This document shows positions 1 to 64,000 of a DNA stretch of 64,000 nucleotides, piece by piece; position 1 is the stretch's first letter; each line of letters opens with the position of its first letter. A program made the position numbers and the translations under genes. This stretch comes from Tricharina praecox. Lineage: Eukaryota. Location of the stretch: NCBI RefSeq assembly GCF_024521635.1, contig NW_026250404.1, positions 62,001 through 126,000 of the forward strand, given 5' to 3'. The notes below the pieces were generated by a model, which had not been told where the DNA came from, ran no database searches, and was given only the letters and a program-made list of their open reading frames with translations.

Positions 1-363
1 ACCTCATCCCCTCGCATTGCAGCCAGGAGGATGATGTTTTTTATGAGGAAAACCCGCAGGAAAAAACCTCGACCGAGTAAGGGGCGTTATGTCAGTCCGC
101 TGTGCTCTTGCCACGTTATGTGCCTGCTCTTTGCTCTTGCCACTGCTGTTGTGCTTTGCTCATGCCTGTGCTTGGAGAGAGAAGATGGGAGGATAGGGGG
201 GTGAGGAGGTTTTATAGGTGTGATCGCCGCCGGATGGCTTCGAACGTGGGTCTTGCTTGTTGAAGGGTCATTCTGCTAGCTAGTGACGGCATCTCTCGAC
301 CCTTTGAAGGATAACCCTAGGCCCCTTCATCTTCCGTACACATTCTACTTATCTTTCTTCCTT

Positions 364-414
364 CTCTTCCTCTTCCTCTTCCTCTTCCTCTTCCTCTTCC
401 TCTTCCTCTTCCTC
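364..414. repeat. (CTCTTC)n microsatellite
   Basis: About 8 perfect CTCTTC units are directly visible. Confidence 0.95.
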
Positions 415-632
415 ACTACTGTCACCAACACCAACACCACTAGGTAATATTCTTTCTACAAAAAAAGGAACCATCCGACCAGCACCAGGACGCCACTCCC
501 GGTACGGATCGAAAAGAAATACACCGAAAATCTTCCATACACGACATCTTGGTTCTCAATACCTTGACTGACAACGTGAGCTGATGCAACCGTGGGGACG
601 GTTGTGGGGAATCTGGAGACCAACTGGACAAC

Positions 633-900
633 TCGGCGGATACTAATGGACTAGCAACAGCAGTAAGGGAATTTTGTGGGGAGGGAGTGCGGACGTAATG
701 CAGGCTGCACAGAAGACCGACAATCGGGATCACGTACCCGCGAACACGGCGGATTAACCACGCGGCGGATACTAATGGACCAGCAGGATTCAGGGAACTT
801 TGTGGGGAGGGAGTGCGGACGTAATTCAGGCTGCACAAAAGACCGACAATCGCGAACACGGCGGATTCACCACGCGGCGGATACTGGACCAGCAGCAACC
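633..900. repeat. Imperfect ~115-130 bp tandem duplication
   Basis: The block cggcggatactaatggac...tgtggggagggagtgcggacgtaat..aggctgcaca.aagaccgacaatcg...cgcgaacacggcggatt.accacgcggcggatact occurs twice, with the start of a third copy. Confidence 0.9.
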
Positions 901-1489
901 CGACTAGGTATCCGGATACCACCAGGATTAATAGACGTATATCAAACATGCATCCTTCCACCACGCCTCTGTGTTCAATACTTTGGTTGTGGTGGAAGCG
1001 AGCGTATGCAGACATACCGGCATTCGGGGGATCGTATGTAGTAGTATGTAGGATCGTGGATAGAAACTATTCAGCCAATGGCTGATCATAAACCAAACAT
1101 TATACTCAGATCGCTCGGGTCATCATTTGCACCTAGAGTCTGCTATTACGGGCGACGGGCTCTGCTGCGCGGATTGGTGGTTTTTGTTTGTCCTGTCACG
1201 CGTGAGTACTCATATCTGTGGGGAACCGAAGCTGACTGGAGGCTGCAGCCTGTAGATGTCGTCTTTATGCGAGTGCCGTTTGGCGTGTACGGTGTCTTAC
1301 TATCTTACGCTGCTTGTACATACTACTATCGGCAGAATATTATGATTTGATGGTGCTTGTCTTTTTGGAATCGGATGACGTTAGGTCTACATACGGCGGG
1401 TTGCTGACTTGATACCCCTATCTAAGCTATGGCAGTATATCCATCGAGTCTTTTTTTTATCCATCGTATAGCATACAACCTCTTGGACC

Positions 1490-1660
1490 AAGCCAAGTAC
1501 ACTGACGGTTTCCTTGTCCACCGTCCAAACCTGACCGAAGTCGAGCGGCCCGTTGCAACCTCCCCTGCCCACCGCCCGGGCCTTCCTCGAAGATATGTAG
1601 AATGCACCAAGGAAATAAAGCTAGGAAAATAAAGTGTCCACTCCTCATTCCGCCTCGTAC
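1490..1660 (-). mobile_element. Degenerate 3'-UTR fragment of a LINE-like retrotransposon
   Basis: Aligns by eye to ~53775-53950 (gagcggcc...ccgccc.ggcct...gatatgtag...aaataaagctaggaaa...ccgcctc). That stretch lies just downstream of a LINE ORF2 C-terminal remnant. Confidence 0.65.
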
Positions 1661-2621
1661 GCTTACTCGCAGAGTCCATGGCATCTTTCTGGAATGAAAA
1701 GTCAATATCCGAGTGATGTGTTATGATTATGTGTCCCCCGCCTCCCTCAAGTTCTAAGCCTTAAACACCGCCAAACGTCTATTGACTTCGTATTGTTAGA
1801 GGCATTTAGCTAGCAGCTCGCGAGTAGCAAAATCACACGTAACTACTGTGGCAAAAAATGGGGGTTTATCGGTATGGTAGCAGCACCGGTACAGGACGGT
1901 CATCAGATTAAAACTCGGTAACCAAAAAACGGCGACATCTTTACAGTAGGAACAGGAATAGAATATTCAAAGCAATGCCCAATGACATTTCGGTGCCTAA
2001 TCATGTGAATAATCACGTTATTTAATATTGGTCACACTATCGCGATGAGCCGGCATTTATGAATGTGTCTTCGCGCAACTCTCATTGGAGGGGTTGTCAG
2101 CGAGAGGAGGAGGTTATGGGGAAACTGTTGGCGAGAGAAGGAGTTGTCTGCGAGAGGAAGACAAGTATGGTGGAGAGGTCTGTCCGCGTGCTGTCTGCTG
2201 TTTTAGTAAACAGATTAGAAAGCGATGCCTACACTGATCCATTGAGTGTCAAGAATGAAGGGAGCCGCCTGAGGCATATGATTTAACTGATGGACGTGAC
2301 GGGTCGAGTTCCAAGAAATCTCTTTTGATGGGACGAGGCTCCGGATAACTCTGCATCTTGTCCGGAATTGAAGTCCGTTTCTCCACCACGACAGCACGCA
2401 ACGAGTGATACCTCTCAAAACATGATGGCACTTGACTGGACTCTTAAAGTTGACTCAAACCATTTATTCCAACGCCTTACGCATCGCGCAAGCAGAGACA
2501 GAGCAGGCTATTACAAGTTACAGCATAACAAATAAGGAATAAGACAATAAGTACAACCCACACAGAAAGCCGAAACGAAGACGCCCCCTTATTCCAACAA
2601 CGCCGGCGATACACCCATTAA

Positions 2622-5600
2622 TTATTCCAATTTCTCAAGAACCAAGCTCTGAACCACATCCTCATCATCCAGGATCCTAAGCCCGCGCCTAGATTTCCAC
2701 AGCTTTTTCGCCTTTGCCTTCTCGGCGGCGCAGACGAGTACGCAGTCCCACTTCGCCCCCAGTTCCTTGAGCAGCTTCTCGCCTGCATCGAGGGTCTTCG
2801 CCTTGACTACCTTCTTGGCCCCAAGGGCGAGGCAAAGGAATGTAAACACTTTCTACTGCTTGTTAGCTAGAGAATAAGAATGGCAAGGGTGGTATCTAAT
2901 ACCCGTTTCTCAACCCCAAGCCCTTTCTCTACAGCGATGACATTCCATCCATCAAATATTCTCTGCCTCCCGTCGATGTCCCCCAATCTTGTGGTGGTGG
3001 CATCCGAAAGAGGCAACATTCTGCTTCTAACCGCGCCGCCAAGATACCGCGACTCACCCGCAGGGAGTAGATAATACTGCCAATCGACGATCTTCCCCTT
3101 CTTAACGCAATCATCGATCCAGCGGCCGGCAAGACACGGCAGGCCTAGGGCGAGCGCCTGCAGGAACTTTGCGCGGCGCGAGTGCGCGTGCGCAATTACC
3201 GCTGTGAAGCCAAGGTTCTGGACTTCGGGCTTCATGACGAGTTGCTGCTCGTTGCCGTTGCCAATGGGGTGGCGAGCGGGATCGTCCATAGCATCGATGT
3301 CGTGGAAGAGCTCGTCGAAGCCAGAGTGTAGGAGTCGCCCGCCGTGCGCGCGGATCTTGGTTTCAATTGAGCGCTTCATGGTGTCTTCCGGGCCGAAGGA
3401 GAGGGCAAAGACCATGCCCTGGAATAAGCCGCCTTTGGGGGTCATGGCGGGAACGCTTGCGGGACTGTTGTGCATGAATGCCGGTGTGGACGTCCTACGG
3501 ATACAAGCACCAGCGAGGCCAGGAAATGGCGAGGGGCTTGCAGTGGCATTCATAGAGTTGGGAATGGAAATGGGCACTGAGAAGTTCATCGATGTGTCCC
3601 GAGGTCCGTACTGCGCCCATAGGGACTTGGTAAGATAAATCTTCGCAAGAGGCACCTCGATTTCGGAAATCGAACTATTCTTGGAGGTAACCGATATGGT
3701 GAGATGACCTCGGATATCGCTATGTCGCGCTACACTATCGTCAGAGTGCTTATCAAGCTCGGCGGCTTCGGGTGCCCTGGGAAAGTTGCTGATGATCCAA
3801 GTGCCCCGCTTCAAATCCGGCAGGTCAACTTTGACCGTGTCCCCAAGTCGAAGATCAAGGCTTCGTACGCACTGCCGCTCCAGCTGACAGGGCGTTCCAT
3901 CGTCAAAGACCACTTGCACTCGTGTTTGGGATTCAGTCGGGCATAATGTCGCTGGGTAATAGTGCAGCTTCTGGTCCTTGAATAGAGCAAATACTCTCCT
4001 GGGTGCGATAACAGGTGGGATCGCCGAAGATGATTCCTGTGGTCTCGGGATGTTGGCGATCGGAACGTCGGATTCGTCCCCGCCATCCGTTGCCATGGTC
4101 GTGGGACTATCCGACTCTAGTGTGGGGAGACTCGGGAGAGCCGGACTGATACGAGTCGACGTTGTTCTCTTCTTAGTGACAGGCTTCGCAGGAGGGTAGA
4201 TGGCTCTTCCGATCTTGCTCGTGAGCTTCGCAGGTGGAGCTGCCCTAGGGATAGTAGGGCAGGACGGCGATGATGGGTGCGAGAACCGAATTTGTGCAAC
4301 CGGCGCAATTAGTTCTTCAGTCTCGCCCGACCCTGATGCGGTCTTTCTCTTCTTTCTCGCCCGGCCCTTCAAAATTGAAGGTGGATGCGCAGGTACCTCC
4401 AAATCGGGCCGGTAGCCAATACCCACATTCTGAACGATACCAATCATATCAACTTCGTCGGGATTCTCCAAATTGCTTAATGGTGGTTGACTGTTGTTCA
4501 ACGCAGCAAAGCTTTTAAGCTGACACTGTGCTCCTGGAGACGATGAGGTGAGATCATCGCCTTCGTCATCCGCTTCTCTGCGTCTCTTGGTAGGTGTTCC
4601 GAGCGTCTGATTTGGCGCAATCTCGCGGGTAGGAGCATTCAGTCCGGCGGAAACCGGTGTGATTGAGTGGACACTGTCGCCCTCTGGGACTGTAGCTAGT
4701 GTTGCCGCCATGCCTTTCCCCGTCTTCCCGTTTTGTTTACCTCTTGAACCACTCGCTACCGGTGGTGGCGTTCCGCGGGTATCGTCGCGAGCAGGACTCG
4801 AGGGGCCGGGTGTCAAGCTGCTCTGGACTTGGCTGGTAAGAGGGATCAGGCCGGAGGACTCTCGCACAAAATCAGGGACGTTCTTCAACATCTCGGAGAT
4901 GGTGTCTGTGGGGTCTGGGTCTGGGGGCGTGGGAGGGAAATCGGGCACGTTGAAAGGGACCATTTGAGTTAAGGACATTGGGTTGGTGCTAGTTCCGCGC
5001 TTCTCAAGCTTTGGAGGGGAAGATATATCAGGCATCGATTTGGTATGATGCAGGGGACTTTCTGACGAGGAAGCTTGGCCCTTTCGGAGGGAAGAGTATG
5101 ATTTTGATCGTCGTTGAAATATGGGTACCTGGTGGAACTGGTCCCAGGTCTCATCCAAGTCAAGTGTAGTTCGAGGTTGAGTTCGTGGCGGTCGCCGTGC
5201 TCTTGGAGGGCTGGCTGGTACTTGAGTTTGCGGTGCTACTGGAGGAGGACGGGCCGCGGCAGGGGTAGAAAAGATTACGGCGTCTTCTCGGCATTGACTC
5301 TCTGGCCCTGTGTCACTGGCTGTCTCATCATCATCCAGCAATTCAATAACCGGACGTTGAACACTGGTCCCCCTTTCAACAAGCTTTTCGGAAATCCTAA
5401 CAGGCTTTTTGGATTTTTTTGTTTGTTTCGTGGACAGAGTTTTGGATTCAGACGGACGGTAAGCTTTAATGGCAGCTGCTGCTTTCCTTTTTCTCGCATC
5501 AACTTTCATCTTTTTAAGTTCATCCTTCGAGAACAGGATATCTTCATCGTCCGAATCATCCCGCAGAACCGGTCCCGCACGCGCCAGAGGCGCTGGTGAC

Positions 5601-6731
5601 GAAAATGGAACCGGCGACAATGTTCGTGGACGCACAGGTGTTTTCGATGCCTCTTTAGCTAACTCTCTACCCATGCCGGTTTGGGGCGGCCTGGTAAACT
5701 CCGGAGGCTCTGTGGTTCCCCGTCGCCAGGCAGGACTCGCTGCTCGAACAGGCGAACTGCAATTATCCCAAAACGTTGGAGCCAAAGGCATGGACTGCGC
5801 CATCAGTCTAGCAGCAGCATAAGACGGAGTCGGAGGAGGTAACGAGCCCACCGCTCTCATCCTGTCGATAGGAGATGATGGAGTATTGAACACATCTGCC
5901 AGGCTCATGCCAGTTCCTTTACTCATTCCAATTAGGTGGCCAAGGGGATTGATGTCAACTTTTGCTGGACTAGACTGCTGATGACGTCCAGGAGAGTCGA
6001 ACCGATTGGCTTCGAGAAAGTGGGTCGATTTTTCCACACGTTCGTCTTCGTCCGGGAGGCCATCATCTATTATTGGCTCCAGGTCCAACTCTGGCCCGCC
6101 GGGCTCCTCCGGAGCCGTTGCCATGAGCTCGTGATCGGATCGGGGAACATCCTCTTCGGTAGCCTTCGGCTCCTGTTCATGTTCCTGCGTATCAGGCATA
6201 GGGGCATCCTCTTTAGTAGCCGTCGGCTCCCGTTCCTGTTCCTGCGTATCGAGTCTAGGGGTATCTTCTTCAGTGGCCGTCGGTTCGTGATCTTCTTCCT
6301 GCTCCCGTTCTTGTGTATCTCTCGCTAACGGTTGATACCGTGCCGAATTGATCGCCTTCATACTGGCCGAATCCACCTGGGTCTCCCCAAGGTCAATTTG
6401 AGAGTAGGGAATTGAATACGAAAGGTGCAGATTCCCGGAAAAGTCTCGACTTTGGCTTTGCGGCTGCGCATTTGCTGTATAATATGGGATCGAAGATGGA
6501 ACGGACGCTTGAACCAATGGGATGTCATTGGAAGGTGCCTCGGCGGGTGGCGGGGATTGCGGTACTAATGTTTTTCCGGGAGCTTCTGGTGGCGGCTTGG
6601 GGATTTCCTGTGGGACTACAGTGAGTAGAGCTCTGAGTCGGGAAACGAGGACGGGTGTATTGGAGATAGCGTACTGAGAATGCCTCTCGCAGATGTCGAA
6701 CATCGATGGAGGCCTCAGTAGTTCCGGACAT
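2622..6731 (-). CDS. rad9: DNA-damage checkpoint mediator of the Rad9/Crb2/53BP1 type (disordered SQ/TQ-rich N-terminus, tandem Tudor-like domain, C-terminal tandem BRCT)
   Basis: Exons 6731-6675 (MSGTTEASIDVRHLREAFS), 6607-2903 and 2852-2622, with GT-AG introns 6674-6608 and 2902-2853 that keep frame. Motifs: RVFALFKDQKLHYYPAT...VVFDDG (Tudor-like), GLFQGMVFALS, HSRRAKFLQALALGLPCLAGRWIDDC and YYLLPAGES (BRCT). The start exon is inferred. Confidence 0.85.
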
Positions 6732-7412
6732 CGGCTTTGCCTGCTTCCCCACAACTGACCGCGGGGTATAGCTTCAAAGGGTATGTTCTATAGTAGATGG
6801 AACAAATAGCCGCAGTGAAAGCACCAATCGGAAGAGAAGATCAAAGGAAACCGCGAAGGAGCTCGATAACGCTTCGATGGCGGTTGGTGAGGATGATTAT
6901 CGATTGGCCGTGTCCTGGTGGTCGGAGAGTCGAGTCGCGTTGAGCAGATGAGGGAGGCGACGCGACTTGGGAACTGGAGGAATGAACCCTGGCAGAGCAA
7001 AGCCGGGAAGCGTGAAATGGCATCCCAGTGCACGTGACACTGGGTCAAAGCGCTCAATGCTCAACCCCGTGGACACTCTTCAGCAATGGGACAAAGATTA
7101 TACACCTAAAGAGATTCTGAGGACAGGCCAGAAGTACCAAATTTTCCAGTTTGAACAGATTCTTGAGTCTGAAAGTATTGTCACATGATATATCTACACA
7201 GCTTAGATAGACAGAGTAGATGCTCTATTCCCGATTCGCTCAAACTACCTTGCACGTGTAGCTCATCACGCGAGGCCGCATCATCCATCCCCTAAGTTCG
7301 AACCCTTCCAACTGTCGCTCCTCCAGCCTATTTGCGGATCATCCTCTCATCGCCGACCGGCCGTGATCAACTCGACGAACACTAGCTGGGCTACATACTA
7401 CCAAATCACATC

Positions 7413-10190
7413 ATGGACGATCTTTCAAGACTCAACTGGTCGACCACAAACAAACCTCCCAACACATTCGCGAATGTGTCCCTGAAATCATCCCCGCTCT
7501 CCTCCGCTGGGCATCAGAACGGCTCAACGCCATCCAAGAAAACCGCCGGCGATAGCTTCTCCAATCTTGTATCTTTCAGCCGTGACAAGCAGGCCTCCAA
7601 TCTGTCGCTACTGGAGCAGCAAAAGAAGCTCGAGGAGCAGCGCCAGAAAGATGAGGAAGGTCGTCGGAAACAGATGGACTCGCTGTTCGGGGGTGCCGGC
7701 TGGGATTCTCTTGCTGGACGAGGCAGCGGAACACCTGCGTCAACCGCTTACAGCGCGCCTCCAGCGACCGATGATGACGATCTCCTAGCAGCGTTTAACT
7801 CCTCAGCTCCTGTAGATTCTACCTCCCACTATCCGGCTCCAGCCACCAGCGTCACTCCGCAGCCACAGAATGGCTTTGATCTGCTCGGCGAGCCCTCTTT
7901 CGCAGCGATCACCACACCGTCACTCTCCAACTCCCACTCCCTCGATCTATTCGGTACACCCACGAACCTCCCCTCGCGCGGCACCTCGCCCATCCCGCCG
8001 CCGCAATCGCAAACCGATGACGATGATTTCGATATTCTGGGGGATCTCGCGAAACCTGTATCGGAGCTTCCACGGCCGCAGCCCACTCCGTCGCCGAAAC
8101 CGGTGTCCCGTCCGGCTTCCGTACCGCCGACTTCGGATCCAAGAGACCCCGCAATCGCAGAGATAATGGATATGGGGTTTACAGCAGACCAGGCGAAACG
8201 AGCATTGGCCGAGACGGATACGGGATTGGATGTGGAGGCTGCGGTAGGTTGGTTACTGGAGGATGCTCATCAAAAGAATCGGCCCGCTGGTTTGACACCC
8301 CCGCAGCAGGAACGTGGGAGGGAGCCACGCGGTGAGAGTAGCCGGCAGCCCCGAACTCCATCGAACGAGCAGAGGAGGGAGCGGGAAAGGGGGGATGCCA
8401 ATACTCCTGCGTGGGCGAGAGGTGGGCCGCGTCCCGGGGAGAAGGATATTGGGGCTTATGCGGCGGAGGTGGGCGGGACGCTGTTCAAGTCAGCGAATAG
8501 TCTCTGGAGTACGGGCCGCAAGAAGATGGAGAGGGCGGTCGCGGAGCTGAAGGCGGATTTGGTGGATGGTGGAGGTGATCCGACTCAGCCTAAGTGGATG
8601 AGGGAGCGGCAGATCAGAGAGGAGCTGGAAAAGCGTGGCGCAAAGGGAATCTCTCGAAACGACAGACCGCCGTCAGCTGATGAGGAAGATACGCGCTCAA
8701 GAGGCAGGCCGGAGGCAGCAATCACAGATGAAGCGTTGATGCTGGAAATGGGAGGAGGCCCACCACCTCCGCGACGGAAGCTTAGGGAAGAACGGCTTTC
8801 ACCGGCACCTTCCCGGAACTCTGGCATGTCTGAAAACGAAAGGATACAACAGCAGCGCATGCTCGAGATGGAGACTGCCATACGGGAGAAGGAGAGAGAG
8901 ATGCACGAAAGGGCACTGCGGGAACGGGAAAGGTCACGTGCCGGAGCTGCTATTCCCGACAGTGCAAGCAGGAAAGCTAAACTGGCCTCCGAGAGCGAAC
9001 CGGTATACGTCTCGCGCAACCGCCGACGACCACCTCCGTCCTCCGCTTCCGCCTCGAAACCATCTACTCCCGAGCCAGACCTCCTCGGGGGTGGTAGCGG
9101 TAGTGGCCTAGGCGACAGCAGAGGCAGCAGCTCACTAAACCCCTTTGCCCGCGATATGGCAGCAGAAAGCCAGCGGTCTCCCCAACCCTCGACAATATCA
9201 AGGACACCAACTCCCCGCCGCCCAGCTCCCAAGCCACGACAGTCAGTTCCAATCTCACCATCTGCACTGGCTCAATCCAACGCGGCGCGACAGAAAGGAA
9301 CCGATGCCTTCAAGCGTGGAGACTATACCGCCGCAGACACCTTCTACACATCTGCACTAGCCCCAGTTCCAGAAACCCACCCGCTGTGCATAATCCTCCT
9401 AGCCAACCGTTCCCTGTGCAAAGTCAAACTTGGCGGTCCCAAAGACGCCATCGTCGATGCCGATGCCATTCTCCATCTCATAGGCGAATCTCGTGGAGAA
9501 TCCGAAACCATCACGCTTGACGGCACGGAAAAGGACATGAAGGATTATTGGCTTAAGGCCATCATGCGAAAAGCAGAATGTCTCGAACAACTGGAGAAAT
9601 GGGGCGATGCTAAGGATACCTGGGAACTTGCCCTCACTGCGGGCGGAAACGCGGCTGCTATCAATGGTAAGCGCCGCTGTGAGGCGGCCCTCAAGCCTAA
9701 GGCTCCACCGAAGCCGAAGGCCCCCGTCAAGCCTAAGGTTCCATCGCCATCTGCTAAGCCGAACGTCGCTGTGGCGGCGCTACGGAAGGCAAACGCCGAC
9801 CAGGAGCGACAGGATAATGAACGCCTGGAGTTGCATGATATCGTGCACGACAGAATTGGAAACTGGAAGAACGGCAAGGAGGGGAATCTCCGAGCACTTC
9901 TTGCGGGACTTGACACAGTACTATGGGAGGGGAGTGGGTGGAAGAAGGTTGGAATGGGGGAGTTGCTTATTCCCCAGAAATGTAAGATCGCTTATATGAA
10001 GGGCATTGCGAAGGTTCATCCTGATAAGGTATGATTTCTGTTCTAATGGTGGATGAAGTGGATGGATGAGATGCTGACCTGAATACAGATCAGTCAGGAT
10101 GCTACCACGGAGCAGAAGATGGTCAGTGCCGCCGTTTTCAGTCTTCTCAATGATTCATGGGAGATATTCAAGACTGAGAATGGGTTGTAA
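7413..10190 (+). CDS. swa2: Swa2/auxilin-like clathrin-uncoating co-chaperone (UBA + TPR + C-terminal J domain)
   Basis: UBA: AIAEIMDMGFTADQAKRAL...AAVGWLL. DLL/DLF clathrin-binding-type motifs. TPR: RQKGTDAFKRGDYTAA. J domain: WKNGKEGNLRALL...AYMKGIAKVHPDK. Intron 10029-10088; the last exon ISQDATTEQKM...FKTENGL ends at TAA 10188-10190. Confidence 0.88.
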
Positions 10191-10411
10191 TTAGAATGGC
10201 GACTATAATTTCTCTCCTAGGGATATCTTTGGTAGCTTGACTTGACGCGTTTAGAACTGCGAGTTTTTGGATGTTTATTGCGTTTTTTGTTTTTATTTTT
10301 TCGATTTTCGAGCTTTAAAGCATTTCTCTCTCCATCTACACCATTGGCATGGCAATGACCCGCCGGGATCCTTGCCATCTTAGCGCAAACGGGTTTCAAA
10401 TTCGTATCTAT

Positions 10412-10457
10412 AGCTTGCTGATCACGAGCGTACTGATCACGAGCTTGCTGATCACGA
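10412..10457. repeat. Three ~15-bp tandem units each containing CTGATCACGA, directly upstream of the peptidase gene
   Basis: gcttgctgatcacga gcgtactgatcacga gcttgctgatcacga. A regulatory role is not established. Confidence 0.8.
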
Positions 10458-10499
10458 TAATACCATAGAAGTTACATAGCGGATAGAAACGGCTTGACT

Positions 10500-12145
10500 A
10501 TGGCGGCTAGATCATCGTTGAGACATCTGTTGCAGCCGTGCATCCGAGCATACGGCCAACCCCGCAGCCGTCATCACCTCCCCAGTTCACCCCGCTATCT
10601 TCCCGTAGCATACACCCCTCGAACACGACACTTCACCATTACTGCCACCATTATGCCATCTGTCGACGAAATTCTCGCCCGCCGCTACCCCGCAAAAGCA
10701 CATGCGAAGGCCGTCGCCGACTACCTTCACTCCCGCCATCCTGCACTGACCGACGGCACGATCTACCTGGAATCCGCAAAATCCGGGCACCACGAAGACT
10801 GCGACCAAGAGCTCTCCCCGCGGCAACGCCGTCCCTTCTTCTACCTCACCGGCTGCAGCCTTCTCGACTCTTATGCGGTTTACACCATCGCCTCTCAGAA
10901 GCTCACACTCTACATCCCGCCTATCAACCCTGCCGATGTCCTCTGGTCCGGGCTGCCGCTCTCTCCACAGGAGGCGCAGAAGCGATACGATGTCGACGAT
11001 GTCCGCACCACCGACCAGCTAGACACCGATCTCCGCGCGCTCGAGGCGGCAGCAACCCCAGCCCAACCGCTCTTCGTCATCCCAACCCAAGTCTGCCGCT
11101 CTTTCAACCAGCAAGTCTCAGGCTCTTTCATCACATCCACGCTCAAGTCTGCCGTCGACGAATGCCGCGCCTTGAAGGACGCCTACGAAGTAGCCCTCAT
11201 CAAAAAAGCCAACACCATCACCACCGCCGCGCACCAGGCCGTCATGGCTGCCGTCAAATCCGCCAAAAATGAGCGCGAGCTGCTCGCCGTGTTTACTGAA
11301 CGGTGTATCTCCCTCGGCGCGCCAACCCAGGCGTACACGGGGATTTTTGCAGCCGGCAGGGCCGCCGCGACGCTACACTACGTACATAACAACCAGCCTC
11401 TAGAGGGGAAACTTAATCTACTACTAGATGCGGGGGCCGAATTGGATAATTACGCGAGTGATGTGACGAGGACATTTCCCATATCGGGAAAATTCTCGAA
11501 AGAAAGCAAACAGGTCTACGACATTGTCCTGCGTATGCAAAAGGAATGCCTTGACCTCTGCAAGCCGGAGCAGAATTGGGATGGTGTCCATGTTCATGCG
11601 CACCGAGTGGCGATTGAGGGGCTACTGGAACTGGGAATCCTCAAAGGGGGGAATGTGGACGAGATTTTGGAGAGTAGGACTAGCTGTGCGTTCCTCCCGC
11701 ATGGGCTGGGTCATTACCTCGGCATGGACACCCATGACACGGGTGGAAATCCGAACTATGAGGATAGCGATAAGATGTTCTGTTATCTCAGGAAACGGGG
11801 GCCACTGCCTGTGGGTGCGGTTATCACCGTTGAGCCGGGTGTAAGTCCTCTTGGTGACATACCGGAATGGGGCGCTGACCAGGGAAGATCTATTTCTGCG
11901 AATTCATCATCCACCCGTACCTGAAGGACCCAAAGCATGCAAAGTTTATTGACGAGAAGGTGCTGGATAAGTACTGGGATGTTGGTGGTGTTAGAATTGA
12001 GGGTGAGTTTCCTATTCCCTGAAACGACTCTGGCTGACGATAGACAGACAATATCCTCATTACGAAGGATGGCTATGAGAACCTCACCACGACGGTCAAG
12101 GAGGTCGAAGAGATGGAGAGTATTGTGAATGGCGGGTCGAAGTAG
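10500..12145 (+). CDS. pepP: Xaa-Pro aminopeptidase / prolidase (peptidase M24B), with a possible N-terminal mitochondrial presequence
   Basis: Motifs [26 protein letters not shown]...[35 protein letters not shown] and GGVRIEDNIL. Introns 11841-11887 and 12003-12047; stop TAG 12143-12145. A second in-frame ATG lies at 10653 (MPSVDEIL). Confidence 0.92.
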
Positions 12146-12975
12146 GGGATAAACATACCGTTGGAATGATTGGCTGAACTCAGCCACCTCCCATCGAGTG
12201 TAACGGGAAATGCACGAGTGAGAATCCGTGTTCCGCTCTACTAATCACCGAACCCGTTCTCCTGCTGGATAGTGTTCTTTCTCTTTCCGTAGCGGATAGA
12301 GGTTTGAATTGAATGTTAGCTAACGTCTCATATCCTCCTACAACCTCGTGGCAATACACACCGATTTGACGTTAGTTTGGGCCCCCATGCTCACTTTGCG
12401 ATTCAATTCAAGCCGGTGCGTCTTCTGACTTACAATGCGTCAGTAGACAGTCAGGCGATGAGATTTGCGTGACCCGAGCTGGCTGTTGTGTTGCAATATC
12501 TGTCTAGATTAATGGTAGAAGGCATGGGCCTTTACCCCTATTCCCATATATCATCTGTTCTCACGAGGCTACAGCCTTACACTTCAATACTACACTGTTC
12601 ACCACCATATCTTACCATATCTTACTCTATTATTCCAACATGTTGAGGTGCCCAATATCCGAGTGATTTTAGGTGCGTGCGCATAAACCGCGAGTCGACC
12701 TGAAAGTACTCATGCAATGAGAAGGCTGTAAACACTGTTGCAGAATTGCTGCGACAAGGTTAGCAAAGCATAACAGAATCTATTATCATCAATCGTCTGC
12801 TTATTCAAACCACAAACCTCGTCCCTGCGGTCCCAGCTTGCTGGAAATAGGCTGCAGATGACTCCTGAAGGGGTAGTATCCTCCTACCGATCGGTGTTAC
12901 GCAGAAGCCGGATTATACAGAACTTCGGTTCAATACGGTACCCGCTACCACTACTGCTCCTTACATTGCTCGACC

Positions 12976-13848
12976 CAGACCCCCCAACAGTTAGTCGGTT
13001 GAAATTGGAACACTGGTTTAAACAGTTCAGTTCTGGTTGGCTTTGTTCCCGGTTCAGTTGGGAACAGAGGCTGTCGGTTCCCAGTTGGTTAGGTAAGTCT
13101 GGCAGTTGTTCCCGGGAAAACTGGCAGAACTGTCAGTTCAGCGAATGAACTGACAGTTCAGCTAGGCCAGCCAACGTGGGCGGGATACGTTCCCGTGGTC
13201 CCCAAAAAAGCGATAGAAGATGGGTACAGTACTAGTTTTGAATGGTCACGGAAAGAGTGATGGAATATGTACAGTACTAGAATCGAATTACTACTCTGAT
13301 GTTACCTACCCATGGGAGCACAGCGATTGAACCTCTTGATACTCTTCGGGGCTTCAAAACTCTCGGTACCTAGGGAATGCCAATGATCAGTCAAAATCAT
13401 CTTGCACTCGGAGAACAGCCGTTCAACCTCAGCCGACATAGCTAGAATAGACAGAATGCCAATGACCATTCGGCTGATGTTAGGAAAACGACGCTGCTGC
13501 CGCGGTTCCAGCCACTATTCGATCGCGGCAGAACTGTTCCGAACATTGCTCACGACAGGCAATGAACAGTAGTCCTGGAGCTCGCCAACCGGCGGCGTCC
13601 TCCTGGGCGCTGGGTTGATAGTAGCGACTGGATGGTGGGTTGTAGGCGGTTGGCCGGTGGGTTTGTGGTGGCGACGGGTTTAGCCAAAACTTTTAAGCCT
13701 CACTGAACTGATGGGACAAGCAGTTTTCCCAGTTCAAACCCTGGCAGTTGGTTCAGTTTGCCAGTTGATTCAGTTCACTACCCCCCAACAGTTGGTTGGT
13801 TCGGGAACACCTCCGATTTGCTCCCAGTTCGAACTGTTGGAGGGTCTG
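12976..13848 (-). mobile_element. Non-autonomous (internally deleted) hAT DNA transposon, 873 bp
   Basis: 17-bp TIRs: CAGACCCCCCAACAGTT (12976-12992) and AACTGTTGGAGGGTCTG (13832-13848), one mismatch. Perfect 8-bp TSD GCTCGACC at 12968-12975 and 13849-13856. Many subterminal CAGTT/AACTG motifs and an internal hAT dimerization-domain remnant. Confidence 0.92.
13318..13583 (-). pseudogene. hAT transposase C-terminal dimerization domain remnant
   Basis: Minus-strand translation ELQDYCSLPVV...AIE*WLEPRQQRRFPNISRMVIGILSILAMSAEVERLFSECKMILTDHWHSLGTESFEA fits the hAT pattern WW...FPxLxxMAxDILSIPAxSAxxERxFS. It has an in-frame stop and no upstream catalytic region. Confidence 0.88.
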
Positions 13849-13867
13849 GCTCGACCCACCGCGGATT

Positions 13868-13972
13868 GATAGCTCCGCCATCACTTCCTCCTCTCGCCGA
13901 TAGCTCCTCTTCTCGTCGATAGCTCCTCCTCTTGCTGATAGCTCCTCCTCTCACAGGTAGTAGCTCCTCCAG
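13868..13972. repeat. Degenerate ~20-30 bp tandem repeat with core GATAGCTCC
   Basis: gatagctcc occurs 4 times, plus one tagctcc, immediately right of the hAT TSD. Confidence 0.75.
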
Positions 13973-15291
13973 TACTGTAGTCATATAGAATACCGAAATT
14001 GATTCTATGTCCATATCCATTAACCTCGCATAGCACGCAATATTGTCTTTTGACGAATCTAACATTCAGATGCAGATAGGAACACTGCTGCAGCGCTATT
14101 ATATTGGATGTAGTGCGCCTCTCGAAGAAAACAGCTTTCTGGTTATATTGATACTATCGCGAGAGGGCTTTCGTATGCGTGAGACGTTCATAACATGCCA
14201 TTTCGTTACTATATCGATCTAGTAAGGTTATGAGAGTTGAGCAAAGACGCATTCATTTGAATGCCGACTCGCTGCGGTAGTGTCACCAATATCAAATAAC
14301 GTGACGAATCACAAGATTACGCACCGAAATGTCATTGGGCATTGCTTTGAATATTCTACTCCTTTTCCTGCTGTAAAGATTTCGCCGTTGTTTGATTACC
14401 AGTATTTAATCCAATGCCCGTCTTGTACCGGTACTGCTACCATACGGGTAAACCCCCATCTTTTGCCACAGTATCAACTTCAAAATGCTGAACGACACAC
14501 AACGACTCATCAACTTCAGAAGTCCTTTCCCAGTCTTGGGTTCTACGCACCAGGACGATTCGGATCTGATAACTGTTGAAGACTGGGATTTTGAGATTTT
14601 GGTAGGCTGTCTGTCCGTCTTGAAGCGCTGGTGATGGTGGCATTGCCGCATCCCACAGTCGCACATGGTGACATGATGAATGATGAGATACGGCTCGACC
14701 GAGTGTCTAATGCGTAATGATGTATGTACATAGGGATCTGCTTGGATACATTCAGGCCAGACCTTGTTGTTTTCAGTATTGAGAGTGTTTGTCGAAGGGA
14801 AATGAACTTGTGTGCAGTGGGGAAACATATGATGTCACCCGTTGAAACATCTTTATAAACGATATGCAGCTGCCGACTGACGCTTCCAACAATTGACCAG
14901 CTCCTCATGTGATTTACTCCAGGCCGCGGAAATGTCGCTTGGTGATCTCCTTGGGAGTTCTGACCAACTCCCTGTATGGTAACTGTCTGCCACTGGTTCT
15001 TGGGTCTTCCGCAGGTTTTGTTATCAACATGGATCCAGTCGGTCTACAGCCGGATGCCTCTGTCGCTGCAGTTATCGAGCTCCAACGGACCAGTCGTTGA
15101 ACTCGAATCCTCGTATATATCTCCGCCAACCACAGGCGTCCATTCGACCGGCGATAGAAGCGGCAAGTGTGTAGAGTACTCTGCGCTTCACCTCATGTCG
15201 TACAGAGTCCGTCCACATCACATCCGCAACGTCACGTCCCCGCAGTCCCACAACCACCACCACCACAACCACCACAACCACCGCAACCACC

Positions 15292-17641
15292 ATGGAACAG
15301 GACCCGTACGAAGTTCTCAACCTTCCACCCAACGCAACAGCCGACCAGATCAATGAGCATTTCAGAGTAGCTGTGCTGGGCTGCCATTCCGATGAATTTA
15401 TCAGGATCCGTGCCGCGTATGCTCAGCTGATGGATGAGGAAAGGAGACGGGAGTGGGAGCGAGAGGGACTGATAGAGGAGGAGATACCGCGGAGAGAGAA
15501 CAGACTGCGGGAGGAGAGTAGGCTGTGGGAGGAGGAGCGAGCGCGGGAAGAGGAGAGACTTGCTGAACACAGGGCTGAGTGCGAACGGGAACGTATACGA
15601 CGAGAAAGGCGACGGAGGACTTCGGCGCCGCCTCCGTATGAGAGTTTTGGGTACGGTACTTGTAATACCGATCCTCCTCCGTACTCACTGCCGCCGGCAT
15701 CAATAGCACCACAGGACGAGGTCGAGACAGCACCACTATTCGCGCATCGATCGAAAGGGATCCTGCGGGGATTTAGACGCAGTTGCGGTCGTGCTGCCGC
15801 CGATTGCGGTTCCACGTTAATACTTGTAACCCAGGATGTCTTCGAATCTCTTGCCACTCTCGTTGTTTTCATTGCTCCATTCGTCATTCCCCTTGCCATC
15901 ATTATCAGCGGGCTCATGATGATTATATTGGCCGTCATGGGGATAGTCGACCTGCTAGGCAATATACATGTGCCAAGTGTCCACTGGCCCCAGCGCCCCC
16001 CACGGTATCAGCGGAACATCGCAATCATAGGCGCTGGCCCGGCTGGTGTGACGACCGCATACCAGCTCTTCCGGATGTGCTCACAGCAAGGCATTCCAGT
16101 GCACATCACGATATACGAGCAGTCCTCGCATATTGGTGGGAGGGCTGTCCACACTATCGGACTCTCCACAGGCGAAATCCTCGAGCTTGGTGTCAATACT
16201 TTTCCGAAGACTGCAAGGCTCTTGATCTCGGCGGCCAATAATCTGGGTTTGGAAACCCAACAGTTTTCCAACGGTGCCGTTGACCTCATCGGCCCCTCTG
16301 GAACTGGCTCATTCGGCGTGTTTGTCTCCTTGAATCCATGACCTCATAGAACAGTTAACCGACACCTCCCAGCTATGACGGCCGCTCATGGGCTCTCACC
16401 GAGCAAAAGCCCCATAACTTCTTCGATGATTACAACTGGTGGCCTTGCGGACGCTGGGGCTCATCCCCCAGACTAGTCAGCCGCCTCGTCAAGGACGTCC
16501 GTAATCTTCTTCCCTACCTGCACAACCCTTTCACCACTCTCGAGACTCTCGTTGCGTCCGCCGGCCTGCAGCAGCTCACGCAAAGAAGCGCAGAAGAAAT
16601 CCTCAAGCGTGCCGGGGTCTCCACCGGTTTCCAGAGAGAACAGCTCAATCCTTGGGTCCGCGGAAGGTACGCGCAGAACCTCGGCACAATCAGCGCTCTG
16701 GCGGCATTCATAGCCGCCGATAACATCGCACCCCTCATGACCATCCACGAGGATGGGGACGGAAGGGTGTCCGCACTCTGGGAACAAATGGTCAGCTACA
16801 CTGGCGCCACATTGAACCTCCTCACTCGGGTGGAGCATCTTACCAAAGCCTCATGGGGCGGCTGGGAGCTCACCGCCACTGCGTCGTTCAACACCACCAC
16901 TGCGCCGTTCAACACCACCACCATCCCCTACGACGCCGTAGTATTGGCCACTCCCTGGGCCTTAACCCAGTCTCACCTCTCCACCACCCCGCCGCTCTCC
17001 ACAGCCCCAATTTCAGTCGCCTACACGCCCCTACACATCACAATCTTCACCTCCCCCTTCCGCCTCTCCCCACACCCTTTCCACGGCAACAAACACATTC
17101 CGGACCTAATCCTAACCACGCCGTGTTCATGGGAGTACACGTCCATCTCCGGCCGCAGCGGTGCCCACGGGCTAGGCCAGGCGCCGTTCTGGAGTCTGGC
17201 GGTATTGAAGCCCCTCGTGGAGGAAGGAGAGAAGAGGTGGTTGTACAAGCTCGTCTCTGCGCGGGAAACGACTGATGCGGATATCCAGCGCTTGGTTGGC
17301 GTAGGCCATCGTTTCTATATTATTCATCGTCATCATGTATGTTCCCCCACCTCCCCTTCCCTCTTGCTATTCCCCGATTAACATGAAAGGCTCCCGCGGC
17401 ATACCCCCTCTTACCGCCTCGATCGCAGTTCAGTAAGATCCGCCTCGAGGAAAACCTTTGGTACACCGGAGCGATGGATGAACTCGCCACGGGTGTCGAG
17501 TGGGCGAGTATTAGTGGCGCGAATGTTGCCACGTTGGTTGCGGGACAGTGGAGGAGGGAGGGGGTCAGGCTGGGTGTGGGGCGCAGGATTCCGGTCCCGC
17601 CTGTCGAGAATGGGACTGAGGAGGTAATCGAAGGGAGGTAG
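15292..17641 (+). CDS. Membrane-anchored prenylcysteine oxidase/lyase-like flavoprotein with an N-terminal degenerate J domain, E/R-rich helix and PPxY motifs
   Basis: Exons 15292-16319, 16373-17336 and 17390-17641 (introns 16320-16372, 17337-17389) join in frame. J-like: DPYEVLNL..AT..QI...F....CHSDEF.RIRAAYAQL. TM: LATLVVFIAPFVIPLAIIISGLMMIILAVMGIV. FAD Rossmann: NIAIIGAGPAG...TIYEQSSHIGGR. PCYOX-like motifs: ELG, GVYDG, RGRYAQNL, YDAVVLATPW, YTPLHITIFTS, AYPLLPPR, LWYTG, SGANVATLV. Confidence 0.78.
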
Positions 17642-17725
17642 AGAACTGATGGTGACTTTGTGTTGAAGGTTATTTAGTTGCATTTTCTTTGGTTGTATTT
17701 GCTTTGGTTGCATTTGCGTTGGTTG

Positions 17726-17783
17726 CAGTTACACTTTTGTTTACAGTTACACTTTTGTTTACAGTTACACTTTTGTTTACAGT
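17726..17783. repeat. 18-bp tandem repeat x3
   Basis: (CAGTTACACTTTTGTTTA)3 in the spacer between two convergent 3' ends. Confidence 0.95.
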
Positions 17784-18245
17784 CATGGATCATCACACGC
17801 TCCGTCGAAATAAATTGATGTTCTCTCTTTCTGTCACAATTGGAAAACATTTGTACGTCCATAGTGACTATGGATACGGGCCTTACATACATCACCCGAA
17901 GGTACGTACTTTGTAGCTACCAGTATATACAGACATGCAGAACCAACAAGCCCATGTGAACAAACAGTACACCTCGATTGTTGAACGGTTGCTATGACGC
18001 CGAAAAGACAATGCGTGCTTCCTATGACGGCTATAGCCCTCAACATCTCGAGCCCAACCGAAACCGGTCCCTCTGGAACCAACTCAATTAACTAAAACAA
18101 ACCCGCCGACATCACTTGTAGTGTTCAGGGAAGCCAGTCGGGTATATCGGGAAACTAAAATCATAAACACAAGCCATGCGTGCCGTACATATCTCGATCG
18201 TCATTGCGCACTTCCTTCATCCTTCCCTTCCGAATCACGGCATTT

Positions 18246-19359
18246 CTAATGGCCGTTCTCGCCGTTCCATCTCGCTCCCTGAGCCGAAGCCCCCGATTCC
18301 TTCTCGAGCTTTTCGAAATGCCTCCTCGCAACCGCGATATTCCCGAGCGTCGTAGCGCTCTCTGCGGCATTGGCGGGCATGACGACCAGAATGTAAGTGT
18401 TCGGCGTGAGCACGTCGATGAACGCCGAGAACGTATGGGCGCGCAGCTCGAACGCGATAAAGTTGCTCGCCATCTTCGTGCACGACTGCTTGAACTGCTT
18501 TACGATATTCGAGATCTTCTCGAAGCGATCTGGGTAGGGATTCGGTTCCTGGGCGCGCGTGACGTGCGAGATGACCAGGAACGTGGTGCGCTCGAACAGA
18601 ATCACTTCCTCGGCTTCCGCGAGCTCGGCGAACCGCGTCAGGTGGTGCTCCAGTTGCGGGAGGTTCGGGATCAAAGTGTACACGATCTTGGCCCACGCTT
18701 TGTACAGCGTCTCGTCCCAGATGCTGGTCGCAAACGTCGTAATGTCCATGCCCAGAGATTTGTCGCGCAGTACGGCGGACCGCTCTTGGTATAATCGCTC
18801 GCGCAGCTCCGCCTGCACTAGGTCCATCTTGTGGATCAGACAGAAGACGGAGGCATCCGGGGAGTTCTGGGAGAGCGCTTCGATTATCGAACAGTACGTT
18901 ATCAGATCGCGGTTGAACTCGCGCGACTCCACGTCGAATACGTAGATCAGGACCTCGACATTCTTAAATATGTGGTCGCGCTGCGTGGCAAGGTAGTTTT
19001 CCATGAATGCATCTTGTCTGGTTACGTCAGTCGTCAGTCGTGCGCAGTGTGTTGGAGGTAGAAGGTAAAAGCAACCGTACCCTCCACAATCCCACAGGTT
19101 CAGCGTCAGGTTCCCCAGGAATCGAACGTGCGAGTGCTCCACGTCAATTGTCGCGCCTAATCGTCGAGTGTCTTTTGCCACATAGTTGCTAAATACGATG
19201 GATCGCATCGACGATTTGCCACTGCCTGATTTTCCCTGCCGTCGCCGCTTAATCGTTGGCCTCTCCCTCGCTCTCAATCAAGCTCCGAGCCCCACACCGA
19301 CGTACCATCAGCAACACTTTCTTCTTGTTGCGATTTCCTTTCCGCTCCTCGAGACTCAT
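18246..19359 (-). CDS. gtr1: Rag GTPase Gtr1/RagA (TORC1 amino-acid signalling)
   Basis: Exons 19359-19306 ([18 protein letters not shown]), 19235-19081 and 19017-18246. Motifs [66 protein letters not shown]. Confidence 0.96.
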
Positions 19360-19619
19360 GATGGGCTAGAAGTAGTGGCGGGGGTAGTTGCGGTGATGTG
19401 GAGGGAGTTCGTTATGGTGACGAGGGCTGGTGGGAAGAGTCGTTCGTGGAGTGCTGGGGGAGGTGTAGTGATGTGAAGGTCGGATGCTCGTAGCCATTCG
19501 CAGGTGGGTAGTTAGGGTGCATGGGGTCGCTTGAGCTAACCTGCAACTCCGCTGCGTCGGGTCCGGAGCCGCAGAACGCGCAGTGTCCGTGTTCAGCTAG
19601 TCATTGTGAGTACACATGG

Positions 19620-19692
19620 CAGTCCAAGCTGAAGAAACACAATCCATACTCACAGTCCAAGCTGAAGAAACACAATCCATACTCACAGCCAA
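19620..19692. repeat. 33-bp tandem duplication in the gtr1 / sororin-like divergent promoter
   Basis: CAGTCCAAGCTGAAGAAACACAATCCATACTCA twice, plus a partial third copy. Confidence 0.9.
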
Positions 19693-19985
19693 AGCTCCAT
19701 TATAGCCAGCGTGTAAGCCTGGCAAATACATACTCCAAATCGATTCTTTTCCGACGTTTAAACACAGGATATCACTCCCACCAGTGTCTGCCAAGCCTTC
19801 CTCGCTTGCTGTCGCGTCCGTCATCGCCAAATAGTCGAAACTCGATTTCGCCCCTCGACCCAGACCAGCCGACACACCATACATCACACTCACTCAACAC
19901 CCCTCGCCATTCGTTTCGCAACATAGAAAGAAAGAACTCGACCGAACCAGACCCCACACCAGGCACTTCCTCGACAAAAGCCGTA

Positions 19986-21743
19986 ATGCCTCGCCCTTTG
20001 CGTACCAGAAAGCAGGCACCGGCCGCGGTTGCAAGTGCGGAGCTGGTAGACGCCGACACGTCCACAACGGTCAAGGTTACAAAGAAAAACAAACCCGCTG
20101 CAGCTGCGCCAGCTAGAGCGAACTCCGATACCGAGTACGACGACAGCACCCTCTCCACACCAAAGGCCAAGAAGCCCACCCGGACTCGTGCCGCGGTCCC
20201 GGCCTCATCTGATACATCAGCAGTAGTTGAGAGCAGATCCCGGACGCGGTCGACAAAGGCCTCCTCCTCCACCGTAGCCCCACCCGTAAAGAAAGCGCCC
20301 TCCGCAAGAACGCGTTCGTCGGCCGCGCCCAGCAGCCAAACCACCCGCGCAACGCGTCGCACAATCCAAGTTCCGGCGACACAATCTTCGATCCTCGAGG
20401 TCGACGAACAGGATATTCGCGACCAAACCCCTTCGACCATCATCCCGTCGACCCCTGCGCGACGCTTCGCCCATGGACTCGAACAGGACGAACCCGAACA
20501 ATCGCCCTCGCAATCGTCAAACGCGGAGAATCGTTCGCCCCGGACTCTCCTGGCCCTAACTTCCTCTCCTCCGATCGCACAGTCCACGCCGAAGGGGAAT
20601 GGGCGCGCGCTACTGCTGGACTTTTCGTCGGACGCGGGATATACCCCACCACCTCCGTCCACAAAGCAGCGGCCAGTGGGGTCGGTAGAGAGGCCTCGGT
20701 TGCGCGACCTCGATGCAAAGACTCTCGAGCCTGTTGGAATCCTGGATGGCTGGGACGACAACGACGAGGAGGATGACGACGACACCCTGCGACTTCCCCC
20801 ACCGTCGCAAAGCAAGCACGCAGGACGACCCTCGGATTTCCTCATCGCCGAAGAGGAAGATGAAAACGACGACATCATCGGCGTGTCACCGCGGGCGGAG
20901 CTGCAGCGGCCAGAAGGCGGCATAGGATTCTTTGTGGACGATGACTCGCAGGAATTCATGATCTATTCGGACCCAAAGTCGAAATCGGCAACTCCATTAG
21001 TGGAGCCCGCGAAGAACGGAGCCGCCTTTGATGACGACGACATCATGCGGCCCCCTGAGTCCACGGATTCTTCCTCGCCTGCGAGGAAGCGCCGTAGTTC
21101 GGAAGCAGGAATTGATGACGGAGGGGAGGCCACCGAGGTCGAGCTCACACCGCGAGGCAAGCGTCCGCGCGCCACTGCCCCCGGCGCAAAGAAACCCAAT
21201 TCAAAAGCGAACACCCAGAAGGAAAAGGAGCAAGTAAAAACCAACGACCTGCGCAGCCTGCTTCCTCGACGAAAGCGGACGACCAAGACCAAGACCAAGA
21301 CCAAGAAGGGAAAGCAAGACGTATACGACGAGCTCACCTCCGAAGACGATGGAGCGGACGACAACGTCGAGGTGGACATTCTCACGCGACGGTCAGGCCG
21401 CACCCGCAAGGCAGCAGCAGCCACAGCCAAGAAAACCACTCCCAAGAAGTCCGCCGCAAAGGTTACAAAACCCACCGCGCCCCTCACCGCCTCCAAGAAG
21501 CCGTCGAGAACGTATGCACGAAAGTCGCTCGACAACAGCGCCAACGACCCGATCAGCGACCCGGCCACCAACGAAGACGACGAAGAGCCGAGTACTGACT
21601 CGACCGAGTCCGGCGACGGAATCATCAAGGGCGAGGTCAAGAAACAGCTCAACGAGATCAAGAAGAAGTTTGAGGAGGTGGATAAGTGGAATCTGGAGTT
21701 TGAGGAGGTCAGCGTTAAGAGTAGTGATAGTGGGAAGCGTTGA
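19986..21743 (+). CDS. Disordered Lys/Ser/Thr-rich protein with a C-terminal sororin-like motif
   Basis: Single-exon ORF, most likely starting at ATG 19986 (MPRPLRTRKQ). Many S/TP sites and basic clusters. Ends LNEIKKKFEEVDKWNLEFEEV. The ORF is also open upstream to ATG 19521. Confidence 0.7.
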   Translation: MPRPLRTRKQAPAAVASAELVDADTSTTVKVTKKNKPAAAAPARANSDTEYDDSTLSTPKAKKPTRTRAAVPASSDTSAVVESRSRTRSTKASSSTVAPPVKKAPSARTRSSAAPSSQTTRATRRTIQVPATQSSILEVDEQDIRDQTPSTIIPSTPARRFAHGLEQDEPEQSPSQSSNAENRSPRTLLALTSSPPIAQSTPKGNGRALLLDFSSDAGYTPPPPSTKQRPVGSVERPRLRDLDAKTLEPVGILDGWDDNDEEDDDDTLRLPPPSQSKHAGRPSDFLIAEEEDENDDIIGVSPRAELQRPEGGIGFFVDDDSQEFMIYSDPKSKSATPLVEPAKNGAAFDDDDIMRPPESTDSSSPARKRRSSEAGIDDGGEATEVELTPRGKRPRATAPGAKKPNSKANTQKEKEQVKTNDLRSLLPRRKRTTKTKTKTKKGKQDVYDELTSEDDGADDNVEVDILTRRSGRTRKAAAATAKKTTPKKSAAKVTKPTAPLTASKKPSRTYARKSLDNSANDPISDPATNEDDEEPSTDSTESGDGIIKGEVKKQLNEIKKKFEEVDKWNLEFEEVSVKSSDSGKR

Positions 21744-23651
21744 TGCCCTGGCCTGACTCGACTCCGCTTTTCTATTTGGGCTGGGCTGGGGTTTTTTGTT
21801 GCCTTCTTGGGGAAACGAATTGGGTGGTTGGTTGGTTCCTTGGATGGAGTTTGTTGACTGGGGGGTATTTTTTCTGTTGCTGTTGCTGTTCTCCTCTCTG
21901 TTTCCTTTACTTTACTTTACGCGGACACGCTTTTTATTCGGGGGTGAATTGGATTCTTTTGCGGATTGGATTGGATTGGATGCGCTTTCTCCTGTCGTTG
22001 CTTTTGGTTTTTGTCTGTACCTGTCGTACTACTTTTTTTCCGTTTTTGAATGCTGGCCTAGGTTTGGTTTGGTCTGGTCTGGTCGAAGAAAAGCTCAGAG
22101 AAGTATAGCACTTACGGTTGAATTAGAAAGATCAGAAGTGAAGTCGAGGACATACGTGTGGTCGGTGTGATGTGATGTGATATTGGAAACGTCATGTAAA
22201 AGTGTGGAGTGGAGTGATCATAAACTATCACTTACCCGAGTACAGACGGATCATGGGTTGTCACGCAGGCTGGGTTCTTCGGAGCTGGCGATATGCGTGC
22301 GAACTGGCTGCGCAGACGACGTTTTACGGCGGCAAAAGTGAAGTCCATCCCCACCGTCTCGAATCCGAATCATGAGGCTGTATTCTGCCTACACCAGCCG
22401 ACACGAAAAAAATGGGTTATGGCACCATCACTATCAAGCCATTTCCCTTTCTCATCCAATCATCTCACGGTCCGGTGATCACCCCGAGGCCCGAGAATGC
22501 GTTTTGATTGATGCCGGGTAATGATCCTAAATGGCAGCATGCTTGGTGTTTGGCCTTGAGTAGGTTTCTGACCGAGGCTCTTCGGTCGTAGACAGTTGTG
22601 ATCGAGTACCTAAAGGCCTTGGATTGGAATTTGCGGTCGACGGAGAGAAGTCACGAGCTTGCAGCCGCGTACAAGGCCTCTGTGATGGCACATGAGGCGA
22701 ATCTCGATGTCAACCCGACACCTCGCACGTCCACGCTTATGTAGCGGTGCCACGGCCCACATCTACACCTCGCACCGGCAACTCCCAGCACCACCCTTCA
22801 CTTTCGAGTCAAGCTTTCTTTCGCGTTAGCAAAGATCGCGCACCACGACGACGGCCGGCGGGAAATGATCTATCCGATGCGGGAATTCGAAGCTAGCGAG
22901 TAACCCCTCACCCATGATCCCCCCGCACATGTCGGTACCGGGTTTCTGGGGGGGAGGTGTTCTGGAAGTCCTTGGGGAAGTTCTCCTTTGTAGGCTTCGT
23001 TGGTTTGGGGGGAACGGGGGGGAGGGGGGAGTGGGTTGTTGGGTCTGGATGCAGGCAGAGCTGGCCCGCTGGCTGCTGGGTGCTGGCTCGCTCGCTGGCC
23101 TAGATAGTGCCAATAAAGTGGAGAAATCCGAGTGTCACAAAGAAGTATGCGAGCTCGATTCGATGGTGGATACATGTCAGAGGACCACGAGAGATCCGTC
23201 GAGATAGTCTGACCCGGATCTGTGCTCGCTCGTCTAGCGAAGATAACAATTCCTATTTTCGAGCCGATCGCCCCGAGCCTCCTCCCCGCTGCCGTCGTGT
23301 CTGTGTCTGTTGTCGGCCCAAGCCACTTTTTCGGAGCCATTGCGAACTGCGCGTGTTGAATCAACATCCTCCCCAGTGCCCCGTCGTGCTGGCTGGCCTG
23401 TATCCAATCCTCACTGCTGGCCTGCTGGTATCATAGTAACTCCCTTCCTCCTCCCCCCCTCCCAGCAACCCAAACGACCCCCATCAACCCACCCTCCACC
23501 CACCCCCCCACCACCTTCCTCCGCCGCCTCCCAAAAGTCTCCACACTCTCCTGCGTCATCTGTGCCCGTTCCGAAACTGTCTTTCCTCGCGCGCGCGCGC
23601 CCCACAGCAATCATAAAGACGCAGGCACACACACACGCTCCCACACACACG

Positions 23652-26383
23652 ATGCCCGATACGTCGATGGCTCATCAATCTTCGCCCGCACCCGATCACA
23701 TTCCCTCAAAACACTTATCGTCCAACTCCTCGTCCGCGTCGAACAATACTCCTATCACCGCGACGACGACGACGACGACATCGACGACGAAGCCGTCGTC
23801 CCCCTCGTCGGGATTTAGCCTCAATAATAGACACAATGGAATCGGCAACGGCAACGCCAGCGGCAACGGAGGCAACCACAGCAACTCCTCGTCGCGGGAC
23901 TCGTCGCCACACAGCAAATCCGACGCCGCCGACGCGCCCGACCTCATGTCCTCGTCCTCGTCGCTAAGGTCGAGAGCTAAAGGTAAAGAGCCCGCCGACG
24001 CGAAGCGGCCGTCGACGCCGGTCGCGCGCCCCGTCACCGCCGAGTTGCACCTGATGCAGTACCAGCAGCGCGACCAGGAGCACGCCAGCGCGCTGCTCAA
24101 ACAGATCGATGTCGGCCACGACCTCATCCGCGACAAACGCCGCGAGATAGAATACTACCAGCAGCTGAAGAGAGATAGGAATCGCCACCCGTGGACGGTG
24201 TTCGGCCAGGGCTACGCGGGCTTCGGGAATGGAACCACTGATGGCAACGCACGCGTGCTGTATCCGTGTCAGCGCAAGAGACCCGGGGGAAGAAAGGCGC
24301 GTGAGCTGCGATTGACGAGGACCCAGCTGCAGGAACAGGCGGATCGCGTCGAGATGTTGGTCCCCATACGCCTAGATATCAACCATAACCAGATCCAATT
24401 GCGCGACACGTTTACTTGGAACATGCACGAGCAGACGGTGCCGCTGGATCTGTTCGTGGAGCAGCTGGTCGAGGACTTTCACCTGCCACTGAATCCGTCG
24501 CTGTTGCAGACCGTCACGAACAGTATACGAGACCAGGTCACCGACTACCATCCACATGTGTTCCTCGTCGATGAGCCACTAGATCCCGTCTTGCCGTACA
24601 CTGCTTACAAGAACGACGATATGCGGATCCTGATCAAGCTCAACATCACGATCGGGCAGCATACATTGGTGGACCAGTTCGAGTGGGATATCAACAACCC
24701 CATGAACTCGCCCGAAGAGTTCGCGCAGCTCCTGACGCGGGAGATGTCGCTCTCGGGAGAGTTCACAACTTCCGTCGCGCACTGTATTAGGGAACAGTGT
24801 CAGTTGTTCACGAAGGCGCTGTACGTCACCAACCACCCATTCGACGGTCGACCCATCGAGGACGAGGACGTGCGCACGGCGTTGCTGTCGTCGCCCATCG
24901 CCTCCGTGTTCCGGCCCTACATTCTCGCCAAGGATTTCCAGCCCGTGCTCTACGAGATGTCGGAGAACGAGCTGGACCGTGCCGAGAGGAGTCAGTCTCG
25001 CGAACGACGACGGCTGCGTCGCGTACGAACCGTCAACCGCAGAGGCGGTCCGACTATTCCCGATCTCAAGGATATGCCTAAGACGCACCGGACGCAGATC
25101 GTGTCGTCGATACTACCAGGTGCCGTGCAAAAGGTTACGGATCTCGAGAAGGCGATGGCGGTTAAGCAGGTTAAGGACGGCGAATCGGATGACGACGACA
25201 GTGATTCGGACGTCGAGGATCTGCCGCCGGAGAAGACCATCCCTGGCTACAGCCGGATGACTGGTCGCCAGCGGCAGGCTGCCATCAATGCGCAGAAGGC
25301 GAATGCTCAGGCACGCTCGCAAACGCCGGAGGTCCACAGCGTTCGGTCGGATCGCACCGAGCGTTACGCCGAACGGTTACGACACGAGACGCCACTATCG
25401 ACGCCATTACAGCAGACCCAGACCATCACACCCAGCATAGTCCAGCGTCTACCACGTCGGCAAGGTGTGCCGCTGCATCAGGACTCGGCTGTGTTCAAAG
25501 TCAAGCTCAACCTGGCCAAGTTCAGGAAAACTATGGAGGACCTCAAGGCACGCGATGCGCAGAAAGCAGCGCAACAACTAGAGGACGAGAAGGCGCGGGA
25601 GTTGCTACGCCAACAGGCCGCCGCCATGCCGCCACCGTCTCAGCAGCCATCCACCTCACAGAAGACGCCACTACCGTCTGCTTCTACGCCTGCTGCGGCC
25701 TCTTCACCTCCTACTCCAGCACATTCTGCCGTGCCCGCACCGCCTCTTACCCCACCAACTCCCACTCCCTCTGCTCCGGCTGCAGCTTCAGCTCCGGCCC
25801 CAGCTGCAGCTCAGTCCCCAACTCCGGCTGCGGCTCCAGCTCCAGCTCCATCACCAGCTTCGGCACCGACTCCGACTCCGGCTCCCAGCACAAACCCGCC
25901 AGGCTCAGCCGAAGAAGCACCAGTAAGTCACCTCCCGATCCCCCCATCCTGCCCACGCATAACATAAATCTCTAACCACCCACAGCCACCTCCGGACTGG
26001 CTCATCACGGCGCTTTCGCGACTGCGCGAGACGTACACAAACGACAACTTCGAAGCGACGATGCGGCGGATCGCGTTCGACGCCGAGACGGGCCAGAGCA
26101 TGTCGGCAGCGCAGATCCAGGCCACCAGCAAGGAGATAAAGTGGAAGTGGATCCCGCGCATCCGCTGTCATGATTGTCCCGGAAAGCTCTACACTCCGGG
26201 TCCGGAACAGACCGTAGAGAGCTTTTTGGTACATGTCAAGAATAGAGGGCATAGGTACGGTTTCACCCCTAATAGATGAGGCCAGACCGGATGAAGCTAA
26301 TGGGGTGTGCACACAGAGTACGTGTCGACCAGAGAACGAAGACTGGTGGTGGCGGCGCGATGGCGGGCGCGGGGAGTTCGTGA
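23652..26383 (+). CDS. snf5: SWI/SNF chromatin-remodelling subunit Snf5
   Basis: SNF5 repeats LVPIRLDI...LRDTFTWN and DDMRILIKLNITIG..TLVDQFEWDINN..NSPEEFA...LSGEFTT.VAH.IREQ. Fungal C-terminal region RIRCHDCPGKLYTPGP...HVKNR.H. Introns 25923-25985 and 26255-26316; stop TGA 26381-26383. Confidence 0.92.
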
Positions 26384-27327
26384 TGTAACGTAACGTAAGT
26401 GTTGGCATGTTGGGCATGTTGGGTATCTTGGGCTATATGTTGGGGGCGGGGAGAGAGGGAGAGGTGTACTTTTAGACTGTTGCATCTTGTCGTTACCGTT
26501 GCCGTTATCGTTATTGCTATCCGTAGGACGTGGGAAGTAATCATCCGTTAATCTTTTTTTTTTACGATTGTGTACGTTTTTTCTTCATTTCTGTTTTTTT
26601 TTCTTTGAGGTGGATTGGAGGGAAGGGATGGGGGGATGGGATGGGATGAAGGGATGAGATGGGATGAAATGGGAGGGGATGGGATGAAATGGGAGGGGAT
26701 GGGGTTTTTTAGTTTTTGTTACACTGTGCTGTGCTGTGAGTAGAGATACTCTACATCTTCATCTACATCTACCTACATCTATCTACAGATCGTCGTCGAC
26801 CCACCCTGGCGTGGAACTGTGCAGACTTGGATTGCGGGGAGATGGCGGGAGGCGGGAGATGGCGGGAGGCGGGAGGTGGCGAGTGATGTCTGGTGTTCTG
26901 CCATTCCTATGTAGCATGGGTACTCACTCGAGATAGTCACCCACTTTCGGAATCGTGCAGTAGCTCCGAACATCAGTTCAAGAAAGAGATCGGACGGGAC
27001 GGCGGTAGATGAAGTGGAGCGTAGAGGAGCGGCCGAAGCAGTGCTGGGACACCTGACGACGAGAGCGACGTCTGCGGAGGTGGGCAGGCGTATGCGGCGG
27101 GATATAAGCGGTCAAGTTTTCTCTTCTCTTCTTTTTCATCACTCTACATATCCCCACTCTGTTTGGTACGCAGTAGCACAGCAATGAACTGTATGGGAAG
27201 CGGAAAGGGAAGAGCGGGCATATCATCCCGTAGGGGAGAGAGGAGAGGTGGGAACTTGGAAGAGAGGGCGTGCAGGCGGCCCATTTCAGTCTTTACTGTG
27301 CATCTACATTTGTGTGACGAGTCGGGG

Positions 27328-27437
27328 CAGAGGGTCGAGGGTAGAGGGCAGAGGTCAGAGGATAGAGGGTAGAGGGCAGAGGGCAGAGGGCAGAGGGTAG
27401 AGGGTAGAGGGCAGAGGGTAGAGGGCAGAGGGTAGGG
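27328..27437. repeat. 7-bp minisatellite (YAGAGGG)n
   Basis: About 14 units of cagaggg/tagaggg with a few variants. Confidence 0.92.
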
Positions 27438-30400
27438 AAAGCTATATCGGGCTACTTGCGTGGAAACGGGGGGTAAACGGGATGATATTTCCATGATCTA
27501 CCGGAGAGGGAGAGGAAGGAGTGCAGCCTGGTGCGGGGAGCATGGCGGAGATATTCGCGGACGAGCGATGTTCATTGTCCACTACTCAGAAGCAGTACGG
27601 GAAGGCCTGGAGACGACGGGCGAGGGGGCGGAAGGCCCCGCTAAACAGGCGTGCTCGGCGGGATGCGTGTATGAGGAGCTGTGGGGGCAGGCGGGGGAAG
27701 AGGGAGATGGGCGGTCATGCTTTCTCTTCTTTTCCCTTCCATCACTCTACTTTGTTTGCTATGGACATGGTGACACAGAGACGAACCGTACATACGGTAG
27801 AGCAGCCCGCGAGGTCTTCACCTCAACTCTCTGCTCTGCGGGGCTGGAAGGAGAGGTCGGGTAGGCCCTAAGGGGGTTTACCCTCATCGTCAATGTAGGC
27901 GGGCAGTGTGCGGCGATAGATTGATGGATCTCTCTCCCTTCAGCAGCTCGGACCTGGTTTCTTTTACATACACTTTCACTATATGCTGGGTGCCTTTTTC
28001 GGCGTCCAGCTATCCAGATATGTAATAGAGTACCGTACTTACCTGCGGGTGGATGCATGAAAGCGGTATTGTTGAATATTTGAGCTGCAAAAGAAGCAAA
28101 AAGAGGTATTTTTCAACGACAGTATAAACAAACTAGCATTATTTGTTAGGCACTGCAGCGAAAGCGGTCGCCCCCTCAAGCACGGGACTCACTCGAACAC
28201 CGAATAGGCAGGTTGAAGCGTACTTTACTCTGTAATTCCGGGCACATGACCGCCGGCAGTTCCCAAATGCCCGGACACTGATCCTCACTCGTCTCTCGCG
28301 CTCATTCTCGCTCCCCCCGATCCATCCATCCGAGGCCGCCTCGACTGGACAGGGCGGGCAGGAAAAGGAGTGCGTTGGTTCGCCATATTCTAGACAGGCT
28401 GCATACAATTAATGAATGAATAAACAAAAAAACATCCATCCATCCATTCAACCGTGGGGCTGGGGCCGTGAGAGATTTCGGCTTGACTGGGCTTGGCGTC
28501 TGTGCCACCCAACCACCGCAGCGAGATAGATGAAGGCTGAAGCGCGTGTTCTTTATTTCGTTTGGGCTGGTATTTTCGGACTAATGGTGTGCTCGTGGGC
28601 TCGTGGGTTCGTGGGTACAGGTTAATAGCATCGCCAGTTCGAAGACCTATTATAACATCGCAATGAATCGAGTTGGTCGCAGGCCTGGAAGTGAGAACGG
28701 AACACTCCAGTGGCGAGTGAGAGCTTGTGAACTGCACTCATTTGCACGAGCGGTGGAAAGCTAATTTTTTGAGGATCGATCTACGGTACTTTCTATGATT
28801 CTATAGCAGTTTGTGCCATGTGGGAACGAAAGCGTCGAAATGGAAAATGCTATAAGTATGCCAGCAGTTCCGCCTCTTTCTTGCGATTTCCGCGACCTAT
28901 TTACGCCTTGATTGCTGGTAGGTGAACGTGAAGGCGTGATGGTTACGATACTGGTTTTTGTGGATACATGGCCTGCACTCAACCACCTCCAGTACATATC
29001 GCTTCCGCACTCGGCCCTTAGTTTCTCCTCCCAGAGTCAGGTCTTGTAGTAGCATAGTCGGGGTTCGCTGGCGTGTACGGATTGAGGAAATGGGTGGATT
29101 GTGTTCATTCGAAGATTCGGCGGCCTTGAAGTGCGGGTGGATATCGTCGGCTTCGATGAGCTGTCTAATTGCAGATACGGATAATATCAGCTGCTTCCCG
29201 CGTCGACTTCATACGACTGGGTACTGAGGAAAGTAATTGGAGGTGTAGTCTTCTCTCAAGGTCATAAGTCGAGAGATCGTCGCCAAGGGACCGGCCGGCA
29301 CTCGTGTTTGAGAAGATCCGCCTCTCTCCGGGTATGCACAGGTTGGAGGACCGAGGGGAGAGGTGTCAAGTACGATGCTCCTCCGGGACAGCACTGCGCG
29401 GCGACTCGATTCGAGGATGAGGCCAGGTGGATTCCCGGATCAGGCCTATCATACCTGCACCATATGCACCCGCGGCCTCAAGCTCGGTTGCCACAGGTGT
29501 CACATTCGAGTGCAACTGTGTGCGCCAAGTCACGTCACCGCTTATCCAGTTATCCCCACCCCCTCTTTTCGCCAGCACCGCCAGCACCGCCCATCGCCCA
29601 CAGCTCGTCAACCGGGGGGCCAAAATCTTCCAATTCTTCCAAACAACTCAGCTCTCCCACGATACAACGCGACCCCGACCCGAAAACGAATGATTTGTCT
29701 TGACTGATGTCTGCGCCGTGCCGCATTCCCGGCGCCAACTGGGGCTGGAGGGTCGAGATGTGATTGGAGTTGGATCGGTGCGGTGGGGCACAGCAGCTCG
29801 AGTCAAGTTCCTTCCGCGGCCTCGACGGGGCTATCCGGCTGCCTGGCCAGGTGAACGAGCGAACCGCCGGCGGATCTACGCGCTTTTTTAAACCGGTTCT
29901 CTCACCACCGCACCGCCGCACCCCGAGAAAAGTGGTGGATAGCAGTCACTTTCATGATCCGTTGCAAAGGTAATTCTTATTCTTGTTGCGCTCTCGTTGC
30001 TAATTGTTTTTTTGCCCCAGTTTTAATAGAGCCTACGATCCAAAAATGCCCACGACGAAGCGAAACTTTATCGATCCAAAAAATAAACAAGGGCAAATTC
30101 GGTCAGGCTGTTCATTCGCGTACCAGGCTTCGGGAGTACGCCCGAATACTCCCTTGGCTGTATCGTCCAGGCGAAGCTCGACACGGAGGTTTCGAAGTGG
30201 CATATAGGAGAGGCGTGTATGTTGCGGTCTCGGTGCAGGCTTTGTTTGTTACAAGAGTCTACCGGTGGAATCCATGTTCTTAGAGCTGGAGTTCTATACC
30301 GCTTCGTATTGTCTTTTCTGTTGTGGCCGCTTCTGGAACTTTGTTCGGCTGGGAATGGATATCACGGGTTGTTTGCGATGTTTCGTTTCGATTCATGGGA

Positions 30401-31469
30401 TTCATGTCCGGCATTATTTTTTTTCACCACGAAAGTGGTGAGCGGGGGGACAGTACGGGTTAGTTATTCCTCGTGGGAACCGGCTAGATGAGGCGAGCTC
30501 GGGGGCTTCATATCTTCAATGGACTCCCCGAGGACTTGCTGGCAGGCTTACATCATTAGGCACTTAATTAGCTGTTTAGTTCATCCGTGGAATTCAGTCT
30601 CTAGCTGTGGCGATTCTGCACAAACATCGTCGAAAGCATTTTCTACACGAGCTCGGGTTTCGTCTTCCACGAAACAGAGCATCTGCGTCAAGAAACTCAT
30701 CCGGCAAGTCGGAATATGCTTGAATACAATTCAGGAAATACTATTGGGTTAATTTGTTTCTTGGGTTGGAAACAGGTATTCGGTTTCCCAACGTTGGATG
30801 CATCGATGGCGTGTTGGCAAGTGGTGTCGACCCCCTCTTCCGTCTCTGGCCTTTGGCATCGGGCATTGGTTTCATCGGTGTTTACTCGATGCTAATCATG
30901 CCTTGATGGGCTGGGTTTTACCCAGTGCCTTCGCCGGCCGTTCTCCAGACACCAACATGTGTGTACTTTCATGTGTGTACTGGTTGGCTGTCTGACCGGC
31001 TGGCTTTGGATGGAGATGCGTACGTTCCCCACGCACGGGTTGAGGTGAGGTCACGAGTTCAGATGTCAGTGGTAGTATCGTAACTGCACCCAGCAAGCAG
31101 TGGATGTAGAAGTTGCAGGAAGCCTTCGTTGGCCCTTCGGGGAACCTTCGGGGTTAAGGGCGTCGGAGAGTCTCCAGTCAACTTGCAGAGCTATGTACTG
31201 AGATTTTTGCGCTTCTATGTTCTCGTATGAGATGTGTGTTGTATTGGTAAATAGAAATACGCAAAGGCGGCAATGCAAACGTTCTGCCCTTTTGATTGAG
31301 ACCCGTTGAAAAGGACATTTACCCTCGGCGGCCAGAGCGGCCGAGTTTGAGTGATGACTGCACTGCTTGGGAGGAAGAGGCCAGCCAGACAGCAATCAAG
31401 CAAGCGGAGCACCTGGACGTTATCACTCACCTCTCGCTCGCTCGACCCTCGCCTTCTAACCAACCCACC

Positions 31470-31585
31470 CTTCTTCTTCTTCTTCCCTCACCCGCACACC
31501 CTCTTCTTCCCTCACCCTCACTCCCTCTTCTTCCCTCGCCCTCACACCCTCTTCTTCCTTCACTCGCACTCCCTCTTCTCTCCTC
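31470..31585. repeat. ~24-bp pyrimidine-rich tandem repeat
   Basis: Variants of cttcttccctcaccc.cac.ccct repeated about 4 times. Confidence 0.8.
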
Positions 31586-31841
31586 CCCCAACCTTAACCT
31601 GTCCCCACCATCACAACCATCCTTCATCCATCCATCCCTTCACCTTCTGTTCGACCCTTCTTCTTCTCTTTTCTTGCTCCGGAACCCCGCTCTTCAAGCT
31701 TCACTTTTCCTCAAGATCTTCAAGCCGAGAGTTTCCCTCCAGTAAGTGGCCGGAGTTCAGCTAGCCACCCACGCTCTCACGCTACCGGGTCGTTTTCACC
31801 GTTCTTCGGTGGTGTCGCCTCGCCGGCAATTTGGTTGGTAG

Positions 31842-32410
31842 GCATATAACATTCCCCGAACCGACACCACTTGCCATCACCACCGAAGCACTTGCCATCA
31901 CCACCGAACCATCAAGGTGGTAAGTGCCCTAACCTTTCTTTACTTCCTTCTCTACTTCCCGCTTCCTTCCTCCCTTCCTTCCTCCCTTCCTCCTTTCCTC
32001 TCTTAACTCGATACACACCCAGACATCACATTCCCCGAACCGACACCACTTGCCATCACCACCGAAGCACTTGCCATCACCACCGAACCATCAAGGTGGT
32101 AAGTGCCCTAACCTTTCTTTACTTCCTTCTTCCACTTCCCACTTCCTTCCTTCCTCCCTTCCTCCCTCCCTTCCTTACTTCATACCTCCCTCCCTTCCTT
32201 ACTTCCTTCCTCTCTTACCCGATACCCACTCAGACATATCACATTCTCCGAACCAACACCACTTGTCATCACCACAATATCATCACCGAAGCCATCCACC
32301 GACCGAACCATCAAGTTCGTAAGTACCCTAACCTCTCTTTACTTCCATCTTTTCCTTCTTTCCTTCCTTCCTCCCTCCCTTCCTTCTTCCTCTCTTACCC
32401 GATACACACT
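31842..32410 (+). repeat. Three tandem ~180-210 bp units, each shaped like an exon plus an intron
   Basis: Each unit reads acatt.c.cgaacc.acaccacttg.catcaccac...ccgaaccatcaag + GTAAGT.CCCTAACCT + polypyrimidine tract + cgatac.cac. Donor-like GTAAGT at 31920, 32099 and 32319. Confidence 0.85.
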
Positions 32411-33010
32411 TCCTCACTTCATCCTTTTCCTTCCCCTGCCTCCTCGACAGCCTGTCAGCCAGCCACTCGCCACGGCTGCCGTCGCTGTCGTTCGCACTGT
32501 CACTCCTGCATTGCCGCTTCATCTACTGCTGGCTATAAGTTCTGCTTGCTATCTGCGGCTGCCTCTCGGCGTCGAGACATTTTAAAAAAGTACATTTCCT
32601 TCTCTTCCCACCGTACATCTCATCACCACCATTCCCCCCCCCCCCAACTGCCCCATCCCACCACGAGTCCCCCACCCCCCTAGCACGCTTCTTGCCCCAT
32701 TCCTCAGCACTCGACTTCTCAACTCGAGTCTGTCCGATATTCTTTATCGCGAGCCCCTCATTTGGTTTTCTCTTTTACTTCCTTTGGCCGAGTTTTTGAC
32801 GAGTCGCTGTCGTTTGCGTTGCGGCGTGTGTGGCTGCCTTAATCATCCGTGCTCTAAAGTACCCACGTCGCGTCACCAACTAACTCGCTTCTCCAGGCCA
32901 GGCCTTGGATCAAGGGGAGTCACTCGTCCCAATTTCTAGATTCTCCCGACGCGAGTCTCGGTGCATACCACCAACCTCAACACCCCCACCCACCACACAT
33001 AACCATAAGC

Positions 33011-36000
33011 ATGCCAGCTTCTACGAAAGACTCGGGAGGCCAGTCACCAGTCGATACGCCTTCCGTCACAGGCTCCGGTCCGCCCACGCCGTTGCTCGGA
33101 CGAACCAGTTCGAGGCCGTCGACTCGTCGCTCAACCCCCGTTAGCACCCCCGGCGCTGGGCCCAGCACAACGTCGAGGATCCTCCTCCACCCACCCGACC
33201 CACATCATAGATCAAACGGCGACGCGTTACAAGACAATGTTGTTCCCCAGCCACCGCACGGAACACCGTCCTACAAGGAGTACGATGAGAAGGTAATTCC
33301 CCAAGGGGTACTACATGGAATGCACGTCCTAGGAGACCTTCCGCCTGCTCAACTCATCGCAAAGACCAAGGCGGCATATCCGTGGGCTCCAGCGAACAAG
33401 AACCCGGAGGTTGTAAAGAAGAGAGGCAAATACAAAACGTCCTCAAATGGCAATGGCAATGGCCTTGGCACAGCCGCTACCACCACCGCAGCACCGAGTC
33501 CTGCTGGTCCAAATTTCACCACACCTACTCCGACTACGTACAATCCAGCGACTCCGTCTCTATCATCCGACAGGGCTTCAGCAAGGGCTTCCGGTTCTCC
33601 CACATCTTCAGTCCAGGCTTTCCCGCAGGCCACGCCTCCGAAGCCCATAAATCCATGGATTAATGGCAGTACGCCGAGCTCGAAGACACCTCTAGGCCGT
33701 CAGCGTTTGTCCATGGTCGTTGAGGCTGCCATACAGAGGTCGAAAATCACTGGCAGCCCTGAAATGGGCATCGCGATAAGGAAATTGTATGACGAATCGC
33801 TCACTGACGACAGTTTGGCCGAGCTCTTGGATGCGATTCTGGCACAGACAGCTACAGCACAGCAATTCTCACATTTTCAGGCTTACGTCCGAGCAGCACG
33901 CGCCGACCCGGGAAATCAGTCGGAGAAGCCGTTTGTGGCGATGACTGCTGAGGATGTGGCTAGAGAAGAGGAAAAGCTCCGTCAAAACGAGAGAGATCAT
34001 GCCAGCAAGGTTGGGGTGAACGGAAATGGTGAGTAGCTAACGAACAAACCTCCCCGGGGGGGAATCTATGCATACAGAGAGGCTAAAATTCGCGCAGGTG
34101 TTGTTTCACCTCCTCCGGAGAAGAAGAGAAAGCTAGAGAATGCAGTTGCGCAGAGCTCCGAGAAGAGCGCGGTATCGACGTCACAGCCTGTGATTAAAGC
34201 CGACTCGCCGCTCCCCTCAAATGAGGAGATGCAGAAATTGTCGGATATTAGGGATCCGCCCGCGCCACACCTGCCCACTCGGACCCGCGGTAAGAAGAGA
34301 CCCAGGAGCCCAAGTCCTAGCAGCAAGAAGAGCTCGAAGCAGTCTTCGCCTGTGCTCGCTCCTCCGGCGGTCCAGCTGGCCACAGTTCCTGCGGCCCCAG
34401 CTCATGTGACCCCGGCTCCTCCTCCTCCCCCTCCCACTAAGAAAAAGAACAAAGTGGTGAAGGCCAAGGCTCTGTTAGTATTCCCCACAACCTCTCTTAT
34501 CTGTGCATTTTTTTGTTTGCCAGGTGGGCATTTGTGTGGCGAGTGAACACGTGGCTAACCTGTTGCAACAGGCCAGCCAAGAAAGCAGTGGTGTTGGAAA
34601 ACACCGTTGTAACTGCGGGGATTGGTGAGGCCCCTGACCATCGGAGAGCCCGCCACGGTTCAGAGGAAGTCTCGGTATGTTCAACAACCTCTTGATGTGT
34701 TGCATGGCGCGACTACTGGGACAGCTTATTAACTACCAAATACAGGAAAACGAGGACGTGTGCGCTGTGTGCAACGGAGCAGGAAACTTCTTGTGTTGCG
34801 AGCGTTGTCCGCGCTCTTTCCACTTCACTTGTCTGAATCCGCCCCTGGAGGACACTCCGGAGGGTGTCTGGTTTTGCAACAAGTGCCAAGCGCAGACCAA
34901 CCCGCCTCCCAGGGAACCGAAGGGCTTATTTTCCGAGCTCATCGACAATATCAATCGGCAGAATCCAGCCTCGTTCAGGCTGCCTTCGCCGATTCGCAAT
35001 TACTTCACCGGGGTGGAGACCGGCAGTCACGGCGAGTACGTTGATAACCGTGATACGAAGACGATGAAGTTTGGGTAAGTAATCACTGCGATCCAGCCGC
35101 ATAGGCTCCCTTGCTAACTTGCCCCCTCAGCAAGAATGGATTCCCGGAGGAACATGACACGTACAAGCTGCGGGACAAGAATGGAGCCCTCCTCGTCTGT
35201 CATGACTGCAACACAACGGCCCTCGGTGGCCGGCAGATCATTTCTTGCGACTACTGTCCGCTGAGTTGGCACCTCGACTGTGTCCTGCCGGTGCCGATGG
35301 CAGCTCCGCCTACGGGCAAGAGAAAGTGGATGTGTCCTGCACACATCGATTCTGTTGTAAGTCTGCGAACCTGCTTGCCCTGCTGGAGTGGGACTGACTA
35401 CAAGTTTAACAGCTCAAGGCGAGGCGCCCCAAGAACGCCATTGTTGTTGACACGGTCTTGCGCCGTGGCAACAAGAACAATGGCGTCATCGAGATCGACA
35501 ATGAGTCGGATCACGAAGGGGACTTCGAGGAGATCATCGCGAACGGGATCGTTTACCGACTCCCTGAGCGTGGCATCAAGCTCGATTTCATGGCGGCTGT
35601 TCACCGGTAAGTTCCCATGTGACGGACAACCCTGTCATGTGGTGCCAGACTGATCTGTTCCTAGCATGAGAGAGGAGGAGCAGGAGAAGTCTCGGAAGAG
35701 AGTCTCGGAAGTCCCCATCTCGGAAGAGCCACCCAAGAGGGTGCGCCTCTCGGTGGACTCCCTGCTGGGACTGTCAGCAGAGGAGGAGAATGTCGTTTCG
35801 GCCCTTTGGGAGTTGAGGTATCTTTCGGCGACAGCAGCTCCGGAAGCGGCAGCTCCGGCAACAGTAGCTCCGGCGACAGCAGCTGGCGAGACACCAGCCC
35901 AGGTGGCAGCAGCCCCGACTGATGTCTCTGTGCTCTTGGAGCGCCTGATTGTATGTATTTATTATCCGGGTGAAACAGAAGATGGGCTAACATGTGAGCG

Positions 36001-36381
36001 CAGAGTCAGGCTAGCGACCAGGTGAAATCGGTGCTCTCGACTCCGAGTGCACCGACTTCCCTGGAACAAGAGTTCCAGCAGTTGACGGAGATGAAGCGTC
36101 TGATCGACGCAAGGCTGCAGAGCATCGCGCAGCCAGAGGTCAATGGGGGCCGAAAACTCGTCGAGTTGACCCAGGACCACCATATGGACGACCATGAGTT
36201 CAACGAGCTCATGGACGCCGATATGGATGGTGCCTTTGCGCTCGACGAGGAGGAAACTGCTCGTTCGACGAACTCCGCGCCAGTCGCCCCAATGGCTCCG
36301 ATGATGGCTGCGCCCGTCCATGTGGCCCCGGTTGCTCCGATAGCACCTATGGCCTTCATGAAGCCGGGTGGCAACGCCTAG
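33011..36381 (+). CDS. Double-PHD-finger protein, Rco1/Cph1-2-like (Rpd3S histone deacetylase complex subunit)
   Basis: PHD1: ENEDVCAVC...CCERCPRSFHFTCLNPP..PEGVWFCNKC. Linker: NP..FRLP..IRNYF.GV.TG..GEY. PHD2: CHDC...CDYCPLSWHLDC...KWMCPAH. Then RRGNKNNGVIEI and YRLPERGIKLDF. Frame-consistent introns 34029-34097, 34474-34571, 34675-34745, 35075-35130, 35357-35412, 35607-35664 and 35951-36003. Confidence 0.87.
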
Positions 36382-37508
36382 GCTTCATGAGGCCGGATGG
36401 CCACCTCTGGACGAGGATACGAAATGAAGGTACCAGGGGACGGAACAGATGGTACCAGACGACGATGAACGCCTTTTTTTTCTTTCTTTTTCTTTTTCCT
36501 TTTTTCTTTTTTTACTAGCTGTCGCTAGACTTTTTTAGTTGAAAACCTTTTCCCAATTATTTTGAAGGATTTTCCTTCTTTTTACGGTGTTTTTACCCTT
36601 GCCTCTGGTTGATTTGCATTGCACTTTCGCTATGATAGTATCCTTTTCCTTTTTTTTTTGATTTCCAGACTATGAATTGGTTTAGGGTGTTTTTCTTTTC
36701 ATTTGGCAATGGACTTAGAAGGGGTGTGGTCATGGGAGGGTGAGGGAGCGAATGTCTTTCCATTTGTCTGTATTCCGCATGCGTTTGCTAGTTTTTCTTT
36801 TTTGTTCTAGGGGCTCTTCTCAAGTATCTGCTTTTCATGCGATTATATTCATTCATGTATTCTTTTTTTCTTTCCTGTTTTTTTTTCTATTCTCTTTCGT
36901 TGCACTCATGGGGGTATTTCTTTTCTGCTCATTCTTCTTACAAGTTTACCGGTACGATTTGCGCATATGCTCTTTAACTTTTCTTCTGTGGTTACTTTTT
37001 TTACTCTGGATTCTGTCGGCATTTCGGGGAGCGGTACGGAAGAAGGAGCGAGTGATATTTTATGGGAGAGCTGGTGGTGTGGGTCGAGACAATTTGCGCT
37101 GTATTTTAGTTACCAACTGTACGAGTACTCTACATTTCGGTCGTTCGGTGAGTGACGTGACAAAACATCCAACTCAAGGCAACTTTGGGGGAACATGAAC
37201 ATGAGCGGATATCTCTCCAGGGGTTGACCTTACTTGCTTGCTTCGAGAGGATGCTGATTGGTTGACGTGAGTGAAACATGTGATACGCTAGGCTGCTACA
37301 AGGATGCCGGGGCCTGGGGAGTGCTCAGTGGTGGGCGCCTGCATGCTGCAGCCCTGTAGGTGTGCTGTGGTGGAGCGCTGCTGGTGGTGCATGTGCTGAT
37401 GTGGTGTGGCGAGTGTCTAGCGGGTGAGAGGCGGTGATGGTGGCGGGTGAGCTGATGGTGGCTGGTGGATGGAGCGGTGGCTGGTGGATGGAGCGTTGGC
37501 TGAATCGT

Positions 37509-37568
37509 GGCTGGTTGATGACGGGTGGCTGGTTGATGACGGGTGGCTGGTTGATGACGAGTGGCTGG
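37509..37568. repeat. 18-bp tandem repeat x3 in a GGT-rich tract
   Basis: (GGCTGGTTGATGACGRGT)3. Confidence 0.9.
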
Positions 37569-40500
37569 GTCACGCTTCGTATTACATAAGTGGAATTGAA
37601 CGAGACTTGATACATAACTCGGGAACTTCAATGAAACTCCCGGCAAAGCCTCGCGATCTCCATTAATCCTCACGCACCTACTACTCTGGGTAATTTCAGT
37701 TTTACCACTGACCGGAAACCGCTGGTCAAGCCGAACATCTACCCGGTAGATCTCTAATCTTAAGGATCCTGGGGTGAAGCCTCGGCAATTTTCCCTCATT
37801 CCATGAGACAGGACTACTCTTCTATTCGGTGTTGTCTCATCTCGTCTCGTCTGGTCTCGTGCTCACTGTTCGGCTCAAAGTGGGCTCGGCGTCGGGGTGG
37901 CGGTGCCATGTGGTCGGCGTCATGGATTCTGGCTCGCGTTGGAGCTGGAGTAGCAAGGTGGTGGTGGTGAGATTTACTTTTCCTATGTTTGTAGGGCACG
38001 AGCGTAGACGGAAAGAGAGGGGGACGTGATTGCCACGTCGAGCTGAACATTTGGGCTTTGAATAGAGTAGAGCCGGGGGGAAGTACGCCGCCGGTATATG
38101 TAGTCTAGACACCGTACCTAGGCTGTGACCCAAACAAACAGCTTCCTAGGCCACAAAGATCGTTTCATCCTAGTTGCTAAACACGCTGCACACTTGTCGT
38201 GGCATCTTCACAGCGGCTGTGGCGTTGGTATCTGTGGGGGTACGTACAGTAGCAAAAAGTGGGGTGCGATTGATACGGGAAGAATACCGCGGTCATTTGA
38301 ATACGGAAGAATTACTAGATTTTTATTCAATACGTATGCCTACTTTTAGAAACGTCTAAAGAAAACGTATTTTCATAAAGACAGGAGCTGTACCGTCTTT
38401 TCCACATCATGTATCGAAAATTAACATCTCATCTATAGACAACGAGAGTTCTACAGTGGTGCAATGCACTGCGTAATTATATCAAGCGTGTAGTTGTAGG
38501 TCCGTCATACAAACAAGACTGCATGCTTGGTCAATTTCGGTAGTACTACGTGGTTTTCGGCCGGATGGCTGCGGTATCACTACTGAAAGACTTCCGTGCT
38601 TGCAGAAATTGGTGCTCACCAGTACTTTAGGGTCCGTACAATGCGATCTTCTGGAGTATCAGTGGGGCTTGGTAGATGCAGTAGCATAACAGATATGCAG
38701 ACGGCTCCTTTACCAACACCCCTCCAGCCCGGCGGTGGGGTCGAGAGGAGTTCACACACTTCATCTCGCCGACAGCTCCTCCCCACGCCAACAGCTTCTC
38801 CATAACTTCCTCCCCTCACTGAAAGCTCCACCTCTCACATGTACCAGTGGGGTGGTTCAAGGGGCGGTCTGTATTGTTACTGACAACGGGGGATTACCGG
38901 TAGTATTAAAATCCGTCGTGACAGCGGTGCTAGTAGCAGGTAGGCCGCATGTTCTTTGTCATTACCGTATGTAATCGACAGGAGCGGGCTATGGACTGAC
39001 TTTGCCAAACTACTGTCGAGCGATTTTAGGATACCCGAACGACGATCAAGAAGTGAGGCAGAGTAAGGGCGGGAACTCGGAACCGCTCTACTAGGTATAC
39101 ACCAGCGAGATGAGGTTTTTTCAGGCGAATGTGCTTCACACACGTACATATGCAAACGTGCTGATATACTATGACGAAGACCGCAGTCGTCCATTCAGGG
39201 CCTAGACGTCTGCCGGTCCACAACACTTTCAGGATTGATATCGTCTTGTCCTGACAGCACACACAAGACGGAAGGGATGCCCCCGGTTGTCATCCCTACC
39301 GTAGAGGAGGCAATCACTTGTCCGGACTGTAGAGCAGTACTACGGTATTCGGTGATCCGGCAACATCACCAGGATTCCGTCTCAGGCATTGGATGGGTGG
39401 CTTATCCAGGAGTCCGACTATCATCACACTCATGATTCTCGGAGTGGCTGAAATGATAGATGGGTCCAGGTATTCGGTCTCACGCACGGATATAGGTATG
39501 ATACGGTTGACTGGATATCGATGGACTACTGCCTTCCATAAAAACCAGGCTGTTGGTTGAGTGTTCAGATGAGCAATTTCGAGAGTCGAGACTCGTTCTG
39601 AACGGCTGATCACGCTGTGATGTCACTAGAAACAAAAGGCCGTCACCTCAGACCTGGTAGAAGCTGTGAAATCTCAATGGAGGGGCGGAAAGGTGTAATG
39701 ATTCCGGCCATAGGCCTCATCCTCCACAAAACACTGTCGATAACTTTTTCAGTTTGTCAAGCGCATGGCGTCGGCTCCATTTCTGTCTACTACCTCCGAT
39801 CTATAATATCCGACCAGGCGTAGTTGCTGTCTCCCCACCTCCGAGCTTTCTAGGACGGATCGAACGCACTGTTGGTATCCTTGAGATAGTGGCCTCCGAA
39901 GAAGTGGTTAGTACGGCAGGTAGAGCTGCAACGGCCTCTATCTTGGTATGCACATTGGGCTACTAGTAATTGATGAGACACAGCAATACCGGTACCTTCA
40001 TTAAATTTGCCAACTTCCTACGTTGCGAACATGTACATAAAGAAGGCCATCGTCCGTTGGGACCATAGTCCTTTGGGCGGGCCAACGATGGAGGTTCAGG
40101 CCAAGACCATCTGATGGACTCCGATTTCCTCCACAGCGAAGTTCGAACATTTCCTGCTTCGAGCTACCTACCTAATTGTGCTAGGTATCGTGCTGCCATC
40201 AACCGACACTGGGAACGACTTTGATTTCCCCATCCTAACTAAAGTACAAAACACGAGCGTCAGTGGCAGCTCGGGTTCGAGGACATATGATACAAATCAC
40301 CGAAGCTAATGATTTAGAAATTAGGCCTACTTTGCGCAGCAACTCGGTATGAACATCACCCCGCATTTCGAGTGATACATACCTGGTGGGAATAATGTTC
40401 GGCCGAGTTGATTAGTTACGATATTCCTCCATCCTCGTATCACTTATGTGAATGGTTTGGAATGGCATAGCCTTATAATGAGCCAGCTGAAGTATGAAGA

Positions 40501-41628
40501 AGCGAAACGGTCGGAGATAAAGAATGTAATCGGGCAGTGCGCGGTCGTGTTTCGGGGCTGCGGCGAATCCTTCACGGAGAGCTCCGTGCGGGTTCGTGTG
40601 TTCCCGTCTCCATAGCCCCGCGCCTCAGCTGTGCCGCGGGATCCGGGACTCAAATACTAGGTAAGCATATACGCATGTGCATGTGGCTGCAGTGGCTGTG
40701 CGGATCCGAGTGACAAATAGTGCTCAGTCCGAGACTCCCGGCCAATTCAATCCAGCACCTGTGTACTCCGAAATCCATTGGATACTTTATGTACCTACGC
40801 TACATGGCCCCAGCTCCAGCGCGCGTCCCTCGGCGTGACTTCATTTCCCCCCTCCGAATGCGGAGGGTCGGTCCGGACCGTAACGCTGGGGCTTGAGTTT
40901 TGCCGTGATTACCGAGACCCCAACCGACTTCGTGGCGGCAGCGGAGGGAGACGGGGGTCTACAATCTACTGCATTGCACTGCCAGTGCGAGATGGTTGGG
41001 CGCCGCCCCTGCTGCGGAATACCGGTAGGTTCCCAGCACCCAGCAGTTGCGTAGTTACAGTCTTGCAGACAATAGTCGCTGGCAGCTGTCGGTGCCCCAG
41101 AACCGGCCGCGCATGCGTGCCACGATTCGTCGACTTCATATTTTCTCTTCACGTTCACTTCAACCGGAGGATTCCTTGGTATTTGCTGTAAAGTTATGAC
41201 GTGTGGCCAGCTACGAGCTGCCTGTAGAGTAACTCTGTGGAACTGCTTCCGTGCAGAGTGGAAGGAATCGCGATCGGCGAATGAAGAACTTGGCAATGCT
41301 TGTTTTACAGGCCAGACAGGGGCTGCGTCCCGTCCACCCTTGGACCAGTCGGACAGATAGCAGGCTCATCGCAAGGTATCTGTATGTAGAGTACGTGTAT
41401 GTGTGTGTGCGCAGCCCGACCTGCTTCATCGGCCGTTACTACCTATATTGCATTCCGTCATCCTACCGCCCTCGACGAGATACCTATATCCCCCGTCCCA
41501 TCCTGTCCGCAGCTTTGCAAAAATAAATAAACGGAAGGAAGGAAGGAAGGAAGTTCAGTCTCGCCTTGACATCTCACCTACCTAGCTTCGAATAACCTAA
41601 TACCTACCTCCTGCAGACTCCAAGCTCA

Positions 41629-43239
41629 ATGCGTATGTTTACCCCCCGTGCACGGTAGATGCGGTGACGGTGATAAACTGACATTCTCAGATCGAATCCG
41701 ACGAGCAGCAACCAGCGCCAGTCGCGGCGAACGAGCCAGTCCCCTCCGCTTTTTCGGTCGTCGAACCGGAACAATCTCGCAGGATCAATTAAACATCGAC
41801 ACGCCTATATCCTCCCGGCCTGGCTCGCATCGCGCAAATACTTTGACGAGGGAGGCGGGAGGCGTAAATGGAAAGAAACCTCTCACCATCGCTGGACAGC
41901 TGCGGACTTGTCTTTTCAAATGGATCAATATCCTCCTCCTGTTTGTGCCGGTGGGCATCGCCACGTATTATGCTGGTGTTGATCCGTTAGTATTCTCGTT
42001 CCGGCCTATCTCCCTGGATAGGAGCTGATGTATGTGTCTGACAGCACCATCGTCTTCGTCCTAAATTTCATAGCCATCATCCCCCTCGCGGCCCTACTCT
42101 CCTCCGGAACCGAAGAAGTCGCCCTATACAGCGGCGAAGTGATCGGCGGGCTGCTGAACGCGACATTCGGCAACGCGGTCGAGCTGATCGTGTCGATACT
42201 GGCGCTGATCAAGCGTGAGATCGTGATCGTGCAGACCTCTCTCATCGGCAGCATCCTCAGCAACCTCCTGCTAGTGCTCGGAATGGCCTTCATCGCCGGC
42301 GGATGGAACCGGAGCGAGCAGAAGTTCAACACGACGATCGCGCAGACCGCCGCGAGCATGCTCACCGTCAGCTGCGCGAGTCTGATCGTGCCTACGGCGT
42401 TCCACATGGCCAGCTCGACCGATACCGACGTCGGCATCGCACCCCTGTCCCGTGGCACCAGCGTCATCCTCCTCGTCGTCTATGCGAGCTACCTCGTGTT
42501 CCAGCTGAAGACGCACGAGCACCTGTACTCGACAAAGTCCGAAAAGACGCCGAAGGAAAAGCTGCTGCGCCGCCGGAACAAGGAGGTGCCGCTCGCGCCA
42601 TGCCCCGAGCCGCGCACCGAGGAATCCCTGACCGAAGCCGAGGAGGAGGAGGCAGAAGACGAGCCCGAAGAGCCGGAACTGACGATCCTCTTCGCAGTGG
42701 GGCTGCTGATCGCCTCCACCGTCCTCGTCGCGATCTGTGCCGAATGTCTAGTCTCGAGCATCGACCACCTAGTCGAGAGCTCCGGGATCTCGCGCGTGTT
42801 CGTGGGCCTCATCCTCCTGCCGATCGTTGGCAACGCGGCGGAGCACGCCACCGCCGTCACCGTCGCCGTCAAGGACAAGATGGACCTCTCGATTGGCGTG
42901 GCGGTCGGGAGCAGTATGCAGATTGCCCTCCTTGTCATCCCCGTTATGGTCATCCTTGGCTGGTGCATGGGCATCGAGGAGATGAATCTGTACTTTGATG
43001 GGTTCCAGGTTATGATCCTGTTTGTCAGCGTCCTGCTGGTCAACTACCTCATCCAGGACGGGAAGAGTAATTACTTGGAGGGAAATTTGCTGGTGGCCTT
43101 GTATTTGATTATTGCGTAAGCCCTCACTCCCTCCCTCTCACCGATGTCCCGGCCTCACCACTGACATTTAACGAATAGTCTCGCGAGTTGGTTCTACCCC
43201 AAAGAAGGCGCTCTAGCAGGAGCGATGGAGAAGAAGTAG
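41629..43239 (+). CDS. vcx1: Vacuolar Ca2+/H+ exchanger (CAX/Vcx1 family)
   Basis: Alpha-repeat motifs GGLLNATFGNAVE and LPIVGNAAEH, an acidic loop, AVGSSMQIAL and DGKSNYLEG. Exons 41629-41632 (ATGC), 41691-41985, 42045-43115 and 43179-43239. The first micro-exon is inferred. Confidence 0.92.
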
Positions 43240-45586
43240 GTATGTAATCGGGCTGCTTCAAGTTTGTGGATGGACGGATGGGATTGTACATAAACGGGGA
43301 TATGACGAGATGTCTCCACACTTACGGCCGTGTTTTTTCTTCCTTTTCTTCACGATATCTGTATTTTGCTACTTTAGCGTTCTTTGTACAACATATATAT
43401 CATACCTATGTGGATGTAATCAATTTGGAGACAATTCAAGACATTCAAGATATGTAACTAGATTCGTGTGGAGGCCGGTTTTCTTATGTAGGTACCCCAC
43501 ATCTGAGCTGCCCCTCAAGCTTCAACCCGAGCAGCTGTGATTTCCACGGGTATGTTGTACCAGACATGTACCTACAAGCTTCAACAACCCCACAGCGGCC
43601 CCATAGTCTCAGCAATGTACGTAGACAAATACTCCGAAAGGCCTTGCTTCCTTCCTTCTAGAACAACATCCGGATTACTCGATAAGCGAGCACGATAAGC
43701 GAGGTCTAACGGCCCGTATGATGCGTGAAATGGACGGATCTTGCCGTGTCGAGTGTCGAGCGTCGAGTGTCCACAATTTGCCGTTTTTTTCGGTGAAGTT
43801 GAGTGCAAGACTCGAGGCTTAGAGTCATCGGGTTGATCTTGTTGGGTTACCGTTACCGTTACCGGTGGAGGAGGAAGAACAAGAGGAGGAAGAGGATATT
43901 GACCCTGACTCCTCGTCCAAGGCCCGCCGACTCGGTCCGGGATTCGGCGCTCGGCGTGCTCGGCGTCTCGGCGTGCTGTGCGGTGCTGCACGGTGCCTAC
44001 CCCCCCGGATCCGGGACCCGGGATCTGCCAGCATCCAGACCGCCCAGCCCGAGCGGTGCCCAGCGGAGTCCAGCTTGGCCGAGTCCACCCAGCCCATCCT
44101 GCAGCTTTCCCCCGGTCCCCGGGCCGTGGCCAAGTGTTTCACTGCCATCTCGCGGAGGCCAAGGCAGAGGCACTGTCGGACCGATCCGATCGGATATTTG
44201 TAGTGAGCCGGTACTTCCCTACTACATCAATTGCATACTGTACACCTTCGCTGCTGTGCGGGTGTGTACTTCCCGTGCACCAATGTAGGTACCGTATGTA
44301 CGGTAGGTATGCTCCACGGCCCATCGCAGACGTATATACCGTAACTTCGTTCGCACTGTCTGAACATCGGTATGTACCCGTACCTAGGTGAATCCTATTC
44401 CGGCCCGGCCTATCGATCCGTTGACCCGAAGATGAGCTCCGCTTTCTCAAGGATAGTTGATAGTTGACGTGATTACAACCTGCAAGCCATTGCTCTTCTC
44501 GTTGAAAAGCCACCGTCGTCACCCGTCACTCGTCACTCGTCCCAGATATTGCATATTTGACATACCTAGTGGTAATATGTGCACGCCTCGAAAATCCCGT
44601 TTATTCCCATATCCCTTGCTTCCGCTTCCGCTTCCGCTTCTGTTTCTGTCTGGTACCGGTATGTCTAGAGTAGCCAGCTGGCCATCCGTCGAGTTCTGCG
44701 AAATCAAGCAGCTTAAAGTCTGAAACATCACACTCACACTCATATTTCCAACACAGGTAAGTCAAAAAAGTAAAACCGAGTGATACCCATGATCCTCCTT
44801 TCGCCTTTAGCCCTTTGCAGACGTCTCGATATTCCTGTTCCGTCACCGGCATCACCACCATCCATCGTCCATAGCCCGCAAGGGCGCCCCCTTCGGCGAA
44901 TGGAAACGCCGACTCCGAGAATCCTATGTACTATCCTACTATCCAGCAGCGCCACAGGGAACATCCCTCCACCCCCCTTCACCCCCCTCCACCGCCAGCA
45001 GGGCCAGCACTAATGTTTCCCCCTAGCCTAGGCTCTACTTACGCGTCCGCTTGAGAGAGAGAGAACCAACTTCCAAGGCAGACAGCTAGAGTAGAGTAGC
45101 ATAGGCTTCCGTGTCGGAGTAATCCTCCTCCGCTCCACGCTCCGCGCCCCGGAGGCCGAAGCCCGAGCGACGAGTGACGAGTGACGAGTGATATCAAAAC
45201 AGTAGTTAGATAACGTTAAAGGTATTATTCTCATATCGACAAACAGCCCATCTATTGCAGCGAAAAAACGAAGGAAAAAAAAGAAGGAAAAAAAAAGAAA
45301 CATCAGTACCCATTTGCAATACAGAGGGATATCTCGTACGCTCATTCCTTCCTTCCATCCATCCTTCCATCCTTCCTTCCTTCCTTCCGTCGTCAATTCA
45401 ATATCGAAACACATCACCGCATCACATCACCGCATCGCAAATGACCTCCAACGAAACGAAACGAAAGCGGGAAAACAGGCAAAGAATAACGATAAACTCC
45501 ATCCCCCGCCCCTCAATGCATCGAGCAACAGTGGTATATATAAAAATAAAAGGGAAACGAAGACCGAGACGAAATGTGAGTTTTGT

Positions 45587-46837
45587 TTAGGAGCGGGCGT
45601 AGCCACAGTTCGGTCGGGGCTTATCCGCGCGAATGAGCCACAGGAAGATGTCCTCGAGCGGCACCAAGACCATGAAGATGCGGTTGCAGAGCAATGCAGC
45701 GGCAGCGGTGAACACGGCGACAACGGCGTCGAGGTAGTAATGGTTGGCGGTGGCGACGATGGTGGTCAGGATACCGAGGGGGTAGAGCACGCCAAACACG
45801 CAGAGCGACCACTTCCAGATCTTGGCGCTGCGGTTCTCATAGCCCAGTCCCGCCCACCGGAAGGCACCGGCATGGTACAGACACGTGGTGCCGATGATGA
45901 AGGCGTAGCCGAAGTGCATGCTGGGCATCGCGGCGAGGTGGTTCACGAACTTGCCCGACATCCACACGCTCTCGGCGTCGTCGCGGCGGACGGTGTCGAC
46001 GAATCCGTACTCCTTGGGGAGCAGTCGCGGCGGCATGCACGGGTACGACGTGAAGATGGCGAAGGCCGTCAGGTTGCACAACGTCATGGTGCGGCGGACC
46101 TTGGCGAAGATGGCATGGTTGGGCGCAGCGTAGTAGTACCAGGCCATGAAGTAGACCGTGCCGGGGATGTGGATCAACGCGTAAGCTTTGTTGAAGAAGG
46201 TCAATAGTTCGGCGTGGCCCTCCAAGAACCAATGCTGCACACTGAGCTCCGGCACGGGGAAGAAGAAGCGGAAGATGGAGAATTGCTCGAACTCGAGGAT
46301 GGCCAGTCCGTGCGACTGTGCCAGGTCCCAGATCGAGTCGGAGAAGAGAGCCTGGGACATGATGTGCGTGAGCCGGTAGACAAAGTACGTGACGATCCAG
46401 TAGAACATCTCTATGAAGAACGGGAACTTATAGAGCATGCGCGAGTGCCAGTTGTTGGCGAACTGCGACGTGTTGGGCGTCAGGATTGTAGTGCCGCAGA
46501 ATGGCCGCCGCTTAGACGATGCATGCTTGGATGTGGTGGCGAAGTAGTCGGAGTCCGTGTCGTCCTCTTCGTACTTCAGCGTCTCGTCCTGCCCTATTGT
46601 GTCTTGCGACGAATTCGAGTCTTGGTCCAACAGCGCGTACCGTGACGACTGCTTGCCGGATACGTTGAAATTGCGTCGTCGAGTGTAGAAGCAGGCGCCG
46701 AAGAGGATGCTCGCAACGATAACGGGCTCGGCCCAGCCGGGCAGCTTCCACGCCGGGTCACTACCCCATTCGGGAGGCGCCGAGGCGAGCGGTGTCGGTG
46801 TGGTGGTGGTGGCGGTGGTTCCGAATGTGGAGTCCAT
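45587..46837 (-). CDS. PAP2_3-family integral membrane protein (Aur1/Ipt1-related lipid phosphotransferase superfamily)
   Basis: Intronless 416-aa ORF with several TM segments. Motifs YPCMPPRL, LAAMPSMHFG and VATANHYYLDAV. Confidence 0.85.
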   Translation of the reverse strand: MDSTFGTTATTTTPTPLASAPPEWGSDPAWKLPGWAEPVIVASILFGACFYTRRRNFNVSGKQSSRYALLDQDSNSSQDTIGQDETLKYEEDDTDSDYFATTSKHASSKRRPFCGTTILTPNTSQFANNWHSRMLYKFPFFIEMFYWIVTYFVYRLTHIMSQALFSDSIWDLAQSHGLAILEFEQFSIFRFFFPVPELSVQHWFLEGHAELLTFFNKAYALIHIPGTVYFMAWYYYAAPNHAIFAKVRRTMTLCNLTAFAIFTSYPCMPPRLLPKEYGFVDTVRRDDAESVWMSGKFVNHLAAMPSMHFGYAFIIGTTCLYHAGAFRWAGLGYENRSAKIWKWSLCVFGVLYPLGILTTIVATANHYYLDAVVAVFTAAAALLCNRIFMVLVPLEDIFLWLIRADKPRPNCGYARS

Positions 46838-49800
46838 GGGTGAGGCGGTATTAAGTATTAGGTTTGTTTTAGGGGAGTTCTAGTATTCTGTGCGCTTTCA
46901 ATGTTGATTAGAGGTGAATCGAGGAGAGAACGCAGGGACGTAGAGAACCAAAGAGAGGGCTTACAGTTGGACGGGTGGCGGACGTTGCAATGAGTGGATG
47001 AGGAAGACGCGGTCGTGTGCTGAGTCGTGTACCACTATACCACTAGGGATGTATGTACCGAAGTTCGACTCTCGCCAATCCAGGCGGTAACAAGGTGCAA
47101 AGTGGGTTTGGTCGGGAGGTGGGAGGGATATCGATGGAAAACACGAGTCTTGGGTCCTCGCAAAGACGGTGGTAGTAATGGTGGATCGAAGGAAAGAGGA
47201 GGAAGAGTGCCAAAATGAAAAAGGGGAGGGGGAGGCGGAGGTGGTGGTGGTGGTGGTGGAGTGAAGACAGGGAGAGTCAGCACCAGTAGGTACCAGCACC
47301 AGCATCAGCACCCAGCACCGGCCGGGACCAGCAGACGTTAGAGTAGATTGGGAAATCTGGACGACAGGCAACGCTCTGGTGACTGAACAACCGAACACAG
47401 GGCACAGCACGAGCCGTCCAGCGCAGCAATAAAAATGGCCAAGTGTTTCAGGCCGGCGTCTCTCCCGATGCCAAGCTGGAGATTCATCACACACGCCGTT
47501 GGCCCCTAACCAAGTATGCATAACACCGGTACAGACACACAATCGCATCCGTGGGAATACCTCTCTCCGGCTGGCTGATCCGCAGGCTGGGGGGGATGAA
47601 CCAGATAGTTACATATCTACCTATCTGCGCACGCCCAGGATTGGGGCGTTCCGAGACCGAATAGAGTTGAAGATTGGATTCTCAGGGTTCACGCCGACAT
47701 CGTGGCTTTTTTCCCCACGCCGAGCTTCGTGCGGGGGCGGGGCGGTTGATCTCGTGTCTTGACTCTTCTTGGTACACGAGCAGGAAGCATGTACTCGTCG
47801 ATACATACATAATGATTTGCACTGAGACGTCCAACGTTTTCTGCTCCGGCCACCACCACCACCACCAACCACGCGCGTGAACTTCACGATCTGTTGCTGG
47901 ACATGTTCTAACTTCTTGCCCGATTTCGATAGGACGCGAGCGTGACGTTAGCCAGCAAGCTGTGAACTCTTTTTTTCTTTTCCGGCCGCCGGTAACTGCC
48001 CTAGAGTAACTACTCTGCTATAGAGCACATTTGGAGTAGAGCTTCTCAGTGACGCGCTTACTTTCGTTCCATAAGGCCTGGTGGCACTGCTCGGAGCGGG
48101 AAAGCTGCCTTCCGTGGAAGCCCTAGTGGAGCTATCATAGTCTTGAGTTTGATGTGTGCTACCTAGAGTACTCGCGTGCCTGTCTTTGACCTGTTCGTGA
48201 GCGCGACTGGATAGCGTTACTCTAGTGACTCCGTACCCTACTTCTGTGTAGTAGTAGATAGTAGCAGTTATCGATATCTACCACCTCCGTGCGAACTCTT
48301 CAGCGGCAAGTATGTAATTCCAAATTCCGTTTTCATCCTAGGTACCTTCACATAGTAGGTACCGCGCATACCTCCTATTAGGCCTTTCGAGCCGGGTATA
48401 TACGAGCATGAACACGAGCACGAGAAACAGAACAGAACGTTCCATGGACAGACATAGAGTACATAAATTCGACGTGTAGGACAACTCTGCACATAACTAT
48501 GCGGCGGGATGGTGGATCATCTGCAATATCTATCCAAATCGACAGGGGAACCGGCGGTCGGTGGTCGGTGGATACGAGGTGAGATACATTGAGTGAGGCT
48601 GAGCGCGCATGGGATGGCCTGCGCTCGCCTGCACGTGCTTAACTATGGTTCGGATACTCAGAACGACTCGTTCGACAGCCAAGTGTCAAATCGGGACTTC
48701 ACCTCGTGATCGATGGGGATGAGGCTCGCGGCGACGAGCGAACCCATCCATCATCATCCATCATCATCACCATCACCACCACTAAAGAGCCCGCAACTTG
48801 AAAATCGCAGATCCAGGATGAGGCTATTATCTATAGTTAAGGATCCACCTACTCTACGGTGCACCCGAAGGCTGAAGCGCGTAAAGCACCCCCCGCACAT
48901 CCATCTCCACATTCACCAGTTCGAAAACCGCATTCGGATCGCATTCACCTCCTCCTCCATCAATGCCCCCTCCCCACACACGCACGCATGCTGATCAGGC
49001 CTTCCAGTCCACCAAAAACCTGGTCACCGCGGATGTCGAGTGATATCTTGTTAACCCATGAGCACGATTGCACTCGTGTGGGCCCCCAGCCTAGTTCTGG
49101 AAGCGCGGTCGAGAAGGAACGCTCCAAGGATGCGGTTGGCACTCGACGTGCTCGAGCTCGAGCTCGTTCCGTTGATATGGATCTATCCACACTGACATTG
49201 TCCCCGGCCCCGCAGCAACGAATGCACAAACATACCTACAGCGGTGTCCTGCCATTGGGGGGATTCGTACTCGTACTCGTACGTACATACAGAGGTTCGA
49301 CAGTCGTGTGTTATCGAGAGAGAAGCGCCGAGCGGTCGATAAGTGTCGGTAGGTATGGTTCCTCTGGACTCTGCCCTCTGGAGGAGCCTCGGGAATCCAG
49401 ACGGCAGCCAGCAGGAGCTCGAAGCCTGAAGGAAGCGTATGGTCACTATAATGGGCGCGGTGTGCGGGGTACAGGTAAGTATCCTGTTTCGGGGCCGGAT
49501 CCGCACCTATGTAGTAGGATCGGCGGTGATATTCGGCGGTACCATTCGAATTTCGGCAACCACCACACACTGCACAGAGTATGCATCCCTACTGTGCATA
49601 CCGTGCATACTGTGCATACATTTATCAGTGATCACCGTATCACTATTCATTTAGCCGTGCACCGCCTCAACTTTCAAGGCTCAGCGACCACAGCCCACAG
49701 CCCATTCCGGCACCGTCCGCCCGCCCGCGCATCGAGAGTTGAGAGTCGAGACTCGTGATGTGACATCCGGATACCTACATACATGTAACATACCTGATAT

Positions 49801-51182
49801 AATACCTAGTACAGTGGTACATGCTAGATCTCGACGCGACCATCCGCCACCCACAGTTCCAACCAGTCCATGTCCTTATCCTCATCCCATCGCCATCAAA
49901 TCCGCGAGACGAAGGAAAGTAAATCTCGGCGGGAGTCCGCGCGGTTTACTTTATTGTATGCATACCAGTACCTACACCGGGGCAATCTCTTGGAAGTTGA
50001 AGGATCAACGGTGGAGGATCAACGGTGAAGGATTAACGGTAGGGATGGAAATTGGAATGGAAGGGATGAAACGGAAAGGATGAAACGGGAAGGGAGTACG
50101 TACCTCGTACATACATCATATATGACACACATCACATGAATGCAGAAGTAAGTACGGATGGAGGCCAGACGACGACTGACGACGGACGAGCCGTGATGGA
50201 CGACGGAGTGCTGGAACTTGGAAGTAACAAGTTGCGGTGGGCCGTGAAATATTGCCGCCGTGAAACACCTGGCTGAGGGGCATGTCCATACCTAGTAGAC
50301 TGTGGAGTACCTACATGCATATCGGAATAGTCGAGTTTATGTAGATATTGTTTCCGAAATCATTGCTTTCCCGTATGTACGTAGGGGCGGTCCAAATTAA
50401 CACGCCGCGCGCATACGCACATAATATCACTCCCCCCCCTTCTCCCCGCATTGTACTTCCGTGCCATCTCCATCGCCAGTGCAGTGTACACCTCTATACG
50501 AGCGATATCCAGCCGGACTCGATCGTGTTCGGAGTCCCATCCCGAGCAAAGCAAAGTAAAGCAAGACCTCTGTCGAATCTGCCAAATCATGATAAGTCAC
50601 TCGAGGACGCTGGGCCCGAAGGCTGACAGGCAGATGTCAGATGATGACGGGTGATCGACGGCCTGCTGCGTTCTACTTAGTGACATATGGACTATATACG
50701 CGTACCGCGCTGTGATGACTGAATATTTCGAGGGAAACTCCGTTGTCCGGTGGAGTTGATGGCTTCGTGGTGGAGTAGAAGATGGGCAGTGGGGACGATG
50801 GAGGGACTCTAGTATGTAGCATCAAGGTCCTCCGGTAAAGATGCTTGGCAGTAGCCGTGTGATTAACGTCATGCTAAAGTATACGCTATATGTAGCCAGT
50901 GCTATGTGCGTGCAAGAAATCACTCGTTCGGGAGAGGTATGGTCGGACCCGGTGTTCTGCGGCGGAGCCACCAACGGATCACTTGAGCGTTGCAGACATA
51001 TGGACAGAAGCGATAGAGGACGGAGACATTCATTTATTGTAGAAAACACATCAGAAAAAAACAGAAGCAAATCACGACTAGTAGTTTAAGTTATAGAGTA
51101 AGAAAAAAAAGACAAGACAGAAAAAGCCTAGCCCGCCTCCTTCCCTTCACCCATTTCCTCCACAGAGGTACCTGAACGACAT

Positions 51183-51851
51183 CTAGTAACGCGAGTTCCT
51201 CACCTGGGCGGGGATCTCGACGGGACCACCACCGAAGACGCTGCGGCCCGAAGTGCGGTGCTTGCCGTTACCGTAATCCTTCACGCACTCGTTCGACGCG
51301 GCGACCGAAAGGCCAGTGATGAGTTCACATCTGGGTGCAAGCTGATGTTAGTGTGTGTGCGAAAAGAGGAAGGAATGATACAAAACAACTCCAACTTACC
51401 CGAGTGAAAATTTATATGGTTTACCACAGAACTCGATCTTCGCGCCCATAAAAGTGGTAATCAGGTTGCAGTCGTTGAGGGGATGCATTTTACAGATGCC
51501 GCCCTTCTTGCCGGCAAGAAGAGCCGTGTAAATCATGATCCAGATTTCGGGGCTCTCGTTGGTGGTGTCGCAAGCGATACGGTTGTCGGCGGCGGAGGCG
51601 ACGGGACGGTTAATGACTTTGTCCTCGGAGGACAGGAAGTGGATCTCGAGCTCGGTTCCAATGACTGCCTCGTGGAGAGCTGCCTTGATGACCGAAGGCT
51701 CGGAGTGTTCGAGGTGAGCGAGCTGGTTTCCCAGAGCCTTAAGGTCCATGTTCTCGAGACGGGTGAGAGCATTGAAGTTGACCACCTTGGCGGCGGTGGA
51801 GCTTATTCCCGCGAGAAAGGCCAGGGAGGCAATAAGGAACTTGAACTGCAT
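51183..51851 (-). CDS. Small secreted cysteine-rich protein (about 200 aa, 6 Cys in the C-terminal half)
   Basis: Signal peptide MQFKFLIASLAFLAGISSTAA. Exons 51851-51400 and 51330-51183, intron 51399-51331 (GTAAGT...CTAAC...CAG). TATAAAA on the minus strand near 52055. Confidence 0.8.
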
Positions 51852-52281
51852 CGTGGATGAGATGATCGGGTTCTGAGTATTTGAATAAGTGGTTGAAGTA
51901 TTCGAAGAAGAAGAGGTGGAAGGATAAAAGTATCCGAAGAGGTGGAGGATGGATGGAGGGAGGTACGGAGGGATGTGTGATCGAAATGTGAAGTCAGCGG
52001 CGAGTGTAAAGAAGAAGAAGAAGAAGAAGTAGCGGGGGAGGAATAAGAGGGTTTTATAAGAGGTTTTCAGCCAAATGTTTGCCCTAGGCAAGGCACCTCG
52101 CTGAATCCAGTTTTCAAGGACAGCAAGATTTTGGCCGACGGAAACTGCAGTCGTGACTATAAACAGCACTGTGATGCGGCCAAGGCATAAACAATCACCG
52201 ATGAAGGTGGACACGAGCTACCGGTCCCTCCTATCACAACAGGGACCTGTGTTGTGAGCCGCAGATGCCTTCATTGTTTGA

Positions 52282-52500
52282 TCTGGAGCCTGGGCTCGCA
52301 TCGGCGCAGCTGCCGCCATCGACTCGCACAAACTGGTTTTAACGTCAGCCTGTCCTAGCAGACCTACAAAGAGCCAAAGCTGAGAGGATGCACGCCGAGC
52401 CTGTACAGTACACAATCGAGTGCATCAAGGATTACCTCGAGTTCTGGTCTCTGGTCTGGGCTCGCATCGGTGAAGCTGCCGCTACTATATCGACCCGCAC
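52282..52500. repeat. Diverged ~50-bp direct repeat, copies ~168 bp apart, upstream of the secreted-protein gene
   Basis: tctgg..ctgggctcgcatcgg.g.agctgccgc...atcgac.cgcac at ~52282-52328 and ~52449-52500. Confidence 0.75.
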
Positions 52501-53699
52501 GATCCACACGAACCAGTTTCCACATGTGTCTGTATTGTACTGGCTGAGCTATGAAGGAGAAAAGCCGAGAGGATAAACACAGAGACTTTACGGTACATTA
52601 TAGAACACATCCGAGTGCTTCATGAATCAAGAATTATCACTCTACTGTATCTCCATCGTGGCACGTGACCGTGATGTAGCAATGCCTTGGTAGTCCCTGG
52701 GACCTGTTCACTGCTTTGTTATGATGTCAACACACCACGCCCTCGTGGAGCGAGGTTCACGGCGGTGCAGAGCAACGGCAACAGCACTACAATGTCGAAG
52801 TCACAGAGAATCACGAGCGTCACATCGAGCCCATGTGGGTGGGACCGTTGGAACGAAGCATCACTGGCAGTCTACACTCGCCAGCCTGGGCTGACTCGCA
52901 ACGCATGGCTGGCCTTGACGATCGGGGCCGTACTGGCCGGAGCGATATGTACAGAGTAGGTGCATCATAGAATGGTCAGCTAGCAAGCAGTGAGCACCGA
53001 GGCACAGGTGAGGTCGAAGGGTGGTCTACGTACCGGGGGGAGAGGGGGAGGATGATCAACAGAGGAAGACTGGACGGGGTGAGTGAACGCAGGTAGCAAC
53101 GTGGGAACGACGATCGAAGGACGGAGCTCTGCTGTCGGATCGAGCAAGGACACGAGCAAGTGACGGATGGGACCCAGCATCCAGGCTGGCTTTTGATCTG
53201 TAGCCACACTCGAGGAGCGGCAGAAGAAGCACTCCGATGCCTGGAAGATGTGTGGCACCCTGGAAATCGTGCTTCACTACAAGCTGCACGGAACAAACAC
53301 AGTGGAGCACCTCAAGGTGAACATGCGGTAGCCCTTCACCGGACGTTCCAAGAGGTACATATGGCATTCCCGACGACGACGACGTAGCGAGTTGCGCAGA
53401 TCGCGCATTGAGCGTGACCCGGGGATGGTGAGATGGACTGCTCATGTCACATATTCGCCGATCCTACACTGCGGCTTCCAGAAGGTGGCCTCCCCGCACG
53501 CACACCAGCCATCCAGACTCTATGCATGTACAGATGCTCTCGCCCAAGGGCCATGGGGAAGAACGATCCTCGCAGTGTAGAATCCCCTTCCCCCCTCGGC
53601 GCGCGGAGGGGAGGCAGCTGCAGATCCCCCAGATCAGGAGCTCGCAGTTCGGATCGTTCCTGCTGCTGCTTTACCAGTGGGAGTGGGCAGGCCTGACGG

Positions 53700-54460
53700 C
53701 GTCTTTTTGTTTTGTTTAATCGTTAATTGCATACGTCCTATCTACGGTAGATCATGGCGATGTCCGCCCATATGTACACACACCGGTTCCAAGCCACTGT
53801 CCAACCCGACCCGACTTTCGTTGAGCGGCCTGATGTGTCTTCTCCTGTCCTCCGCCCTGGCCTGTCCCAGTGATATGTAGAAGTATGTAGAGCGCATCAA
53901 AGAAATAAAGCTAGGAAAGAAAAGCCCCAGTCTTCACTCCGCCTCATCCCCAGTCTCCTCGTTAGGAGAAGCGGTGTGGGGAGGAACAGCGGGAGTGACC
54001 CCGGCTCCTCAACCTCAGCACCCTCCTCCTCCTCTCGCCTCAAATCCGCCACCCTCTCTTCCCGCTCGTTGAGCTCCCACTCGACCAGTGGAGGAGAGGA
54101 AGTCTAGGATAGCTTGGCTGCAACGCTCGTCTGCGAAGAGGTCTCGGATCTTGAAACGATCCCCCCCTCCCCGTCTCCTTCCGGACCCGTGCTCACGGTA
54201 TCTTCTGCTAGCTCTTCCATCTGGGGCAGCATTTGGAGAGGTGCTCCCGGGTCCTAGTCTGGGTCTTGTAGTGAGCGGCACCATCCGCAGCGGGCGTCTG
54301 GGCGGCTCTTCGTCCGCTGGAGGTATGTACTAGCCAGTGAGACAGTGTCCATCTTCAGCTGGTAGAATCTCGAGGCTATGGCCGGCATCCGGCCGGGTTT
54401 CAGCCACGGTTTTTGGCTACATATACCGGTATTCTTGTTGGTGACTTTTGCATCAGGCCT
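53700..54460 (-). mobile_element. Degenerate 3' end of a non-LTR (LINE, Tad1-like) retrotransposon
   Basis: Minus-strand remnants IASRFYQLK[frameshift]GHCLTG*YI and RFKIRDLFADERCSQAILDFLSSTGRVG resemble fungal LINE ORF2 C-termini. The 3' UTR is shared with ~1490-1660. Confidence 0.72.
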
Positions 54461-56490
54461 GGCGGCGTTGAAGTGTTGAGGATTTGTGCACGCGAGATCG
54501 GTGAGTGAGTGAGACGCAGCGACCCCTACGGGATGGAAATAGTTAGCTGACTTACTTCGAATGCCATGTATTGGATCATGGTGGGATGGGGTGGGGTGTG
54601 GTCGCCCAAGAAACCGCCGTTGTGCACTCGTCGCCGTGATCAGCGGGGTTCGTTGCGCAGGCGAGAGCGCCCTGAGGATCCTACCGGGATCTATAGTAGG
54701 GACCTCATACCCATGCTGATTATTGCGGTTGGGTTCGTCTACGATGTACTAGGAGCTGCCGATAAGTGGTGCCTCACCACCATCACGAATTATAAGCGCA
54801 AATAAGCACTAGTCTATATTAGGAGAGCACTGAGCCAGATACAATCAAATGAGTGAGTGGTCGTGACTAAGTTGTATGGGGGAAAAACTGGTGAGGCAGC
54901 ACTTACCCTTACACCCGAGTACATACTCTGGATCAACTCGCTTGCTCCAGACATCATTTGACAGGCAGGGTGCCCTGACTTTGCGCACCGGAAATCATGT
55001 GTTGTGGCGGGCAGGAACTGTGAGCGAAATAGATCGCATAGACGTTGAGATGGCGGAGAGATATGTAGAGATGAGGCATTTGAGCTGGATGGAGGAAAAA
55101 GGGCCGGGTGGGTGCGCTTGCTCTGCTTCTTCTTTTTCGGAGCTACAGAAAATCCGCCGAGGGATTGATATCGGAGCAGCGGGAGCAGGGACTGAGTGCT
55201 GGGTTAGGGCTGGTTCGTCCCGACGTCACTATTGGCGTTGTTGAGACTCAACAGAATCCGCGGTGCCGGTTACTTTCACTTTGCGATCGATTCCGTGAAC
55301 TTTCATCGAAATCAACCGTTGAGGGGATGCTCGAGAGGGACTCGGACAGGTGAAGTCTCGACGAGGAGGAGGAGCTTTGGACAGAGGTGCTCCGCGAAGT
55401 GTGGACTTGCTCTTGCTGGTCGCACTTCCAAGCCGAATCGAGCCGGAAGAGAGAGCACGGTACTCTACCTATTCTCCGAGGGCAGGTGCATGCTTCTTTG
55501 GACGAGAGTAGTTGTTTGCTTTCTGTGCCGCGATCTGTGAGCTGGAACAGCTACCTTGGACATCGTCGTGGTAGGTATCGAGACGAATGGGATTCTGTCG
55601 TTGTGGCGGGGTTGGCGACTCAACTCAACCTAACAGTCCCCTGTCGTTGAGCCCCAAACGAATTCCCAACGTCGTTCCTCAAAAATTCTTTCCCGCGTCC
55701 GTGACCCACCGCAACCACCACCAAGACTCGCTCTCGCTATTCATCCACCACTCAACCGTCTCCGTGCACGCCCCCATCGTGGTGGACTCCTGTCAATGCC
55801 TTCGATGTCTCTCCTCGCGGGCTCTGTGAACATCAATTGCAATTTCGATCGAGAGGAATTGAGCTTTCTGAGCAGCAAGAAAGGTTCCGATGGATGAAAG
55901 CTGGCTATAGCTCGTTGGTCTGTGCCCGTTCGCTCTGTTTGCCCAGGTCGTTCTCTGTAGCTTGCTCTCGTCCAAGTGTGCTGGCTGCTCTTAAACTCTG
56001 GCTGCTCTTAAACTCGGCGGCGTTGCAGGGTTCATTGCTCCCCCCACTATTAGTAGTACAGGGAACGACCCTTCCCCGCCAACCCACCGAATCTATCTCA
56101 ACCACCATTCAGCACTCCGCTCTTGTCATCCTTTCCCACCTCCACCACGACTACACCACGACGACCCCCGTCTGGTATACCCACCCGAACACCTTCTTCA
56201 TCACCCCTCCGGACCCCATCTCCTCCCAATCTCCTCGATCGTTCATCCATCTCCATTCTTCCACCTATTAGTATCTTTGCTGTGCATCAACCACGTCCTC
56301 CCCTCTGTGGCCTCCGTTTTCCCGTCTGCTTCCTCGCCTCCACGCTTCCTGTGTCAATCTTCGCCCGCGTTGTGTGCCATTGCAGCTTGTATCCACCTCT
56401 AATTCTTCATCATCACCTCAACTCCCTGGCCGTAGCAGCTTCCATCACTTCAACCCCGCAGCAGCGCCAGAGCCGTCCACCCCAGCAGAC

Positions 56491-59400
56491 ATGGCGGAAG
56501 CATCGACTCCATCTCCGCCGCCGCAGAGTGCAGACTCCCTCGGACGAACCAATTCATACTCGTCCAAATTCACCCTTCCGGACCACTACTACGGTGGAAA
56601 CAGATTAGATACTGCACCCCCTAGCAAAGTTAAGGACTTCGTGGCAGCAAACGATGGACATACCGTGATCACAAAGGTATGTGTATCCCGTTCTGATTCG
56701 TCCTCCTGCCCTCTCCCTCCCCGGAGCTGTAAAATCTCTGTCTCCGGGATCCAAATTCATCACCGGATAGCGATTGGGCCGTGGCGGAGTTCGATGCAGT
56801 AGGCTAACCGATTGGTGTCACGACGGCAGGTTCTCATTGCCAACAACGGAATTGCCGCCGTCAAGGAGATCCGAAGTGTACGAAAATGGGCGTACGAGTC
56901 GTTCGGAGATGAAAAGGCGATACAATTTACCGTCATGGCGACGCCGGAGGATCTCCAGGCCAATGCCGATTACATTAGAATGGCGGATCAATATGTGGAG
57001 GTATGAAACCTGGTTGATTACATTGAGGAAATCATGGCAGGGCCCACGGTTGGATCGGTGCTGACATCTCAACTCACAGGTTCCCGGGGGCACTAATAAT
57101 AATAACTACGCCAATGTGGAGTTAATAGTAGACGTTGCGGAGCGAATGGGGGTACATGCTGTGTGGGCAGGATGGTGAGAAATCCCCACGGATTGGCGGC
57201 GAATTGCGGGGCATCCTTACTGACGGTGATTCTCTCATCCACCAGGGGCCATGCCAGTGAGAACCCTCTACTACCCGAGTCCCTCGCCAAATCGAAGATT
57301 GTGTTCATTGGACCTCCCGGGGCGGCAATGCGGTCGCTCGGTGACAAGATTTCGTCCACGATCGTCGCTCAGCACGCCAAAGTCCCTTGTATCCCCTGGA
57401 GCGGAACAGGTGTGGACCAGGTGGATGTTGGAGAGGATGGACTCGTCACTGTTTCCGCCGAAGTCTACGCTAAAGGATGCACTCACAATGCGGAGGAGGC
57501 GTTGGCAAAAGCGAAGGAGATCGGGTTTCCCGTCATGATTAAGGCATCTGAGGGAGGAGGAGGAAAGGGTATCAGAAAGGTTGACAGCGAGGAGGGATTT
57601 GCGGCCCTGTACAGCCAAGTCGCCGGCGAAGTGCCGGGATCCCCCATTTTCATCATGAAGCTGGCGGGTAGCGCTCGTCATCTCGAGGTACAGCTTCTTG
57701 CCGACCAGTACGGAAACAACATCTCGCTCTCCGGCCGTGATTGTTCCGTGCAGCGACGACACCAGAAAATCATCGAGGAGGCACCGGTCACTGTTGCCAA
57801 GCCCGAAACCTTCCAGGCGATGGAGCGTGCAGCCGTACGACTGGGAAAGCTTGTCGGATACGTGTCTGCCGGTACCGTTGAATACCTCTACTCGCACGTC
57901 GATGACAAGTTCTACTTCCTGGAATTGAATCCCCGTCTCCAGGTCGAGCACCCGACGACCGAGATGGTCACCGGAGTCAACCTTCCGGCCGCTCAGCTCC
58001 AGATCGCCATGGGTATCCCCCTTCACAGAGTCCGTGACATTCGGTTGTTGTACGGAGTCGACCCCAACACAACGAGCGAGATCGACTTTGATTTCTCCAA
58101 GGAAGGTTCCGAGACCACCCAGCGACGACCTTCGGCCAAGGGTCACTGCACTGCGTGCCGTATCACTTCCGAGGATCCCGGCGAGGGTTTCAAGCCTTCG
58201 AGTGGAATGATGCACGAGCTCAACTTCCGATCATCCTCGAACGTCTGGGGTTACTTCTCTGTCGGTACCGCTGGTGGTATCCACTCTTTCTCCGATTCGC
58301 AGTTCGGTCACATCTTCGCATACGGCGAGAACCGTAGTGCTTCCCGAAAGCACATGGTTGTTGCGCTGAAGGAACTGAGCATCCGTGGTGACTTCAGAAC
58401 CACCGTCGAGTACCTCATCAAGCTCCTGGAGACCCCGGCTTTCGAGGCCAACACCATCACCACCGGCTGGCTCGATGAGTTGATCTCCAAGAAGCTTACA
58501 TCCGAGCGGCCAGATCCCATCCTTGCCGTGGTCTGCGGTGCAGTTGCGAAGGCCCATGTCGCCAGCGAGGCTTGCATCACCGAGTACAGGGCATCGCTCG
58601 AGAAAGGACAGGTTCCGGCGAAGGATATTCTCAAGAATGTTTTCCCCGTTGATTTCATCTACGATGGTTTGAGGTACAAGTTCACCGCTACGAGGTCCAG
58701 CAGCGAATCCTACAACCTGTTTGTCAACGGCTCCAAGTGCACTGTTGGTGTCCGTGCGTTGACCGACGGCGGTCTTCTGGTCCTCTTGGACGGCAAGAGT
58801 CACAACGTGTACTGGAAAGAGGAGGTCGGAGCGACCCGGTTGAGCGTGGACAGCAAGACGTGCTTGCTTGAGCAGGAGAACGACCCGACTCAGCTCAGAA
58901 CTCCTTCTCCGGGAAAGCTCGTCAAGTTCCTCGTGGAGAGCGGCGATCACGTCAAGAAAGGACAGGCGTTTGCGGAGGTGGAAGTCATGAAGATGTACAT
59001 GCCTCTGGTTACCCAAGAAGACGGTATCGTGCAGTTCATCAAGCAGCCCGGTGCCACCCTGGAGGCCGGAGATATCATTGGTATCCTCGCACTCGACGAT
59101 CCTAGCCGCGTCAAGCACGCATCGCCGTTCAGTGGCCAGCTCCCCGTTTTCGGACCTCCCCGCGTCGTCGGAAACAAACTGCCTCAGCGATTCGCCCTTC
59201 TTGCAGGTGTTCTCGGCAACATCCTCGATGGTTACGATAATCAGTTTGTCATGGGCTCTACCCTCAAGGAGCTGATCGAAGTGCTGCGCGACCCCGAGCT
59301 TCCTTACGGCGAGTTCGCTTCGCAATACTCTGCCTTGCACTCCCGTATGCCTCAGAAGCTTGAGCAGACTCTGTCTCAAATTGTCGAACGTTCCAAGGGC

Positions 59401-62400
59401 AGAAAGAGTGAATTCCCTGCCAAGCAACTCCGGAAAGCTTTGGACAAGTTCTTGGAAGAGCACGTTGTGGCCGGTGATGTGGAGATGATCCGACAGTCGC
59501 TCGCACCGCTCACTGTGATCATGGACCAGTACATGGATGGCTTGAAGTCGCACGAGTTCCACATCTTCCTTGGATTCTTGGAGCGATACTGGAGCGTTGA
59601 GAAGCTATTCTCCGGCCACAACAAACGCGAGGAGGACGTTATCCTGAAGCTTCGTGATGAGAACAAGGATGATGTTGGAAAGGCTGTCACTGTCGTGCTC
59701 TCGCACAGCAGGGTTGGGGCCAAGAACAACTTGATTCTTGCGATCCTCGACGAATACCGTCCCAACAAGCCCAACAACTCCCAGGTCGCAAAGTTCTTCC
59801 GTCCGATGCTCAAGAAGCTCACCGAGCTGGAGGCCCGTGCCACTGCCAAGGTTGCGCTGAAGGCCCGTGAGGTTCTCATCCAATGCGCACTGCCTTCGTT
59901 GGAGGAGAGAGCCAGTCAGATGGAGCACATCCTTCGGTCGTCTGTTGTGGAGTCTCGATATGGCGAGACTGGTTGGGAGCACAGAACCCCCTCCCTCGAT
60001 GTCATCCGCGAGGTCATCGACTCCAAGTACACTGTGTTTGATGTCCTGCCAACCTTCTTCGCGCATGCCGATCCCTGGGTTTCTTTGGCTGCTCTGGAAG
60101 TGTACATCCGCCGTGCCTACAGGGCCTACCAAATCCACGACATCCAGTACCACGGTACCGATGCCGAACCTCCGTACGTTCTCACATGGGACTTCCAGAT
60201 GAGGAAGGTTGGTGTTGCCGAGTACGGGGCCGCTCAGCCTTCTACTCCGGCTACGCCCACGTCGGAGCACGGCAATCCTTTCTCGAAGAGAGTCGGATCT
60301 ATCAGCGACCTTTCTTTCCTGGTTGCCAAGTCCGGCGAGGAGCCTATCCGCAAGGGTGTGATTGTCCCCGTGCTCTTCTTGGATGAGGTCGAGGACTTCT
60401 TGACAAAGGCGATCGAGCAGATCCCTCCTCGCATCAAGAGGAGCCGATCTCCCCAGGCTGGGCTTATGGCCAACCTTGAAGGTCGGAGACGGCCACAGCC
60501 GTTGCTGACCGGTGCTACCAATGACGACGACGAGACGCTGTCGGCGGTGTGCAACGTCGCCATCCGGGATGTTGAGTCCAAGGATGACAAGGAGGTACTG
60601 GACAGAATCCAACCGTTGGTCAACGATGTGAAGGAAGACCTTATTTCCCGCGGTATCCGAAGGATCACTTTCGTCTGCGGTCACAAGGATGGATCGTACC
60701 CTGCGTACTTCACTTTCAGGTGGCCCGAATATAAGGAGGAGGAGAGCATTCGTCACATCGAACCGGCGTTGGCTTTCCAGCTCGAGCTGGGCAGACTCCG
60801 TAACTTCAACATTAAGCCTGTCTTCACGGAGAATAGAAATATCCATGTCTACGAGGCGATTGGAAAGGAGTCACCCGGCGATAAGCGTTACTTCACCAGG
60901 GCAGTTGTTCGTCCTGGCAGATTGCGCGATGAGATCCCAACCGCGGATTACCTCATTTCGGAAACCGACAGATTGGTTAACGATATCCTGGATGCCATGG
61001 AGATCATTGGCAACAACAACTCCGATCTCAACCACATCTTCATCAACTTCTCTCCTGTCTTCCCCTTGAGCCCTGAGGAGATCGAGCCCGCCCTTGGTGG
61101 TTTCATTGAGCGCTTCGGAAGGCGTCTCTGGAGACTCCGTGTTACCGGTGCTGAGATCCGTATCGTCTGCACTGACCCGGAGAGCGGCCAGTCCTTCCCC
61201 ATCCGTATGTTGATTCAGAATGTCTCTGGATATGTCATCCAAGTTGAGATGTACGCCGAGCGAAAGGCCGAGAAGGGTCAATGGGTGTTCCACAGCATCG
61301 GTTCCAAGCATGGCTCCATGCATCTCCGCTCAACGACCACTCCTTACGCCGCGAAGGAATGGCTGCAGCCCAAGAGGTACAAGGCCCATCTCATGGGAAC
61401 CCAGTATGTCTACGACTTCCCCGAGTTGTTCAGACAGGCTGTTTTCCAGTCCTGGGGCAAACTTGTACAGAAGTTGCCAAACCTCAAGGAAAAGGTTCCG
61501 GATATCTCCGACTGCCTGGACTACAACGAACTCATCATCGACGAGAATGGTGAGCTGGCTGAGGTCAAGCGTGAGCCCGGTACCAACACCCACGGTATGG
61601 TTGGATGGATCGTGACGGCAAAGACTCCCGAGTACACTCGTGGAAGGAGGTTCGTCATCATTGCCAACGACATCACCTTCAAGATCGGATCTTTCGGACC
61701 TCAGGAGGATAGCTTCTTCAACAAGTGTACCGAATACGCTCGCAAGCTCGGTATTCCTCGGATTTACCTTTCCGCAAACTCCGGTGCGAGGATCGGAATG
61801 GCCGAGGAGTTGATTCCCCACTTCTCTGTTGCTTGGAATGATGTAGAGAAGCCCGAGACTGGATTCAAATACCTCTACCTCACCCCCGAGGCCTACCGCC
61901 GATTCTGTGACAGGAAGAAGAAGGATGTGATCTGCGAGCGCATCGTTGAGGACGGAGAGGAGCGGTACAAGATTACGACCGTTATCGGTGCTGAGGATGG
62001 TTTGGGTGTTGAGTGTTTGAGAGGCTCCGGATTGATTGCCGGTGCTACCAGTCGCGCATACGAGGATATTTTCACCATCACTCTCGTCACCTGTCGATCC
62101 GTCGGTATCGGTGCTTACCTGGTGCGCCTGGGACAACGTGCAATCCAGATCGAGGGCCAGCCTATCGTGAGTATTCCAAGCCTTGCATTCCGTGAAACAT
62201 TCTAACTTACTTGCAGATTCTTACCGGCGCTCCCGCCATCAACAAGCTCTTGGGACGTGAGGTCTACACTTCGAACCTCCAGCTTGGAGGCACGCAGATC
62301 ATGTACAAGAACGGTGTCTCGCATCTGACCGCTACCGATGATTACGAGGGAGTGCAGAAGATTATCGAGTGGATGTCGTACGTGCCAGAGCGCAAGGGTG

Positions 62401-63692
62401 CTCCGATCCCCGTTTCGCCATCTGTTGATACTTGGGACCGGGACATCACTTTCGTGCCACCCGGCAAGAACCCATACGACGTTAGATGGCTCATTGCCGG
62501 TAAGGAGGATGAGGACGGCTTCCAGTCTGGATTCTTCGATCGAGATTCCTTCCAGGAGACTCTTAGCGGATGGGCAAAGACTGTTGTTGTCGGTCGTGCT
62601 CGTCTGCACGGTATCCCCGTCGGTGTCATCGCCGTCGAGACCCGGTCGGTGGAGAACGTCACGCCTGCGGATCCTGCCAACCCTGACTCCACTGAGATGG
62701 TTACCCAGGAAGCCGGTCAGGTTTGGTACCCCAACTCGGCCTTCAAGACTGCTCAGGCCATCAACGACTTCAACCACGGTGAACAGCTTCCGTTGTTCAT
62801 CTTCGCCAACTGGCGTGGATTCTCCGGTGGCCAGCGCGACATGTACAACGAGGTCCTCAAGTACGGTTCTTACATCGTCGATGCCCTGGTCAAGTACGAG
62901 CAGCCCATCTTCGTTTACATCCCGCCTTTCGGAGAGCTCCGTGGAGGATCCTGGGTTGTGGTCGACCCCACCATCAACGAGAACATGATGGAGATGTACG
63001 CGGACGAGGAGTCCCGTGCCGGTGTTCTGGAGCCCGAGGGTATCGTGGGTATCAAGTTCCGTCGCGAGAAACAGCTGGATACGATGGCACGTCTTGACGC
63101 CACCTACGGCGAACTTCGCCGCCGCGCCGCCAGCAAGGACTTGTCTCCTGAGGAACAGGCTGAGATCAAGACCAAAATGACCGACCGCGAGAACCTTCTC
63201 CTGCCTGTCTACAGCCAGGTGTCGCTTCAATTCGCTGACCTCCACGACCGTGCTGGCCGCATGCAAGCCAAGGGCGCCATCCGCATGCCTCTGCAATGGC
63301 AGCAGGCCCGTCGCTTCTTCTACTGGCGTCTCCGCCGTCGTCTCAACGAGGAGCTCTTCCTCCGCAAGATGGCCGCTGCAGACAAGGTCTCGGTCCGCGC
63401 CGAGAACCTCGCACGCCTCAGGAGCCTTGTTGTGTCGGACGAGAACTCGACCATCTTCGATGAGGACGACCGTCTCGTTGCCATGTGGTACGAGGACAAC
63501 ATGAAGGACGTCCTGATCAAGATTGAGGGTCTCAAGCAGGATGGAATTGCTGCGCAGGTGGCCGCGCTCATCTCGGACCATGGAAAGTCTGCGCTCAAGG
63601 GTGTGGCTATGGCTTTGGCCGGTATGAGCCCTGAGATCAAGGCTATGGCGCTTAAGGCTCTTGGTGGTGCGTCGGGGGAGAAGGATGCGTAG
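56491..63692 (+). CDS. ACC1: Acetyl-CoA carboxylase (biotin carboxylase + BCCP + central + carboxyltransferase domains)
   Basis: [47 protein letters not shown], biotinylation motif EVMKM, and CT motifs [16 protein letters not shown] and [13 protein letters not shown]. Introns 56677-56829, 57001-57079, 57175-57245 and 62167-62216; stop TAG 63690-63692. Confidence 0.98.
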
Positions 63693-64000
63693 ACGTTTTC
63701 TGTGGGGACTTGTAGTTTGAGGGGGAGGGGGTCAAATGGAAATGGATATGGAAAAGGGGAGGGGGGCGTTTTGTTTTGCGTGGATTTTTTCTTCTTATTT
63801 TCCTTGCTGTTTGTTCATTTCATTTTCATTTCGAGTTTCATGTGTCATGTGTGGTGGTTGGCTACTTGCTTTCGTTTCGTTTTTTGCTTACCGTATTTAC
63901 TCTACTCTATTGGTGGGTGCTGAATAAATTCTCATGGTTGGTTTGCGTATAATTGCAGCTTGTGACTGTGTGGTCCATCTGTGTGGCATAGCTCCCCGGG

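Follow-up and report, generated by a model that had tools for sequence, protein, structure and literature searches.

A prenylcysteine-oxidase-like protein of Tricharina praecox with a degenerate J domain, sorting motifs and a membrane segment in one frame

The 747-residue gene and its transcript

The window, a 64,000-nt stretch of the Tricharina praecox assembly GCF_024521635.1 (contig NW_026250404.1, positions 62,001 to 126,000), contains on its forward strand a gene encoding a protein of 747 amino acids. Enumeration of GT..AG pairs yielded this frame with two 53-nt introns. The start codon is the first in-frame ATG past a stop located before position 15175, and its context is ACCATGG. The features of the gene are given below in window coordinates; L006 is a metagenomic locus and P numbers denote related proteins, and "clade" refers to the tree presented in the following section.

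15292..16319, + strand: exon 1 (open frame; spliced contig in runs X1 and X2), with the start codon, J-like segment, charged helix, sorting motifs, membrane segment and first half of the FAD domain
15301..15456, + strand: degenerate J domain, residues 4-55 (Pfam DnaJ; J-fold model; alignment with intact J domains)
15436..15621, + strand: E/R-rich long helix, residues 49-110, probable spacer (AlphaFold: continuous helix 49-109, pLDDT 85-98)
15628..15639, + strand: PPxY motif 1, PPPY, residues 113-116 (sequence; kept in both L006 copies)
15673..15684, + strand: PPxY motif 2, PPPY, residues 128-131 (aligns with the PPxY of P0004, P0012 and P0150)
15724..15741, + strand: acidic dileucine-like motif ETAPLF, residues 145-150 (D/E-x-x-x-L-[LFY] in 11/12 clade members)
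15754..15756, + strand: Lys155, candidate ubiquitin acceptor (sole lysine ahead of the membrane segment)
15847..15948, + strand: uncharged hydrophobic stretch, residues 186-219 (hydropathy peak 2.87; one unbroken helix 169-223 in the model)
16030..16047, + strand: GxGxxG FAD-binding motif, GAGPAG, residues 247-252, intact (sequence alignment)
16320..16372, + strand: intron 1, 53 nt, GT..AG (predicted; skipped in X1 and X2)
16373..17336, + strand: exon 2, prenylcysteine-lyase domain (Pfam PF07156; mapping through 9FXQ)
16668-16670, + strand: Tyr221 equivalent (exon 2; mapping through 9FXQ)
16749-16772, + strand: replaced GGN region (exon 2; mapping through 9FXQ)
17337..17389, + strand: intron 2, 53 nt, GT..AG (predicted; skipped in X1 and X2)
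17390..17641, + strand: exon 3, with the Tyr433 equivalent, C-terminal FAD helix and stop codon (Pfam PF07156, 41.4 bits; alignment)
17474-17500, + strand: MDELATGVE, C-terminal FAD helix (exon 3; alignment)
17642..17755, + strand: 3' untranslated region (spliced transcript contig)

The spliced form of the gene was observed as one 2397-nt contig in each of two runs, X1 and X2, coming from two studies. The contig spans 15293-17755 with 40 further letters upstream and omits exactly 16320-16372 and 17337-17389. The RNA label of X1 and X2 is a guess, and in both, two introns of the adjacent Gtr1 gene are likewise missing; their contigs bear on splicing and are silent on the translation start site and the expression level. 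Metatranscriptome runs X3 and X4 yielded almost nothing. Since the spliced contigs span the whole frame, the J-like segment, the charged helix, the two PPxY motifs, the dileucine-like motif, the membrane segment and the prenylcysteine oxidase (PCYOX) fold belong to one mRNA, as the original prediction had proposed. The 747-aa gene is real and expressed as a spliced mRNA.

We considered whether chance or misassembly had put a small J-like gene and a PCYOX gene into a common frame, or whether translation starts near the membrane segment. Such an artefact would suit the existence of clade members devoid of a J domain (L007, Geopyxis) and of a second L006 copy, copy b, which has a broken J region followed by an intact downstream frame. 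This explanation is scarcely tenable and is largely refuted at the RNA level: a single spliced contig runs from just upstream of the ATG, with its ACCATGG context, to past the stop in two studies, and the same order of parts is found in Sphaerosporella, Pyronema and L006 copy a.

Each of the predicted features, from the J-like segment to the PCYOX-like fold, was present at its expected position. In Pfam, the protein matched DnaJ at residues 4-55 (30.2 bits, cut-off 27.8), NAD_binding_8 at residues 245-306 (33.3 bits, cut-off 21.9) and Prenylcys_lyase in exon 2 (60.6 bits) as well as exon 3 (41.4 bits), with a cut-off of 27. A word-index search with exon 1 among proteins of 600-2000 aa gave no match, the ESM Atlas queried with exon 1 gave no usable match, and exon 2 alone found no match by sequence among solved structures.

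A paralogue clade distinct from the canonical enzyme

We searched the 38.4-Mb, 104-contig assembly for PCYOX loci and found only two, the 747-aa gene on contig C17 and a canonical copy at G000:C61 (E 9e-80), which is the paralogue that the original prediction had suggested looking for. The canonical copy has a signal-peptide-like N-terminus with a hydrophobic segment at residues 7-34 and carries GGNW and STME. The two proteins are about 27-31% identical.

Comparison of exon 2 with 1.84 billion representatives returned 220 matches, 14 of them at E below 1e-30. The named relatives come from Sphaerosporella brunnea (830 aa), Pyronema omphalodes (792 aa, with an 815-aa cluster member) and Geopyxis carbonaria (647 aa). 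Identity over exon 2 is 47% for Sphaerosporella brunnea A0A5J5ENQ2 / KAA8896381.1 and 36% for Pyronema omphalodes KAI5814431.1. Pfam assigned DnaJ, FAD and Prenylcys_lyase domains to the Sphaerosporella protein and to both Pyronema proteins (KAI5814431.1, KAI5814429.1), while no Pfam family scored in the Geopyxis protein. Orthologues of the same architecture thus exist in Sphaerosporella (P0004) and Pyronema (P0012, P0152). A word-index protein search with P0004 retrieved itself alone. The idea that the combination is undescribed holds in part: it is rare, and literature searches outside subscription journals returned no description of this protein clade or of a J domain combined with PCYOX, but it is already visible in automatic annotation, the database record of the Sphaerosporella protein being precomputed with DnaJ, Amino_oxidase and Prenylcys_lyase.

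A metagenome scan gave at least 599 stretches and at least 16 loci. Among the metagenome matches listed, L006 (70% identity) contains two tandem copies, and L007 and L008 (42%) have one copy without a J domain; a J profile search of L007 and L008 found none (best E 0.32). L007 and the canonical gene L001 have a common intron inside GxGxxG. A word-index search with an alignment, which reached only proteins of 1454-4150 aa, was uninformative.

A tree was calculated with FastTree (LG) from 101 enzyme domains and 443 columns, the N-terminal tails being unused. It leaves out 52 of the 136 weaker matches (outside 430-760 aa), L006 copy b, and P0002 and P0005, which resemble L006/L007. In it, the 747-aa gene belongs to a clade of 15 members (support 0.975) nested within one of 22 (0.94-1.0), and the canonical copy is placed away from both. 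These supports were read after rerooting and may be off by one node, and long-branch attraction may affect the tree. Pezizales is represented in the wider clade by Kalaharituber, whose order was looked up, and Peziza; Cirrosporium and Sarcosagium come from outside that order. Cirrosporium and Pyronema omphalodes each carry both the canonical and the membrane-anchored type. By its place in the tree, the 747-aa gene is a member of a paralogue clade of fungal PCYOX that stems from an old duplication and is separate from the canonical copy.

A tail-plus-membrane layout was seen in all 12 clade members that have an N-terminus; motifs were counted by eye from printed alignments, and N-terminal counts exclude P0015, which begins at its membrane segment. 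Kalaharituber, Peziza, Cirrosporium and Sarcosagium display a short tail, a dileucine-like motif, one span and the enzyme. This layout recurs across the clade, and outside Pyronemataceae and the close kin of the 747-aa gene no J domain with its charged helix was seen, so the tail-anchor-enzyme module is old. As read from the alignments, this older module combines a dileucine-like motif, with or without PPxY, with one membrane helix and the enzyme; it was seen in Pezizales, Cirrosporium and Sarcosagium. Later, in the Pyronemataceae lineage, the J domain would have been added together with the charged helix.

The PCYOX1 fold comparison was made on the Sphaerosporella orthologue, standing in for the spliced Tricharina praecox protein. 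The enzyme part of its model is mostly at pLDDT >90 and its best solved match is PCYOX1 9FXQ (E 5.9e-26, TM 0.77 by target), in agreement with the Atlas. A sequence-profile search also retrieved PCYOX1 9FXQ (E 4.4e-18). Among the mutants reported for PCYOX1, Y221A is inactive, Y433A still active and V234W blocked (PMC11530802). We aligned the 747-aa protein through 9FXQ, taking the numbering of that paper as the 9FXQ chain + 20 from three matching residues. The Tyr221 and Tyr433 equivalents are both Tyr and the Val234 position is Ile; the protein also retains GxGxxG, the acidic end of strand 2 and GGR.

The alterations predicted in the GGN and STME regions are true, but they are clade-wide changes, not quirks of the 747-aa gene. 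GGN occurs in 0/22 clade members against 11/11 non-clade alignment rows and 9FXQ, and (S/T/A)ME in none of the 13 clade members having the region against nine of ten non-clade rows. Despite the loss of the methionine, the C-terminal helix retains its acidic residue in 13/13 members. The Tyr221 equivalent is kept in 13 of the 22 members and replaced in the other 9. GxGxxG is altered or missing in 3/13, being altered in Sphaerosporella (GVDPAG) and P0015 and missing in the Geopyxis model. In view of these losses, some clade members may be inactive. The Geopyxis gene model lacking GxGxxG is possibly faulty.

Selection was estimated by the Nei-Gojobori method between the 747-aa gene and L006 copy a; because synonymous distances are near 1, the dN/dS values are rough. 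The enzyme gave 0.14 over 486 codons (pN/pS 0.24, 95% range 0.20-0.29), with 0.13 in the N-terminal FAD region and 0.07 in the exon-3 core, which indicates that the enzyme fold is maintained by strong purifying selection. For the J segment, dN/dS was 0.49 (pN/pS 0.59, range 0.37-1.04), a level of selection indistinguishable from neutral. The remaining regions gave 0.24 (motif linker), 0.34 (charged helix) and 0.52 (membrane segment).

The loss of GGN and (S/T)ME throughout the clade, together with the GxGxxG and Tyr221 changes in some members and the presence of PPxY in 9/12, could point to a pseudo-enzyme adaptor. Its PCYOX fold would only bind a lumenal prenyl or lipid ligand, and its tail would recruit Rsp5 to neighbouring membrane cargo, and Hsp70 as well where HPD is intact, in the manner of Bsd2/Tul1-type adaptors; PPxY adaptors are reported in PMC4022603. 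We regard this as a serious but unlikely alternative, since the 747-aa protein keeps GxGxxG, the strand-2 acidic end, GGR and both tyrosine equivalents, its FAD region and exon-3 core are under constraint, and the acidic residue of the C-terminal helix is invariant. The suggestion of either a new substrate or a pseudo-enzyme is thus resolved unevenly: the latter is weak given the retained GxGxxG and tyrosines and a dN/dS of 0.14, and a changed substrate is the simplest reading of the sequence for the 747-aa protein.

Sorting tail, membrane segment and J domain

The PPxY and dileucine-like motifs that had been predicted turned out to be conserved. At least one PPxY is present in 9/12 clade members with an N-terminus and the relaxed motif D/E-x-x-x-L-[LFY] in 11/12, against 3/12 for the strict [DE]xxxL[LI], a consensus from which ETAPLF of the 747-aa protein departs. 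The Sarcosagium N-terminus contains PPPY, EESPLL, four arginines and one span. L007 has no lysine ahead of its membrane segment. The first hydrophobic segment of the 747-aa protein starts past residue 175, a position unsuited to a cleavable N-terminal signal peptide. As judged from its sequence, the protein begins with a tail bearing sorting motifs and then a membrane segment, where a canonical PCYOX would have a cleaved signal peptide.

Lysine and arginine residues flanking the wider hydrophobic block (175-230) number 6 in the 25 residues before it and 3 after it. Among 13 clade members, the membrane segment is one short span in 7, of about 20-25 residues by eye and including those outside Pezizales, and an extended hydrophobic block in 6, including the 747-aa gene. 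Such single spans support the view that the predicted type II topology is ancestral. How many times the membrane is crossed is uncertain, as the block of the 747-aa protein, with 34 uncharged residues, is rather long for one span, and the blocks of L006, L007 and Sphaerosporella extend over about 55-90 residues. Each protein has 1-4 N-glycosylation sequons in its enzyme part, close to what a rough estimate predicts by chance. Topology is the weakest step of the mechanism proposed below, since the block contains two prolines (Pro196 and Pro200) and sequon counts are uninformative.

These prolines and long blocks would also be compatible with a hairpin anchor, entering and leaving the same leaflet, that leaves the enzyme facing the cytosol on the ER, lipid droplets or the vacuole surface. 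At the C-terminal end of the Pyronema proteins, moreover, a basic run is followed by another hydrophobic segment, much like a tail anchor. Several observations argue against this arrangement: the single short span in 7/13 members; the one unbroken helix in the model, which is weak evidence; the descent of the enzyme from a secretory-pathway protein; and N-x-[ST] at one shared position in 5/9 clade rows and 0/6 canonical rows of the same alignment, although the 747-aa protein itself lacks it. We therefore consider a hairpin distinctly unlikely and retain the type II layout.

AlphaFold modelling of exon 1 gave a J fold at residues 1-50 (pLDDT 90-97) whose last helix extends to residue 109, followed by a disordered motif region, the helix 169-223 and the start of a Rossmann fold. 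J domains rank first in Foldseek with this model, yet at E = 2e-3 or weaker. The charged helix is ~100 residues long in the Sphaerosporella orthologue model. In the 747-aa protein, HSD replaces HPD (15385-15393) and the helix II-III loop is nearly deleted, with two residues left. Among the 12 clade members with an N-terminus, 3 have an intact J domain, 2 an HPD-less one and 1 a broken one, and 6 have none. HPD is intact in P0004 (Sphaerosporella) and in P0012 and P0152 (Pyronema), whose J domains can probably recruit Hsp70. The HPD-less form is that of the 747-aa gene and L006 copy a. Both L006 copies read HPS in place of HPD, and copy b, from a metagenome assembly, has lost its start codon and carries a frameshift in the J region, its downstream frame being intact. 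As donor candidates, two own-genome J domains are about equally close to the Sphaerosporella J domain (43% and 41%), and neither stands out as the donor. An auxilin gene lying 5 kb upstream of the 747-aa gene has an HPD-type motif at its C-terminal end.

Even conservative HPD changes are reported to abolish Hsp70 stimulation (PMC13254874). With HPD lost, the loop deleted and constraint weak, a functioning chaperone module in Tricharina praecox is unsupported, contrary to the chaperone-like module originally proposed. The best reading of the sequence is that the J domain of the 747-aa protein is a vestigial, decaying type IV remnant. In a more elaborate scheme, the Pyronemataceae form would be a self-contained membrane quality-control or sensing unit: the lumenal PCYOX fold would bind prenyl-lipid ligands without or beyond catalysis, and one cytosolic tail would recruit both Hsp70, through the J domain on its 60-100-residue helical arm, and Rsp5 to endosome or vacuole cargo, the HPD-less J domain acting here as a recruiter or competitor and not as a remnant. 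We find this scheme quite improbable.

Proposed role and relation to known systems

Our preferred reading, to which we assign a probability of roughly 0.55, is that the 747-aa protein is a type II vacuolar or endosomal flavoenzyme with a changed lipid substrate, sorted by Rsp5 and AP-3 and bearing a vestigial J domain. From its anatomy and yeast precedent, the tail would stay in the cytosol and the enzyme would lie in the lumen. The PPxY motifs would bind the WW domains of Rsp5, and a three-WW frame fitting Rsp5 is present in the genome; the acidic dileucine-like motif would bind AP-3. Through these two interactions, the protein could be delivered to the endosome or vacuole, either to the limiting membrane or, once ubiquitylated, to multivesicular bodies, like yeast Cps1 and Sna3, with Lys155 as the only ubiquitylation candidate for entry into the latter. 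AP-3 sorting and multivesicular-body sorting indicate different destinations. In the lumen, the enzyme would bind FAD and oxidise a hydrophobic thioether or amine freed by vacuolar proteolysis, a process that releases prenylcysteines. Its substrate may be prenylcysteine or a relative, and its specificity is probably not the canonical one. At a later stage the protein would have gained the charged helix and the J domain, the latter decaying in the Tricharina praecox lineage.

A type II layout with PPxY would suit endocytic cargo too, and farnesylated pheromones exist in fungi. The protein might thus be a plasma-membrane scavenger that binds or oxidises external prenylated peptides, for example a farnesylated a-type pheromone, or environmental terpenoid thioethers, and is removed by Rsp5-driven endocytosis; the PCYOX1 tunnel binds farnesyl groups and accepts cysteine methyl ester (PMC11530802). 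Such a surface role is very improbable: the conserved acidic dileucine-like motif indicates Golgi-to-vacuole sorting (PMC4649669), a free alpha-amino group is required by PCYOX1, acetylation bringing a 10-fold loss, and a mating link of the 747-aa gene is absent from the evidence gathered. We thus keep to the vacuolar or endosomal reading.

The lysosomal or vacuolar setting ascribed to prenylcysteine oxidases by the original prediction is at odds with Barone 2024, which puts PCYOX1 in the ER and not the lysosome; ER retention of PCYOX1 is described in PMC11530802. Many canonical fungal copies end in xxEL/xxDL, in line with such retention, so the two PCYOX copies may split their work by compartment. 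If this is true, prenylcysteine-oxidase-like proteins occupy two compartments in some ascomycetes, one as a signal-peptide form and the other as a membrane-anchored form, the latter being aimed at the vacuole, the site of prenylated-protein digestion, where its remodelled flavin-side pocket may act on another lipid. The clade also offers a graded natural series of the J domain (absent, intact, HPD-less, broken), which is relevant to the question, treated as open in PMC13254874, whether accident or selection accounts for J domains that lack HPD. The reach of these findings is limited to the few fungi carrying the anchored form, with no hint of new chemistry or of a new kind of system.

Compared with known systems, the 747-aa protein is a PCYOX by its domains, its fold (via the orthologue) and the tree, and it lacks the canonical signal peptide and GGN/ME motifs. 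With PCYOX1 (PDB 9FXQ; PMC11530802), its best sequence-profile and fold match, and with canonical fungal PCYOX (PF07156), it has in common the FAD domain and the prenylcysteine-lyase domain, and with PCYOX1 also GxGxxG and the Tyr221 and Tyr433 equivalents. It differs from canonical PCYOX in having no cleavable signal peptide and no KTEL/xxEL-type end, in the loss of GGN and (S/T)ME, and in possessing sorting motifs, a membrane anchor and a putatively cytosolic tail. The closest proteins, Sphaerosporella brunnea A0A5J5ENQ2 and Pyronema omphalodes KAI5814431.1 and KAI5814429.1, show the same order of parts under records named only hypothetical or 'J domain-containing'. They differ by an intact HPD and by other lengths of the helix and membrane block, the Sphaerosporella protein also by GVDPAG and those of Pyronema by the extra C-terminal membrane segment.

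As a J co-chaperone, the 747-aa protein has the J fold and passes the DnaJ cut-off but lacks HPD. DNAJB12 and DNAJC18 are membrane class C J proteins, which its predicted topology would match: J domain in the cytosol, another domain in the lumen and a membrane segment between them. A recognisable J fold without HPD is shared with the type IV (pseudo) J proteins Pam16 and DNAJB13 (PMC13254874); unlike in those, HPD is intact in the orthologues and lost only in the Tricharina praecox sub-lineage, under weak constraint. The likely lumenal partner of this J domain, a flavoenzyme fold, sets it apart from both the type IV and the class C proteins.

The sorting signals have counterparts in yeast Sna3, whose PPxY serves for direct Rsp5 binding (PMC2171029), and in the AP-3 cargoes Pho8, Vam3 and Ypq1, with an acidic dileucine-like motif and a proline before the leucine (PMC4649669). 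In contrast to these proteins, the 747-aa protein has both signals in one enzyme-linked tail, and its motif ends in F, not L/I. Yeast carboxypeptidase S, Cps1, is the type II precursor of a vacuolar hydrolase and enters multivesicular bodies through sorting by Rsp5 (PMC4022603); the 747-aa protein would resemble it in the cytosolic N-tail, the membrane anchor, the lumenal enzyme and the predicted dependence on Rsp5. Cps1 needs the adaptors Bsd2/Tul1 for Rsp5, whereas the 747-aa protein carries its own PPxY, and the enzyme of Cps1 is unrelated to the PCYOX fold. On balance, by analogy with Cps1, we lean towards viewing the 747-aa protein as a vacuolar precursor that operates in the manner of Cps1 but has a PCYOX fold as its enzyme part.

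Sequence features of the enzyme and C-terminus

Exon 2 of the PCYOX-like fusion gene contains a short internal duplication.

Window 16890-16935: FNTTT, present twice

This duplication creates two N-glycosylation sequons, which are lacking in the relatives at the metagenome locus L006. The protein also carries a pair of cysteines, one in the MCSQ motif of exon 1 and the other in TTPCSWEY of exon 2. Both are present in the fusion gene, in L006, in the second metagenome locus L007 and in the Sphaerosporella and Geopyxis members; the Pyronema proteins have neither. The Pyronema (P0012, P0152) and Geopyxis (P0013) members possess an extra C-terminal hydrophobic segment, the second in each protein, which in both Pyronema proteins is preceded by a further E/R-rich helix.

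Tandem copies in a related locus

The relative found in L006 is duplicated in tandem.

L006 3937-6252 and 9580-10942: tandem copies of the relative

Copies a and b are 90% identical. In copy b, the start codon and the reading frame are lost in the J region, and the PPxY, the dileucine-like motif, the membrane segment and the enzyme are retained. Comparison of copy b with copy a gave a dN/dS of 0.91 for the N-terminal part versus 0.35 for the enzyme.

Flanks and neighbouring genes

Window 2867-6787, (-): Rad9/Crb2-like frame
Window 7386-10034, (+): auxilin/Swa2-like gene, 5 kb upstream of the fusion gene
Window 10461-11924, (+): Xaa-Pro dipeptidase-like frame
Window 14300-15240: RNA contigs of low depth (3-10), upstream of the fusion gene
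Window 15247-15291: ACC/AAC microsatellite, abutting the start codon on its 5' side
Window 17700-17790: imperfect tandem repeats (unit about 20 nt), within and beyond the 3' UTR
Window 18246-19440, (-): Gtr1/RagA-like GTPase gene, convergent with the fusion gene
Window 23247-25967, (+): Snf5-like frame

An ACC/AAC microsatellite likewise precedes both L006 copies. The low-depth contigs possibly represent a longer 5' leader of the fusion gene, or a separate weak transcript. The convergent gene, which we take to be Gtr1/RagA-like from its motifs, has two introns borne out by RNA contigs and a single G>A difference at window 18465 in sequencing run X2.

The auxilin/Swa2-like gene, presumed such from its features (UBA, TPR and a C-terminal HPD-type J motif), encodes a second J-type membrane-traffic protein close by, probably a coincidence. 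No functional cluster is evident among the surrounding Rad9/Crb2-, Xaa-Pro dipeptidase- and Snf5-like frames, and the neighbours were not found beside the L006 or L007 relatives.

Adjoining PCYOX paralogues

In the enzyme tree, the clade of the fusion gene is adjoined by a large further group of divergent fungal PCYOX paralogues (P0021, P0045, P0058 and others). P0021, the sole member inspected, retains GGN and has Phe at the position of Tyr221.
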